DNA of 64,000 nucleotides from Pelagomonas calceolata. Taxonomy: Eukaryota. The notes below the pieces were generated by a model. It was not told where the DNA came from, made no database searches, and was given only the letters and a program-made list of their open reading frames with translations. The translations under genes and the position numbers were made by a program. The stretch covers positions 3,472,001-3,536,000 of the forward strand of contig CAKKNE010000001.1 of the NCBI GenBank assembly GCA_918797485.1, in the 5' to 3' direction. Positions within the stretch are counted from its first letter, which is position 1; each line of letters starts with the position of its first letter. Shown one piece after another: positions 1 through 64,000 of the stretch.

Positions 1-2
1 CT

Positions 3-311
3 GTATCCAGAGTGCGCGTGCTCGCGACGGACGGGAGGAGGTGCGTCGTCCAGGTCGCGATCGAGACGGGCCGCACGCACCAGATCCGCGTCCATTTAGC
101 CCACGTCGGCGCGCCGGTGCTCGGCGATATTGTGTATGGCGACGCCTCGGCGAACGACCGCGCCGCGAAGGCGCCTTTGTCTGTGACGAGGCCGCTCCTG
201 CACGCGTGGCGGCTGGGCTTCGACCACCCCGTTTCAAGGAAGCGCGTCGAGGTCGTGGCGCCGCCTCCCCCCGACTTGGCGCGAGCGGTCCGGCAGGTGA
301 GCGGCCGATGA
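3..311 (+). CDS. RluA/RluD-family RNA pseudouridine synthase, C-terminal part (5' end outside window)
   Basis: Motifs TGRTHQIRVHL, GAPVLGDIVYG and LLHAWRLGFDHP; TGA at 309-311. Confidence 0.9.
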   Translation, partial: VSRVRVLATDGRRCVVQVAIETGRTHQIRVHLAHVGAPVLGDIVYGDASANDRAAKAPLSVTRPLLHAWRLGFDHPVSRKRVEVVAPPPPDLARAVRQVSGR

Positions 312-410
312 CATGTTGTGATTCACTAACAATAATAATAAGAGTCCTGGCGGCCGCGTCTTCCGTCTTCGCCGCGGCGCGCGCCGATGGCGCCGTCCCG
401 GGGTGGCCGA

Positions 411-2378
411 CTACGGACCGGGATTGCGGTACCACACGACGCCCAACCCAACGTCCTCGCCCAAACCTTCTTCGGACGTTACTATATCAAAAGCGCCGTC
501 GCCGTCGACGTCGGCGACGCGCACCAAATCGAACTTCGCCCCATCTTGACCAGCGACGTCGACGGGGTCGCATTGGGCCGTCCACGGCTGCGACGGGTCC
601 CTTCTTAAGTAAAACACTCCGAGCTTTTCATCGGTCGCGTCCTCGCACGATATGACTAGTTCGGGCGCGCCGTCTCCATCGAGGTCGCCCGCCGTCACTG
701 ATTTCACAGTCGTCCCGATGTCGATATCAGATACGTCGCATCGCAAATGGGTAGAAGACCAGGTCTGGGTCTTATCTCCCGAAGGAGCTTCTAGTACCAC
801 AACACCTGTGCGCTCCTCCGCGACGACGACGTCCACACTCCCCGTGCCGTACAAATCTACCAGATCGAGCATCATCACCCGCATCGAGACGTCACCAAGC
901 ATGCGGTGGTGGGGCCAGTCACTGCCATCCAACACTCCGGGGTTCTCGAGCCAAAAAACGCCGGGGCCATCCTTCGTCCCGCGAAACGACACGACCGCAT
1001 CCACTAACCCGTCCCCATCAACATCGTGCGCCGCGAGGGACATGACCCACCGCTCTTCGATGGACGAGCTGATCGGAACGTAGGTCCACTTTGTCGCGTC
1101 GCGCGCGTCGGAACCTTGTTTGAGTACCGCCACAGAGACGGGGCTCTCCTTGGCCCCGACGACGATATCTGTCAAACCGTCCCCGTCGACATCCGTCGAC
1201 GAGGACGCCATCCACTTGCCCACGCCTTCCAGTAATTCCAGCGTCGTCCATTCACCAAACAGATCGGGTGGAGCGAAGTGCAACCTCACGAAGCCCGCGC
1301 CCCAGCTCCCGACCTTCCCCGCCATCCAGCCGCCGGCCTCGGCGCAGCTCACGATGTCTATCAGACCGTCTCCATCGAGGTCGACGAATTCCGCATCTTC
1401 AATTCCGTCCTGGCTCAGTAGGTCTGTTCTATCAGTAAGATTGGCGATGACGACGCGGGGCCACGCCGTTTCACTATCGCCAGGATTGAGGTACGCGGCC
1501 ACCACCCCAGACTCCTCCCAGGGGATGGCGAGGTCGAGAAACCCGTCGCCATCGGCGTCGGCGAGGTGGCTGCCGTCGGCGCCTCGTAGTGATGCGTCGA
1601 CGGTGAAGCGGGCCCAGCCCGTCGTCGGGGTTGGTGATTGTGTGAGTGTCGGTTGCAATGACGGCGCCGGCGACGGTGGTGTGGTCGTCGGTAGTGACGA
1701 CGGCGTGCGCGACGGTAGAGGAGTAGGATGTGGCGTCGGAGCGATGACGGGAGATGCCGTCGGGTTGCCCGGTTTCACTGAAGGCGACGGTGTTGGTGAA
1801 GGCGAGGGCTTCGGCGCAGGAGCCGATGATGAGGGCGCGGACGACGGCATCGACGACGGCGATGGTTGGCTCCGCTTCTTTTTTTTATCAGAGGACACGC
1901 CAAAGACATACCCCAACGCACCAGCACAAGCCATGACAACCACCAACCCCGCGAGCAGCCACCGCCGCCGCTTCCACTTCCACGCTTCTTTACGAGCCAT
2001 CCCGCCGGGCTCGTGCCCATATCTTAAATCGGAGGGATTCAACACCACTATCGAATGGCTCCACTTCCGCTGCTCGACGGGGCAGGGCGCCCAGCGCGCC
2101 GGCTCGGCGAGGTCCTTCGTCTCCTCCTCTGATGGTGTCACGAACGGCCGCTCGTGGCGCGGCTGCTCCGGCGTTTTTGGAGGGTCCAGGGCGCGCGTCA
2201 GGCGCTCCATTTCGTCCAACTCTACAGCGTCGCTGCCGACCTCGCCCATCGCCCTTAACGCCGCGGCGCTCTCGGACGCGCGCATCGGAGACTCGTCGTC
2301 TGCACCGATGATCGCATCCACCACATCCGGCGGCGGGTGCCGCGGCGGCGCGACGTCGCGCTTCGTAAACTTGGGCAT
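411..2378 (-). CDS. Type II membrane protein with Pro/Ser/Thr stalk and FG-GAP/VCBS-repeat (Ca-binding beta-propeller) ectodomain
   Basis: Basic patch followed by TM helix (WLLAGLVVVMACAGALGYVF), PSP/PTP stalk, about 7 DxDGDGxxD(I/L)(V/A) repeats. Confidence 0.8.
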   Translation of the reverse strand: MPKFTKRDVAPPRHPPPDVVDAIIGADDESPMRASESAAALRAMGEVGSDAVELDEMERLTRALDPPKTPEQPRHERPFVTPSEEETKDLAEPARWAPCPVEQRKWSHSIVVLNPSDLRYGHEPGGMARKEAWKWKRRRWLLAGLVVVMACAGALGYVFGVSSDKKKKRSQPSPSSMPSSAPSSSAPAPKPSPSPTPSPSVKPGNPTASPVIAPTPHPTPLPSRTPSSLPTTTPPSPAPSLQPTLTQSPTPTTGWARFTVDASLRGADGSHLADADGDGFLDLAIPWEESGVVAAYLNPGDSETAWPRVVIANLTDRTDLLSQDGIEDAEFVDLDGDGLIDIVSCAEAGGWMAGKVGSWGAGFVRLHFAPPDLFGEWTTLELLEGVGKWMASSSTDVDGDGLTDIVVGAKESPVSVAVLKQGSDARDATKWTYVPISSSIEERWVMSLAAHDVDGDGLVDAVVSFRGTKDGPGVFWLENPGVLDGSDWPHHRMLGDVSMRVMMLDLVDLYGTGSVDVVVAEERTGVVVLEAPSGDKTQTWSSTHLRCDVSDIDIGTTVKSVTAGDLDGDGAPELVISCEDATDEKLGVFYLRRDPSQPWTAQCDPVDVAGQDGAKFDLVRVADVDGDGAFDIVTSEEGLGEDVGLGVVWYRNPGP

Positions 2379-2631
2379 GGGTGGTGCTAGCTCATGTCAT
2401 GCTGCCGGGGCGCCGGCATGGCTGCCCGCGGCGAGCAGCCTTCACTAATTTTGTGTTCTCGCTTTGCTTTTCGCCCTTTGCACCGCTTGATGTTGTGTTT
2501 TTGCAAGCAGCAATTTGCAGCACAATTTGTGTGTCGACAACCTCCGGGCATCTCCGCCGGCGCCGCTCCACCCGTCCGACAACGTCGGGCGGACTGGCAA
2601 GCTTGTCTTCTGTACGACTGTATTGCTCTGC

Positions 2632-2655
2632 GCTAGCGGCCTGTAAGACACTAGC
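2632..2655 (+). promoter_or_regulatory. Bipartite CTAG upstream motif
   Basis: GCTAGCGGCCTGTAAGACACTAGC between divergent genes. Confidence 0.6.
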
Positions 2656-2882
2656 AGCAAGCAAAAAGCTTGCATCTCTGGACTTTGTGTGCAGCAAACA
2701 CTCGCATTTGTGCGTTTCGCGACGCACTGTTGCCGCTGCTGTGTCGCTTTGAAGTGCTGTGCCGGCTGCTGCAATTTCGACCTTCTGCACCCGTCGCCGC
2801 GGCTGCTGCAAGCCGCACTCTCAGGAGCACTACTCCTCACCGGTGCACACGCTGTCGCCGCGCAGCCGACGCATCAGCAGCC

Positions 2883-3647
2883 ATGGCAAGGGCAGCGCTG
2901 CGCCTCGTCGAGCTGCCGCGCTGGCCCATCAAGCGCATGCTGCGCCTCGAGGAGGCGCTGGTCAGGCACGAGCCCGGCAACTGGTGTTTAATCACCGCGC
3001 TGCCACCACAACAACCGACGGTCGTCGTCGGCCTGGGCGGCAAGCCCGAGCGGTTGCTCGACGCCGGCGAACTGCAGAAGAGGCCGGTGCCGGTCATCCG
3101 GCGCTTCACGGGCGGCGGTACTGTGGTTGTGAACGGCGGTGTTGTAGTTACGTCGCTCATCGTCGACAAAGGGTGCGAGGCGTGCGCGCCCTTCCCGCGC
3201 GACATCATGAAGTGGACCGAGGGTATCTATAGGGATGCCTTCTCCCAGATGATCGACTCGACGCAATTTGCGCTCCGCGACCACGACTACGTCTTTCAGG
3301 ATCGGAAGGTCGGCGGCAACGCGCAGTCCATCGTCAAGGACAAGTGGATCCACCACACGAGCTTTCTCTGGGACTTTGACGAGGCGGACATGCGGTATCT
3401 GACGCTGCCGGAGAAGAGACCGGAGTATAGAGGCGACCGGTCGCACGACGACTTCCTCGCGAAGCTCGGCGCGCTGAGCGGCGTGGATGCGGGTGAGGGC
3501 GCATTGAAACTCGCTTCTGGTTTATTTGATTCCTTGGGCGCGGCCTTCGACGTCGAGCGCGGCTCTCTTTCTGAATTGGAGGCCGTCGAGGCGCGGCATT
3601 CGTCGGGCGGCTGGCGGCCGGTGGACTTTCCGCCCTCCGGAGGGTAA
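2883..3647 (+). CDS. Lipoate-protein ligase A-like (BPL/LPL catalytic domain)
   Basis: VIRRFTGGGTV, RKVGGNAQ, HHTSFLWD, PEYRGDRSHDDFL; ATG at 2883. Confidence 0.85.
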   Translation: MARAALRLVELPRWPIKRMLRLEEALVRHEPGNWCLITALPPQQPTVVVGLGGKPERLLDAGELQKRPVPVIRRFTGGGTVVVNGGVVVTSLIVDKGCEACAPFPRDIMKWTEGIYRDAFSQMIDSTQFALRDHDYVFQDRKVGGNAQSIVKDKWIHHTSFLWDFDEADMRYLTLPEKRPEYRGDRSHDDFLAKLGALSGVDAGEGALKLASGLFDSLGAAFDVERGSLSELEAVEARHSSGGWRPVDFPPSGG

Positions 3648-3773
3648 CTGTAGGTGTGGTTAATATGGATCCGTATGTTCAGCATTGTTCGCATCCGCCG
3701 GTTTTCACCGTACGTAACACTAGACACACGAACACCTCCAACGCCACCAACGAAAGCAACTACAAACGAACAT

Positions 3774-5129
3774 TTACCACGCCGCGCCCCTCGAGCCGGT
3801 CCACTGGTTCCCCTCGTCCTCGTCCCACTCCGTGTCCAACCCGAGGGACTTGAGGCGCCTTTCCTGGTAGTACTCCTTGGCGGGCAGCGTCAGGACCTCG
3901 GCGTCGGCCCACCGTTGCGTCGCCTCGAGGGCGTCGAGCTCCGCCGATCGCAGCTGCTCATAAATACCAATCGTTGCGACGAGCATGCCCTGTCGCGCAG
4001 CTTCAGCCTCGTCCGCCACCGCTTTTATTACGGCAGCCTCATTATCGCGAGAAATAGGCGCGCCCAGGTGGTTCCAGACCTCGTTCGCGAAGATGGGCTC
4101 CAACAAAAAGGCGTCCGGGCCCTCGAGGAGCGACAGCCGTAAAAACCGCAGCACCTCCGGGTCCGGCTCGCCACCTAAACAGGCCTCCACAAAACCATCG
4201 TCCACTTCCTCGCCGTCGATGGCGCCGTTCAAATATAACAAGTTGAGCTTATCATCGATAAAGCGGTCCTCCTCGCGTAACTCAAATCTCAGCTCCGCCG
4301 TCGCCGCGAAGCGTCTCGCCGCACCGGTCCTAGGCAGAAATCCATACCTTTCAAGATACGCAGCGGCGGGAAGGGCGCCGTACGAAGCTACCAGTTTTTC
4401 ACCTTTGGTGCGATCTTCGGGCGCCAGAAACCGCACGGTCTTCCGGCCTGGTAATTGTATGCCGCCCGGGCCCCGCGGTCCCAATTCACACAATAGATCT
4501 TCTTCGAAGGGATCTAGCAGGTCGTCGTGATCCACCAGATCCAGACCGGGCGCGAGACATAGACCGACGTCGGGCACCTCGACACTCCTCGATATGACCC
4601 AGGCCAGCGCGAGTAGGAAGTCGTCCCAGTTTTCGCCCGTGTTGTCTACTAACCACTGCATATCATCAACCGCATTTTCTCTGAGCGCCCCTAGGTCCCG
4701 CGCGGAACAACTCGGTGGCTCATTTGTATCAAGTAAAGGCAGCCACAGGTCTTGGGGTAACGATTCGATCCACTCCCGCGGTAGGTCATCCCGGAGCAAG
4801 CACGCTGCTAGCAACGACGCATCTCCGCACCAGGGGTCCCACGGTTCTCCCGCATTGTCCTCCGCGGTTTGTAACCATGGCATGGCCCGCGCCCGATCAA
4901 TGGTGACGCACGCGTCCAAGGGCACCTCGAGGACGCAGTCGCCCCTCCTGATATTCTTTGTTAGTTGGAGGTGGAGCTGGCCGTCTTCCGTCGCGACGCG
5001 CGCGGCGCTCGTTGTCGTTACGTCGTCGAGGAACCTTTGTAGGGCTTGCACCGGTCTCTGTGCTGCCGTCGTCGTGAGCGCATGGCTTGACACGGCTAGC
5101 AGTGATAACGAGATGGCTTGTAGCCACAT
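3774..5129 (-). CDS. SET-domain lysine methyltransferase, Rubisco LSMT-like, probably plastid-targeted
   Basis: Signal peptide from ATG 5129; WVISRS, LAPGLDLVDH, SYG...YGF; C-terminal EYYQERRLKSLGL. Confidence 0.8.
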   Translation of the reverse strand: MWLQAISLSLLAVSSHALTTTAAQRPVQALQRFLDDVTTTSAARVATEDGQLHLQLTKNIRRGDCVLEVPLDACVTIDRARAMPWLQTAEDNAGEPWDPWCGDASLLAACLLRDDLPREWIESLPQDLWLPLLDTNEPPSCSARDLGALRENAVDDMQWLVDNTGENWDDFLLALAWVISRSVEVPDVGLCLAPGLDLVDHDDLLDPFEEDLLCELGPRGPGGIQLPGRKTVRFLAPEDRTKGEKLVASYGALPAAAYLERYGFLPRTGAARRFAATAELRFELREEDRFIDDKLNLLYLNGAIDGEEVDDGFVEACLGGEPDPEVLRFLRLSLLEGPDAFLLEPIFANEVWNHLGAPISRDNEAAVIKAVADEAEAARQGMLVATIGIYEQLRSAELDALEATQRWADAEVLTLPAKEYYQERRLKSLGLDTEWDEDEGNQWTGSRGAAW

Positions 5130-5312
5130 CTTTGGAGGCAGCAGTGGATTGCAAGCTACCCTTGGGCTCACCTCTATGCTGCACGCGCGACCAACGCCGC
5201 GGCTCCGTCGAGATGCTCTGCCTGGTCTAACGCAACGGTGGATGTAGTGGTTGCTAGCCTGGCTTTGCTGACGGCAAAAGCGATTACTAGCGTACTCACA
5301 CACACTAGTTTT

Positions 5313-5336
5313 CCTAGTGTCTTACATCACGCTAGC
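5313..5336 (-). promoter_or_regulatory. Bipartite CTAG upstream motif
   Basis: Plus strand CCTAGTGTCTTACATCACGCTAGC between divergent genes. Confidence 0.6.
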
Positions 5337-5394
5337 AAGCTTTTTTGCGCAATTGCGCGGCCTCATTAGCTGAGCGCTGCACAACTGCTGCGCC

Positions 5395-6453
5395 ATGGCC
5401 AGCTACGCCGACAATCGTAGCGCCCTCTTCGGCACCTCTAAGAAAGACGCTCCAAAGCCCAAGCCCCAAAAGAAGAGCTACACGCTCGGCGGCCAGTCCA
5501 AGGCCGCGCAGCAGCGCCAGCGCGAGCGCCAACAACAACTGAAGCAAAGAGGAGACGATTTTTATGCGGCGGCCGAAGCCCTCATGCCGCCCAAGAAGAC
5601 GGGCTTCGCGGCTCTCATGTCGAAGCAGCCGAACCCGTTACTGGCGTCGTCGGAGTACGGCAAGGCGGCGGACGCCTACGCTGCTGCCGGTGCGAATGAG
5701 AAAGCGATCGAGGCATACCGGAAGGCATCAAAATGTCATAACGAGTCGAACGCGCCGCACACGGCCGCGCGATGTTTAGAAAAGGCGGCACCGCTCGCTG
5801 TTAACGATGGAGCGAAGGCGACGCTGGCCATGGAGTCCGCGGACACCTGGGCCATTGCGGGAGAGCCGTTGCGAGGCGCCGAGGTCGCGCTGAAGCTCGC
5901 TGCTTCATTACAAGTGGACGCGGCGCGGCCGTTAGTATCAAAGGCGACGGACCTCGCTTCGACAAGCATAGGCTCGCCGCACGCGCCCGAGCTCCTCCAG
6001 AAGGTCGTGGGTTATTACTGCTCAAAGGGCTACTATCGAGAAGCGCTGCAGGCGAATAATACACTCCTCGAGGCGCTCGACCGCGCGCGGATGGCCGCGG
6101 GCGCGCCGCTGTATCGCTGTTTGGCAGCACAGACGATCTTAGCCTTGGCGGACGGCTCCGACGTGCAAAAAGCCGACGCGGCCTTCCTCGAGTCCTTAGG
6201 AAGAGACGGCTACGCGGCCTCGCAGCAGGCCAAGGCCGCCGAAGATTTATTGCAGTGCTTCAAGGCGCCGGACGATGAAGCCTTCGACGACGCCGTCGCG
6301 TCGCCGGCTTTACAGAGTCTGGACCACGCCGTGGCGCAGGTGGCCAAGGCGCTGCCGCGGCCCGTCGTGGTTGTTGAGTCCGCGGCGCCCGCTGTTGCGC
6401 CGGCGCCCGGGCTGACCGAGGACGACGCGGACGAGCTGCCGGACCTGACGTAA
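5395..6453 (+). CDS. Gamma-SNAP-like (soluble NSF attachment protein)
   Basis: SNAP-type helical repeats (ASSEYGKAADAY, AARCLEKAA); acidic C-terminus DDADELPDLT. Confidence 0.7.
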   Translation: MASYADNRSALFGTSKKDAPKPKPQKKSYTLGGQSKAAQQRQRERQQQLKQRGDDFYAAAEALMPPKKTGFAALMSKQPNPLLASSEYGKAADAYAAAGANEKAIEAYRKASKCHNESNAPHTAARCLEKAAPLAVNDGAKATLAMESADTWAIAGEPLRGAEVALKLAASLQVDAARPLVSKATDLASTSIGSPHAPELLQKVVGYYCSKGYYREALQANNTLLEALDRARMAAGAPLYRCLAAQTILALADGSDVQKADAAFLESLGRDGYAASQQAKAAEDLLQCFKAPDDEAFDDAVASPALQSLDHAVAQVAKALPRPVVVVESAAPAVAPAPGLTEDDADELPDLT

Positions 6454-6474
6454 AAAATATCTGTTGTAATTTGC

Positions 6475-6620
6475 ACGGTGTTAGCTCGGACTCGTGGGCG
6501 GAGCCCCTCCAGGGGCGGGACACCGCGCGTCGCCGATTCATCGGCGGCGGGCCGCGTCTTTCGTGACAGCATACTTCCTTCGGAGCAGAACGGCCTCGGC
6601 AAGCCCCCCGAACAATGTGC
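6475..6620 (+). repeat. Dispersed repeat A, long copy
   Basis: Similar to the reverse complement of 42991-43116; 5' module also at 35259 and 55307. Confidence 0.8.
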
Positions 6621-6856
6621 GAGGGGCCCGGGGGGCGGAGATAGGCGGAGTAGGGGGTCCAGCTTCATACCAGCAAAAACCGCAAACTGTGGCAGCTTGC
6701 GACGCGCTGCGCACCGGTACGCATCGCGAGCGGCGTCGCCGCCGGCACAGGAGCACCGGACGGCACCGCTCGGACCGGGACCGCGCGAGGAGCCGTCGCG
6801 GGCAGCGTTTACCGTTGGGCAGCCCCGTGGCACCTGCGCAGCACCAACGAGGAAGG

Positions 6857-9800
6857 ATGGACGGCTCGCTGGACTTTAGCGTGAGCGGCGACACGTTCCC
6901 CGGCGGGCGCACGCCGGCCAAGGCGCCTCCGTTGAAGGAGGGCGCGGAGGTCGAGGCGCGCTACGGCGGCGAAAGCGAGTGGTTCCCCGGGACAATAAAA
7001 GCTGTCAATGCCGACGGTTCCTATGATATCGACTATGCGGACGGCGACAAAGAAACGAAGGTCATCGCCGAGTTCGTGCGTATGAAACAACCGCCGAAGA
7101 CGCCTCTGAAGAGGCAGGACACCGAGGACTCGCTCAAGTCGACGCAGAAGCTCAAGCGCGCCGCGTCCGAGGTCGAGGACAAGGAGCGGGCCGACGCGAA
7201 GGGCGCTTCAAGGAACCTCCAGAGTGCTGCCCGGGAATTGGACTCGTCGCAAACTTTGGAGGCGTCCCGAAGCATGCGCTCTGCCGGAGAAGAGCTCCAA
7301 GAACGGAAGAAGCAGGAGGCGCAACGCGAACTGGAGAAGCAGGCTCGCCGGGAACAGGAGCAGGCGCCCGAGGCCATCAAGGAGGCCGCGCGGAAAGTGG
7401 ATGGCGAGAAGCTATCAGCTTCTGTCGCTGATCTGGGCCGCAGTGCATCGAAATACGAGGCGTCAAAGGAGGACCCGCACGCCTGGATGTCGTCTAAAAA
7501 GGCACTACCGGATAAAGTAGAGGCGAGGACCTGGTCCGGCCTCGAGGCGAAGGCAACGCCTGAATTACAAGCAGCGTTACCCTGGGACACGTCAGACATA
7601 CCGACGGGCAACAGGCCCGAGGTCGCTCTCCTAGCTGAACGAAGTTTAAGACGATCTAGAGCACCGGACGCCATCTCGCGGCAGCAGCGCGTGCTGCTCG
7701 CGAGATCCGTCGACTTTTCGGTACCGAAGAAGAAGCTCGGCCCGAAGTTCGCTACTATATCTGCTCATAGATTATCAAAACCGATTGATCGTTCTACGGA
7801 CGTCTACGGAAGAACGGTGAAAGACGTCACGAACGCGGCACAAAAGCGATTGTTCAAATTCGCTTCGAGAGATGATGCGTTGAATTGCACGTTTCGACCT
7901 CGATTAGGCAAGGGCGACCCGCTCGGCGAAGATCAGAAGGAAGATGAGGATAATCCGAACAACTTCATCCAGCGCCAAGATGCGTGGGGCCGCAAAGTCA
8001 GGCAAGACCGAGAGCACAGGAAAGGCGAGAAGGAGTACGGCTATGTCATCGACAAGAAGATGTGCCCTTCCTGCGGGGCGGTCCAGAAGTACGACGAGAT
8101 TGTGAACAAGAGAGACAGGTGTCCCGAATGCGCGGTGGCCTATAAGTCGAGTAGTGCGATCAAGCTGGCGCGCGAACGGGAGTTACTTGGTAGTAACGAT
8201 GCGGAGACGTGCGGCAAATGCGGGGCGCGCCAGACGCTCGAGGAGTTGCTGGACACGCGCGACACGTGTGCCGTCTGTGCGATCGTGTACGAAGAGCTCG
8301 TGATGGGTGGTGGTAGTGAGGAGGAGGAGGAGGAATCCGAGAAGGAATCGGACAAGGAAGATAATCTGGAGGAGCACGTCGGCAAGCGGGTGAAGACGCC
8401 GTCGGGCAAAGTCGGCAAGATTTCTAGAGTTGAAGGTGATTTATGTTATGTCGTTCTGGCCAAGGAAGAAGCTGATGGTGGTGCTGAGGCCAAGGAAGGT
8501 GATGAGAAGCCAAAGAAGAAGGGTTCTGATGATGAGTCCGAGGCGAAGGGGTCGGACGGCGGCTCTCACGACGAGGCGAAGGGCGACGACCCCCTAGCTA
8601 ACGTGAGCCCGACGAAGAAGTCGTCGCGGCGGCGGCGGGAGAAGAGCAATCTCTCGAGCGACGAGGAGAACGATGATGATGATGATGCTTCGGATGGCAA
8701 GGGCGACGCCGAGCAATGGGTGCGCGAGCAGTGGCCGCTCATGGGCCGCAAGGGTAAGGAAACGGGCGGTGCAGAAGAGGGCGAGGACGAGTTCTACTTC
8801 GACGAATTGCAGCTTATCGAGGAGAAGAAGTCCAAGAAGAAGAAGAAGAAGGGCTCGGACGACGAGTACTCCAGTGACGAGGAGGCCAAGCAGGGCGACG
8901 GCTCCGACGCCGAGGCCAAGGCCGACTCTGATGGGGACGGCTCCGAGGCCAAAGAAGATGAGGATTCTGTGAAGAGCAAGAAGAAGGCCAAGAAGAAGAA
9001 GAAGACGAAGAAACGTAAAGTGGCGAAGCGCAAGGGCCCGCGCACGCTGCTCGGGCGCTTGCGGGCGGACGCGCGCGCGCAGATGACCCTTGAGGCGCTG
9101 TTGCTCCGGGAGCGGTCCATCTTACAGGCCGAGGCGGGCTTTTTGACTGTAGAATTAAGGAAGCTGAAGCGGAGGCGCAAGCTCGAGCGCGCGGCGGGGC
9201 GCCGCGCGGCCGGCACCAAGGTGAAAGACGCCATCGACGCCGACGAACGGGCCATCGTCAAGGCGCTGGACGACGAGCGTAAAGCTGCCAAGGCGGCGTC
9301 GGTCTACGAGTCGGACCCGAAGCGGCGCGAGGCGCTGGAGGCGAAGGTGGACGAAGCGAGAGCGCAGCGGAACGCGGCGTTCAAGCACGCCGTGCCGGCG
9401 CTCAAGGAGCGGCTGGACTACAACCAGGCGTGCCTCGATAAGTGTCGGCGGTGGCGGGCGAAGCTCTCGGAGAAGCCCGACGAGCCGCTCCATGAGGAAG
9501 AGGAGGCGAAGAAGGAGGACCCCTTGATGGATAAACTCCGGGAGAAAGGATTGGGCACGTTTAGGGAGCGGTACCAGCGAACCTTGGACGAGACGGAGAC
9601 GCCGGAACTCCTAGACAGGAAGCTGCGGGCCATCGAGCAGTATCGCAAGGAGATGGAGGGGCAGATGCGGCGTAAAAAACTACTCACGCAGAAGGCCCTG
9701 CGCCAGAAGGCCGAGGGCAAGAGTGACGACGAGGAGGACGTGGACCCGCTCGTCGCGCAGCGCGTCGAGGATGAATTAGAAAAACTTGATACGCACATGG

Positions 9801-11581
9801 AGGAGCTGCGCGAGAAGATTAAGGGCGTGCAGGGCGAGATCGAGAGTAGGCGGGGCGACGTGCAGCAGCGGCAGGAGAAGCGGTACAAGACCTACGACAA
9901 GGCACCGATGAAGAAGGTCTATGATCCGGAGACGGGCGAGACCACCGAAGAACCTCTGTTCAACGCGGACGAGGGCGCCTTCGACAACTTCATCGAGCGG
10001 CGCGAGGCGACGCTGCTGAAGGGCGAGACGCTCGCGGCGCTGGAGTTGCGGGAGCAGTCTCTTCGCAGATTCGAGGCGGATCTGAGGAAGCGTACTGCTC
10101 GTAAATTGAGAGCGGAGCGCAAGCGGGAACGCGAGGAGGCGCGGGCTGAGGCGGGTTCAGATGCTGAGGAGGAGGACGAAGATGAAGACGAGTTGGCGGC
10201 GGCCGTCGAGGACGCTTTACAAGATAAGCTCCCGGACATCGAGCAGCGCCTCGCGGACATCGAACAGCGCAAGGAGGAGCTCGCCGAGTTGGAGGCCGAA
10301 AAAGAACACAAGTCGAAGCCCAAGGCGCCCACCAAAAAAGCTTTTGTGGATGGGCGCATCAAGGACGTCCCGCTGTACAACCCGAACAAGAAGGCCTACG
10401 TGGACCCGCCCCAGTCGGGCTACCTGAACTTCATGTCGCGGCAGACCGAGGTCGTGGAACGCGCGACGACGGCCCAGACTCTCAAACTACGGGAGACGGC
10501 GCTCGTACGGCGCGAAAAGGAGATGAAGAAGCGGACTAATCAGAGACGCAACGAGGTCAAGGAGCGGGAGCGCCGCCAAGAACTCGAAGAGACGCGGCGC
10601 GAGCGGCGCGAGGAGCGGCTCGAGAGGGAGGAGGAGAGGAAAGAAAGGTTGCTCGAGATTCATGAAAGGAACAAGGAGAAGCGCGAGGAACGGGCCGAGC
10701 GCGCGAAGGAGGCGCGCGCGCGGAGGAGGGAGGCCTTCCTGCGGGCCGCGGACGCCGACGACGACGGCGCTTCATTGGACGCGATCGAGCAGGAGATCGA
10801 GACGCTCGAGAGAGCGTTGGAAGATCTCCAGGACGAGCGCGAGAAGGTCGAAGAAGATAGAAGAAATGCGGAGGAAGACGAACGGGAGGCCCGGGAAGCG
10901 GCGAGCCCGGTCAAGCACAAGAACAAGTCGAGACCGTCGGACTGGGCCGAATTCCTCGGTAGAAGGGAGGAGGCCATCGAGCGGCGGACGACGCGCGACT
11001 CCCTGGCTTTACGGGAGAAGACGCTGACGACGTATGAATTGGAGATCACGCGGCGGAAGGAGGGCAAGGAAAAAGAAATTCAAGCTAGAGAAAGGCGGCA
11101 GAAAGCCTTGGAACAGCGACGCGAGCGTCTGGAGAGGAAGCGCGAGCACGCCGAAGAATTGCGGGACAAGGTCCTGGCGCGCCAAGAAGATCAGATGAAA
11201 AAACGCGTCGAGAGGGCCGAGCGGCGCGCGGCGGCCATCGAGCGGCGGAAAGAAAGGGACGAGGACTACGACGACGACGGCAGTCTCGCGGATATTCGAG
11301 ATGAGATCGACGAGCTGGACCACGCGCTGGAAGATATAAGGGAAGAACGGGAGAAGGCGCGCGCGACCCGGAAAGCCAAGGTCAAGGAGGAAAGGAGGGT
11401 GGAGGAGGAGATGCGCCGCAAGGAAAAGGCCGCGCAGACTGAAAGAGTGGATGCGCGGCGTCGTCGTAAGGAGGAGAAGAAGAGAAATGAGAGGCGAAGA
11501 CGGCGTCGCGGCCGCGATAGTGATAGTGATAGCGGCAGCGACCGGCGGCGGCGGCGCGACTCGTCTTCCGAGTCAGACTGA
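6857..11581 (+). CDS. Large charged coiled-coil protein with N-terminal Tudor-like domain and two Cys4 zinc ribbons; function unknown
   Basis: Open frame of about 1574 aa from ATG 6857; VEARYGGESEWFPGTIKAVNADGSYDIDYADGDKE; CPSC..CPEC and CGKC..CAVC. Confidence 0.75.
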   Translation: MDGSLDFSVSGDTFPGGRTPAKAPPLKEGAEVEARYGGESEWFPGTIKAVNADGSYDIDYADGDKETKVIAEFVRMKQPPKTPLKRQDTEDSLKSTQKLKRAASEVEDKERADAKGASRNLQSAARELDSSQTLEASRSMRSAGEELQERKKQEAQRELEKQARREQEQAPEAIKEAARKVDGEKLSASVADLGRSASKYEASKEDPHAWMSSKKALPDKVEARTWSGLEAKATPELQAALPWDTSDIPTGNRPEVALLAERSLRRSRAPDAISRQQRVLLARSVDFSVPKKKLGPKFATISAHRLSKPIDRSTDVYGRTVKDVTNAAQKRLFKFASRDDALNCTFRPRLGKGDPLGEDQKEDEDNPNNFIQRQDAWGRKVRQDREHRKGEKEYGYVIDKKMCPSCGAVQKYDEIVNKRDRCPECAVAYKSSSAIKLARERELLGSNDAETCGKCGARQTLEELLDTRDTCAVCAIVYEELVMGGGSEEEEEESEKESDKEDNLEEHVGKRVKTPSGKVGKISRVEGDLCYVVLAKEEADGGAEAKEGDEKPKKKGSDDESEAKGSDGGSHDEAKGDDPLANVSPTKKSSRRRREKSNLSSDEENDDDDDASDGKGDAEQWVREQWPLMGRKGKETGGAEEGEDEFYFDELQLIEEKKSKKKKKKGSDDEYSSDEEAKQGDGSDAEAKADSDGDGSEAKEDEDSVKSKKKAKKKKKTKKRKVAKRKGPRTLLGRLRADARAQMTLEALLLRERSILQAEAGFLTVELRKLKRRRKLERAAGRRAAGTKVKDAIDADERAIVKALDDERKAAKAASVYESDPKRREALEAKVDEARAQRNAAFKHAVPALKERLDYNQACLDKCRRWRAKLSEKPDEPLHEEEEAKKEDPLMDKLREKGLGTFRERYQRTLDETETPELLDRKLRAIEQYRKEMEGQMRRKKLLTQKALRQKAEGKSDDEEDVDPLVAQRVEDELEKLDTHMEELREKIKGVQGEIESRRGDVQQRQEKRYKTYDKAPMKKVYDPETGETTEEPLFNADEGAFDNFIERREATLLKGETLAALELREQSLRRFEADLRKRTARKLRAERKREREEARAEAGSDAEEEDEDEDELAAAVEDALQDKLPDIEQRLADIEQRKEELAELEAEKEHKSKPKAPTKKAFVDGRIKDVPLYNPNKKAYVDPPQSGYLNFMSRQTEVVERATTAQTLKLRETALVRREKEMKKRTNQRRNEVKERERRQELEETRRERREERLEREEERKERLLEIHERNKEKREERAERAKEARARRREAFLRAADADDDGASLDAIEQEIETLERALEDLQDEREKVEEDRRNAEEDEREAREAASPVKHKNKSRPSDWAEFLGRREEAIERRTTRDSLALREKTLTTYELEITRRKEGKEKEIQARERRQKALEQRRERLERKREHAEELRDKVLARQEDQMKKRVERAERRAAAIERRKERDEDYDDDGSLADIRDEIDELDHALEDIREEREKARATRKAKVKEERRVEEEMRRKEKAAQTERVDARRRRKEEKKRNERRRRRRGRDSDSDSGSDRRRRRDSSSESD

Positions 11582-11594
11582 TAAGTTACAGTAA

Positions 11595-12086
11595 TTAGTT
11601 CTTCTTCGCGGCGGCGAGGCTCCGCGCGAGGTCGTCCGCGACGCCGCGCGCGCACGCGGCGTAGGCGTCGACGACGGCCGCGCACTGGAGGACCCCCGCG
11701 CCGCTCTTCGACGCGTAGCAGTCGAGGACGTCCTTCTCCTCCGCGACGCACCGCGGCGCCGCCTCCTTGCGGACGAAGTCGTATTTGCTGTGTAACAAAG
11801 CCACCTGCCGCTTGACGTCGTCCAATCGATCGGCTTCCAGCGAGCTGAGCTCCGCCGCCCGGCTCTCCTGGAAGGCGCGGCGCTCGGCCTCGAAGTCCGC
11901 GGCGAGTTTCCGCACCGTCGCGTCGGCGGCCGCGTCCGGGTTGCCCACGGCGTCGGCCGCGCGCTGCGCCGCGTCGCGGCGATTCCGTTGCGAGGCGAGG
12001 GCCTCGGCGAGGCCGGCCTCGATGACGACTCCGCTTCCGGCTGGCGCGCCGTCTGCCGCTTGTTTCCTGGAGAAGCGGCCTCCCAT
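11595..12086 (-). CDS. MIC19: MICOS subunit Mic19/CHCHD3-like
   Basis: MGxxxS myristoylation motif, coiled coil, C-terminal twin CX9C. Confidence 0.7.
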   Translation of the reverse strand: MGGRFSRKQAADGAPAGSGVVIEAGLAEALASQRNRRDAAQRAADAVGNPDAAADATVRKLAADFEAERRAFQESRAAELSSLEADRLDDVKRQVALLHSKYDFVRKEAAPRCVAEEKDVLDCYASKSGAGVLQCAAVVDAYAACARGVADDLARSLAAAKKN

Positions 12087-12250
12087 GCTATGGCTGGATT
12101 CTCTGTGGGAGCGGAATAAATGCGCGCTCGCTGAACTGCCTCGCGTCCTATGTGTATTTGTGACTTGCTGGCTGACTGCTGTCGCCGCGGAGATGCTCTT
12201 CCGACGGTAAAGCAGGTAGATTAGCCTGTGGCCCCGCGAGCCTGTGGTTT

Positions 12251-12274
12251 GCTAGTGTCTTACAGGACGCTAGC
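12251..12274 (-). promoter_or_regulatory. Bipartite CTAG upstream motif
   Basis: Plus strand GCTAGTGTCTTACAGGACGCTAGC upstream of MIC19. Confidence 0.6.
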
Positions 12275-12808
12275 TTTATACGGGTTTTACAGTTTTCACA
12301 CATTTTGCTTAAGCCCGTCGTCGTAGGCGCCTCATCTGCTATGGCATTTGCATAATGCATCAGCCAAGTTGGGTCCACAGACATTTGCAATGCTTGCAAT
12401 TTGTCTTCGATCCGGGATGGCGGCGCCAGAGTCGAGAGTGGTGTATTCACCAGCTATTCTCGGGGCGGTTCCAAGACAACGGAGCCTACCAAAAATGGAG
12501 AGTCAATTTGCATCATGCCCACCTTCGGCCAAGACGTCGTGAATACGTAAATCAGGCGGGCCGGCAACAACTGCAAGGACATGGTTTTGGGTTTGTTGAG
12601 AGCGAGGAGTTTCAGCATGCCCCGTACCGTTAACACAGACCCCGTACGGTTAACGTACGGGGCAAGCAACACAACTGCGAGAGAGCGAGAGCGAGAGAGA
12701 CGCGCCTCTCGAGTAACAACAATAATAATAATATCCATAAATAGCGTTTCTCCGAGTGCCAGCCGCCGGAACGGAAACTATACGACCCAACCCCAACAAT
12801 GTAAACAT

Positions 12809-12847
12809 CCCTGCGCGTAACAACAAGAATACTTAGGTCGCCAACGT
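12809..12847 (+). repeat. Dispersed repeat B
   Basis: CCCTGCGCGTAACAACAAGAATACTTAGGTCGCCAACGT; about 33/39 identical to 42848-42886. Confidence 0.7.
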
Positions 12848-14169
12848 CTATAACCCAGGCACGTCGATAACCCCGCGCCGCCGCGCCGCGTCGAGCCGCG
12901 ACGATATAGCCCTCTCCAAATCGACGTTGTAGGCCACGGACTTGAGCGGCTCCGTCATGGCCGAGGCCGCCGCCCACTCCGCGTCGAACTCGCCGCCCGT
13001 CTCGAGGCAGGCGTGCCTCGTCGTGGCGGACACGACCTCGCGGCCGTTGTCAAACATCGTCACGCGCAGAGTACCGCGGTACGTCTCCCGCGCGCCGTCG
13101 ACCATGCCGCTCTTCGACGGCACGCGCACCGCGCAGCCCTCGTCGTCCGTCTCGGCCTCGATCGTGCAGGACGTGCCCCGGTCGGCGTAGGACGCGGTCA
13201 CGCGCCACGCGCCCCACGGCGCCACGGTCCACTCGACCTCGGGGAAGGGCCAGAACTCTCCGTCCAAATGGATGCCCACGAGCCCGACGTCCTCCTCGCG
13301 CTCGAGCGCCCCGCCGGCCAGCAGGCTCCGCCGCGCGCCCGTCGCCGTGAGCGTCAGCTGCGACGCCGGCTCGACGGCATCAAAGGCGTTGCACTGGAGC
13401 CACCACCACTTGCGCGGGAAGCCGCGGCCCCAGTTCTTCTCGGCGTAGAACGGGGCGTCGACGAACGCCGTCCGTTGCCCCTCGATCTCGACCCAGCCCG
13501 TCGCGTGGCCCAGGGACATGAGGACCTGGTAGTGCGGGCTCAGGAGCGGCCCGAGCGCCGCGAGCCAGCCCGCCGTCGAGTACTGCCGCGCGTCGCCGAA
13601 GCGCCCGCCCCAGCCGACGTCCGGGCGGACGCGAAAGTCCCACGTGACGCCGTCGAGGCGGCCCCGGTGTTGGACGGACGTCATCGCGAACGAGAAGGTA
13701 TCGCCGGCGTAGCGCAGCGACAGGTCGTGGGGGGCCGCGGCGAAGGGCGAGCAATCTGTTGAAGACGCGCAGATCGCTTTTGCGGCGTCCGCCGTGGAGG
13801 CAAGGACTTGCGCGTCGACGCCCGACCGCGCCGTCCGGCGGCCCGGGTCGAAGATCGCGTAGATGAACGCGAACGACTGCTCGTTCTCGGGTAGGGTGAT
13901 CCGGTTGTACCAGCCCTCCTGCGTTCGTTTTTCTTTAGTGTGGGGCGTGTCCGGCGGTCCCTCTCTCTCACCGCGCCGACGCGTGACGGCATGGGCGTGC
14001 ACGCCATCGCCGCGACGTGAAGTAAATACATAGGACGCCGGTTAAAAACGAAGAAGTCGGTCTGCCCCTGGCCGTGGTAGCCCGCGTGGGGCGTGCGCCG
14101 CGCTTGGGGGCTGAGGCTGCGGCTGGGCTGGGAGAGCAGCAGCAGGATGGCTGGCATTGCCGCACGCAT
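12848..14169 (-). CDS. VTE1: Tocopherol cyclase; two exons (14169-14050, 13918-12848)
   Basis: Splicing restores TPHAGYH...FF|EGWY; FYAEKNWGRGFPRKWWWLQCNAF; frames join correctly. Confidence 0.9.
13919..14049 (-). other. GT-AG intron of the tocopherol cyclase gene (131 nt)
   Basis: Phase 0; contains the shared intron motif TCGCGGCGATGGCGT. Confidence 0.85.
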
Positions 14170-14409
14170 GGCCGCTGCGGCGTTTTCTCGGTGCGAATTG
14201 TCTGTGCTTGATGCGTTTGGCCTGCTCCACTGAGCTTGAGATTGATGCGGCCGTATAGGCGGCTTTAGAGAGGGCTCTCCAGCTTTTGGGAGAGGCCCAG
14301 CCTAGGCAAAAAGGCTGAAACGCCACCGCAGCGGAGGCGCAGCACACACAGCGCTTGTGCAACGCCAAAAGCGATCCTGGCAGGCGGGCTCCCGCAATTT
14401 GCAGCAGCA

Positions 14410-15673
14410 ATGGCTCCGTTGCTGCGATGCCTGGTGATCACCACCACTGTGCTCGCCTTGCAAGCGCCGCGCACCCTACGCCCCAAAACGCTGCGCCAAG
14501 CGACGCAGCTCGAGCAATTAGCCGAGCAAACGGTCCTATCGATTGACACCGGCGACCTGAATATAATTGAACAATACGCGAAGGGCGGCCTGATCTCCGA
14601 CGCCACGACGAATCCGTTGTTTGTGGCGCAGGCCGGGACATCGGGCGACGCGAGGTACGTCGCTTTTGTGGATAAGGCCATCGCCTACGCGAAGGCGAAC
14701 AGCGGCGGCGACGACGTCGTGTCGTTGGCGATGGACCGCTTGGCCGTGGAGCTTGGTCTCGAGATCGTGAAGCTCGTGCCTGGCTACGTGTCGACGGAGG
14801 TGGACATCCGCGCGTCCTTCGACACCGAGGAGTCCGTCCGGCGCGCTCGAAGAATTATTGCGATGTACGAAGCGGAGGGCGTCGACAGAAGTCGAGTACT
14901 GGTCAAGCTCGCGGGCACGTGGGAGGGCATCGAGGCCGCGCGGATTTTGGAGAGGGACGGCATCACGTGCAACATCACGCTCATCTTCGGCTTCGCGCAG
15001 GGCGTGGCCGCGGCGCAGGCCGGCGCGCGGCTCATCTCGCCCTTCCCCGGCCGCGTCAAGGACTGGCACGCGGCGAACGGCGGCGCGCCGACGTACGAGC
15101 CCGACGAGGATCCGGGCGTCGTTGTAGTTAGGCGCATCTACGAGTACTACAAGAAGCACGGGCACGGCACGATCTGCATGCCGGCGTCGTGGCGGCCGTC
15201 GCGCGGCACGTCGGACCCGTCTTATGCTGTGGACGAGATTTTAGCTTTAGCGGGCACGTACCTGTGTGGAAACCAAATTTATTTACGACGCATTAGTCCT
15301 GAATCGCCGCGTCGACTTCCACGTCATCGGCGCGACACCTGCTCGATGGCGTGGCAATTTCGGTTCCTCACCGCTCGACGGAACCAGTACGAGCACCGAC
15401 TCACTGGTTGATTTACGCACAGGCACGGACCGGATGACGATTCCGCCGCCGCTACTTGAGCTCCTGGCGTCGTCTGACGAGCCGGTGCCGCGAAAGCTGG
15501 AGCCGGCCCGGGCGGCCGCGGCCTGCGCCGACGCCGAGCTCGTCTACGACGAGTCGAGCTTTCGGCTGGCCATGAACGCGGACCTCGCGGCGACGACGAA
15601 GCTCGCCGAGGGCATCAACGCGTTTATTGGGGAGACGGCGAAGTTGCAAGCGGCGATCGAAGCGAAAGTATAA
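14410..15673 (+). CDS. TAL: Transaldolase, probably plastid-targeted; two exons (14410-15253, 15423-15673)
   Basis: IDTGD, DATTNP, VSTEVD, VLVKLAGTWEG, CNITLIF, ISPFPGR; spliced junction LAG|TDRMTIPP; KLAEGINAF. Confidence 0.93.
15254..15422 (+). mobile_element. Introner-type GC-AG intron: TIR element 15262-15422 plus one TSD copy
   Basis: TIRs CTGTGTGGAAACCAA...TTGATTTACGCACAG; 8-bp flanks GCACGTAC/GCACGGAC; only the GC donor restores the frame. Confidence 0.85.
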
Positions 15674-15680
15674 TACTTAC

Positions 15681-17000
15681 TTAATATTCTACGTCATCGT
15701 CTCCCCCGTGCCCGTCCGGCCAGAACGGCTCGTCCGGGTTCTGGCAGATGCACCGCAACGCATCGGACCCGCCGAATCCAGGTTTCGAATGAAACGGGTT
15801 CTCAACGAAAGCGTCGTCGGACGGTTCGGCGACTGGTGCGTCCCGCAGCCAGCCGCGCAGCGCCGCCTCCAGCTCGTCGGACTCGGCCAGGAGCTTCTTG
15901 GCCGACGCGCGCGCCGACGCGCCCGCGCCCCGCTCGACGCCCTCGAGCTTCCGGGCGCGCTCGCGCTTGCGGCGCTTCCGCCGCAGGCGGCGGTTGCCCG
16001 CGACCATGACGGCGGCGCGCGCCTCCTTCTCCTCCCTGTCCTCCTCCTCCTCGACAGCCTCCTCAACAATATCGGGCGGCGGCGGCCGCCGCAGCGCGTC
16101 CGCGAAGCGCAGCAGCTCGTGGCGGTGCTTGCGGTCCGTGAGGCGGTGCGTGAGGACGCGCGGAGCGTCGTCGGGGTCCGCCTCCTCGGCGAACCAGTTT
16201 GCGAAATCCGCCAGCGGCCCGCGCGGCGCCGCCGCGTCCCGCGCCAGGAGCCACCTCAATCTTTCAGCGAGGACGACGCGCATCCACGTCTGCTCGTTGC
16301 CGAGCGGCGACCCCTCCACCAGAGGCGGCCGCGCGCGGCGCCGCATCCGCGCGCGCATTGATGAAGGCGCCGTCAGCACGTGCTTCGCTAATCTATCAAC
16401 CGCCTCATCAAAAGCGGCGGCGTGCGCGCCTTGTACAATTGTCGCGTCGGCGAGGGCCGCGTCCGCAAAAGCCTCGGACCGCGCGAACCGCACGAGCGTC
16501 TCGGGGGAGCGCCTTCTTCCAGCCTCGGGCGCGCCGCGGATCGCGCGCGCCGCGACGTACGACGCCCGCGCGCGCAGCCCGAAGTCCGACGTCACGACCG
16601 TCAGCGTCCTATTGTGAGCGAGGAAGTGCTCGACGCAGTCGACGATCGCGTCGTCCGCCGTGCCGCGCCGTCCCGCGAAGGCCGTCGCGTAGGCGCCTGA
16701 TGATGAAACGAAGCAGTCCCGGCGCTCGCCGTGGTCGAGCATCAGGATTGTTTCTTGGCCGAGCAGGCCGCGCGCGTGCGCGCCCGCCGCCGCGGCGTCT
16801 ACATCTGCTGCCGACAGCCGCCACTTGCTCTTGCCGCGGCAGTTGTCGCCGTCGATTATCACAACGTCGCCCGGCCGCGGCCGCAGCGCCTTCCACGACG
16901 GGGCTTGCGTTTCAGCGTGCAGCGCCGACTGTCGCGGCGGCGGGCGCGTCGGCGGGGCGAAGGCGGCGGCGGCCCCGACCGCGAGCCAAAGGCGCAGCAT
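15681..17000 (-). CDS. NYN/PIN-domain (YacP/Rae1-like) putative ribonuclease, plastid-targeted
   Basis: Signal peptide + AAA-FAP; VVIIDGDN, LMLDHG, ADDAIV, VVTSDFGL acidic motifs. Confidence 0.7.
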   Translation of the reverse strand: MLRLWLAVGAAAAFAPPTRPPPRQSALHAETQAPSWKALRPRPGDVVIIDGDNCRGKSKWRLSAADVDAAAAGAHARGLLGQETILMLDHGERRDCFVSSSGAYATAFAGRRGTADDAIVDCVEHFLAHNRTLTVVTSDFGLRARASYVAARAIRGAPEAGRRRSPETLVRFARSEAFADAALADATIVQGAHAAAFDEAVDRLAKHVLTAPSSMRARMRRRARPPLVEGSPLGNEQTWMRVVLAERLRWLLARDAAAPRGPLADFANWFAEEADPDDAPRVLTHRLTDRKHRHELLRFADALRRPPPPDIVEEAVEEEEDREEKEARAAVMVAGNRRLRRKRRKRERARKLEGVERGAGASARASAKKLLAESDELEAALRGWLRDAPVAEPSDDAFVENPFHSKPGFGGSDALRCICQNPDEPFWPDGHGGDDDVEY

Positions 17001-17376
17001 TTGTCACACTCTGTAGATGCTACTAAGGGCAGATGCACCTCTCGACAGCTGCTTAATCGGTCCGCAGAGTGCAAGTGGCAGTGTCTCACTTTTGTGCACC
17101 GCACGCGGCTGCACTCGCAATAGAGTTTCAGCGCTCGCGTCGTGACCTTTATGAGCGATAACGAGCGACGCGCCAGCTCTCGCTAACTCTAGACGATTAG
17201 TCGGCGCGCCAAGACCGCGACTACACCCTCTGCCAGCTGCAGCGGCACTGAGCAAAACGCGGGCTCGTACGCGGCGAGGAGCAAAACAGACGCTGGCATT
17301 CGTCGCCCAAGTGTAGCACTGGAGCACTCACGCGCGTTGCAGCGCCCCGCGGCACGGATGCTGCCGTAGCGCAGCC

Positions 17377-18372
17377 ATGCGCATGGCCATAGCCGCGCTC
17401 GCCACGGCGGCGCGCGCCGCGGCACCCATAAAAGCGCCGCCGGCGTCGCCGCTCCAGCCCTTCACCGTGCGCGGCCGCTCTGTGTTAGTCAAGCGCGACG
17501 ACCGCTACGCCCTACCTGGAGTTTTATCGGGCGTCGCCGGCAACAAGGCGCGGAAGCTGTACGGGCTGTACAAGCGCGGTTTTGGGGATGCGGAGGCCGT
17601 GGCCTCGCTAGGAGGCCACCAGTCGAACGCCTTCCCGTGCATCGCGGCGTTGTGTCGGGCCTTCGACCTGCCCTTCTACTTCGTCTGCAAGCCGGTGCCG
17701 CGGTGGCTCCGCCAAAACCCGGCGGGCAACTACGCTAGGGCATTGGCGCTGGGGGCCGAGCTCGTTCCTTTGAAACCTGATGATTACCGGCGGTGTATTG
17801 CTGATCCTGAATGGCGGGCCGATCTCCTGAAGGACGTCGCGGGCGTCTCAGAGGTCGCGTGGGTGCCGCAGGGAGCGGCGTCGCGCGACGCGGAAGCGGG
17901 CGTCGCCATGCTCGCCGCGGAGCTTGTTGATGACTTGAAAGAGTATGCAAACGCGCGCGTCGTCGTCCCCGCGGGAACGGGCACGACGGCCCTGTTTTTG
18001 GCGAGGCATTTGCGCGACGCGGACGTCGAGGTCTGCGCGGCGCCCTGCGCTACCAGTTCTATCGAATTGAAGCGCCAGATGACTCTGTTGGACGACGCCT
18101 CGGGTTCCATAGGCGCGTTTCCCACTATCCTTGGGGCGCCGCCCTACCGCTTCGGCGCGCCGGATAAACGCGTTTTGGCGACGTGGCGCGAGCTGGCAGC
18201 GTCAGGACTCCACGTCGACTTGGTCTATGCGCCGGCGGCCTTTGAGACGCTCTTACAAACGGTGGACGACCGGCCCCAGTGCTACGTGCACTGCGGGGGC
18301 AACGCCGGCGTCGCCACCCAACTCAATAGGTACCGCCACGCAGGATTATTAGGAGTAAAAGAGATAGAATAA
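17377..18372 (+). CDS. PLP enzyme, ACC deaminase/D-cysteine desulfhydrase family
   Basis: VKRDD...GNKARKL, GGHQSNA, AGTGTT, DLVYA. Confidence 0.85.
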   Translation: MRMAIAALATAARAAAPIKAPPASPLQPFTVRGRSVLVKRDDRYALPGVLSGVAGNKARKLYGLYKRGFGDAEAVASLGGHQSNAFPCIAALCRAFDLPFYFVCKPVPRWLRQNPAGNYARALALGAELVPLKPDDYRRCIADPEWRADLLKDVAGVSEVAWVPQGAASRDAEAGVAMLAAELVDDLKEYANARVVVPAGTGTTALFLARHLRDADVEVCAAPCATSSIELKRQMTLLDDASGSIGAFPTILGAPPYRFGAPDKRVLATWRELAASGLHVDLVYAPAAFETLLQTVDDRPQCYVHCGGNAGVATQLNRYRHAGLLGVKEIE

Positions 18373-18377
18373 TCAAC

Positions 18378-19565
18378 TTAGAAGTCCTCCATCATGAACT
18401 CTTCCTCTTCGGCCTCTTCTTTCGCCTTCTTGTCGCGCGCGCGTTTGGCCCTTTTCGCCTTCGGCGTGGACGCCATCTTCGCCATGAGCTCGTCGTCGAT
18501 GCGCACGTTCGATTCTAATCGAGGATCTAATGTAGTGATGTTGTAGCGCTCGTACTTCCCCGTCTGCGGGTCCCGCTCGATGCGCTGCACGACGCGTTCG
18601 GGAAGTTCTTCCAGACCCGCCGACACGAGTCTAGCCAGGACCGGATCGGGCAGCTCGTTGAAGGGCGCCGGTCTTGTCACCTGCTTGCCGCTACAATCTA
18701 AGTCGCAGTACGACGCGAGTAGGAGAGGAGGCTCCGTGAAGACGCCCGCCTCGACATAAGGATCGCGAGAAGCCCACGCCAGACAACTTTGTTCATCTTC
18801 GTGGAAGCTGTACACTAAAGACCCGCACGGCGCCCTCTCTGAAATAGGTGTTGCTGAGTTATCAAGGGGCCGGAGCGGCCCGGCCCGTAGACACCGCTTC
18901 GTTTTGCGCAGGAAGGACAGGTGCTTCTCCCGCGTCGCGCCCCGGTTTTGTGTACCTTGTTGGTCATCAAGCCTCAACATCGCGAAGGGCGCCGACCCCT
19001 CGGGCCAAACTTCCAATTGTAAGTAAGGATCTCCAGCAATCGTCCAGTGGTAGGCTTTCACGTCGTCGTCCAGGCTTCGGATCAACGGATCCGTCTCGAC
19101 TAATGCCCTCGCTGATTCTTCACTACCACCAATAACCGCGAGTAATGATCCGGCCACCTCCGTGCCCGCCTCATCCCTCAACAGCTGCGACACGTAGACG
19201 CGCGGTTTCGAATCATCCTTATCGGCTTTGAGATGGGACTCGCGCGCCCAGACTAAGTGGTCCTCGTGTTTTTTCCGACGTAATGAAGGATCCGCGACGG
19301 TCCGCAGGAACACGAACGCCTCTCCTGGTATATCCCATTCCGCGTGGCCCCCCGCCTCCAAGTCGGCGTCAAAGGTCTCGGCCGTCCACTCGTGCATCAT
19401 CGGTAAGGTATCGGGGTGCGCGTAATACGGGTCGACGATCGCGTTGCCCTCGTATTTATCAGCGCTCGCGAGCGCCTCCTCGACCGTCGGGAGGTCGTCC
19501 GCATGTCTCACTAGTCGGGACGGCGCGCGCAGCGTCGAGACGGCGACGAGGGCGAGGGCGCGCAT
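18378..19565 (-). CDS. Protein with two YciI-like domains, organelle-targeted
   Basis: Two copies of R...HL.W/F...GSL...DP (e.g. REKHLSFL..AGPL..GSL..DPYVEAGVF). Confidence 0.7.
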   Translation of the reverse strand: MRALALVAVSTLRAPSRLVRHADDLPTVEEALASADKYEGNAIVDPYYAHPDTLPMMHEWTAETFDADLEAGGHAEWDIPGEAFVFLRTVADPSLRRKKHEDHLVWARESHLKADKDDSKPRVYVSQLLRDEAGTEVAGSLLAVIGGSEESARALVETDPLIRSLDDDVKAYHWTIAGDPYLQLEVWPEGSAPFAMLRLDDQQGTQNRGATREKHLSFLRKTKRCLRAGPLRPLDNSATPISERAPCGSLVYSFHEDEQSCLAWASRDPYVEAGVFTEPPLLLASYCDLDCSGKQVTRPAPFNELPDPVLARLVSAGLEELPERVVQRIERDPQTGKYERYNITTLDPRLESNVRIDDELMAKMASTPKAKRAKRARDKKAKEEAEEEEFMMEDF

Positions 19566-20133
19566 CGTTCTGTTGTTTCCTCTACCTTGCTGGGCTACTG
19601 CTCGGCGACGGACACCGGAGCGAGTGGCAAGGCGCTACAATGTGCTATGTTGTGCTGCGCGTGCTAATAGCGCTCCTTGGCACGACGGCGCTTGTAAAAC
19701 ACTGCCAGCGCACACTCGCTCGAGGCGCAGCGCTGCTGCACGATGGCTATGGCTCTGAATAGCAACTTCACAGACTCCCGCTGAAATAATCGCATAGCGT
19801 CGTAAGGACACTAGCGTCTCGAGAGGGAGCGCGAAAAAGGTTCGGGGACGCATACAGACGCGAACCGACGCCTCCGAGGCCCTAATTTATCGCGCGACCG
19901 AGCTCGCGCAGCGCTTTGCGAGGAGTGGGCAGAGGTTTTACGACGTAGTAGCGACTCGTACGCAAGCCCGAGGGCTGCCCCAACGCGTTTTTGTGCTTTG
20001 TGGCCCAGCAGCTACACGGCGGACCAGCAGAAGCGCCTGGACCCCAGTCCAGCTGGATCCAGTAGTAGTTGTTACTCGGGTCCAGTAGAAGCAACCCGAG
20101 TAACAGCCTCCACGCGATAGAAGCAGTGGAAGG

Positions 20134-21846
20134 ATGGGAGCCGGCGCCTCGGCCCAATTCGGCCCAGCCCTCGACGCGGCGGCGGCCAAGCCCGCCGACG
20201 GCTCCGATCTCAGAGATTTCAACACCGCAAAGGCGGAAGCAGTCCAGCTGCGACGGACGCTCGCGGCGCTGCGGTACCAGGTCAACGCCCAGGGCCAGGG
20301 CGCGACCGCCTGCTTCGAGCACCTCCACGACGGCATGCAGCAGTGGACGCGATACTCGCCCGAACAATCGTGCTTGATCGCCACGGCGCTCGCGGGCAAC
20401 CCCGACGCTATTATACAGCTCCCGGGCCTACCATTTTCGGTAAAATGCGGCCGTAACGCGACGGCCCAAGGCATGCCGGTGGCGCCGGACTCGGGCCTGC
20501 TCCAGGTGAACAACAACTCGGGCGCCTGCCGCATCGTCCGCGTGGCGCTGGGCACGGCGCCGGCCTACGCGCAGAAGACGGCTTCTGGCGCTTTCCAGCC
20601 GCTCACGCCGGCGCAGAACGCGCTCATCGCGTCGGCCGTCGCCTCGGCGCCGCACGGCGGCGCCAAGGCCGTGGGCCCGGGCTTCGAGATCCGCTGGGGT
20701 ACGAATGCTACGACGCCCACGTACCCGCAGCCGCCGCACACGGGTCTGATATTAGTGGGCCCGCAGGGCGGCTCCACGGTGATCCGCGGGCAGTGGGGCC
20801 CGCTGCCCGTCTTCGCCGGAGGCCCGCGCGGGCCGTCCATGCCCCCGGTTTATGGTGGAGGTGGCGGCGCGCCGGCGGCATACGGTGGCGGCGGCCACCC
20901 CTTCGCCGGCGGCGGCGGCCCCGGCTTCGTCGGCCCCGTGCCGGGCCAGCGGCCGGGCGGCGCCGTGCCGGGCCAGGCGCCTGGAGGCCCGGCGCCGGGC
21001 CCGCAGGCGCCGCCGGTCCAGAAGGAGGGGCAGGCGTCGGGCGGCGGCCTGGGCGTCGGTGGGGCTGTGGCAGCGGGCGTCGTCGGCGGCGCCGTCGGCG
21101 CGGGCGTCGTCATGGCGGCGGCCAACCCGGGCGCCATTGTAGACGGCGCTAATGCCGCAAGCCAATGGGCCGGACAGAATATCGCGTCGGACGCGCAAGT
21201 CATCGGCGCTGCGAACGACGTCGCGCAGTGGACGGGCGGCGCCGCGCAGGACGTCGGACAGTGGGGATCGAACGTCGCCGCGCCTGGGATCAACAACGCC
21301 GTATCGGACGTCGGACAATGGGGCTCGAACGTTGCCGCGCCTGGGATCAACAACGCCGTACAGGACGTCGGACAATGGGGCTCGAACGTCGCCGCGCCTG
21401 GGATCAACAACGCCGTATCGGACGTCGGACAATGGGGCTCGAACGTCGCCGCGCCTGGGATCAACAACGCCGTATCGGACGTCGGACAATGGGGCTCGAA
21501 CGTTGCCGCGCCTGGGATCTCAGGGGCCGCAAATGCGGCCGGCGACTGGACCGCGGGCGCCGCGGGCACTGCAGGCGACTGGACGGCGGGCGCGGCGGGC
21601 GACGTCGGACAGTGGACGGCTGGCGCCGCCAACGTTGCCGGCGGTGGTATTGTTAACGCCGCCGACGCGACCGGGGGCGCATTTGCCGTCGCGGGCGACT
21701 GGACCGCAGGCGCTGCAATGGACTCGGGCCAGGCGATCGGCGGCTTCGCCGTCGACGCGGGCCAGGCCATAGGCGGTGTTGGCGGCGATGTCGGCTCGGC
21801 CATCGGCGACGTCGCGGGCGCCATCGGTTCGGCCTTGGGCTTCTGA
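20134..21846 (+). CDS. Myristoylated protein with two WWE-like domains, Gly/Pro linker, hydrophobic segment and Trp-periodic tandem repeats
   Basis: MGAGAS; WTRYSPEQSCLIATAL...QVNNNSGACRIVR plus a second similar unit; repeat tail. Confidence 0.65.
   Translation: MGAGASAQFGPALDAAAAKPADGSDLRDFNTAKAEAVQLRRTLAALRYQVNAQGQGATACFEHLHDGMQQWTRYSPEQSCLIATALAGNPDAIIQLPGLPFSVKCGRNATAQGMPVAPDSGLLQVNNNSGACRIVRVALGTAPAYAQKTASGAFQPLTPAQNALIASAVASAPHGGAKAVGPGFEIRWGTNATTPTYPQPPHTGLILVGPQGGSTVIRGQWGPLPVFAGGPRGPSMPPVYGGGGGAPAAYGGGGHPFAGGGGPGFVGPVPGQRPGGAVPGQAPGGPAPGPQAPPVQKEGQASGGGLGVGGAVAAGVVGGAVGAGVVMAAANPGAIVDGANAASQWAGQNIASDAQVIGAANDVAQWTGGAAQDVGQWGSNVAAPGINNAVSDVGQWGSNVAAPGINNAVQDVGQWGSNVAAPGINNAVSDVGQWGSNVAAPGINNAVSDVGQWGSNVAAPGISGAANAAGDWTAGAAGTAGDWTAGAAGDVGQWTAGAANVAGGGIVNAADATGGAFAVAGDWTAGAAMDSGQAIGGFAVDAGQAIGGVGGDVGSAIGDVAGAIGSALGF
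21250..21519 (+). repeat. 57-bp coding tandem repeat, about 4.7 copies (DVGQWGSNVAAPGINNAVS)
   Basis: Near-identical units start at 21250, 21307, 21364, 21421 and 21478. Confidence 0.95.
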
Positions 21847-21969
21847 GCACCCTTTCCTTCCTCCCTTCGACGTTTCGAAATCCAATAACTTCCTTACTCC
21901 TAGTCGCTGTTGCTGTTCGTCGCCCGAGTTTCCTTCCTCGTCTCCTCAAATAACTACCCTTCCTTACTC

Positions 21970-23703
21970 CTAGTCGCTGTCGTCGCTGTCCGAGCCCGAC
22001 GACGACTCGCCGCCGTCGCCGGAGCCGGAACTGCTGCTGCTGCTGCTGCTATCCTCCTCCTCCTCCTCCTCGTCGTCATCATCCGCCATCTCGTCGTCGG
22101 ACGGGTCGGCCGCGACCGTGCGCCGGGGCACCGCCTCGACGGCTGGCCCGCCGGCCGGCGCCGCGCGCGCCGCCGCCGCGCGCCGCAGCAACAGGTCGAA
22201 CTTGCCCTGGAGCGCCAACAACTTGGGTAACAAATGGACCCGCTCCGCCACGACATGTTGCAAACGGGCAAGTGCGTCGCGCGCGCCAGGGTGGTTCGCC
22301 AAATGGGCAGCGTGGTGCCTCAGCGTGGCCTGGATCCAGGGGACGAGGCGCGGCGCGTCGCGGGGTCTCCTTTCAAGTCGCTCCGCCAGGTTGTTTAAGA
22401 GCGGCAGCGCCGACGCCGCCGGCAGCCTCGATAGCGTCGCCTCGACGACGTCGGGTTCAGTCCTCCTCAAAACCGTGTCCATGAGCCGGTCGTCGCCGCA
22501 GCGCGCCGCCTGATCCAATACTTTCGCCAGCGACGCGGCGTCGCCCTCGGCCGCCGGCCCGCCCCACCTGGATGAATCGGCGGCGTCGCGCGCGGCGGCG
22601 TCCGCCCTCAACCCGGCCTCGTGGCGCCGCGCGAGGGCGTCCATCTCCGCGAGGCGGTCGCCCAGCGACGCGTCTCCACTTTCACTCGCCTCTAACCGCT
22701 GCCGCTTGGCCGCGTGCTGCTGCCTAGCTTCCTCTAACAATGGATCGCCCGAGAGGCTCGCAAATCCTAATACCGGCGGGGCCTTCGTCTTTTTCTTGGA
22801 GGGCTTCTCCGGCGCGGGCGCAGGCGCCACCTTGGGTACTAAACCCGCCACGCGGTCGCCCTCGATCTTGAGCGCCTCGCGCGAACACTTGGGCGGGTCG
22901 CCGCGCGCGACGACCAGGGCATCGCCGGCCACGTGCCGCACGGCGACTGCGGTCCTTGTAGAATCCGGTTCCGATCCTGCGAGCTGCACGCGGCCGTCGG
23001 CCAGCACGGCCGCGCACACGACCACGTCATTTCGGACGAAGCACGCCAGCGAAAGTAGAGGCGCCGCGCAGCGCAGCGTCTCTGATGAATTCGAGACGCA
23101 GTCGTGGACCAGGATCTCGCGCGCATCGGCCGAAGAAGCGACGCGCCTCCCGTCCTTTGTCCACGCGAGGCATCGCACAAAGGTAGCGTGCGCGCCGGGC
23201 AGCGTCCGCCGCTCCGTGCCCTTGACGAGGCGCACGCGGCTCGACGCGACGGCGCAGGCGTCGCCGCTCGACGGGTGGGGCGCTAGAGTTGAAACGCCGC
23301 GCGCGTCGGCGTCGACGTCGTTTGTTGTGCCGTCGAGCGCGAGGCGCCTCACCGTGCGCCGCGGCGCGCCGTCGGGGGTTGTGGTTGCGACCCAGAGCGC
23401 GGCGCCGTCCGCGGCGAAGCGCACCGTCTTCACCGGATCCGATCCCGGCAGCGTCGTCCGAATCACGCCTTTTCTTACGTCCCAGACCGTCACGGAGCCG
23501 TCGGCCGCGCCGCACGCCACCAAGCTCGCGTCGGGCGCCCAGCAGACGCTGCCGTAGCGCTTCGCGGCGCCGTTCCGGGGCGGGACGTACTGGCGCGCCG
23601 GCGTCCGGCCGTCGCCGGCGTGCAGCGTCAGGCGCGCGGCGGCTATTGTTGCTATGGTCTTGCCGTCGGGGCTGATTGCTATTGCCGCTTGTTGTTCGGC
23701 CAT
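21970..23703 (-). CDS. UTP5: U3 snoRNP/SSU processome WD40 protein Utp5/WDR43
   Basis: N-terminal WD40 repeats; Utp12-type domain (SLAKVLDQA..D..L, TLSRLP, WIQATLRHH, LLALQGKFDLL); acidic tail. Confidence 0.8.
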   Translation of the reverse strand: MAEQQAAIAISPDGKTIATIAAARLTLHAGDGRTPARQYVPPRNGAAKRYGSVCWAPDASLVACGAADGSVTVWDVRKGVIRTTLPGSDPVKTVRFAADGAALWVATTTPDGAPRRTVRRLALDGTTNDVDADARGVSTLAPHPSSGDACAVASSRVRLVKGTERRTLPGAHATFVRCLAWTKDGRRVASSADAREILVHDCVSNSSETLRCAAPLLSLACFVRNDVVVCAAVLADGRVQLAGSEPDSTRTAVAVRHVAGDALVVARGDPPKCSREALKIEGDRVAGLVPKVAPAPAPEKPSKKKTKAPPVLGFASLSGDPLLEEARQQHAAKRQRLEASESGDASLGDRLAEMDALARRHEAGLRADAAARDAADSSRWGGPAAEGDAASLAKVLDQAARCGDDRLMDTVLRRTEPDVVEATLSRLPAASALPLLNNLAERLERRPRDAPRLVPWIQATLRHHAAHLANHPGARDALARLQHVVAERVHLLPKLLALQGKFDLLLRRAAAARAAPAGGPAVEAVPRRTVAADPSDDEMADDDDEEEEEEDSSSSSSSSGSGDGGESSSGSDSDDSD

Positions 23704-24203
23704 CGCTGCACGCTGCACGCTGGGTGGTGCTCTCCCAGCGATGAGAGGCTGCAACTTTTGCGAGATGCCGCGCGTGCGTCTCCCGTTGTGCCGCAGCACT
23801 CTATAGCGAAATTTGGTATCCAAAACGGATTCGCAGACCTCAGTGCGCAGCGCGGGGAGTCCTCTCGCTGCCTCTTCAGCTGCCTTTAAGGCTAGTATCG
23901 GTGTGCCGCTAGGCTTCGAAATATAGTGAGAGAGTTACGTCGCCTTTGGTGCCCGTAGCGGGACAGTCTGGCCGAGCCCACGGCGCTGCACGCGCGCACT
24001 TGTCCAACTGTACCCTATTCGTGCAGCTCGTGAAGCACGGATCCTTGGCGACCCAGGTGCTGTCTAGCTAAGTGCTGCACTCCCTGCACGCCTGCAAATA
24101 CCAAAGCAGTCGCTGTCTCGAAGCGCGACGGCCGCATCCCTTGACTGCATTGATCAGTAGCACAGTTGCTCTACGCCGGCGCCGCGATACAACCAGCGGA
24201 AAG

Positions 24204-24668
24204 ATGGCGCAACCGGGCGTCCTCATGAAGGTCGGCGGCCTCCTCGTGAAGACGCTGGCCAAGCCCGTCGCGCGCCAGCTGAAAGTGGACGCGGAGCACG
24301 TGGGCTGGCTTCGCGAGGCCTGCACGTCCATCGGCCAGACCACGAACTACCTCACGAGCCGCCTGACGCACGCGTCGTCGTTAGATAAATGGAAGAAGCC
24401 ATATAAACATATCGAACTGAAGGCCACCGAAGCTAGAGAGAAGGGCGCGGAGATCGTCTCCGAGGGCTTCGTGCTGACCGTGGCTGTTACTGTGATGGGC
24501 TACGAGTACAACCGCCAGAACAACTACAAGGAGGCGGCGGCGCGGCGGAAGGAGGAGAAGGAGGCCGAGCGGCGCGCCGACGTCGAGGCGCGGCTCGAAA
24601 GGCTCGAGGCCTTGCTTGCAGAGCTCAAGCCGCCGCCCGAGACGAAGCGGAGGCGCTGGTGGTCGTAA
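24204..24668 (+). CDS. OPA3: OPA3-like mitochondrial protein
   Basis: KVGGLLVKTLAKPVA, GAEIVSEGFV, EY.R followed by coiled coil. Confidence 0.85.
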   Translation: MAQPGVLMKVGGLLVKTLAKPVARQLKVDAEHVGWLREACTSIGQTTNYLTSRLTHASSLDKWKKPYKHIELKATEAREKGAEIVSEGFVLTVAVTVMGYEYNRQNNYKEAAARRKEEKEAERRADVEARLERLEALLAELKPPPETKRRRWWS

Positions 24669-24683
24669 ATTATTGTTGTTAAA

Positions 24684-26261
24684 TCACAGGGGCCCGCACG
24701 AGTGCTTCCTTGGCAAATTCGGCCGCTCTTTATGCCGCAGCACTTCCAAATCGGCGATGAGCCGCGGTCGCGTTTCTGACGGCTCGAGCACGGCGTCGAC
24801 AAAGCCCCGCTTCGCCGCCAGCAAGGGATTCGCGAAGCGCGCCGCGTACGCGTCGGCCTTTGCCACACGCTCTTCATCACTGACCCCTCGATGTAAAATC
24901 TCGGCCGCGCCGGCGGCGCCCATGACCGCGATTTCGGACGACGGCCAGGCGTAGTTCGCGTCGCCCCTCAAGTGTTTCGAGGACATAACATCATAGGCGC
25001 CGCCATAAGCTTTTCGGGTGATGACCGTGAGTTTTGGTACGGACGCTTCCGCATAAGCAAAGAGCAGTTTCGCACCATGCCTGATGATGCCGCCGTGCTC
25101 CTGGGCCACGCCCGGTAGAAAGCCCGGCACGTCCACAAACGTGACCAAAGGTATCTGAAACGCGTCGCAGAAGCGCACGAAGCGAGCCGCTTTCGTCGAG
25201 GCGTCCGCGTCGAGACAACCCGCGAGGTGCCGCGGGTCGTTCGCCACGACGCCAATCACCCTCCCATTCAAGCGCGCGAAGGCCGTGATGATATTTGAGG
25301 CGTAGTCCTCACTTAATATGAGTAAAGAATGACCATCAACAACTCTTTTGACGACCTCGCGCATGTCGTACGACTGGTTCGGGTCGTCGGGGATGATCGT
25401 GTTGAGGGCTGCGTCGCACCGATCCGGATCATCGTAGGGCAACACGTCGGGGTTCTCGCCATCATACGACTGGGGCAGATACCCCAAAAGTGTTCGAGTC
25501 GCCTTCAGAGCCGCCAGGTCGTCGTCGAAGGCGCCGTGCGCGACGCCCGACTTGCTGCAATGGACGTCGGCGCCGCCTAAGTCGTTCCGCGTCACGACTT
25601 CGTTCGTGACCGCTTTTACCACATCAGGACCGGTGACGAACATGTAGGCTTGCCTTGACATGAACAGAAAGTCGGTCATTGCTGGTGAATAGACGGCGCC
25701 GCCCGCGCAGGGCCCCAACACTAAGGATAACTGAGGTACGATGCCCGACGCGTCCACGTTCCTCTGGAAGACGTCGGCGTAGCCGGCTAAAGATAAAACT
25801 CCTTCTTGTATGCGCGCGCCTCCGGAATCCGATAATCCTATGATAGGACAGCGGCAGTGCAGCGCGCGCTCCATGACCTTCACGATCTTCGCGGCGTGTG
25901 CCTCGCCCAGCGAGCCGCCGAAGACCGTAAAATCCTGCGAGAACACACAAACGGGCCGGCCGTGCACGGTCCCAAACCCCGCGACGACGCCGTCGCCCGG
26001 AGGGGCTTTGTCGGATTCTAATCCAAAGTCGTCGCAGCGATGCGACGCCAAGGCGTCGATTTCTCTAAATGATTCCGTGTCTAAGAGCACGTCTAAACGT
26101 TCGCGCGCGGTCAGCTTGCCCTTGGCGTGCTGCGCTTCTATCCTGTCAATGCCGCCGCCGTCGATCGATGCCTTTTCCAGTGATGCTATTTCCTGTCGTA
26201 CGGCGGCGCGTGCTGCGGCGCTGGAGGTGTGGCGGCGCAGGAGTTGGGTGGCTCGGCGCAT
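24684..26261 (-). CDS. PCCB: Propionyl-CoA carboxylase beta chain, mitochondrial
   Basis: QHAKGKLTARER, DSGGARIQEG, GPCAGGAVYSPA, KAYGGAYDVMSSKH. Confidence 0.95.
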   Translation of the reverse strand: MRRATQLLRRHTSSAAARAAVRQEIASLEKASIDGGGIDRIEAQHAKGKLTARERLDVLLDTESFREIDALASHRCDDFGLESDKAPPGDGVVAGFGTVHGRPVCVFSQDFTVFGGSLGEAHAAKIVKVMERALHCRCPIIGLSDSGGARIQEGVLSLAGYADVFQRNVDASGIVPQLSLVLGPCAGGAVYSPAMTDFLFMSRQAYMFVTGPDVVKAVTNEVVTRNDLGGADVHCSKSGVAHGAFDDDLAALKATRTLLGYLPQSYDGENPDVLPYDDPDRCDAALNTIIPDDPNQSYDMREVVKRVVDGHSLLILSEDYASNIITAFARLNGRVIGVVANDPRHLAGCLDADASTKAARFVRFCDAFQIPLVTFVDVPGFLPGVAQEHGGIIRHGAKLLFAYAEASVPKLTVITRKAYGGAYDVMSSKHLRGDANYAWPSSEIAVMGAAGAAEILHRGVSDEERVAKADAYAARFANPLLAAKRGFVDAVLEPSETRPRLIADLEVLRHKERPNLPRKHSCGPL

Positions 26262-26541
26262 CCTGCAGCCCGTGGCGCCTCGCGCGTATATTTGCAGCTT
26301 ATTAGTTACTGCAATTGCTTGACGCGCACAAGGCCTATCAATCCCTTACGTAGCCGCATAACATTCGGCTGGGCATTCCTAGTGTGTCAACGACGCTAGT
26401 CTGCTCTCCGATTTGGGCCGTGGTGCACGAGTACACATCGGTTTGCACGCACGGAGCATCTCTCGTGCTGTTTTTGAGCGGCCCCAAAACGACTTGGCGC
26501 AACACAGCCAGCTCCACATCGATCTGACTGCACACTACAAC

Positions 26542-27123
26542 ATGCTGCGTGTCACACTCATCGTGTGCGTCTCGCAATGCGCATTAGGCTTCGCCCCGCC
26601 AGCAGCACCACGCGTCGGCCTCGCGAGGCACGCGGCGCCGGCCCGCGAGCCGTTTGAGTGCGAGGTGGACCTCGAGGCCGGCGAACCGGTAAAAATCCAG
26701 ATCACGCCGACGATGAGCGACTCGGAGCTCGTCGTGGCGCAGTATCCTCTTCCCTTCTTCATCGACATCGAGAATCGGGCGCAGCTGGGAGCCGTCGTCA
26801 CGAAGGACGGCAGCGAACAGCAGAACAAGGGCGTCGAGCGCGTGGGCGACCGCCTGCGCGCGTTCACGTACTACGAATACGGCGCCGCGCCCAGCGACGG
26901 CGGCGGCGTGCTGACGATGTTCAATTCTTTCAGCGGCGCCGGCTACTCGTGGAATCGCCAGCTCTTCGACGCGACGTTCGTGTCCTGGGAGAGCTCCCTG
27001 GAGAAGCTCGTCACGAACGAGCCCCGACGGACGGACTCCGTGACGATGGTCTTCGAGCGACCCGTAGCGCCTGCGCCGGCGCAGGCGGCCGAGCCCGCGG
27101 CCACGGCGCCACCCGCCGAATAA
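26542..27123 (+). CDS. Plastid-targeted hypothetical protein, possibly degenerate PDZ-like
   Basis: Signal peptide + ALG-FAP; VGDRLRAF...VTMVFERP. Confidence 0.6.
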   Translation: MLRVTLIVCVSQCALGFAPPAAPRVGLARHAAPAREPFECEVDLEAGEPVKIQITPTMSDSELVVAQYPLPFFIDIENRAQLGAVVTKDGSEQQNKGVERVGDRLRAFTYYEYGAAPSDGGGVLTMFNSFSGAGYSWNRQLFDATFVSWESSLEKLVTNEPRRTDSVTMVFERPVAPAPAQAAEPAATAPPAE

Positions 27124-27211
27124 GAGCAGGATAGTATCTATCTATACGCACCCCTCCCCGTACGAAGACCTGGCACGAGCTCCGAAACGCGGCCTCCAGG
27201 GCTCCCGCGTA

Positions 27212-27234
27212 GCTAGCGGCTGTCAGACACTAGC
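27212..27234 (+). promoter_or_regulatory. Bipartite CTAG upstream motif
   Basis: GCTAGCGGCTGTCAGACACTAGC upstream of ATG 27302. Confidence 0.55.
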
Positions 27235-27301
27235 AACTGCCTCGGCACGATGATGCTGCCCCGCAGTGCTAGCATGCATAGCATAAGCCAGCCGCGGCAG
27301 C

Positions 27302-28324
27302 ATGCGCCCGCTCCTCATGCTGATTGGGCTGCTCCACACAAGTGCCAAGACCATGTACCGAAACGCACTACAAATTAATAGAGAACGGAACGCGTCGTGG
27401 TACTACGGCCCGCTCGGACTTGAGAACATAGAAGCAACCATTGCCTTCATCGGCGACTCGACGCACCGGAACCAGCTTCAGTTTTTGTGCGACGTGCTGG
27501 GCACGCAGCCGCGCGACATCGCGACGGGCACGTCGTCCACTGGTTTAATGTGTTCTGGTAAAGGCATCACGGTGGCGCTCAAGGTCTTTGATGGGGACTC
27601 GGACCCCTGGTCGATGCGTTCCATGCGCTCCGTGCTGCGGAATTTAGCAAGGGGCGCTTCCGTGAAGAGGTGGGACGTCGTGTACTTTGGCTCTACGTCA
27701 TTACACATGCTCCAGCTGCTACCTCTGATCAAGTGGCGCGGCTGGCCCGCCGCGCGCGACTTGGGGAGAGAGCTCGCGAAGGCTGTGGATGCCGTATCAA
27801 CAGTGGGGGCCTGCCCGGTCTTCATGACGGGCCACTGGTTGTGCTCGCGCGAGTTCCTGAAGCGGCGCGACGAGAGCGAGGCGGGTGAGTTTCCTACGGG
27901 AGACTGGGATCTGGTTCAATTGACACGGTTCCTTGATGATGTAAATAACCCGTGGGCCGCGCGCAAGGCCGCGATTTTGCGAATTGCCGCGAAGAACACT
28001 TCTTATTACACCAGGGAGTGCGCCGCCATCACGTCGGATCAGGACGAGGCCGCCGCCTGCTCTAAACTATCCTTCGACGCGGCGGGCTCGGCCCACGCCG
28101 CGGCCCTCGAACAGAAAGCCCTCTCTGGACTTTCTACGCCGGTCCGCGTCGTCGACGCGCACGCGCTGACGCGGGAGCAGTGCTGGGCGACGCAGCGCGA
28201 CGGCGTCCACTACCTGCCGCTGCTCCCTTCTCGTCTTTCCGCGCTGACGGCCCACGTTGTTGATTGTTTACGCGAGCAACGGCTGCCGTTCCGGCGCTTC
28301 CATCGGAGTAGTGAACACACATAA
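27302..28324 (+). CDS. Secreted SGNH/GDSL-like esterase or acyltransferase
   Basis: Signal peptide; IAFIGDSTHR and C-terminal DGVHY. Confidence 0.65.
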   Translation: MRPLLMLIGLLHTSAKTMYRNALQINRERNASWYYGPLGLENIEATIAFIGDSTHRNQLQFLCDVLGTQPRDIATGTSSTGLMCSGKGITVALKVFDGDSDPWSMRSMRSVLRNLARGASVKRWDVVYFGSTSLHMLQLLPLIKWRGWPAARDLGRELAKAVDAVSTVGACPVFMTGHWLCSREFLKRRDESEAGEFPTGDWDLVQLTRFLDDVNNPWAARKAAILRIAAKNTSYYTRECAAITSDQDEAAACSKLSFDAAGSAHAAALEQKALSGLSTPVRVVDAHALTREQCWATQRDGVHYLPLLPSRLSALTAHVVDCLREQRLPFRRFHRSSEHT

Positions 28325-28325
28325 C

Positions 28326-29033
28326 TTAGCTTTCTACACACGGAATTGCCGGCGCGTCCGCCGCGAAGGGCCCTATCACGTCCCAGTGCCAGCCCAGGTC
28401 GGCCGCGGCCCGCCGGTGGCAGGACCAGCGCGGGTCCGCGGGGCGGTCGGCCGCCGGCGAAAAGGCGAGTCCCACGACGCCGGCGTTCGGCGCGTCGGCG
28501 TCTGATAAAGCCGCGATCGTGCCCCAGTGGCACACGACCGCTATTCTCTTGTCCGCGCCGCGGTCGGCCCGCGCGCATAGATCGTTTACGAGAGCGAGCG
28601 TGGCCGCGGCGCTTCGCCGTCCGAGCCACCGCTTACTCGCCCTTGCCTCGCCAGCGGGATCCCAGTGCTCCGACGGCGCGCCGACGGCGGCCTCGATCGT
28701 GGCCGTCGATAGGCCGTGGGATGGGAGGTCGGCCAGGTCCGGCAGCAGGTCGGCGGCGAGGCGGCCGCGGTTCTGCTTGTGCACCCACCAGTGTTCCCGC
28801 GCGGCGGCGCAGACCTCCCACCTGCTGCAGTTGCACGCGCCGAGCGCGCGCGCCGCGGTCGCGACACAGCGGAGCATCGGCGACACCAGAATCGCGTCGA
28901 GCGACCAACCCGCCGCGCGGTCGCGCCACGCGTCGGCCTGCGCCACGCCCGTGGCCGTGAGTGCTGGGTCCTCGACGTCGTCTCCCACATTGCTCGTCGA
29001 CTCGGCGTGTCGCAGTAGCAAGACTAGGAGCAT
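28326..29033 (-). CDS. Histidine phosphatase (phosphoglycerate mutase family)
   Basis: LLRHAESTSN, DPALTATGVAQA, VSPMLRCVATA, VVCHWGTI. Confidence 0.85.
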   Translation of the reverse strand: MLLVLLLRHAESTSNVGDDVEDPALTATGVAQADAWRDRAAGWSLDAILVSPMLRCVATAARALGACNCSRWEVCAAAREHWWVHKQNRGRLAADLLPDLADLPSHGLSTATIEAAVGAPSEHWDPAGEARASKRWLGRRSAAATLALVNDLCARADRGADKRIAVVCHWGTIAALSDADAPNAGVVGLAFSPAADRPADPRWSCHRRAAADLGWHWDVIGPFAADAPAIPCVES

Positions 29034-29157
29034 TGTGTGCGGGCGAACGGATGCTAGTGCTGCGTCTTGTGTTATGATTGGCTGTAGACGAGCGTTTTTT
29101 CGATCGATTATTGCGCGTGGTGCGCGCACGGCCGCCTCCAAAAGTCTCAGGCTGCAA

Positions 29158-29181
29158 GCTAGTGTCTTACATCACGCTAGC
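29158..29181 (-). promoter_or_regulatory. Bipartite CTAG upstream motif
   Basis: Plus strand GCTAGTGTCTTACATCACGCTAGC between divergent genes. Confidence 0.6.
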
Positions 29182-29280
29182 ATGCCGACTGTTTTTCCAG
29201 TTAGGCTGTGTTAGGCTAGTCTAGGCCCCCGCCCGCCCGTGGACGCGCGCCGGAGATTATCCCGACTCTGCTTTGAGCGC

Positions 29281-30111
29281 ATGGCGGAGACAGGGAGCGG
29301 TGACGATTCGGATCAATGGGACCCGAACTCAATTCAGGAGGCCGCTAGGACTTGTAATGTAAGACAGATGCGACGCGCGCTCGCTATAGCTGGAGTTTCG
29401 CCCAATATTATGCGCGACGGCCAGCCGCTTATCATCCTTTTATCTAGCAGGCTCCACCCGAATCAACGTCTCGGTACTGACCCGAAAGCCCGGTTAGCGT
29501 GCCTCGACCTGCTCCGACAAGAGCCGGACTTTGACGTGAATTTGCCTGACCGGGCTGGAGATCGGGCCATTCACTACTTAGCAGGTCATGCTGCATCACG
29601 CGATGACGTGGAATTCATGCAAGCGGTCGTGGACGCGGGGGCCGACGTGAATGCGACCGGCCAGCACTCTCGAACGGCCATGCATTGGTCGTCGGCCCAC
29701 GGCGGTCCGATCGGTGCCACCAAAGTAGACCTGCTCATCAGAGCCGGCGCCTCGGTGACGGCGATAGATGTGTTTGGTGACACGCCGTTAAGTCTCGCAA
29801 TTTCTGAGGCTGAAGGATGTCTCGGTCGGGATCTCGCCGCCATACGACGTGTCTACCCTGTCTTGCTCGCTGCCGGTGCCGCGCTCCCCGCCGAAGCGAG
29901 CGACCCATACCTCCAGCGCGTGATCGAGGCGGGCTCGTTCGCCAACTACGCGCGTCTTCATTTAGACAGACTCACTGCGATGCTGACGCCAAAGCCGGCC
30001 CCCGCCGATGGGCAGCGACGTTCGCGACGACGCCTCTCTCCCCTCCGACGCGTCCCGCCCGAGGTCCTCCGGCGAATTGTCGCCTTCGCGTTTCACGTGG
30101 GGTACTACTAA
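29281..30111 (+). CDS. Ankyrin-repeat protein with C-terminal F-box-like motif
   Basis: About 4 ankyrin repeats (GADVNA, GDTPLSLA); tail LRRVPPEVLRRIVAFAFHVGYY. Confidence 0.8.
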   Translation: MAETGSGDDSDQWDPNSIQEAARTCNVRQMRRALAIAGVSPNIMRDGQPLIILLSSRLHPNQRLGTDPKARLACLDLLRQEPDFDVNLPDRAGDRAIHYLAGHAASRDDVEFMQAVVDAGADVNATGQHSRTAMHWSSAHGGPIGATKVDLLIRAGASVTAIDVFGDTPLSLAISEAEGCLGRDLAAIRRVYPVLLAAGAALPAEASDPYLQRVIEAGSFANYARLHLDRLTAMLTPKPAPADGQRRSRRRLSPLRRVPPEVLRRIVAFAFHVGYY

Positions 30112-30200
30112 GAATACGTGCTGCCTTTTCCTAGACCTCAGAGGTCTATCGCGACCTTCAAATATATATGCAACACGTTACGCCACACACACAAATAGAC

Positions 30201-31016
30201 CTAAACACCGCGCTTCTTCAGCTGGCTCGTCGCCGCGTCGTAGGCGCCAAAAAACAGGAACCCGCCGAGCGAGATCCAAAACACGCGCGCCGAGAGGCCG
30301 CTCAGCAGCGCGGCCGCGCCCTCCTCCTTGACGACGCGCGAGAACACGTCCGCCACACCGTTATAAGCCAAACCCTTCGCGTCGGCCCCGAGCATCAGCC
30401 GCGTCTTCACCACATCCAACGGCGTAGTGACCGCAGCGGCGAAGCCGCCGGACGCGCAGCCGCATAGAGCGACGTGGTACGGTTCGAGATCAGCACCTCT
30501 ATAATTCCTCCAAGCCCGCTTCGCCGACTCGAGCAGGGGCATCTGGATCATGGCGAAGGGCACCTCGCGGCCGACTGTGGCGCCGAAGCCGCGGTAGAAG
30601 CCTCCGACGCCGCTCTCCCTCAGTATTTGGGACGCGCCGCTCAGTAACCTCGCGTCGATCTTGCCGGCCTGCTGGTTCTGCTTGACGTTCTCGACAGGGA
30701 CACGTACGGAACAAGCGACGGTCTCGCCCACGGACGCTGCTAAAACTTGCGCGGACGTGTTCTCGGCCCCGAGCGTGTGCTTCGTGCGCTCGTAGGCCGT
30801 GAAGAAGAGCGCCGCGCCCGGCACGGACCCCGCGGCGGCCGCGCCGAGCCCCCGGTAGATACCAGAGAACCCTCCCGCCTGCCGGAAGCCGCCCGGCGCC
30901 TGGAGCCGCGTCTTGAGCGTGTCGATCGGGAAGAGCGACACGTCGACGGCGAAGCCCGCCGCGCCACCCGCCAGCAGGGCGCGCTTAAAGCTGGGTTTGT
31001 CTTCTGCTTGCGCCAT
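30201..31016 (-). CDS. Mitochondrial carrier, S-adenosylmethionine carrier-like
   Basis: Three Px(D/E)xxK signatures; FPIDTLKTRLQ, REVPFAMIQ, TTPLDVVKTRLML. Confidence 0.9.
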   Translation of the reverse strand: MAQAEDKPSFKRALLAGGAAGFAVDVSLFPIDTLKTRLQAPGGFRQAGGFSGIYRGLGAAAAGSVPGAALFFTAYERTKHTLGAENTSAQVLAASVGETVACSVRVPVENVKQNQQAGKIDARLLSGASQILRESGVGGFYRGFGATVGREVPFAMIQMPLLESAKRAWRNYRGADLEPYHVALCGCASGGFAAAVTTPLDVVKTRLMLGADAKGLAYNGVADVFSRVVKEEGAAALLSGLSARVFWISLGGFLFFGAYDAATSQLKKRGV

Positions 31017-31286
31017 CGCTGCGGCTGCGAGCTGTGCACCACGTGCGTGTGGCTGCAGTTCGCTGATGATGCGTGTGTGAGCCGTGCGACCCTTCTTGCA
31101 GTGCAGGTCTCAGCGCCGGCGCGTGCAAGTGCTGTTACTGTCAGCGAGAGCTGTATAGCGTCCAAGCGCAGGCAGGGAGCGAGACTGCCAGCTAGCTGGT
31201 GAAATCCTAGTGTCGGTGTACGCTAGCAAGCACGCCGGCGCGCCGAGTGATTGTGAGGGTGTAGAAGCTCGATTCGAGCAGGAGGC

Positions 31287-32294
31287 ATGCAAACCATGCG
31301 CCACACCACTTTTGCGCTCACTCTGGCAGCCGTGCGAGCGCTCACGACGGCGCCGCTCCACGACGTCACGCCCCTCATAAAGTCCGCCCCGCTCTCCAAC
31401 AAACTAAACTGCGACGTCTTCTTCAAGATGGACTGCGCCCAGCCACCTGGAAGTTTTAAGTTGCGAGGCATCGGCGCGACCGTGAAAGAAGCAGTCGAGA
31501 ACGGAGCGGACGGCGTCGTGTCCTCGAGCGGCGGCAACGCGGGCCTCGCGACGGCGCACGCCGCGCGCGCGCTCGGGATCGCATGCACGGTCGTGCTGCC
31601 GACGACGACGCCTGATGCCGTCCGGCGCAAATTAGAAAAGGAGTACGGTGCCGAAGTGATTGTGGAGGGTGCGGTCTGGGATGAGGCCAATGAACGAGCA
31701 AAACAACTAGCAGCAGAGTACGAGCGCCCGCTTGTGCACCCCTTCGAGGGCGAGACTACTTGGAAGGGGCATTCCACATTAGTTCAAGAGGTCGATGAGC
31801 AGCTCGCCGAGATAGGTAAAAAAATGGACGCAATAGTGTGTTGTGTCGGCGGCGGCGGGCTCCTCGCCGGCGTGTTGCGAGGTGTTGGTACTAGGGACGA
31901 CTGCGCCATCGTGGCGGCGGAGACGCATGGGGCGGACTCCTTCGCGCAATCATTCAAAGCAGGAACGCCGGCGACGATCCCTATAACCTCCATCGCCAAG
32001 TCGCTGGGCGCGGGGACGCCGTCTCCCATTGTCTTGCGGGACGCGTTATCATCGAAGCGCGTCCACCCGCACGTCGTCTCCGACGCGGCCGCGGTGCGCG
32101 CGTGCGTCAATTTCGCGGACGAGCGGCGCGTGCTCGTCGAGCCGGCCTGCGGCGCGGCGCTGGCCTGCGTCTATGGGGACGACGTGCCGGCCGTCTTGCA
32201 AAATAGGCGCTGTGTGGTTGTGGAGGTCTGCGGCGGCGCCGTCGTCGGCGTGGAGCAGCTGGACGCCTGGGCGCGGGAGCTCCTCCAATGTTAG
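31287..32294 (+). CDS. L-serine/threonine dehydratase (PLP-dependent)
   Basis: GSFKLRGIG, SSGGNAGLA, VGGGGLL, LVEPACGAALA. Confidence 0.9.
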   Translation: MQTMRHTTFALTLAAVRALTTAPLHDVTPLIKSAPLSNKLNCDVFFKMDCAQPPGSFKLRGIGATVKEAVENGADGVVSSSGGNAGLATAHAARALGIACTVVLPTTTPDAVRRKLEKEYGAEVIVEGAVWDEANERAKQLAAEYERPLVHPFEGETTWKGHSTLVQEVDEQLAEIGKKMDAIVCCVGGGGLLAGVLRGVGTRDDCAIVAAETHGADSFAQSFKAGTPATIPITSIAKSLGAGTPSPIVLRDALSSKRVHPHVVSDAAAVRACVNFADERRVLVEPACGAALACVYGDDVPAVLQNRRCVVVEVCGGAVVGVEQLDAWARELLQC

Positions 32295-32335
32295 TTTTAT
32301 TACACTGTGGCGGAACATATCAAGCATAAAAATAG

Positions 32336-33958
32336 TTAGTAAATCCGCACGAAGTGCTCGGCCGGGATGTGCACGACGTACTCCCCGAATTTGGCACGCT
32401 GCAGCGAGTAGCCCGGCACGAGGAACGCGCGCGCGAGCGCCGGCGTCCTACTTGAATCGAGGAACGGCGACGCGTGCACCTGCGTCCACGTCCGTGTGTC
32501 GTTTACCCACAACGGCGGGTCGCCCTCGTCGAGGCGCAGGTCGACGGCCACGTCGCAGGCCGCCGCATCTACATAAACGTTGGCCTCGCCTCCATTATGA
32601 CCGTTGAAGCCCTTCACATCCCGGGCCGCCGTCTCCATTGGATCCGCGTCGTACGCGTAGGGCCGGGGCAGCTGGCCGTCAAACGCGGAGCGCACGAAAC
32701 TCAAACGCGCATTTGAGGGCAGGAGCAGCGTGCCCGGGAAGCGGTGCCACTCGGAACCGGCGCAGACCGTGACCCCAGGACCAAGCTTCGCCGCCGTCGC
32801 CGCGGCCGCGCGCCACGCCGTCATCTGCCCGTGGTCGTAGTAGACGGCGAGGGCCGCAATTCGGGAGACGCCTAGCAAAGCTGCCGCGCCGAGCGCCGCG
32901 AATGTGAGGAAACGCCGCGTCGTCCGCGGTGCCACGAATTTGGCGCCGAGCGCGCCCAGTGCAGAAGCACCCGCATCCAACGACGCCGCCGCGCCGATAT
33001 ACAGAGACGGAAACGCGGGGAAGAGGAAGCGCTCCTCCTTGTGGGGCCGCAGGAGTAAAATGCCGACCCACAATACGAACGGCGCCGCGTGCGTCAATAC
33101 CGTGGATGCCGGCCGCCGCGGGTCGCGCGCTAGTAAATGGCGGAGGAGGAGCGTGATGGGCATCACTAATACTAGTACGAGCGCGATGCCCGCATTCAAG
33201 CCGAGGTTCTTCGCGTAGTAGGTCCAGGGGGCGACGCCGTACAATTCGTCGCCGCCGCCCACTGCATTATACGTGATAACGTTCCAGAGCGGGCTCGTGG
33301 CGCGGCTGTAGGCCTTGGCGTCGAAGGCCGCGCAGGGTATCAGAACAAACAAGCCGCTCGCGACGCCTAGCCGTAGCGCTTCGCGCAGGCCGTCCTTCAG
33401 CAAAACGTCGACCGCCAAGGGAATGAACAGCACAGCCACGAAGGGCCAGCCGGGCCAGAGCGTCGCGAGCACGGCCAGGAACACGGCGCCGCGGCGGTCT
33501 CCTTTCAACCACCTACCTTGCGACCACGCGGCGAGAGCACAAATCGTGGCCGAGGGCACGAGCGCCGGCGCGGCCGCGGCGTGGCCCGCCGAGCTCGCGA
33601 GGAGGCCGAGCAGTATCCAACCAGCGTCCGGCCCGAACCGCTTTTCCATACCCTTGACGAGCGACGCCTCGGCGAGCGCGAACGGCAGCGCGACAGCACA
33701 CAAGCGGACGGCGAGGAACGAGTTGTCTACGATCCGCGAGATCGCCGCGTAGGGCAACACATAAGCCCAGCTCCGCAGCGCGAACTCCGGGGCGTACTCC
33801 CAGGTCTGCAGCGGTCTCCGAAAAGGGTGCGGCGCGGCGAGCAAACAGACGGCCTCCCAGTAGTTGTAAGTTTCGTCGCAGTCCGCGACGCCCGCCAGCC
33901 AGGCGTTCAGGAGGCGGAGTGGTATTAATGCGAGGAGTGCGGCCGCAGCGGGCTGCAT
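32336..33958 (-). CDS. ALG9: Alpha-1,2-mannosyltransferase (GT22)
   Basis: DCDETYNYWE, QTWEYAPEFALRSWAY, PHKEERFLFP, EWHRFP. Confidence 0.92.
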   Translation of the reverse strand: MQPAAAALLALIPLRLLNAWLAGVADCDETYNYWEAVCLLAAPHPFRRPLQTWEYAPEFALRSWAYVLPYAAISRIVDNSFLAVRLCAVALPFALAEASLVKGMEKRFGPDAGWILLGLLASSAGHAAAAPALVPSATICALAAWSQGRWLKGDRRGAVFLAVLATLWPGWPFVAVLFIPLAVDVLLKDGLREALRLGVASGLFVLIPCAAFDAKAYSRATSPLWNVITYNAVGGGDELYGVAPWTYYAKNLGLNAGIALVLVLVMPITLLLRHLLARDPRRPASTVLTHAAPFVLWVGILLLRPHKEERFLFPAFPSLYIGAAASLDAGASALGALGAKFVAPRTTRRFLTFAALGAAALLGVSRIAALAVYYDHGQMTAWRAAAATAAKLGPGVTVCAGSEWHRFPGTLLLPSNARLSFVRSAFDGQLPRPYAYDADPMETAARDVKGFNGHNGGEANVYVDAAACDVAVDLRLDEGDPPLWVNDTRTWTQVHASPFLDSSRTPALARAFLVPGYSLQRAKFGEYVVHIPAEHFVRIY

Positions 33959-34171
33959 GGCGTCCGGTAGTTTTGTGATCGATTATTACTCCAGCAATGT
34001 ACCGCTGGCTGCAGGTGTGCTGTAGAGGCGGGTTATCTCGCGCTGTGGTGCAGCAGCGCTCGCAAGATCTCGCACGGACTATGCCGGTATATATGAGAAG
34101 CCCTCCGAGGCAGAGATACAATCGATGATGCCGCAGCGGCGACGTGGGAGCGGCTCCAACTTTTGCCTCTA

Positions 34172-34194
34172 GCTAGCGCGATAAAGGCACTAGC
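34172..34194 (+). promoter_or_regulatory. Bipartite CTAG upstream motif (variant)
   Basis: GCTAGCGCGATAAAGGCACTAGC between divergent genes. Confidence 0.5.
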
Positions 34195-34333
34195 AAGTAG
34201 CGGCCTCGCGCGCCAGTTTGGCCCAGTCTTTGTAATTGGGCAGCCCCAGGAACATACAGGCGTCGCCAGCGCCGCCGCCGGAAGCTGTCGGACGCCGCAC
34301 GCCGTCGAAGTGATACAGTAAAAGCGAGAACCA

Positions 34334-35227
34334 ATGGAGGAGGGCCAGCAGGAGCAGGGCAGCCCCAAGGCGTGCGCGGTGTGCGAGAAGGAGGCCAAGT
34401 TCCATTGCGCGCGCTGCCAGGGTGAAGTAATCGCGCGGTACTGCTCACGCGAGTGCCAGCGCCAACATTGGCCGAGGCACAAGAACGTCTGCGGCAGCGA
34501 TGATCCCTGCCCGCTGTGCTTGGAAAGAGCCGAGGACGACGGCGCTCATGTCCTCTGTTTCGCGTGCGGCTTCGCGTCCTGCGAGAGTTGTAAGGCGAAG
34601 TGGGTCCAAGGCTATTGCCCATCTTGTAAAGCGGACCAGGTCGAGGTTAAAGATAAAGCATGCCTGCTTCAGAAGGTCCTGGAGGCGAAGCCGGACCATA
34701 CGATTGCGAACTATCGGCTCGGGTTGTACTATCTGCGCGGCCAGGAGGGCGTCGCCCTGGACCGGGAGAAGGCCTTGTTTCACCTCGAGCGGGCCTTCGA
34801 GAAGGGCATCGCGGATGCAGGTATCCCCATCTACAATATCCGCAAGGATCGGGGCGAGGTGGCCCTGGGCTGGCTCGCGAAAGCCCTGCGGTCGCCGAAG
34901 CTGAGCGCCGGTAATAGGGCGAGCGTCGAGCGCGACTTGAGGCCGATGCTCGATGCTATGGAAAAGGCGGGGCAGATTGCTGAAGGCCTGTCGATCGCGG
35001 AGTTCCTGGACAACGTCGAGGGCATGATGAATCTGCCGCCCCCGCCGCCTTCGGCCGGCGCGCCGGCTCCGGCGGCGCCGCCCCCCGCGCCCGGTGCGGC
35101 CGAAAAGCAGGCCGCCGCCGCGCAAGAGGAGATCGAGCGCCTCCGGAGCGCCCACGCCGACGCGCAGAAGCGCATGGAGCAGCTCACGGCCGAGCCGCCG
35201 TCGTCCGTGTTCTTGACCGGAGACTAA
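34334..35227 (+). CDS. MYND zinc finger + RING-like + Sel1-like repeat protein
   Basis: CAVC..CARC..YCSRECQRQHWPRHKNVC; CPLC..CFACG..CESC..CPSCK; YRLGLYYLRGQEGV. Confidence 0.8.
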   Translation: MEEGQQEQGSPKACAVCEKEAKFHCARCQGEVIARYCSRECQRQHWPRHKNVCGSDDPCPLCLERAEDDGAHVLCFACGFASCESCKAKWVQGYCPSCKADQVEVKDKACLLQKVLEAKPDHTIANYRLGLYYLRGQEGVALDREKALFHLERAFEKGIADAGIPIYNIRKDRGEVALGWLAKALRSPKLSAGNRASVERDLRPMLDAMEKAGQIAEGLSIAEFLDNVEGMMNLPPPPPSAGAPAPAAPPPAPGAAEKQAAAAQEEIERLRSAHADAQKRMEQLTAEPPSSVFLTGD

Positions 35228-35258
35228 GTGATTTGTGAGTGATCGACCCCATATTCTT

Positions 35259-35308
35259 TACGGTGCTAGGACTAGTAGGCGGAGCCCCTGGAGGGGAGAC
35301 ACCGTGCG
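35259..35308 (+). repeat. Dispersed repeat A, 5' module
   Basis: TACGGTGCTAGGACTAGTAGGCGGAGCCCCT...CACCG. Confidence 0.8.
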
Positions 35309-35331
35309 AGTGATCGACTCGGACACACATA

Positions 35332-36630
35332 TTACTCGGGCGGCGCCACGGCCATCGACTCCGCCGCGTGGACCTTGTGCGTGTACGCGTGGAGGGCCCT
35401 ATATATAGTCCGCTGGTCGTGCGCGTCCTTGACCGGGTGCACGGAGACGGGCCGCGGGCAGAACCGCGCGTCGCTCGTGAACACCTTGGCGAGCTCGTGC
35501 CGCGTCCATTGCACGACGCCCGGCGTGCGGCCGTCGACGACCGGCGCGCCCGCGATGTTCTGCATGCACGGCTGGCAGTCCACGAGCGCGACCTTGTGGA
35601 GGTGCGCACATAATCCCACAGTGGCGTCCTCGGGCTTGTTGATGCAGTGCTTCTTTATGGACCGGTCGCATGGTAATTCCCCGACCCTTCTGATGCAGTC
35701 CTTCGAGACTATCGACTGAAGAGCGTCCCTGGAAAAGCCCTCGAGGCCACCATGTACATAAGTTATTGTCGACTGTTGTGACGTCTTTCGGTCCTGGTAG
35801 TACTCCTTGACCAAATCCTGCCAGCCTGGTCTCTTAAACAACTGGTCCTTGGACCTTGAGTGAATGCGATACATGGCCCAGTCCTCTGGGTTTGGTGATC
35901 GCTGGGGCAGCTCGCCGGCGTCGCCGAAATACAAGTTCGTTTCTCCTCGTAGCACCCTAACCTGGAAGAAACTTAGGAAGCGGTAGAGGTTGTGCGGTTC
36001 GATCACGGTATCAGTGTCCAGCTTGATATACCATTGTTTGTGCGGTAGGATCCGGAGTAGCCCCTTCAATAAAGCAGAGAACTTGTCGAAGTTGTTGAGG
36101 ATGGCCGTGACCTCGTTCGACGCGTCTATCCTTTGGTAGGTCGGGTAGTAGCACTCGAAATGTAATCGAGGGAGGTCCGGTCTACTTGCCTCAAGCTCTT
36201 CAGGCGGTCTTAGTTGGGAAGCAACATCCGTGTCATGGTCGCAGTCGACCAACAACAAAATCTCCAAACTACTACCGGCGTCGGCCATCCACGACTGCCG
36301 CGCTGCTGTTAATAAAGGGACGTCCGACTTGTAGGTCGATGTTAATGATCGAAACATGTAGCCAATGCCCACATCAGAAGGACGCGTGTGGTTCTGGGGC
36401 GGGCCGCTTCGTCTCACCTTCTCGCGCCACGCCGATTGTCTAGGTAGTTTTATGGGACCGCGGGAGACGAGCCGGTCGCAGCTGAACTGCGGTCCTGGTG
36501 ACTCATCGACCAAGTCGCGGAAGGGAATCAGGCCCTTGCTTCGATATGAATCGACTTCTTGTGGGGAGCGGAGGTCCAGCACCTCGTCCTGGGCCCATAC
36601 GGCTGCTATGATTAGAATTGTCTGGCGCAT
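35332..36630 (-). CDS. GT31/fringe-like glycosyltransferase
   Basis: Signal peptide from ATG 36630; WYIKLDTDT (DxD), YVHGG, EDATVGLC, HPVKD. Confidence 0.75.
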   Translation of the reverse strand: MRQTILIIAAVWAQDEVLDLRSPQEVDSYRSKGLIPFRDLVDESPGPQFSCDRLVSRGPIKLPRQSAWREKVRRSGPPQNHTRPSDVGIGYMFRSLTSTYKSDVPLLTAARQSWMADAGSSLEILLLVDCDHDTDVASQLRPPEELEASRPDLPRLHFECYYPTYQRIDASNEVTAILNNFDKFSALLKGLLRILPHKQWYIKLDTDTVIEPHNLYRFLSFFQVRVLRGETNLYFGDAGELPQRSPNPEDWAMYRIHSRSKDQLFKRPGWQDLVKEYYQDRKTSQQSTITYVHGGLEGFSRDALQSIVSKDCIRRVGELPCDRSIKKHCINKPEDATVGLCAHLHKVALVDCQPCMQNIAGAPVVDGRTPGVVQWTRHELAKVFTSDARFCPRPVSVHPVKDAHDQRTIYRALHAYTHKVHAAESMAVAPPE

Positions 36631-36858
36631 CGCAGCGATGGCGTCCGGGAGCTGTGGGTGTTGCTCGTGCTGCGAGGCTGCGCTGGGCGTCCTGTTGGGG
36701 CTGCCCGCTTGTGTTCTTGGCCCGCAACCGGCGCGGACCGTAGGTCGAGCAGCTAGTGTGTCTATCTTGTGTCTAACGCGTCGCACCTGCTGCATATCAT
36801 CAGCCGTGATATAGGCAGCGGCCGCACATAAACGGGCAGCGCGAAATAAATCGCCTCG

Positions 36859-39800
36859 ATGGGCAGCGGGACCTCCTCGGCGCATTTGACACGAGAGGAA
36901 TGCAAGCAGCTTGTGCCCGAGGACAAATGGGACGAGAACTGGGACGAGTTCTACTTCGCGGATGGTAAAACCGTCTCGACCGAGATCGCCGAGCGCGTCT
37001 GGGCCAAATCCGAGCGGTGGGAGGCGTACGTAGCGGCCGGGCACGCGCCCGCGGAGCCGAAGGATGGCGGTGTGGAGGAGCGCGACGGTTCGAAGGCGGA
37101 GGACGCGCCGGTCGAACGCGTCGTCGACGCCCGCGAATCATCGAACGGTGCGGCACGCGGCCGGACCAGAGCTGATGCGGACGCGACGGACGCGCGCGTG
37201 AGACGCGGCAGCGCCAGAGGAAATGCAGCGGCGGACGCGACGACAGACGCGCGCGTGAGAAGAACGAAGGCGCTGTGGCAGAAAGGTGTTGCGAAGATCG
37301 GATGGATTACGCACGCGAGAGCGCGGGCGGCGGCGCTCGAGCGCGCTCGATTGGCGGGCATTTCGGAGCAGCTCTACGAGAAGCTGCACGGCGTCGACCG
37401 CTCCGGCGTGGCGGAGGCGCTGGACTTTTCGGCCATAATTGCGGAGAAGCGCGGGCAGCACCTGCCCGGCACGCGCGAGTGGGTGTTTGATGCAGTAGAA
37501 AAGTGGCGCGTCGACCCGGACGCGGCGCAGCTGTTTTGGTTGGTAGGCGGCGGCGGCACGGGCAAGAGCGTCGCCGCGGCCGAGCTACTGGCGCGACTGC
37601 TCGATAAACAAAACGCAGCCGCGTGGCACTTCTGTAAGCACACCGAGCCAGCGCGGTCGGCGCCAGCGGCGCTGTTGCGGTCTTTAGCGGGCATGCTTTG
37701 CGCGACGGTCGTTGGGTTTGAGGAGGCGCTGCGCGAGGGCGGTGGCGGCGACAACACGACGGATAAGGTCGACGAGCTCTTCCAGGGGCTGATCGTTGAG
37801 CCGCTGGAACGCGTCGAGGAGACACGCGATGCGGACGACGCTCTCGTGTTAATCATAGACGCGCTTGACGAGCTGCCGCGCGATGCTTTGCAGCCCGTAC
37901 TCTCGCTGCTCGCGAATGAACTGAAGACGTTGCCAAGTTGGATCAAGCTCGTCGTGACGAGTCGTGACGAAGCTCAAATTAAAGCGAGACTCTCGTGCTT
38001 CGCGCCGTCGGAGCTGCGCGTCGACGAGGCACGGAACCGACAGGACGTGAGGGCGTACCTGACGGTGCTCGCGAAGGAACACATTGAGCTCGAGGTAACG
38101 ATGGAGTCGCTGCGGCGCGAGGTCGAGGCAAAGTTCCCGGGCTTGAAGAATCTCGACACGTTCGCCGACCTCGAGGACCCGCTGCGCCGGTCGAAGGGCG
38201 CGTACGACGAGGCGGTCCGTGGCGTCGCCGGGATCCACGATCTCGAGAAGTATGAGGAGCGACGTCTCGACTTGATACAAGACGAGACCGACTTCGAGAA
38301 GCTCTACGCCGACGCAGCTCTGGCGCAGACGATCTTGATCGACGCGCTGAAGACGCTCCCTGGCGACATTTCGGATCCGGGCGTGAAAGGGCGTGGATCC
38401 GCGGAGCGTAAGCTCACGGACAAGTACACCGACGAGAATGGTGTGCCACATCCCGAGAAATTCCGGGACCTTGCGCGTGCGACGGTTCTGTTCGAGAGCG
38501 CTACTGACCTTCTGAAGGTGCTGACTGAATTGGACGGCGGCGGCCTCGGGCTGGAGATTGCTCAATTGAAAAACAAATTCGCGAGCCCGACGCCGCTCGG
38601 CTACCGCGATATGAATTTGAACATCAGCGTGCGCCTCGACGACGGCCGAAAACATCTCGCCGAGGTCCAGCTGAATCTCAAGAGCGTCGCGGACGCCAAG
38701 CACATCGCCCACGAGCAGTATGAGGTGATTCGGCTGGCGCTACCGAAGATGTGCGAGGGCACGAGCGTCAAGGCGACTGCGCTTGAGACGTTCATCGCCG
38801 AGCGCCTCAACTCTTCGGCGCTCGACGCGGCTGTCACTTCGCTCGAACGGAAGGCCGGCGGGCTGATGCTCTACGCGCGGCTCATCGCGGAACAGCTCGC
38901 GTCCACGAGCGGCAAGATCGACTTTGCGAGCGTCGGCGCGCTGCCGGCGGGCCTCGACGAGATCTACGCGGAGAACTTTCGGCGTGTATTCGTTGATGAT
39001 GCCTCGTGGCGCGAAGCGCTGCCGCTCGTCGAATTAATCTGCGCTGCTGCAGAGCCGTTGACAATTGACGCTGCGAGTGGTGCGCTGGGCTGGGACCGAG
39101 CGCTGTGCAAGAAGGTCTGTGACAGCGTGTCGCTGCTGTTTCCGCTGCGCGAGGGCGACGTGATTGGTGTGCTACATAAGACGGTGACCGACTGGCTGAC
39201 CGGCGAGGCGCCGTTCGACAAGCGCTCTTCCAAGGACGCGTTCTTTGTTGCGCGGGACGCGGCGCATCGGCGGCTGGCGCGGGCGTGCGCCCGGGCGGTT
39301 CGTGCTGGGGTTCTGGATACGGAGTCGTACTCGAGCGACGCGGCCGCGGATGAGGTGCTGGCTTCATTTGTGGAGGGCGAGGGTGGTCCGACGTCGGATG
39401 CCTATGCGTTGCGTTGGTGTTTGTTTCACATGAAGCGGTCTTGCTCTGAAGGTGAGGCCGTCGCGGTCACCTGCAGTCTCTCGTACGTGCAGAAGCGGGT
39501 CAAGGGCGGCGACATTGTTTCCTTCGTGGCGGACCTGAACGTTCTTCAGGGTCAGGACACGCTGTTGCTGTCCGACTCCTTGGTGTGGTCGCGGACGGCG
39601 CTGTCGCAGGGCGCGGCGCTCGTCGATCAGCTCTGGCAGCGGCTGATGCCGCGCGCCGATGCGGAGTCGTCTCCTGCCGCGCGCCGCCTGGCCGACGATG
39701 CGAAAGGGGTCGCGAGCAAGCTGCCGCTCTCGGCCGTGCGACCGATGGGTCTGACGGCGGCGGGTGGGGCGGAGCGGTGTCGGTTCGAGGTTAGTGCTTA

Positions 39801-49187: not shown

Positions 49188-50330
49188 ATGGCGCCCTCCG
49201 CCATCAGCAAGTTCAGCAACTACGCCGCGTCGCAAGGCCGGCCCGACCTCGCCGAGCTGCTTCCCACCGAGGAGGGCGCCCCCGTCGTCATCGAATTGGG
49301 CGCGGCGAACGCGTCGCGACTGTTGGATGACGAGGACGCTGAAGTGATCGCGGAGGGCTCGAAGGACGCGGGATTGTGGATCGAGAAAGTCGCGCTGCCG
49401 CACCATTCGGTGGGCGACGCCGGCGCTGCCCATCTGGCCAAGCTGTCCATGTGCAAGGCGCTCGATCTCACGGCCAATGGTTTATCAGCGAAGGGCCTCG
49501 AGGCCATCACCGAAGCCATGACCGGCGTCACCTCCCTCAAACTGGGCTGGAACGCCTTAGGAAGGGCGGGCGGCGAGATCGTCGCAAAGGCTATGGGTCG
49601 GCCGGGCTGCCCCCTGAAGGAACTGGACCTGAGCCATTGCGAAATCGACGCGCCCGGGTTAATAGCCATCTGCGCGGTTTTGAGACATGAGGAGACGGCG
49701 CCGCCCATCGAAATCCTGGACCTGGGCAGCAACAAGCTCTTCTGCGAGACGCACGAGGACGTCGCGAAACAAGTGTCCACTTGTGTCGGCCTGAACAAAA
49801 CGCTGAAAGTCCTGAGACTGCGCAATTTGAGATTCGACGACGCCTGCGCCGGCTACATCAGCGACGCTATTCGAGTAAACAAGTCGTTGACCGAAGTTGA
49901 TTTATCTGCGAATAGAATATGCGCGGCCGGCGCCGCGGCGTTAGCTGGGGCGTTGTACGATGCTTGCTTTACCGCAAGACGCAAGCAGATGGAGCCCGAA
50001 CCGCCCCTGAAGAAGCTGGACCTCTCGCGCAATGTGGTGGGAGACGGCGGCGCCGCGGCTTTGGCGGAGATGATCGCCGCCGACCCTTCTCTCACAGAGT
50101 TGCGGGTCTGCAACAACGGCATCCGGGACGAGGGCGGGGCCGCTCTCGCGACCGCGTGCCTCGCGAAGACGCATCTCGAGTACCTGGCCATGTGGGGCAA
50201 CACGTTCGGGCCCAAGGCCTGCGCGGCCATCGACCACCTGGACAACGGGGACCACGACGCGTTCGTGGATCTGGACGTCCGGACTTATGAGGTAGACGGC
50301 AAGCTCAAGGCGTCGCGGGCGAATAAGTAG
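49188..50330 (+). CDS. Leucine-rich repeat protein (RNI-like, LRRC34-like)
   Basis: Repeated LxxLDLSxNxI/VGDxGAxALA. Confidence 0.85.
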   Translation: MAPSAISKFSNYAASQGRPDLAELLPTEEGAPVVIELGAANASRLLDDEDAEVIAEGSKDAGLWIEKVALPHHSVGDAGAAHLAKLSMCKALDLTANGLSAKGLEAITEAMTGVTSLKLGWNALGRAGGEIVAKAMGRPGCPLKELDLSHCEIDAPGLIAICAVLRHEETAPPIEILDLGSNKLFCETHEDVAKQVSTCVGLNKTLKVLRLRNLRFDDACAGYISDAIRVNKSLTEVDLSANRICAAGAAALAGALYDACFTARRKQMEPEPPLKKLDLSRNVVGDGGAAALAEMIAADPSLTELRVCNNGIRDEGGAALATACLAKTHLEYLAMWGNTFGPKACAAIDHLDNGDHDAFVDLDVRTYEVDGKLKASRANK

Positions 50331-51485
50331 CAATTCTTAAACTCGAATTCGAGACGTCGCCGAAGGCCCGCCTCGCGAACGCCGAGCCGTCCATGAGCCG
50401 CCTTCTAGCGAAAGAACGGAAGCTGTTCAGCACCTGGACGGGCCGCGGCGAGTTGTGCGTGCCGGGGAAGAGGACGAGCTCGCCGCGGCGCGTCGCCTCG
50501 TGTAAAGTCTCGGCGTGTTTGACGGGTACGAGGTCGTCTTCATGAGCTCCGGCGAAGAGCACCGGTGTCATTGCAAGTTTTTTGCATACCTCGTCGACGC
50601 GCCGCTCCCGCGGGTCCCAGCCCGCCACCCTCTTAACTTCGACGAACGCCGCGTCGAGGACGCGGCGCCGGAAGGCCCGCGGCAGCGCCGGCGCTCTCCT
50701 CTCAAACAGCCCCTCGCAGGCGTCACTTAAATTCGAAAAGGCCGAATCCGCAATAACGCCGCGGACCGGCGCGTCGTTCATTTCGGCCTCGCGCGCGTAT
50801 CCTAAACAGGCCACGGCGCCGGCCGACCGCCCCCACAACAAAATGTGGTCGATCTTCGCCTCCTTGCGCAGCCAGTCGACGCACGCCGCGACGTCCGCTA
50901 TTTCATAATCGCCGCCTAAGGACCCGACGTCGCCGTCGCTCCGCCCCTGGGCCGTCGTGTCCACGGCCAGGAGGGACGCGCCGATGGCGCACGCAACTGA
51001 TAAAGGTGCGTCGGCGGCCTCGGCCCGGCTCGACCCGGCGCCGTGCACGTAGACTATTGCTGGGCGCGGTTCCAGGTACCTGCGTGGGACGAATCCGTCA
51101 TGAAAACGTAGGCGCCGCGTTGACGCCATCGCCGCGACGGCGCAAAGAGGACGCCGCATCAGCACGTCGCGCCGGTCTTGGCCCACGTCTTCGCCGTCGA
51201 CCAGAACGACGCGTGCAGCCGGAGGCCGCGGCGGTTCGTCAGCACGACGTCCTCGCGCGTGACGATGAGCCCCTCGCGGCCCGTGCGGCTCGGCCCCAGC
51301 GCGTCTCGCCCGTAGGCGCGGCGCGGCGGCCGCGCGAGGGCCTGCACGGCCGTCTGCACGAAGTGCTTCTCGACGAGGCTCGGCGCGAGGCTGCAGGCGA
51401 GCGACGAGAGGTAGCTTTCTTGCTCTTGTGGTGGTTCGTCCGTCGCGTGCGCGTCGATTTGTCCTGCGCCGAGGCAGGCGCCCAT
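50305..51485 (-). CDS. Alpha/beta hydrolase; two exons (51485-51187, 51079-50305)
   Basis: MGAC N-terminus, RPPR..Y, VYVHG, LWGRSAGA nucleophile elbow, DDLV, GTHN; GT-AG intron 51186-51080 joins the frames. Confidence 0.85.
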
Positions 51486-51560
51486 CGCGCGATGTATGGG
51501 GCGCGTCGCAGCGTCAGGCTGCCCGGCCGTCTCTCGCACAGGACCAAACGATTTTTGCTT

Positions 51561-51585
51561 ACTAGTGCCTTACATGTGCGCTAGC
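51561..51585 (-). promoter_or_regulatory. Bipartite CTAG upstream motif (variant)
   Basis: Plus strand ACTAGTGCCTTACATGTGCGCTAGC between divergent genes. Confidence 0.55.
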
Positions 51586-51743
51586 GGCCATCTATAATCG
51601 CTTTTCGAGCTCGCGCCGGCGCGGAGACAGCAAGAGTCTTAAGTACGACTCGTTGTAGCCTTTGTAGGCCTCGCCAGAGCGCGGGTCGCTGACAACTGTG
51701 CGAGCTCGTACTCCAACACACATATCAATCTACTCTCAGCAGC

Positions 51744-52952
51744 ATGGATGCTGAGCCCGCAGCCGCCGAGCCTGCCGCAGAGCCCCCCGCTGGTGAGCCG
51801 GACGCGGCCGGTGATGGCCTCGGCGTCGATGGCATGGACGAGGCCCCCGCCGAAGGCATGGACGCCGCCGCGCGCTTAGGTTTGCCCGTCAAGACGGCCG
51901 AAGAGGAAGCAAAAGAAAAGGAGGACGCCGAGCTGCGAGACCTCAAAAAACAAGTGCTAGAAGAAGAAAAGCGGAAACGGGCGGAGCGCTTCAACATGGA
52001 GGTCGACGAACCGGAGAAGAAGGACGAGCCCTGGGCGCCGCCCGACGGCGTGCCCTGGTCGCTCTTCAAGAAGCAGCAGCTCGACGCCAAGCGGAAACCG
52101 AGCAGGGGCCCCGCCATCACGACGGGCTTCGACATCTCCACGGCCGAAGAACGGGCCAAGGCCGCTTCACGTCTCGCGAAGTTCGACCCGGAAGCCGCCG
52201 AAAAGTTGCAAAAAGAACAACAGGAGAAAGATGAGGAGTTCGCGCAGCGGGCGAAAAGACTGGCGCGCTTCGGCGGCCAGGATTTGGGGGAACACGGGGC
52301 CGCTTGGACTAGGTTTGAGGCGGAAGCTTTGAGGCCTTTGAAACTGTCGGCCGAGGAACTGCTAGCTGATGATCCTGATCGTACTGATGGAGACGCGCAG
52401 GCGACGGAGAAATTACATCTGCGAGTATTGCCAGTTGATAGGCAGGTCTTCAAGAAGCTGCGGAGTAATGATTTGGAGGGCCATTTCTCGGCCTACGGCG
52501 CGTCGTACGTCGAATGGCTCGGGGAACAATCCGCGAACGTCTGGTTCCCGGACGCCGACAACGCGGCACGGGCGAAACTGGCCCTCGCCGCCGAGATTCC
52601 CGCGGCGCCCTTCGGCGACGTCGACCTGAGCGGGTGGCGCCTCGCGAAAATAGAAAAAACGAAAGGAGACAAGTGGGGCAAGCGAGGGACAGCCGCGCGC
52701 TGCCTCGTGCGCTTCGGCGGTTCAAATGATGTGCTCGCCGAGAAGCCGAAGTTCGCGAACCCGGACCCGACGAAAAGAGGCAAATTCAAGGCGCCGAAGA
52801 AGAAGCGCGGCCGCGGCAAGCGCAAGATGAACCCGGAGAAGGTCGTCGGGAGCATCGAGGGCGGCCTCGGGGCGTCGCGGGGCTACGGGACGCCGCTCGA
52901 TTTCGGGGATTCGGAGCCGGCGGCGAAGCGGTCCAAAGGTGGTGAGGAGTAA
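51744..52952 (+). CDS. NCBP3: Nuclear cap-binding subunit 3-like RRM protein
   Basis: RAERF motifs; EKLHLRV...FSAYGASYVEWLGEQSANVWF. Confidence 0.75.
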   Translation: MDAEPAAAEPAAEPPAGEPDAAGDGLGVDGMDEAPAEGMDAAARLGLPVKTAEEEAKEKEDAELRDLKKQVLEEEKRKRAERFNMEVDEPEKKDEPWAPPDGVPWSLFKKQQLDAKRKPSRGPAITTGFDISTAEERAKAASRLAKFDPEAAEKLQKEQQEKDEEFAQRAKRLARFGGQDLGEHGAAWTRFEAEALRPLKLSAEELLADDPDRTDGDAQATEKLHLRVLPVDRQVFKKLRSNDLEGHFSAYGASYVEWLGEQSANVWFPDADNAARAKLALAAEIPAAPFGDVDLSGWRLAKIEKTKGDKWGKRGTAARCLVRFGGSNDVLAEKPKFANPDPTKRGKFKAPKKKRGRGKRKMNPEKVVGSIEGGLGASRGYGTPLDFGDSEPAAKRSKGGEE

Positions 52953-52964
52953 ATTACAACACAC

Positions 52965-53900
52965 TTACTTGAGCCGCTCGTAGTCCACGCGGTAGGTCCT
53001 CACATCTACTGCCCTACCATCTGCAGCTTGAGCCTTCATGGCGGCGATGCCCTCCGTGCCGACCAGCCACGTCGACGTGCGTTGCGTGGAGGTGATGCGT
53101 CCGTCCTTCGTCCTTGTAAAAAGATTGATGGTCTCGATGTCCTTGACCGACGGCGGCTGCACGAGGTCCTTGCCGGGGAGCGAAATGGACTGCCGCGAGA
53201 GCTCGCCGGCGTCGAAGACCAGGAGGCCAGACGAGTCGCGGAGCTCGCCCGCCGACGGCTCGAAGCGGCGCGCCAGCGCCCTCAATTCCGCGCGGTAGGT
53301 GACCTCCGAACCCTCGGGCCGGAGCTTGAAGATGAGCCCGTTCGGGTCGAAGGCGTCGGAGCTCGGCAGCTGCTGTAACACATCGCGTCCGCCCATCGTT
53401 GCGGCTGCGATGCTCCCAATGTTATAAGGGCGATCGGCGATGAGGCGTCCACGGCCGTCGCGAATCCACCGCGCCTCGTAGACGACAGGCGCCGCCTCAA
53501 GCTCCGCGCGCGCCGCGGCGAGCGACGCGTTGCCGCCGAAGAGGGGAGCTCCACACGGTGCCGACACCTCGACCGCCTTCGACGTCACGCGCCAGGTCCC
53601 TTCAAAGAAGTCGGGATAGTAGACGTCGGGCGCGTCGAGTCCGTAGCTCCCCTGCGCCAGCGTCTTCTGGCCCACGCGCCGTCGCAGCGTCGTCAGCGCG
53701 CCGGCGTTGTCCGAGGGCAGCGCCGCGGTCGCGAGAGGCCACGCGGCCGCCCCGCCGACGCCGTAGCGGAGCGCTTGGCGCCGCGTCTGCTGAGTTGGTG
53801 ACGCTGCGGCTTGGCATCGCGTCCGCTGTTGAGTCGGCGGCGCCGCGGCGGCCGCGGAACCGATCAAGAAGAACAGCACCGCGTCGCATCGATGGAGCAT
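52965..53900 (-). CDS. Probable plastid/thylakoid hypothetical protein (DUF6816-like)
   Basis: Signal peptide, TRRQAL twin-Arg-like segment; YYPDFFEGTWRVTS, ADRPYN. Confidence 0.65.
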   Translation of the reverse strand: MLHRCDAVLFFLIGSAAAAAPPTQQRTRCQAAASPTQQTRRQALRYGVGGAAAWPLATAALPSDNAGALTTLRRRVGQKTLAQGSYGLDAPDVYYPDFFEGTWRVTSKAVEVSAPCGAPLFGGNASLAAARAELEAAPVVYEARWIRDGRGRLIADRPYNIGSIAAATMGGRDVLQQLPSSDAFDPNGLIFKLRPEGSEVTYRAELRALARRFEPSAGELRDSSGLLVFDAGELSRQSISLPGKDLVQPPSVKDIETINLFTRTKDGRITSTQRTSTWLVGTEGIAAMKAQAADGRAVDVRTYRVDYERLK

Positions 53901-54133
53901 CTTTAGACCACTTCAAAAGGTCTGCAAATCCGAGCTCTTGACCTCTCTCGACGCGCGCGCGGCTGGCTGACGTTGTTGCAGTGGTTGGAGCTGGCTGGTG
54001 AGTACTGCCCGTACGCGTCGCGGAATGCACTGAGGCGTCGTGCAAGTGGACAGAGGCTATCAGGAGCTCTCTTGAAGGCAGCGCTGCTGCACCTCGCGCT
54101 CCTACTGGCTAGCTCGCCGCGGGTGCCTGGCTT

Positions 54134-54156
54134 GCTAGTGCCCTACTGACGCTAGC
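54134..54156 (-). promoter_or_regulatory. Bipartite CTAG upstream motif (variant)
   Basis: Plus strand GCTAGTGCCCTACTGACGCTAGC between divergent genes. Confidence 0.5.
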
Positions 54157-54277
54157 TCTCTGCAAAACTGAGCGTTTCGCGCCACCAGCGCGACTGGTCG
54201 AGCAGCCAAAACGCGTTTCGCACGCTACCAGCGCGACCGGTCGAGCAGGCGTCGAGCCGTCGAGCAGCGTACGCACG

Positions 54278-55349
54278 ATGTTGCTAATCACAGCACTACT
54301 GGTTACGAATGCCGCAGCCCTCGCGCCCCCGCTGCGCACTTTGCTCTCCCGCTCCGCGAAACCAAAAGCGCGGGAAGAGGCCATCACTCTGATCACCGAA
54401 ATGGAGAGAGAAGAGAGGGACAAATTCCTCGATTACGTGAACACTGTCCGAGACACACCTTCCAAGCTCGCGCGGCGGCCCCTGATGCGCTACGCGCCGA
54501 TTTCTTGGTCGGCGCGAGACCTCGCCGCGCTGGACCGCGTCTTGGATATCGGCGGCGTGCCCGAGGACGACGCTTCCAAGCGGCGCGTCGTGCTCTCGAC
54601 GCTGAGGCAGCTCGCGAACACTCGCGGCGTCTTGAAGCTTGAACGGGAAGCGCGGCGGCGGGCGAGGCTTTCTGCCTCCTTCGACGAGATGCTCGAGCGG
54701 ACGCCCAAGATTGGGACTCCCGCATTCGAGATCGTCGAGGAGCAGGGCGCGTTCCAGGTGCGGCGCTACGCTGATTTCGCGGTGGTCCGCACGGCGCGCC
54801 AGCGGGCCGTCTCCGACGACGGCGTCAAGCTGGGAGAACCCAAGATGTCAGGTGCCGGGGCCTTCCAAGCGTTGGCAGGCTATATCTTTGGGAAGAACAA
54901 GCGCGACGAGAAGATGGCAATGACGACGCCGGTCTTTACACGCGCCGGCCAGCTCCTGTGTAGAAATCAACCTTCGCCACGCCATCGACGCGATGTCTCG
55001 ATTCCACACAGGTCAGATGGAGTTCGTACTACCGGAGGCCTACTGGAAAGATCTTGGGAAGGCACCGGCGCCCGTGTCGAACGTGGAGCTCACCTACGGC
55101 GAGGGCGGGCTTGTGGCCGCCGCGTACTATGGAGGCTACGCTACGAAGGACGAAGTCGAGCGGAGATCGGCCGAGCTCGTCGAGGCGATCAACGCGAGCG
55201 AGGACTACGACGTGGCCGGCGAGACATATTCCGCCGCGTACAACGACCCCTTCACACCGCCATGGCGACGGCGCAACGAGGTGCTCGTGGCCGTGCAGCA
55301 AAAGGCAGGGGCTCCGCCCACTCGTCCTAGCACCGTAACAAGCAATTGA
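54278..55349 (+). CDS. SOUL heme-binding protein; two exons (54278-54947, 55012-55349)
   Basis: FQVRRY, AFQALAGYIFG, MAMTTPVF, MEFVLP, YNDPFTPPWRRRNEV. Confidence 0.9.
54948..55011 (+). mobile_element. Introner-type GC-AG intron (64 nt)
   Basis: TIR CTGTGTAGAAATCAA...TCGATTCCACACAG; degenerate TSD GCCAGCTC/GTCAGATG; internal ACGCCATCGACGCGA. Confidence 0.8.
55307..55337 (-). repeat. Dispersed repeat A, 5' module
   Basis: TACGGTGCTAGGACGAGTGGGCGGAGCCCCT on the minus strand. Confidence 0.8.
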
Positions 55350-55519
55350 TCAAAAAGCACTGGTAGTTCCTGGCTGAGAGGGTAAAATTTTTAGAAGAAG
55401 AAACAAAGAGGAAAAGGGCGTGGAAGAGGAAGAGGCGTCGCCTAATAAGCGAACGCGCAGGGCGGGGCGGGGGAAAGGTCGCGTGTTCGGTGCGTGGGTA
55501 GTGTCGCACCCCGTGTACG

Positions 55520-55872
55520 CGCCAGAGCCAGCGGCCGCCGGAGAGCGCCAGCGAGCCCTTGACGATCAATGCGCCGACGTTCCAGTTCCGGTCGACCTCG
55601 ACGGCGCCCTCGATGATGCAGAGCGTGTTCGCGCCGCAGGTCGCCGCGAGCTCCGACGATAGCTTGTTGCCGGCGACCGTGACTTGGGCGAGAGTGGATT
55701 TGCCCTTGTTCCGGCACTGATCGAGAGCGGCCGGTAGCGGCGCGGTGTAGAGGTCGTTGTGCAGTTCTGCAAAGCGCGCGTTCCAGGCGCTATTGTCACT
55801 CTGGCTGAAGCCCTCGACACTAAGTTGCGTCGCGAGCGCGAGCGCGAGAAGCGTTAGGGCGCGAGGCGCCAT
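55520..55872 (-). pseudogene. 5' fragment of a secreted G8-domain-like protein, apparently truncated
   Basis: Signal peptide from ATG 55872; CGANTLCII..NWNVGALIVKGSL..WL, then low-complexity sequence and no room for further exons. Confidence 0.45.
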
Positions 55873-56127
55873 GGTTTTGGTTGTGGTCGTCACGCGTATC
55901 GTTTACAGAAGCGTACGACGTACGTACGCGCTGAAAAAAGGCTCAAGCCCGGTTAGCCTGCCTGTAAAAACCCGGGAATCTAGCTGTCCGGCGGCAAATT
56001 TCCCGCGCGACAATCAATTGCCCGTCCTTCCGACGCCTTCCGTAAGGCTGGGACAGCTCCAAGCGCAGTGGTCGGCATTCGTGCTCGTCCGCGTCACACG
56101 ACATTCTACTTACTCGAAACAAACCCA

Positions 56128-57669
56128 TCAAGCCTCAGGAATCCAACACGAGTGGAACCCGTACGGGACCCCGCCCGCGGACAGCGTCGCGCGCGCGAGC
56201 TCCTCCAGCGCCGGCGACGCGACGACTAGGTGCGCGTCGCCCGCGGCGTCGTGGACCACGACCATGACCACGTAGTCGTCAGGCACGCCCGGCCGCGGCA
56301 CGACGAGCGCCTCGCCGACGACGACGGCGCCGAAGCCGTTCGCGATGGTCTCTTGTGTCTCGCAATCTGTGCGCGTCAAGAGGTTCCCGACGTTGCCCGG
56401 CCGTTTTAAACCCACCGCGTAGACGAAGCGGTGGCGCCGCCCCGCCAGCCGCGGGTCGACCACGGGAAACTCGCAGAACTCGCCCGCCGCCGGGCCGTCG
56501 AGCCGGGTCGCGCGCACGTCCGCGTCGCTCCCCAGCTCAATCGACAAACGCGTCAGCCGCGACGGCGTCGCCCCGTTCGTCGACGGCGCCGCGCGCATGC
56601 GATCCAGCGCGAGGCCGTTGAGCATCGACGCGTCGTCGTAATAGCCGACGTCGACGTGCAACGTCGTGCCTTCTACAAACGCGTTCGCCGCGTGGAAGAA
56701 AAAACAAGGTTCGCGCAATGTACGCTTTGTAACCTCCTCGCCCTTTTCAATGTCTACAACTCGAAGAGTCGTCGGCGCATTATCGCGCCAGTCGAAGGCG
56801 ATGTGGGCCGCGTCCGCCACTCCCACCAAAGCCGCCACATTATACACGCACGGGGTCTCGATAACAATCGCGTACCGGCCCCCCACCGCAAAGGAGTGGT
56901 GCCAACTGACATCGGGAAAGTTTTGGGAGGGCGCGAGGTCGCAGATGCGTCGAGGGTGCTGGAAGTTGCCATCTGATTTGTAGACCGTGTATTTCGGCAC
57001 GGGAAATAGGGCCGTGGCCACATTCACAAAACCGTCTCCATAAGGGATAGGGTGCGCGGTGTGCAGCAGCCCGGGCAGGTCGCTCCCTTTATACGAGTGC
57101 GCGCCTAGCGTCTCCAGGGTTTTAGGATCGATGGCGTACGAAGCCCGCGTCGGCTCCGAGAGGCAGACGGCGCGTCCATCGGCAGTCGGCACGACCGACA
57201 CGCACGCGTTGTCCGTGGTGCCTCCGGCCAAAACGCCGCGCATCAACGAGACGGCCCTCCCAGCAAGCCCCACGCCGGCGGCCGTCCCGAACTCGTTGTA
57301 GAGCAGTCCTCCATTGGTAGAAGCGTACTCGTAGGCTTGCGACCGGAGATAGCGGCTCGTCCACTTCACAGAATTCGTGGCGCCGTCCACTTCGAAGCGC
57401 GACAACAGCGCCATCCCATCAAAAAGGTGGCTGCAGTTCTGCCTCGCAGTCGTGAAGCGGCCGGGACCGTTGCGGACGACGGCGCCCGCGAGCCATTTTG
57501 GCAACGTGCCCGTCGTCCGCAGTTTACAGGCATCCGTGCAGCGCGCCGCCGGAAAGTCGTCCAGACTCGTGCCGACGCGGGGCGGCTGGGCGCGGCGACA
57601 GCGTGGAGGCTGGTGCCACAGCAGTGCGCTGCAGGCTTGCAGCAGCAGCAGCACTCGAGCGAAACGCAT
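56128..57669 (-). CDS. Carotenoid cleavage oxygenase (RPE65/CCD family)
   Basis: RNGPG, HLFDG, TAHP, WHHSF, FFHAANAF, EFP, PYGFHSCW. Confidence 0.92.
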   Translation of the reverse strand: MRFARVLLLLQACSALLWHQPPRCRRAQPPRVGTSLDDFPAARCTDACKLRTTGTLPKWLAGAVVRNGPGRFTTARQNCSHLFDGMALLSRFEVDGATNSVKWTSRYLRSQAYEYASTNGGLLYNEFGTAAGVGLAGRAVSLMRGVLAGGTTDNACVSVVPTADGRAVCLSEPTRASYAIDPKTLETLGAHSYKGSDLPGLLHTAHPIPYGDGFVNVATALFPVPKYTVYKSDGNFQHPRRICDLAPSQNFPDVSWHHSFAVGGRYAIVIETPCVYNVAALVGVADAAHIAFDWRDNAPTTLRVVDIEKGEEVTKRTLREPCFFFHAANAFVEGTTLHVDVGYYDDASMLNGLALDRMRAAPSTNGATPSRLTRLSIELGSDADVRATRLDGPAAGEFCEFPVVDPRLAGRRHRFVYAVGLKRPGNVGNLLTRTDCETQETIANGFGAVVVGEALVVPRPGVPDDYVVMVVVHDAAGDAHLVVASPALEELARATLSAGGVPYGFHSCWIPEA

Positions 57670-57974
57670 TGTTAGACTGACAAACGAGCGCTCACGCGCT
57701 GACGACGGCTACGCGCCTCAGCAAGCCACAACTTGCTGAGAGCTTTTTGCACTGCCTGCTCAGCCTTCTCTGTCTTGCCGCGCGGCTAGGCCTCCGCGGG
57801 TATCACGCGTCACAGACGCGAGCGCACAGGCGAGCATTCATCGCAGCAGAGCGCTCCGCACGGTTCCCGCTCGACGCGGCGTACCTCTGCACTGCTGAGT
57901 GTAGCTTAGACAGGGCGCGCGAGTGCTGCGCGTCGTGCACCCTGGCGCCTGTGCTGCTCTTGGCGGCTCCAACA

Positions 57975-59158
57975 ATGGTCGTAGTCTCGCCGTCGACTCT
58001 TGGTCTCGGTGCTGCTGCCGTCACGGCATGGGCGTTGCAACGCCGCCGCCTCGGCACGGACAAACGGATGGTCGTCGTCGACGCCGGCTCCGGCAGCACG
58101 CGCTGCGTCTGCTTAGGGACGCGGCGATGCGACGGCGCCGTCCGTGTCGTCGGTGGGCCCGAACGCGTGCCACGGCGACTCGGCGACGCCCTGCTCGCGG
58201 ACGAGGTCGACGCCTGGGCAAGGGATGTCGCCCGCGCCGTCGATGCGATCGCGCCCCGAAGCACGACGCCCGTCCGTGGGGCCGCCACGGCCGGCGCGCG
58301 CGAGGCGCTGCGCAAGCGCGGCGAGAAAGACCTCGGCAAAGCCGGCCGCGCCGTCGAGGCGGCGCTCGCGGCGAGTACCGCGGGCCGCCCGACGGCCTTC
58401 GCCGTGCTGAGCGGCGCCGAGGAGGCGCGGCTCGAGTTTAGGGCCGTCAACGCGGCGCTGCCGGGCGTCGGAGTGTTAGCTGGAGGCGGCAAGAGCCTGC
58501 AGGTCGCGTCGAGTCTCGAAGACGCGGCGTCGCTGGATCTGGACTCGTTCGCCGGCCACGAGCGCGTCAAGAAGCACGTACCGCGGCGGCGTCCTGGGTT
58601 TGTGTCTTCGACCGATTGGCGCAACGGTAGCGCGTCAGATTCCAGTCCTGAAGGTTACGCGTTCGAATCGCGTATCGGTCACTGGACGGAGCCCTGTGCG
58701 CCGATCCGACGGTCACCACACAGGGCGCGAAGGCCGGCGCGATGATGCACGAGTGGGCGAGCCGGAAGGACGTCGCGAACGCGCTGCAAGGAAGCGTGCG
58801 AACGTATCAAGGGCGCTTCGCGCTCGTGGAGCTCGCGGCCGGCGCGCTGCACCTCGCGGGCGGGCCGATGAACGATGACGTGTCCGCGGCGGCCTTCGCC
58901 GCGCTCCTGAAGAAGCGGCGTGCCGACCTCGAGGCGCAGCTGAACCCCACCGAAAACTCGGCCGACCGGCCGCTTGTGAACGACGAGGCGAGCGCGGCGG
59001 CGGTGCGGGAGCTGATCTACGCGGTCCAGCTCGGCTGCGTGCTGGATTTGGTCTTCAAGGACGACGCGACGTTCCGCGCGCTGCCGCCGAAGGCCGTGGG
59101 CCGCGAGCCGGCGGTGAACTGGGCGCTCGGGCTTTATTTGGATCGGCGAGATAATTAA
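57975..59158 (+). CDS. GDA1/CD39 apyrase-like (ASKHA) phosphohydrolase; two exons (57975-58577, 58724-59158)
   Basis: VVVDAGSGSTR, ATAGAR, LSGAEEA, GGGKSLQ; GT-AG intron 58578-58723 joins in frame with ORF 58742-59158. Confidence 0.75.
58610..58681 (+). tRNA. trnW: tRNA-Trp (CCA), intronic
   Basis: Acceptor stem GACCGAT/ATCGGTC, D-arm GCGC/GCGC, anticodon CCA at 58642-58644, T-arm ACGCG-TTCGAAT-CGCGT. Confidence 0.92.
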
Positions 59159-59223
59159 TAGTGTTCATAGAGAGGTGTGCTCGTTTTTTTTGCGTTTTTC
59201 CGTGCGGCGACCGATCCATCTTT

Positions 59224-59246
59224 GCTAGCGGTTGTAAGACACTAGC
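59224..59246 (+). promoter_or_regulatory. Bipartite CTAG upstream motif
   Basis: GCTAGCGGTTGTAAGACACTAGC upstream of the kelch gene. Confidence 0.6.
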
Positions 59247-59408
59247 AAGCTCTCCAGACTCCGGTCCGCTGCGCTGTGCTACTGTGCTTATCTACGGTCC
59301 GGGCTGCAGCATTGACGGCGGGCCCTGGCACCCCAGACGCCCCAGCGGCCTCGAGCTCGACAGCTTCAGCGCTGCAACGTCTCTGGGCAGCACAGCGGCC
59401 ACAGGAAG

Positions 59409-60971
59409 ATGCGGGCAGCCCTCCTCTGCGCGGCCTGGGCAGCGGTCGACGGACAGACTCCGGGAGAGTATTTCTACAAGCTCCGGGACAAGGACATCGA
59501 GGCCACGCCGCCCGAGGACCCGCGGCTGGGCGGCTTCGGCGCGCCCGGCGACGTGGGCCAGGAGGCCATGAACGCCCTGAACTGGGGCGAGCACGATATT
59601 GAAGCGGTAAGATTAACGTCGCGGCGGCTGGGCCACGGCTTCGACGCCTCTCCCGATAGACCGAGGCCCCGCGCGCGGGCGTTTCACGCTACTGGAATAA
59701 TTGAGGACAAGTTCTTCGTGTTTGGTGGTGTCGGAAAAGATGTGACGGACGGCGGCCCGCTACTTTTAAATGATCTGCACTTTTACGACCAACAAAGGGG
59801 CGGCTGGAGCGGCGAATTGAAGAGGACGAGCTGCTGTCGTGATGGCGCGCCCTTCGACGCCCTTGGTATAAGACCATCACCTAGGGCGCACGTCGGGAGC
59901 GCAGTCGTCGGTACACAACTGTGGATCTACGGTGGTATTGGCGACGCGTCAGGTGTGGAGAACGACGTCCTGGGCACGGCGCGGCACGCTCTCGCCAACA
60001 GCAACAGAACGCTCGGCGACCTCCACTTTTATGACGACGAGAGCGCCACGTGGTCGGGCCACGTCGCGGCCGCGGGCGCGAAGCCGGCGCCGCGCTTCGG
60101 CGCCGCCATGGCCGCGTACGGCGACTTGCTGGTGCTGTTTGGCGGCTTCGACGGCGACGGCGCGGCGCGCAACGACCTCCACCTCTTCAACACGACGTCA
60201 CGCGCGTGGCGCGCCGCGCCTCCTCCATTGTACGGCCGCTTGCCCGCGCCGCGCGGCCACGCGCCCTTCGCGGCGTCCTACGCACAAAGTACGCGCCCGG
60301 CGTACGGCGGTTTTGTGGATGACGTGCTCTACGTCTTCGGCGGATCCTCAAGAGCCGTCGACGCCGGCGTGTCTCATCGACAAGCGGCGATGGCGCTTTC
60401 AGAAGATACCTGGATGGTCAACGTCGCACAATTGGCGTCCACGGTGCCTTCGTTAAACTGGACGCGCCTGGCGGAAAAAGGAGCAAAGCTGGCGATGGGC
60501 GAGGACCGCGAGGGCGCCGCGCGCTGCGCGCACGAGCTGCACTCGCCCCGGGAAGGAGTGGTGTACATAATAGCGGGCCTCGACGCCGACGGAAAAGCTG
60601 TGGACCAGCACGCTGCTTTAAAAGTGGGGGAGGGCATTTGGGAGGACGTCACCTACCAGACGCGGCCGGCGCGGCACGCGCGGTACGGCGCTTCATCATC
60701 AGCGACGGGCAACGACGACCGCTTCGTATCAAACCATGCCGCGCGGTTGGCGGAGACGGGCCGCGACGACCGCCTCTTCCGCTTCGGGGGCTACGACCAG
60801 CGTCACGAGGTGACGGACTACTTCGAGGTCTTCGTGCCCGACATCCACCGCAAAATTCCGGACGTGTACCCGAATTCAGATAGGACCGTCGCCGAGGACC
60901 TCGACACGGGGCTCGCCGCGTACCACGCGCTGACCGTGTCCTACCCGCATTCGCCGTACGGGTTAGGATAA
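59409..60971 (+). CDS. Kelch-repeat protein with signal peptide
   Basis: Repeated PxPRxxH...FVFGG/IYGG/LFGG...NDLHFYD. Confidence 0.8.
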   Translation: MRAALLCAAWAAVDGQTPGEYFYKLRDKDIEATPPEDPRLGGFGAPGDVGQEAMNALNWGEHDIEAVRLTSRRLGHGFDASPDRPRPRARAFHATGIIEDKFFVFGGVGKDVTDGGPLLLNDLHFYDQQRGGWSGELKRTSCCRDGAPFDALGIRPSPRAHVGSAVVGTQLWIYGGIGDASGVENDVLGTARHALANSNRTLGDLHFYDDESATWSGHVAAAGAKPAPRFGAAMAAYGDLLVLFGGFDGDGAARNDLHLFNTTSRAWRAAPPPLYGRLPAPRGHAPFAASYAQSTRPAYGGFVDDVLYVFGGSSRAVDAGVSHRQAAMALSEDTWMVNVAQLASTVPSLNWTRLAEKGAKLAMGEDREGAARCAHELHSPREGVVYIIAGLDADGKAVDQHAALKVGEGIWEDVTYQTRPARHARYGASSSATGNDDRFVSNHAARLAETGRDDRLFRFGGYDQRHEVTDYFEVFVPDIHRKIPDVYPNSDRTVAEDLDTGLAAYHALTVSYPHSPYGLG

Positions 60972-61144
60972 GGAGGAGTGACCCTACTAGTAGCCTGCTC
61001 AAGATTGCTCAAGGCGCTTGCGTAGTGCTTGCGTATCCGCGCCCAAGTCCCGAGAGCGAAGAGCATGCTGGTAGACGTTTGGTGAATTCAGATGAGGTCT
61101 AAGTACGGCTCGTGGCCGATGTTGGCGTCTTGAGATCTGCGAGA

Positions 61145-61170
61145 GCTAGCGGGCCTGTAAAGACACTAGC
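61145..61170 (+). promoter_or_regulatory. Bipartite CTAG upstream motif
   Basis: GCTAGCGGGCCTGTAAAGACACTAGC upstream of the MAPKK gene. Confidence 0.55.
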
Positions 61171-61416
61171 AATCCAAGCCCGAAGCTTTCACGAGAGGAC
61201 ACCGCAGCATGGTGGCGCGGCGGCAGCCCGGCCAACCAAACTAAGCTTAGCCCGGCCAACCAACACAGCAAGCGGCAGCCGGAGGCTTAAGCCACGGAGT
61301 CGTGCACTCCCAAGCTGTAGCAGCCCTGGGAGCATCTCCTGGGATCCCGCGGCGCCCGGCACCGCGAACGAAACGTCTTAGAGCAGAGGGAGCAGCCCTA
61401 GAAGCCAACAGTCAAA

Positions 61417-62559
61417 ATGGTGCTCCCCCGGCCGCGGCGCCTGTCCGGCATCGACATGGCGCCCGCCGAGCCCGAGAACACGCAAGAGCTCGGCGCCACG
61501 ATGGTCTCCGGGGGCGTGCAGATCTCGAAGACGCGCGGTCTAACGGTCGATGGCGAGCAGCACGGCGCCATCAAACGAGACGATCTGAGATTTGAGCCGG
61601 GCGCGCTGGGCGCGGGCGCGTGCTCCGTCGTGCGCCTCGCGCGCCACACGGCTACGAATCAAAGGTACGCCGTGAAGCTCTTTGCTATTTTCGACGACGC
61701 CAAAAGGAGGCAGCTCGTCGAGGAGATCCGTACATTATTTAGTCTGGACTGCGCGGCGCTCGTGCAGTTCCACGGTGCTTATCTGGATGGGGCCACTGGC
61801 AAGGTCGGCGTCGTGCTGGACTACATGGATGCTGGTAGCGTCGAAGGCTTGATCCAACAGCGGCGAGCGCCTCTGCCCGAGAAGGTGGCCGCCTCCATCT
61901 TATACCAGTGCTGCTGGGGCCTCGGCTATTTGCACTTCGAGCGCCGGCTACACCGCGACGTCAAGCCGGGCAACATATTGCTCAGTAGTCGGGGCGAGGC
62001 GCGTCTGTCGGACTTTGGCATCAGCAAGGCTCTCACCGACGAGGAGGAGTCGGCGAAGACCATGGTCGGCACGTTTAGGTATATGGCGCCCGAGCGGTTG
62101 CGAGGAGACGCCTACAGTTTTGAGTCAGACGTCTGGGCAGCCGGCATGGTGCTCTTGGAATTGCTGCGGGGCGACGCCGTCTTCCCGCCGTCCTGCACGC
62201 CGCTCGACTTGAACGGCGCTTGCGAGCGGCTCGCGCGGGATTTTGTGGCGGAGAAGCTCGCGGGCGTCGACGTCTCAACTGATTGTGTCGACTTCGCCGA
62301 GGCTTGTTTGCGGCGGCGCGCCGAGGACCGGGCGCTGCCCGATTTATTATTGGGCGGCCCCTGGCTCGCGGGCCTGGACCTCGAGGGCTGTTGTGTGACC
62401 CTGGCGCCCTTCCTGGCGAACCTGCGATCGGCAGCGGCGGCGCGGCCGCCGCCCGCGCCGCCCGCGCGGCAGTCTTCCACGTTCGCCGCGGACCTGAGCC
62501 TCATCCAGACGCTCGACGCGTCCTCGGACGACGACGACGAGGCGACGGTGGAGGGTTAA
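61417..62559 (+). CDS. MAP kinase kinase (STE7 family)
   Basis: GAGACSVV, AVK, HRDVKPGN, DFGIS, activation loop EESAKTMVGTFRYMAPER. Confidence 0.88.
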   Translation: MVLPRPRRLSGIDMAPAEPENTQELGATMVSGGVQISKTRGLTVDGEQHGAIKRDDLRFEPGALGAGACSVVRLARHTATNQRYAVKLFAIFDDAKRRQLVEEIRTLFSLDCAALVQFHGAYLDGATGKVGVVLDYMDAGSVEGLIQQRRAPLPEKVAASILYQCCWGLGYLHFERRLHRDVKPGNILLSSRGEARLSDFGISKALTDEEESAKTMVGTFRYMAPERLRGDAYSFESDVWAAGMVLLELLRGDAVFPPSCTPLDLNGACERLARDFVAEKLAGVDVSTDCVDFAEACLRRRAEDRALPDLLLGGPWLAGLDLEGCCVTLAPFLANLRSAAAARPPPAPPARQSSTFAADLSLIQTLDASSDDDDEATVEG

Positions 62560-62572
62560 GTTAGTTTAATTT

Positions 62573-62596
62573 GATAGCGTCCTGTAACACACTAGC
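62573..62596 (+). promoter_or_regulatory. Bipartite CTAG upstream motif (variant)
   Basis: GATAGCGTCCTGTAACACACTAGC upstream of the cyclophilin gene. Confidence 0.5.
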
Positions 62597-62686
62597 GAGC
62601 ACGGAGAGCGTCGAGTTTTGCCAGGCATAAAAACTGCGCTGGCGAGCCCATAGATCACTGAGTTCAAAGCAGACACATTACAGACC

Positions 62687-63345
62687 ATGGGCAACACATT
62701 CGCCAGCGCCGAGCTGCCCACGGGACCCGTAGAGTGCAGCTACACGCCGCCACTCAAAGTTAATCCAGCCAACCCCAAGGTCTTTTTCGACATGATGATC
62801 GGTAGTGCTCAGATTGGGCGCATAGTCATGGAATTGAAGGCAGATGTAAGCTCAGTGCACAAATCAATCTCGCCGCGATTCTCGCCCACGGCCTGAATCA
62901 TGCCCACCACGCCATCGACGCGACGCAGGTAGCGCCGAAGACGGCAGAAAACTTCCGGGCGCTGTGCACCGGCGAGAAGGGCTTCGGCTACAAGGGCTCG
63001 TCGTTCCACCGCGTGATTCCGAAGTTCATGTGCCAGGGCGGTGATTTTACGAATCACAACGGCACGGGAGGCAAGTCTATTTATGGAGCAAAATTTGCCG
63101 ACGAGAACTTTAAACTCCGCCACGACGGCCCCGGCATCCTCTCGATGGCCAACGCGGGCCCGGGCACGAACGGCTCGCAGTTCTTCCTGTGCACGGCGCT
63201 GACGTCGTGGCTGGATGGGAAGCATGTGGTGTTTGGCCAGGTCGTCGAGGGCTACGGCGTCGTCAAGGCGATCGAAAGTGTAGGGTCGTCGTCGGGGAAG
63301 ACTGCGGCAAAAGTCGTCATCGCGGACTGCGGCCAGTGCGAGTAA
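62687..63345 (+). CDS. Cyclophilin-type PPIase; two exons (62687-62845, 62929-63345)
   Basis: [55 protein letters not shown]. Confidence 0.95.
62846..62928 (+). mobile_element. GT-AG intron retaining one introner TIR (83 nt)
   Basis: CAGTGCACAAATCAA at 62853-62867; ACGCCATCGACGCGA just before the acceptor. Confidence 0.65.
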
Positions 63346-63347
63346 TA

Positions 63348-64000
63348 CTAGTTAGACTTAGCGACGGCCTCGAGCTCCGCCAGATCGATGTCCTCCTCAA
63401 AAGGCTGGAGGTAGGGCAGCACCGCCGCGCAGATCGCCGCCGTCCCGCCCGCGTCGTCGGCCTCCATCTGCAAGGACACGACGGGCTCGTGGAGCGACGC
63501 GCGCGCGATGAGCCAGTCGCCGTCGCCCACTGAACAGCGGAGGCCGTCGTGGTTGACCGGCTCCATTCGCCAAGACGCAGTCGCGGTCTCACACGCCTTC
63601 AGCGCGTCGCACAGTTTGATTTCAGCCTCGGGCACCTTCTCCAGACTTGAGACGGGCATCTTGACCTTGATCGACTCCGCCGGCTCCTTTAATGAACCAC
63701 CGAGCAAGTCCAACAACCCACAACTAGGATTCGCAACCCTAGCTTTTGCCAACCTCCCAAGCAGCTTCGCCGCCGTGTAGCAGCCGTCGTCCACAAAATT
63801 ATTCGACCGCCACGCGCTATGTCCACTTGTTTCAATAGCCAACAACGCAGGCTCCGGTTTAGTTTCCGCCGCCCGATCAATCACGTTCCGATAGCCCATC
63901 TTGAACCGATCGTGCGTACCGCCCCGCTCCTCAATGAATTGCGTCATGCCCCCGGAGGTCACAGGATCGGTCACGATGACCCCATTACCATCCTCGAGCG
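63348..64000 (-). CDS. Phosphoglucomutase/phosphomannomutase family, C-terminal part (5' end outside window)
   Basis: VTDPVTS, RFKMGYRNVI, AIETSGH, DDGCY, RASLHEPV. Confidence 0.85.
   Translation of the reverse strand, partial: LEDGNGVIVTDPVTSGGMTQFIEERGGTHDRFKMGYRNVIDRAAETKPEPALLAIETSGHSAWRSNNFVDDGCYTAAKLLGRLAKARVANPSCGLLDLLGGSLKEPAESIKVKMPVSSLEKVPEAEIKLCDALKACETATASWRMEPVNHDGLRCSVGDGDWLIARASLHEPVVSLQMEADDAGGTAAICAAVLPYLQPFEEDIDLAELEAVAKSN

What the first reader, a model, noticed from the sequence alone, without database searches (positions are those of the whole stretch)
36859..42723. NLR-like receptor with a RelA/SpoT-like (alarmone synthetase-type) domain inserted inside its NACHT module
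Seen: MGSGTS myristoylation-type start and a NACHT NTPase (Walker A GGGGTGKS ~37546-37569, Walker B LVLIIDALDE, VTSR). A ~245-aa insert (~38080-38817) then splits NRQDVRAYL from KAGGLMLYARL...LPAGLDEIY, which normally lie close together. The insert core (~38374-38733) carries, in order, KGRGSAERK (KxxxSxxxK), DLAR, KNKF...GYRDMNL, EVQL and HEQY. WD40-like and ankyrin arrays follow. Established: these resemble the Syn1-Syn4 motifs of RelA/SpoT synthetase domains. Bacterial toxic SAS enzymes make (pp)pApp or pyrophosphorylate tRNA CCA ends (CapRel is anti-phage), and NACHT-WD40 proteins (fungal HET-D/HET-E) are non-self sensors that usually carry the effector at the N-terminus. Inference: a membrane-anchored algal immune receptor that couples ligand sensing to nucleotide signalling or translation shutdown. 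The motifs deviate from canonical (no Arg before the first Lys; Asn for His in GYxxxH), so the product is uncertain.
Basis: partly seen in the sequence, partly recalled or inferred. Interest (0 to 1): 0.92.

Follow-up and report, generated by a model that had tools for sequence, protein, structure and literature searches.

The report
Algal NLR with embedded alarmone synthetase
A marine alga's immune-receptor-like protein carries, inserted in the middle of its nucleotide switch, a domain with the predicted fold and the conserved catalytic residues of bacterial alarmone-making toxins, so it likely makes ppGpp or ppApp when triggered, which would give algae a bacterial-style nucleotide alarm or shutdown switch.

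Summary
Confirmed. 36859-42723(+) is one 1954-aa ORF: MGxxxS start, NACHT, WD40 array, ankyrins. A 246-aa block (38080-38817) splits NACHT helical domain 1 (motif spacing 272 aa versus 39 in an insert-less relative). Its model (pLDDT 95) matches only RelA/SpoT synthetases in the top 11 hits (Z 14.4-8.2), and the flanks superpose as one STAND module. The 'deviant' motifs are not decay: they are shared with the Tas1/Apk-RelV exported-alarmone-synthetase clade, and K510, K518, D537, R540, N586, E602 and Q604 are near-invariant in NACHT-embedded homologs from pelagophytes, a haptophyte and a diatom. RNA data show low sense expression and no splice-out. The product is open: the closest bacterial matches are RelV-like (p)ppGpp makers (99 bits), ahead of the (p)ppApp maker Tas1 (46 bits); tRNA modification is less likely. 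Activity, NACHT control and an immune role are inferred, not tested. Fungal NLRs with an N-terminal RelA_SpoT domain are known; I found no description of the internal placement or of this eukaryotic family in 10 literature searches, though related protist proteins sit in a published raw hit list. Verdict: new variant of a known kind.

The parts
36859..42723 (+). Single-exon gene, 1954 aa, NACHT[RSH insert]-WD40-ankyrin
   Evidence: low sense-strand poly-A read cover along the whole ORF
36859..36876 (+). MGSGTS, N-myristoylation-type start (MGxxxS; consensus recalled)
   Evidence: sequence; MGxxxS in 11 of 36 NACHT-embedded proteins listed, many of the rest being fragments, and in 4 distant ones (P0053, P0058, P0074, P0129)
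37414..38079 (+). NACHT nucleotide-binding domain and first HD1 helix: Walker A 37546-37569, Walker B 37843-37872, sensor-1 Arg in VTSR 37954-37965, NRQDVRAYL 38035-38061
   Evidence: Pfam NPHP3_N/NACHT; K236 20/20, D334 27/27, D337 26/27, R369 28/29 in alignment A3
38080..38286 (+). Helical stalk of the insert (aa 408-476), three predicted helices linking HD1 to the enzyme core
   Evidence: AF2 secondary structure; not aligned by the SAS structures
38287..38817 (+). RelA/SpoT-type synthetase core, Apk1/RelV/EAS-like (aa 477-653): K510, S514, R517, K518, D537, R540, K571, Y582, D584, N586, E602, Q604, H618
38818..39228 (+). Rest of HD1 (GGLMLYA, LPAGLDEIY) and winged-helix domain with conserved His773
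   Evidence: G668 41/42, P696 37/39, Y703 29/30, H773 26/27; superposes with the upstream NBD on STAND structures
39229..39783 (+). Helical domain 2-like linker (aa 791-975)
   Evidence: position; Pfam APAF1_C at the like place in homologs P0055, P0011, P0012; inference
39784..41733 (+). WD40-like array, about 14 units of ~46 aa with a conserved frame and hypervariable positions
   Evidence: (12 anchors found, one span holding two units)
41734..42720 (+). Ankyrin array, present in some paralogs only
   Evidence: absent or short in P0004-P0008

Best explanation
This is an NLR-like STAND receptor whose NACHT helical domain 1 carries an inserted RelA/SpoT-fold domain with a conserved active site, and ligand binding to the variable WD40/ankyrin array likely flips the NACHT nucleotide switch and so would release that domain to transfer pyrophosphate from ATP to a purine nucleotide, likely draining GTP/ATP and halting or killing the cell. 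Shown: architecture, insertion point, predicted fold, conserved residues, retention in mRNA, spread over several algal lineages. Inferred from STAND proteins (recalled): ADP/ATP exchange moves NBD-HD1 against the WHD-HD2-sensor arm, so a domain mounted on HD1 would be uncovered or repositioned directly, with no adaptor. Inferred from Apk1/EAS enzymes (PMC12691689): fast, unregulated alarmone synthesis in a cytoplasm is toxic whichever purine is used. Product odds given activity: (p)ppGpp about 0.5, (p)ppApp about 0.3, both or other about 0.2. The myristoyl-type start would hold it at a membrane.
For: Fold: top 11 VIA hits are all RSH synthetases (YwaC Z 14.4, rmsd 4.6, 155 aligned; Tas1 Z 13.2, rmsd 4.1, 152 aligned, highest identity 29%), next fold Z 6.5; Foldseek agrees. 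Residues in 52 NACHT-embedded rows (near-duplicates included; n = rows covering the column): K510 42/44, K518 43/43, D537 43/45, R540 45/45, K571 48/48, Y582 41/44, D584 44/44, N586 44/45, E602 44/44, Q604 42/43; R540, N586, E602, Q604 align to Apk1 R330, N370, E382, Q384 (numbering offset 21). S514 for the family Arg is offset by R517: 12 of 16 rows without R514 have R517, 0 of 121 with R514 do, in several separate places on the tree. NACHT motifs near-invariant and the flanks superpose as one module: ZAR1 234 residues, 5.0 A, over model 9-529 against chain 150-397; MalT 326; Apaf-1 316. 12 of 13 NACHT relatives found carry the insert. Immune-like traits: many paralogs, WD40 54-69% identical where NBD is 79-91%, hypervariable repeat positions. 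Bacterial neighbours are conflict effectors: eCIS_core, MuF, PT-HINT, VgrG-type fusions.
Against: No activity, ligand, phenotype or infection-induced expression was measured. The query insert has no Pfam RelA_SpoT hit (2 of 5 profile members do). It lacks both the canonical Syn1 Arg and the family Arg at 514; the R517 rescue is a covariation only. The same domain is fused to EF-hands, G-alpha, a Ras/Roc GTPase, an ion channel and a UBC domain, which fits general signalling as well as defence. Nothing here shows that the NACHT state controls the active site; model coordinates could not be inspected. Acceptor specificity cannot be read from these motifs, since Apk1, VpEAS and SaEAS differ in product.
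Confidence: 0.58

Rival explanations
1. Active alarmone synthetase, but a low-rate second-messenger source for stress or developmental signalling (cytosolic or towards the plastid), not a suicide effector.
For: The domain also occurs with EF-hands, inside the helical domain of a choanoflagellate G-alpha (P0159, Didymoeca), after a Ras/Roc GTPase and with an ion channel; basal transcription in culture; stand-alone RSH hydrolases (divSpo) are listed for Aureococcus and Emiliania (PMC3153485), which would allow turnover.
Against: Paralog expansion, hypervariable sensor repeats and two enzyme types in one frame are typical of non-self receptors; the bacterial relatives are secreted effectors.
Confidence: 0.22
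2. The insert is a non-catalytic integrated decoy or nucleotide sensor that binds an alarmone or a pathogen protein and switches the NACHT on.
For: No N-terminal effector is needed for a sensor NLR; two insert types 61-68% alike sit in flanks 81-88% alike, as expected of a diversifying bait; Syn1 differs from canonical.
Against: Mg-binding D537 and E602 and the Lys/Arg set are near-invariant over proteins about 35% identical; within a type the insert is the best-conserved part (90-93%); no other effector domain is evident in this protein.
Confidence: 0.1
3. A CapRel/FaRel2-like enzyme that pyrophosphorylates tRNA CCA ends and stops translation.
For: CapRel is a fold match (Z 12.1); tRNA would be a usable target in a eukaryotic cytosol; CapRel is itself a fused sensor-toxin.
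Against: Only 14% identity to CapRel and Z 5.6 to FaRel2; neither appears in the profile searches of PDB; FaRel2 keeps the canonical R64 that this domain lacks; the motif set follows the nucleotide-accepting Apk1/RelV clade.
Confidence: 0.07
4. The insert is an intron or an assembly artefact and is not part of the protein.
For: Read depth over the insert is low (0.2-6x per bin) and many reads there come from paralogs.
Against: Open frame throughout; GC3 0.80 as in the flanks and no [CT]AG acceptor in the last 130 bases scanned; no listed joint skips it in 8 runs; transcript-derived homologs P0006 and P0112 keep it; same position in Prymnesium and a diatom.
Confidence: 0.02

Closest known systems
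Fungal RelA_SpoT-NACHT-WD40 NLRs (Dyrka et al. 2014, PMC4986451, passages read)
   Same: NACHT-WD40 receptor fused to an RSH synthetase domain proposed as effector
   Different: There the domain is N-terminal and matches PF04607; here it is inside HD1, has no Pfam hit, and is in algae. Whether the fungal domain belongs to the same RSH clade was not tested.
Exported alarmone synthetases VpEAS/RelV, SaEAS, AaEAS (PMC12691689, sections read)
   Same: KxxxRxxxK, DLAR, KNRF, GYRDxN, EVQ and H..Y motif set; Vibrio, Ferrimonas and Photobacterium signal-peptide proteins score 87-108 bits on the algal-only profile
   Different: No signal peptide or export domain; embedded in a host receptor; S514/R517 variant. 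That L006 is RelV is inferred from organism, size and signal peptide, not from an annotation.
Tas1/Apk1 and Apk2 (p)ppApp synthetase toxins (PDB 6ox6; PMC10083569)
   Same: Best PDB sequence match (E 3e-11 and 2e-17), 29% structural identity, R330/N370/E382/Q384 equivalents
   Different: Injected interbacterial or phage toxins held by an immunity protein; lower profile score (46 bits) than RelV-like proteins
CapRel SJ46 fused toxSAS (PDB 7ztb)
   Same: Sensor and RSH-fold effector in one chain, activated by a foreign protein
   Different: Zinc-finger-like antitoxin instead of a STAND switch; tRNA substrate; 14% identity
HET-E/HET-D and Apaf-1-type STAND-WD40 receptors (recalled; Apaf-1 and ZAR1 matched)
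   Same: NBD-HD1-WHD-HD2-WD40 order, intact P-loop, variable WD40 repeats
   Different: Effector or adaptor is N-terminal there; here the enzyme is mounted within the switch and ankyrins may follow the WD40 array

Membership tests
NACHT/STAND NTPase | Walker A, Walker B and sensor-1 Arg | tested here: met
NACHT/STAND NTPase | HD1 and winged-helix domain packed on the NBD, with WHD His | tested here: met
   In the model (pLDDT 91, pTM 0.81) both flanks superpose on ZAR1, MalT and Apaf-1; H773 26/27. Prediction, rmsd 5-8 A.
NACHT/STAND NTPase | C-terminal repeat sensor array | tested here: met
   WD40 and ankyrin
NLR immune receptor | Ligand-triggered nucleotide exchange, oligomerisation and defence output | not testable with these tools
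   needs biochemistry and infection experiments
RSH synthetase superfamily | SYNTH fold | tested here: met
RSH synthetase superfamily | Mg-binding Asp and Glu, adenine-stacking Arg, G-loop Tyr, basic Syn1 helix | tested here: met
   D537, E602, R540, Y582, K510/K518 (roles from FaRel2 text)
RSH synthetase superfamily | Pfam PF04607 at its cut-off | tested here: not met
   no hit for this insert; 2 of 5 members of A1 hit, best E 2.4e-6
RSH synthetase superfamily | ATP-dependent 3'-pyrophosphoryl transfer | not testable with these tools
   assay needed
Apk1-like / EAS clade | Active-site set R330, N370, E382, Q384 of Apk1 | tested here: met
   R540, N586, E602, Q604; the K353 equivalent is unclear, the alignment being gapped there
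Apk1-like / EAS clade | Signal peptide or secretion-system export domain | tested here: not met
   none in Pfam scan; N-terminus is MGxxxS and hydrophilic. It works like an EAS enzyme but is not an exported one.
Apk ((p)ppApp-specific) | Adenylate acceptor specificity | tested here: inconclusive
   RelV-like 99 bits versus Tas1 46 bits on the same profile; motifs shared by enzymes with different products
Housekeeping SAS (RelP/RelQ) | Syn1 Arg before the first Lys; Syn3 GYRSxH | tested here: not met
   G508 and N586
tRNA-targeting toxSAS (CapRel/FaRel2) | N-terminal basic tRNA anchor and reduced acceptor-site positive patch | not tested
   features from PMC11782079; model coordinates not available to inspect
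Fungal RelA_SpoT NLR | RSH domain N-terminal to the NACHT | tested here: not met
   domain lies inside HD1

The most novel reading that the evidence does not exclude
Protists run a cytosolic alarmone system of their own: one eukaryotic family of Apk/RelV-like synthetases, domesticated from bacterial secreted toxins, has been mounted inside the helical subdomains of NTPase switches (NACHT HD1 in pelagophytes, haptophytes and diatoms; the G-alpha helical domain in a choanoflagellate). The algal NLR clade uses it as a self-contained cell-death or dormancy effector against viruses or bacteria, with exchangeable enzyme cassettes of different product.
Probability: 0.35. Interest if true: 0.92.

Novelty: new variant of a known kind. 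Interest (0 to 1): 0.75.

Why it matters
The eukaryotic alarmone work I read treats (p)ppGpp as a plastid matter, and little is known of how unicellular phytoplankton sense and stop infection. This gene names a specific enzyme, catalytic residues and a switch that can be assayed directly. If active, it would show NLR-triggered ppGpp/ppApp synthesis in a eukaryotic cytosol and a receptor design in which the effector rides inside the STAND switch instead of at the N-terminus. The family is spread over abundant ocean algae, so it could bear on virus-driven bloom mortality.

Tried and rejected
No whole genome was held, so paralogs, hydrolases and helper genes could not be counted. Pfam, NCBIfam and PADLOC gave no family for the insert itself. 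Insert homodimer prediction with ATP/Mg: no verdict, score 0.00; not used as evidence. No relative among IMG/VR contigs with two peptide patterns or among phage records; 2 weak plasmid-collection matches; these are low-sensitivity searches. Cassette swapping between paralogs is not proven: the flank tree is unresolved and the AU test does not reject S-type monophyly (p 0.157); homogenisation of the flanks would look the same. The careful domain tree did not finish; one search is the quick tree (123 of 171 rows, the rest too gappy), and most rows have no known taxon. My first reading, (p)ppApp by Tas1 likeness, was lowered. A joint 35284-37569 carries 23 foreign letters and starts in the neighbouring gene's end; taken as a strain difference with a chance short match. 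One single-contig joint 38208-38277 (GA..AT, run X9) lies inside the insert, is non-canonical and was set aside. The Tas1 structure paper is not held. No earlier findings of this scan matched.

Full report
Observation. Pfam finds an NPHP3_N/NACHT domain at aa 204-378, WD40 and ankyrin arrays, and nothing for the insert. The closest named homologs are from Pelagomonas calceolata, so the window is likely a pelagophyte. Neighbours are ordinary housekeeping genes and no second copy lies in the window.

The insertion is real and sits in helical domain 1. The first HD1 helix motif and the next HD1 motif are 272 aa apart, against 39 aa in the only insert-less relative found, a TIR-NACHT-WD40 protein at 33% identity. 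An AF2 model of aa 181-814 (62 sequences, pLDDT 91, pTM 0.81) superposes on STAND and AAA+ structures using residues on both sides of the insert: ZAR1 234 residues at 5.0 A over model 9-529 against chain 150-397, MalT 326 residues at 7.7 A, Apaf-1 316 at 8.0 A. Walker A, Walker B, sensor-1 and WHD-His positions are near-invariant in homologs.

It is not spliced out. In four poly-A runs of one sample of the same organism (6-12% of each run read) the whole ORF has low sense-strand cover, 0.2-6x per bin over the insert, much of it from paralogs, and none of the listed joints skips the insert. A contig of run X7 (RNA status a guess) crosses the 5' border with no difference. Transcript-derived homologs keep the insert: P0006 (MMETSP, complete, 90% identical) and P0112 (diatom Proboscia alata). 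GC3 of the insert equals that of the flanks.

The insert has an RSH synthetase fold. Alone it gave only a weak PDB hit to YwaC (E 0.076). A profile of five algal inserts hits Tas1 at E 3e-11 and YwaC at 2e-9; a 76-sequence profile hits Tas1 at 2e-17 and SaEAS at 0.003. The insert model (pLDDT 95) has RSH synthetases as the top 11 of 48,161 chains, Z 14.4-8.2, with Tas1 the most identical (29%); the next fold scores 6.5 (Foldseek agrees). The ESM Atlas's nearest clusters are unnamed, mostly eukaryotic, plus one with RelA_SpoT on 34% of members.

The active site looks intact. Among 52 NACHT-embedded rows (near-duplicates included) K510 42/44, K518 43/43, D537 43/45, R540 45/45, K571 48/48, Y582 41/44, D584 44/44, N586 44/45, E602 44/44 and Q604 42/43 are kept. 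R540, N586, E602 and Q604 align with Apk1 R330, N370, E382 and Q384, named as ATP-binding in PMC12691689 (the paper prints Q382). This protein has Ser at 514 where most of the family has Arg, but it has Arg at 517. After dropping 7 near-copies of the query, 12 of 16 rows without R514 have R517 and 0 of 121 with R514 do, in several separate places of the tree (weak support). That is what one expects if an Arg is needed on that helix face.

The product is open. On the algal-only profile, signal-peptide proteins of Ferrimonas, Photobacterium and Vibrio score 87-108 bits, Tas1 46 and YwaC 41. The Vibrio cluster (VpEAS, RelV) makes pppGpp, SaEAS makes both alarmones and Apk1 makes (p)ppApp; all are toxic in a cytoplasm, attributed to nucleotide depletion (PMC12691689). 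CapRel and FaRel2 match by fold only.

Distribution. The profile finds 5086 cluster representatives at E<=0.001; of the 150 best, 13 have both NACHT flanks abutting the domain, 29 one flank (mostly fragments) and 108 neither. Named NACHT-embedded members: Pelagomonas calceolata, Prymnesium parvum, Proboscia alata. 12 of the 13 relatives found with the NBD as query carry the insert. Other fusions among 63 proteins scanned: EF-hands, LRR, ankyrin, UBC, ion channel, Ras/Roc and a choanoflagellate G-alpha, where the domain again interrupts a helical subdomain. Bacterial-type hits carry eCIS_core, MuF, PT-HINT and VgrG-type domains. The quick tree (123 of 171 rows) separates 86 rows holding all NACHT-embedded and the eukaryote-type fusions from 37 rows holding the toxin architectures (SH-aLRT 97); taxa are known for few rows, so direction of transfer is not shown.

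Immune-like evolution. Many divergent paralog contigs lie on the NACHT part. Against eight close homologs the NBD is 79-91% identical and the WD40 array 54-69%, with a conserved repeat frame and a few hypervariable positions (63 units). Two insert types (S..RK and R..EK) are 86-93% alike within and 61-68% between types, while the flanks are equally alike within and between (NBD 88-90 versus 88). Cassette exchange is plausible but not proven (AU p 0.157).

Mechanism. Shown: architecture, fold prediction, residue conservation, transcription. Inferred: the sensor array binds a foreign ligand, the NACHT exchanges nucleotide and opens (STAND behaviour, recalled), the HD1-mounted synthetase is freed, and purine nucleotides are pyrophosphorylated fast enough to drain GTP or ATP (0.58). 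Rivals: low-rate signalling (0.22), decoy or sensor (0.10), tRNA modification (0.07), artefact (0.02).

Comparison with print. Fungal NLRs with an N-terminal RelA_SpoT domain are reported (PMC4986451, passages; PMC12258605 and bioRxiv 2022.03.16.484565, passages). Unplaced SAS in fungi, Dictyostelium and diatoms are noted in PMC3153485 (passages); the passages of PMC6881373 I saw cover long diatom RSHs. RelA-like toxin domains are described in PMC3482391 (passages). The raw Tas1 hit list of PMC10083569 (supplement file 1, cut when stored) holds Chrysochromulina WD40/Het-e, Aureococcus AAA_16 and Reticulomyxa NACHT rows, but the parts of the text I read (2 of 7, plus a search for 'eukaryot') do not discuss them. 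PMC12691689 (part 2, sections 9 and 11 in part, passages) treats bacteria only and its six supplements hold none of six terms tried. PMC11782079, PMC10802352 and bioRxiv 2022.07.19.500537 were seen as passages. Ten searches found no description of an RSH domain inside a NACHT or of this algal family. Subscription journals and bioRxiv supplements are not covered.

Verdict. A real, conserved and testable architecture; a new variant of the known RSH-NLR fusion, with an unusual internal placement and a toxin-clade enzyme. Interest 0.75.

Noticed in passing
P0159 (Didymoeca costata), aa 193-338 and flanks: G-alpha subunit with the same synthetase domain, catalytic residues kept, inserted in its helical domain: a second case of the enzyme mounted inside an NTPase switch.
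   Followed up: partly
P0071, P0072, P0087, P0095: Non-NACHT proteins whose synthetase domain is flanked by what look like leftover HD1 helices, followed by HEAT-like, ankyrin or LRR regions; possibly derived from NACHT-embedded copies (by eye).
   Followed up: no
P0011, P0012, P0050 (Prymnesium parvum): NACHT[RSH] proteins with what look like a ubiquitin-like and an endonuclease/exonuclease/phosphatase-like domain at the N-terminus (source name and motifs by eye): possibly two enzymes in one receptor.
   Followed up: no
P0001/3/4/5/6 versus P0007/8/9; intermediates P0024, P0026, P0028: Two insert types differ around the Syn1 and Syn2 motifs and by a 5-residue loop, in equally similar NACHT frames; they may differ in product.
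   Followed up: partly
window 35332-36720 (-): Fringe-like glycosyltransferase gene (weak Pfam hit, E 0.016) head-to-head with the NLR gene; its transcripts end near 36713-36717, about 140 bases from the NLR ATG.
   Followed up: partly
P0146, P0163 (Amoebophrya), P0122, P0140, P0151: Synthetase domain fused to an ion channel or to EF-hands, many with GW in place of GY at the G-loop.
   Followed up: no
window 40997-41042: Short (SD)n microsatellite-like insertion in a WD40 loop; reads are cut there.
   Followed up: no
window 6857-11581 (+): 1574-aa highly charged protein without a Pfam hit at 1e-5, with a Tudor-like start and CxxC pairs by eye; it causes the AT-skew peak.
   Followed up: no
window 20134-21846 (+): 570-aa Gly/Ala-rich protein with an MGxxxS start and tandem 20-aa repeats, no Pfam hit.
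   Followed up: no
L001, L007, L008 (Photobacterium): Two RelV-like ORFs lie side by side in each of these loci.
   Followed up: no
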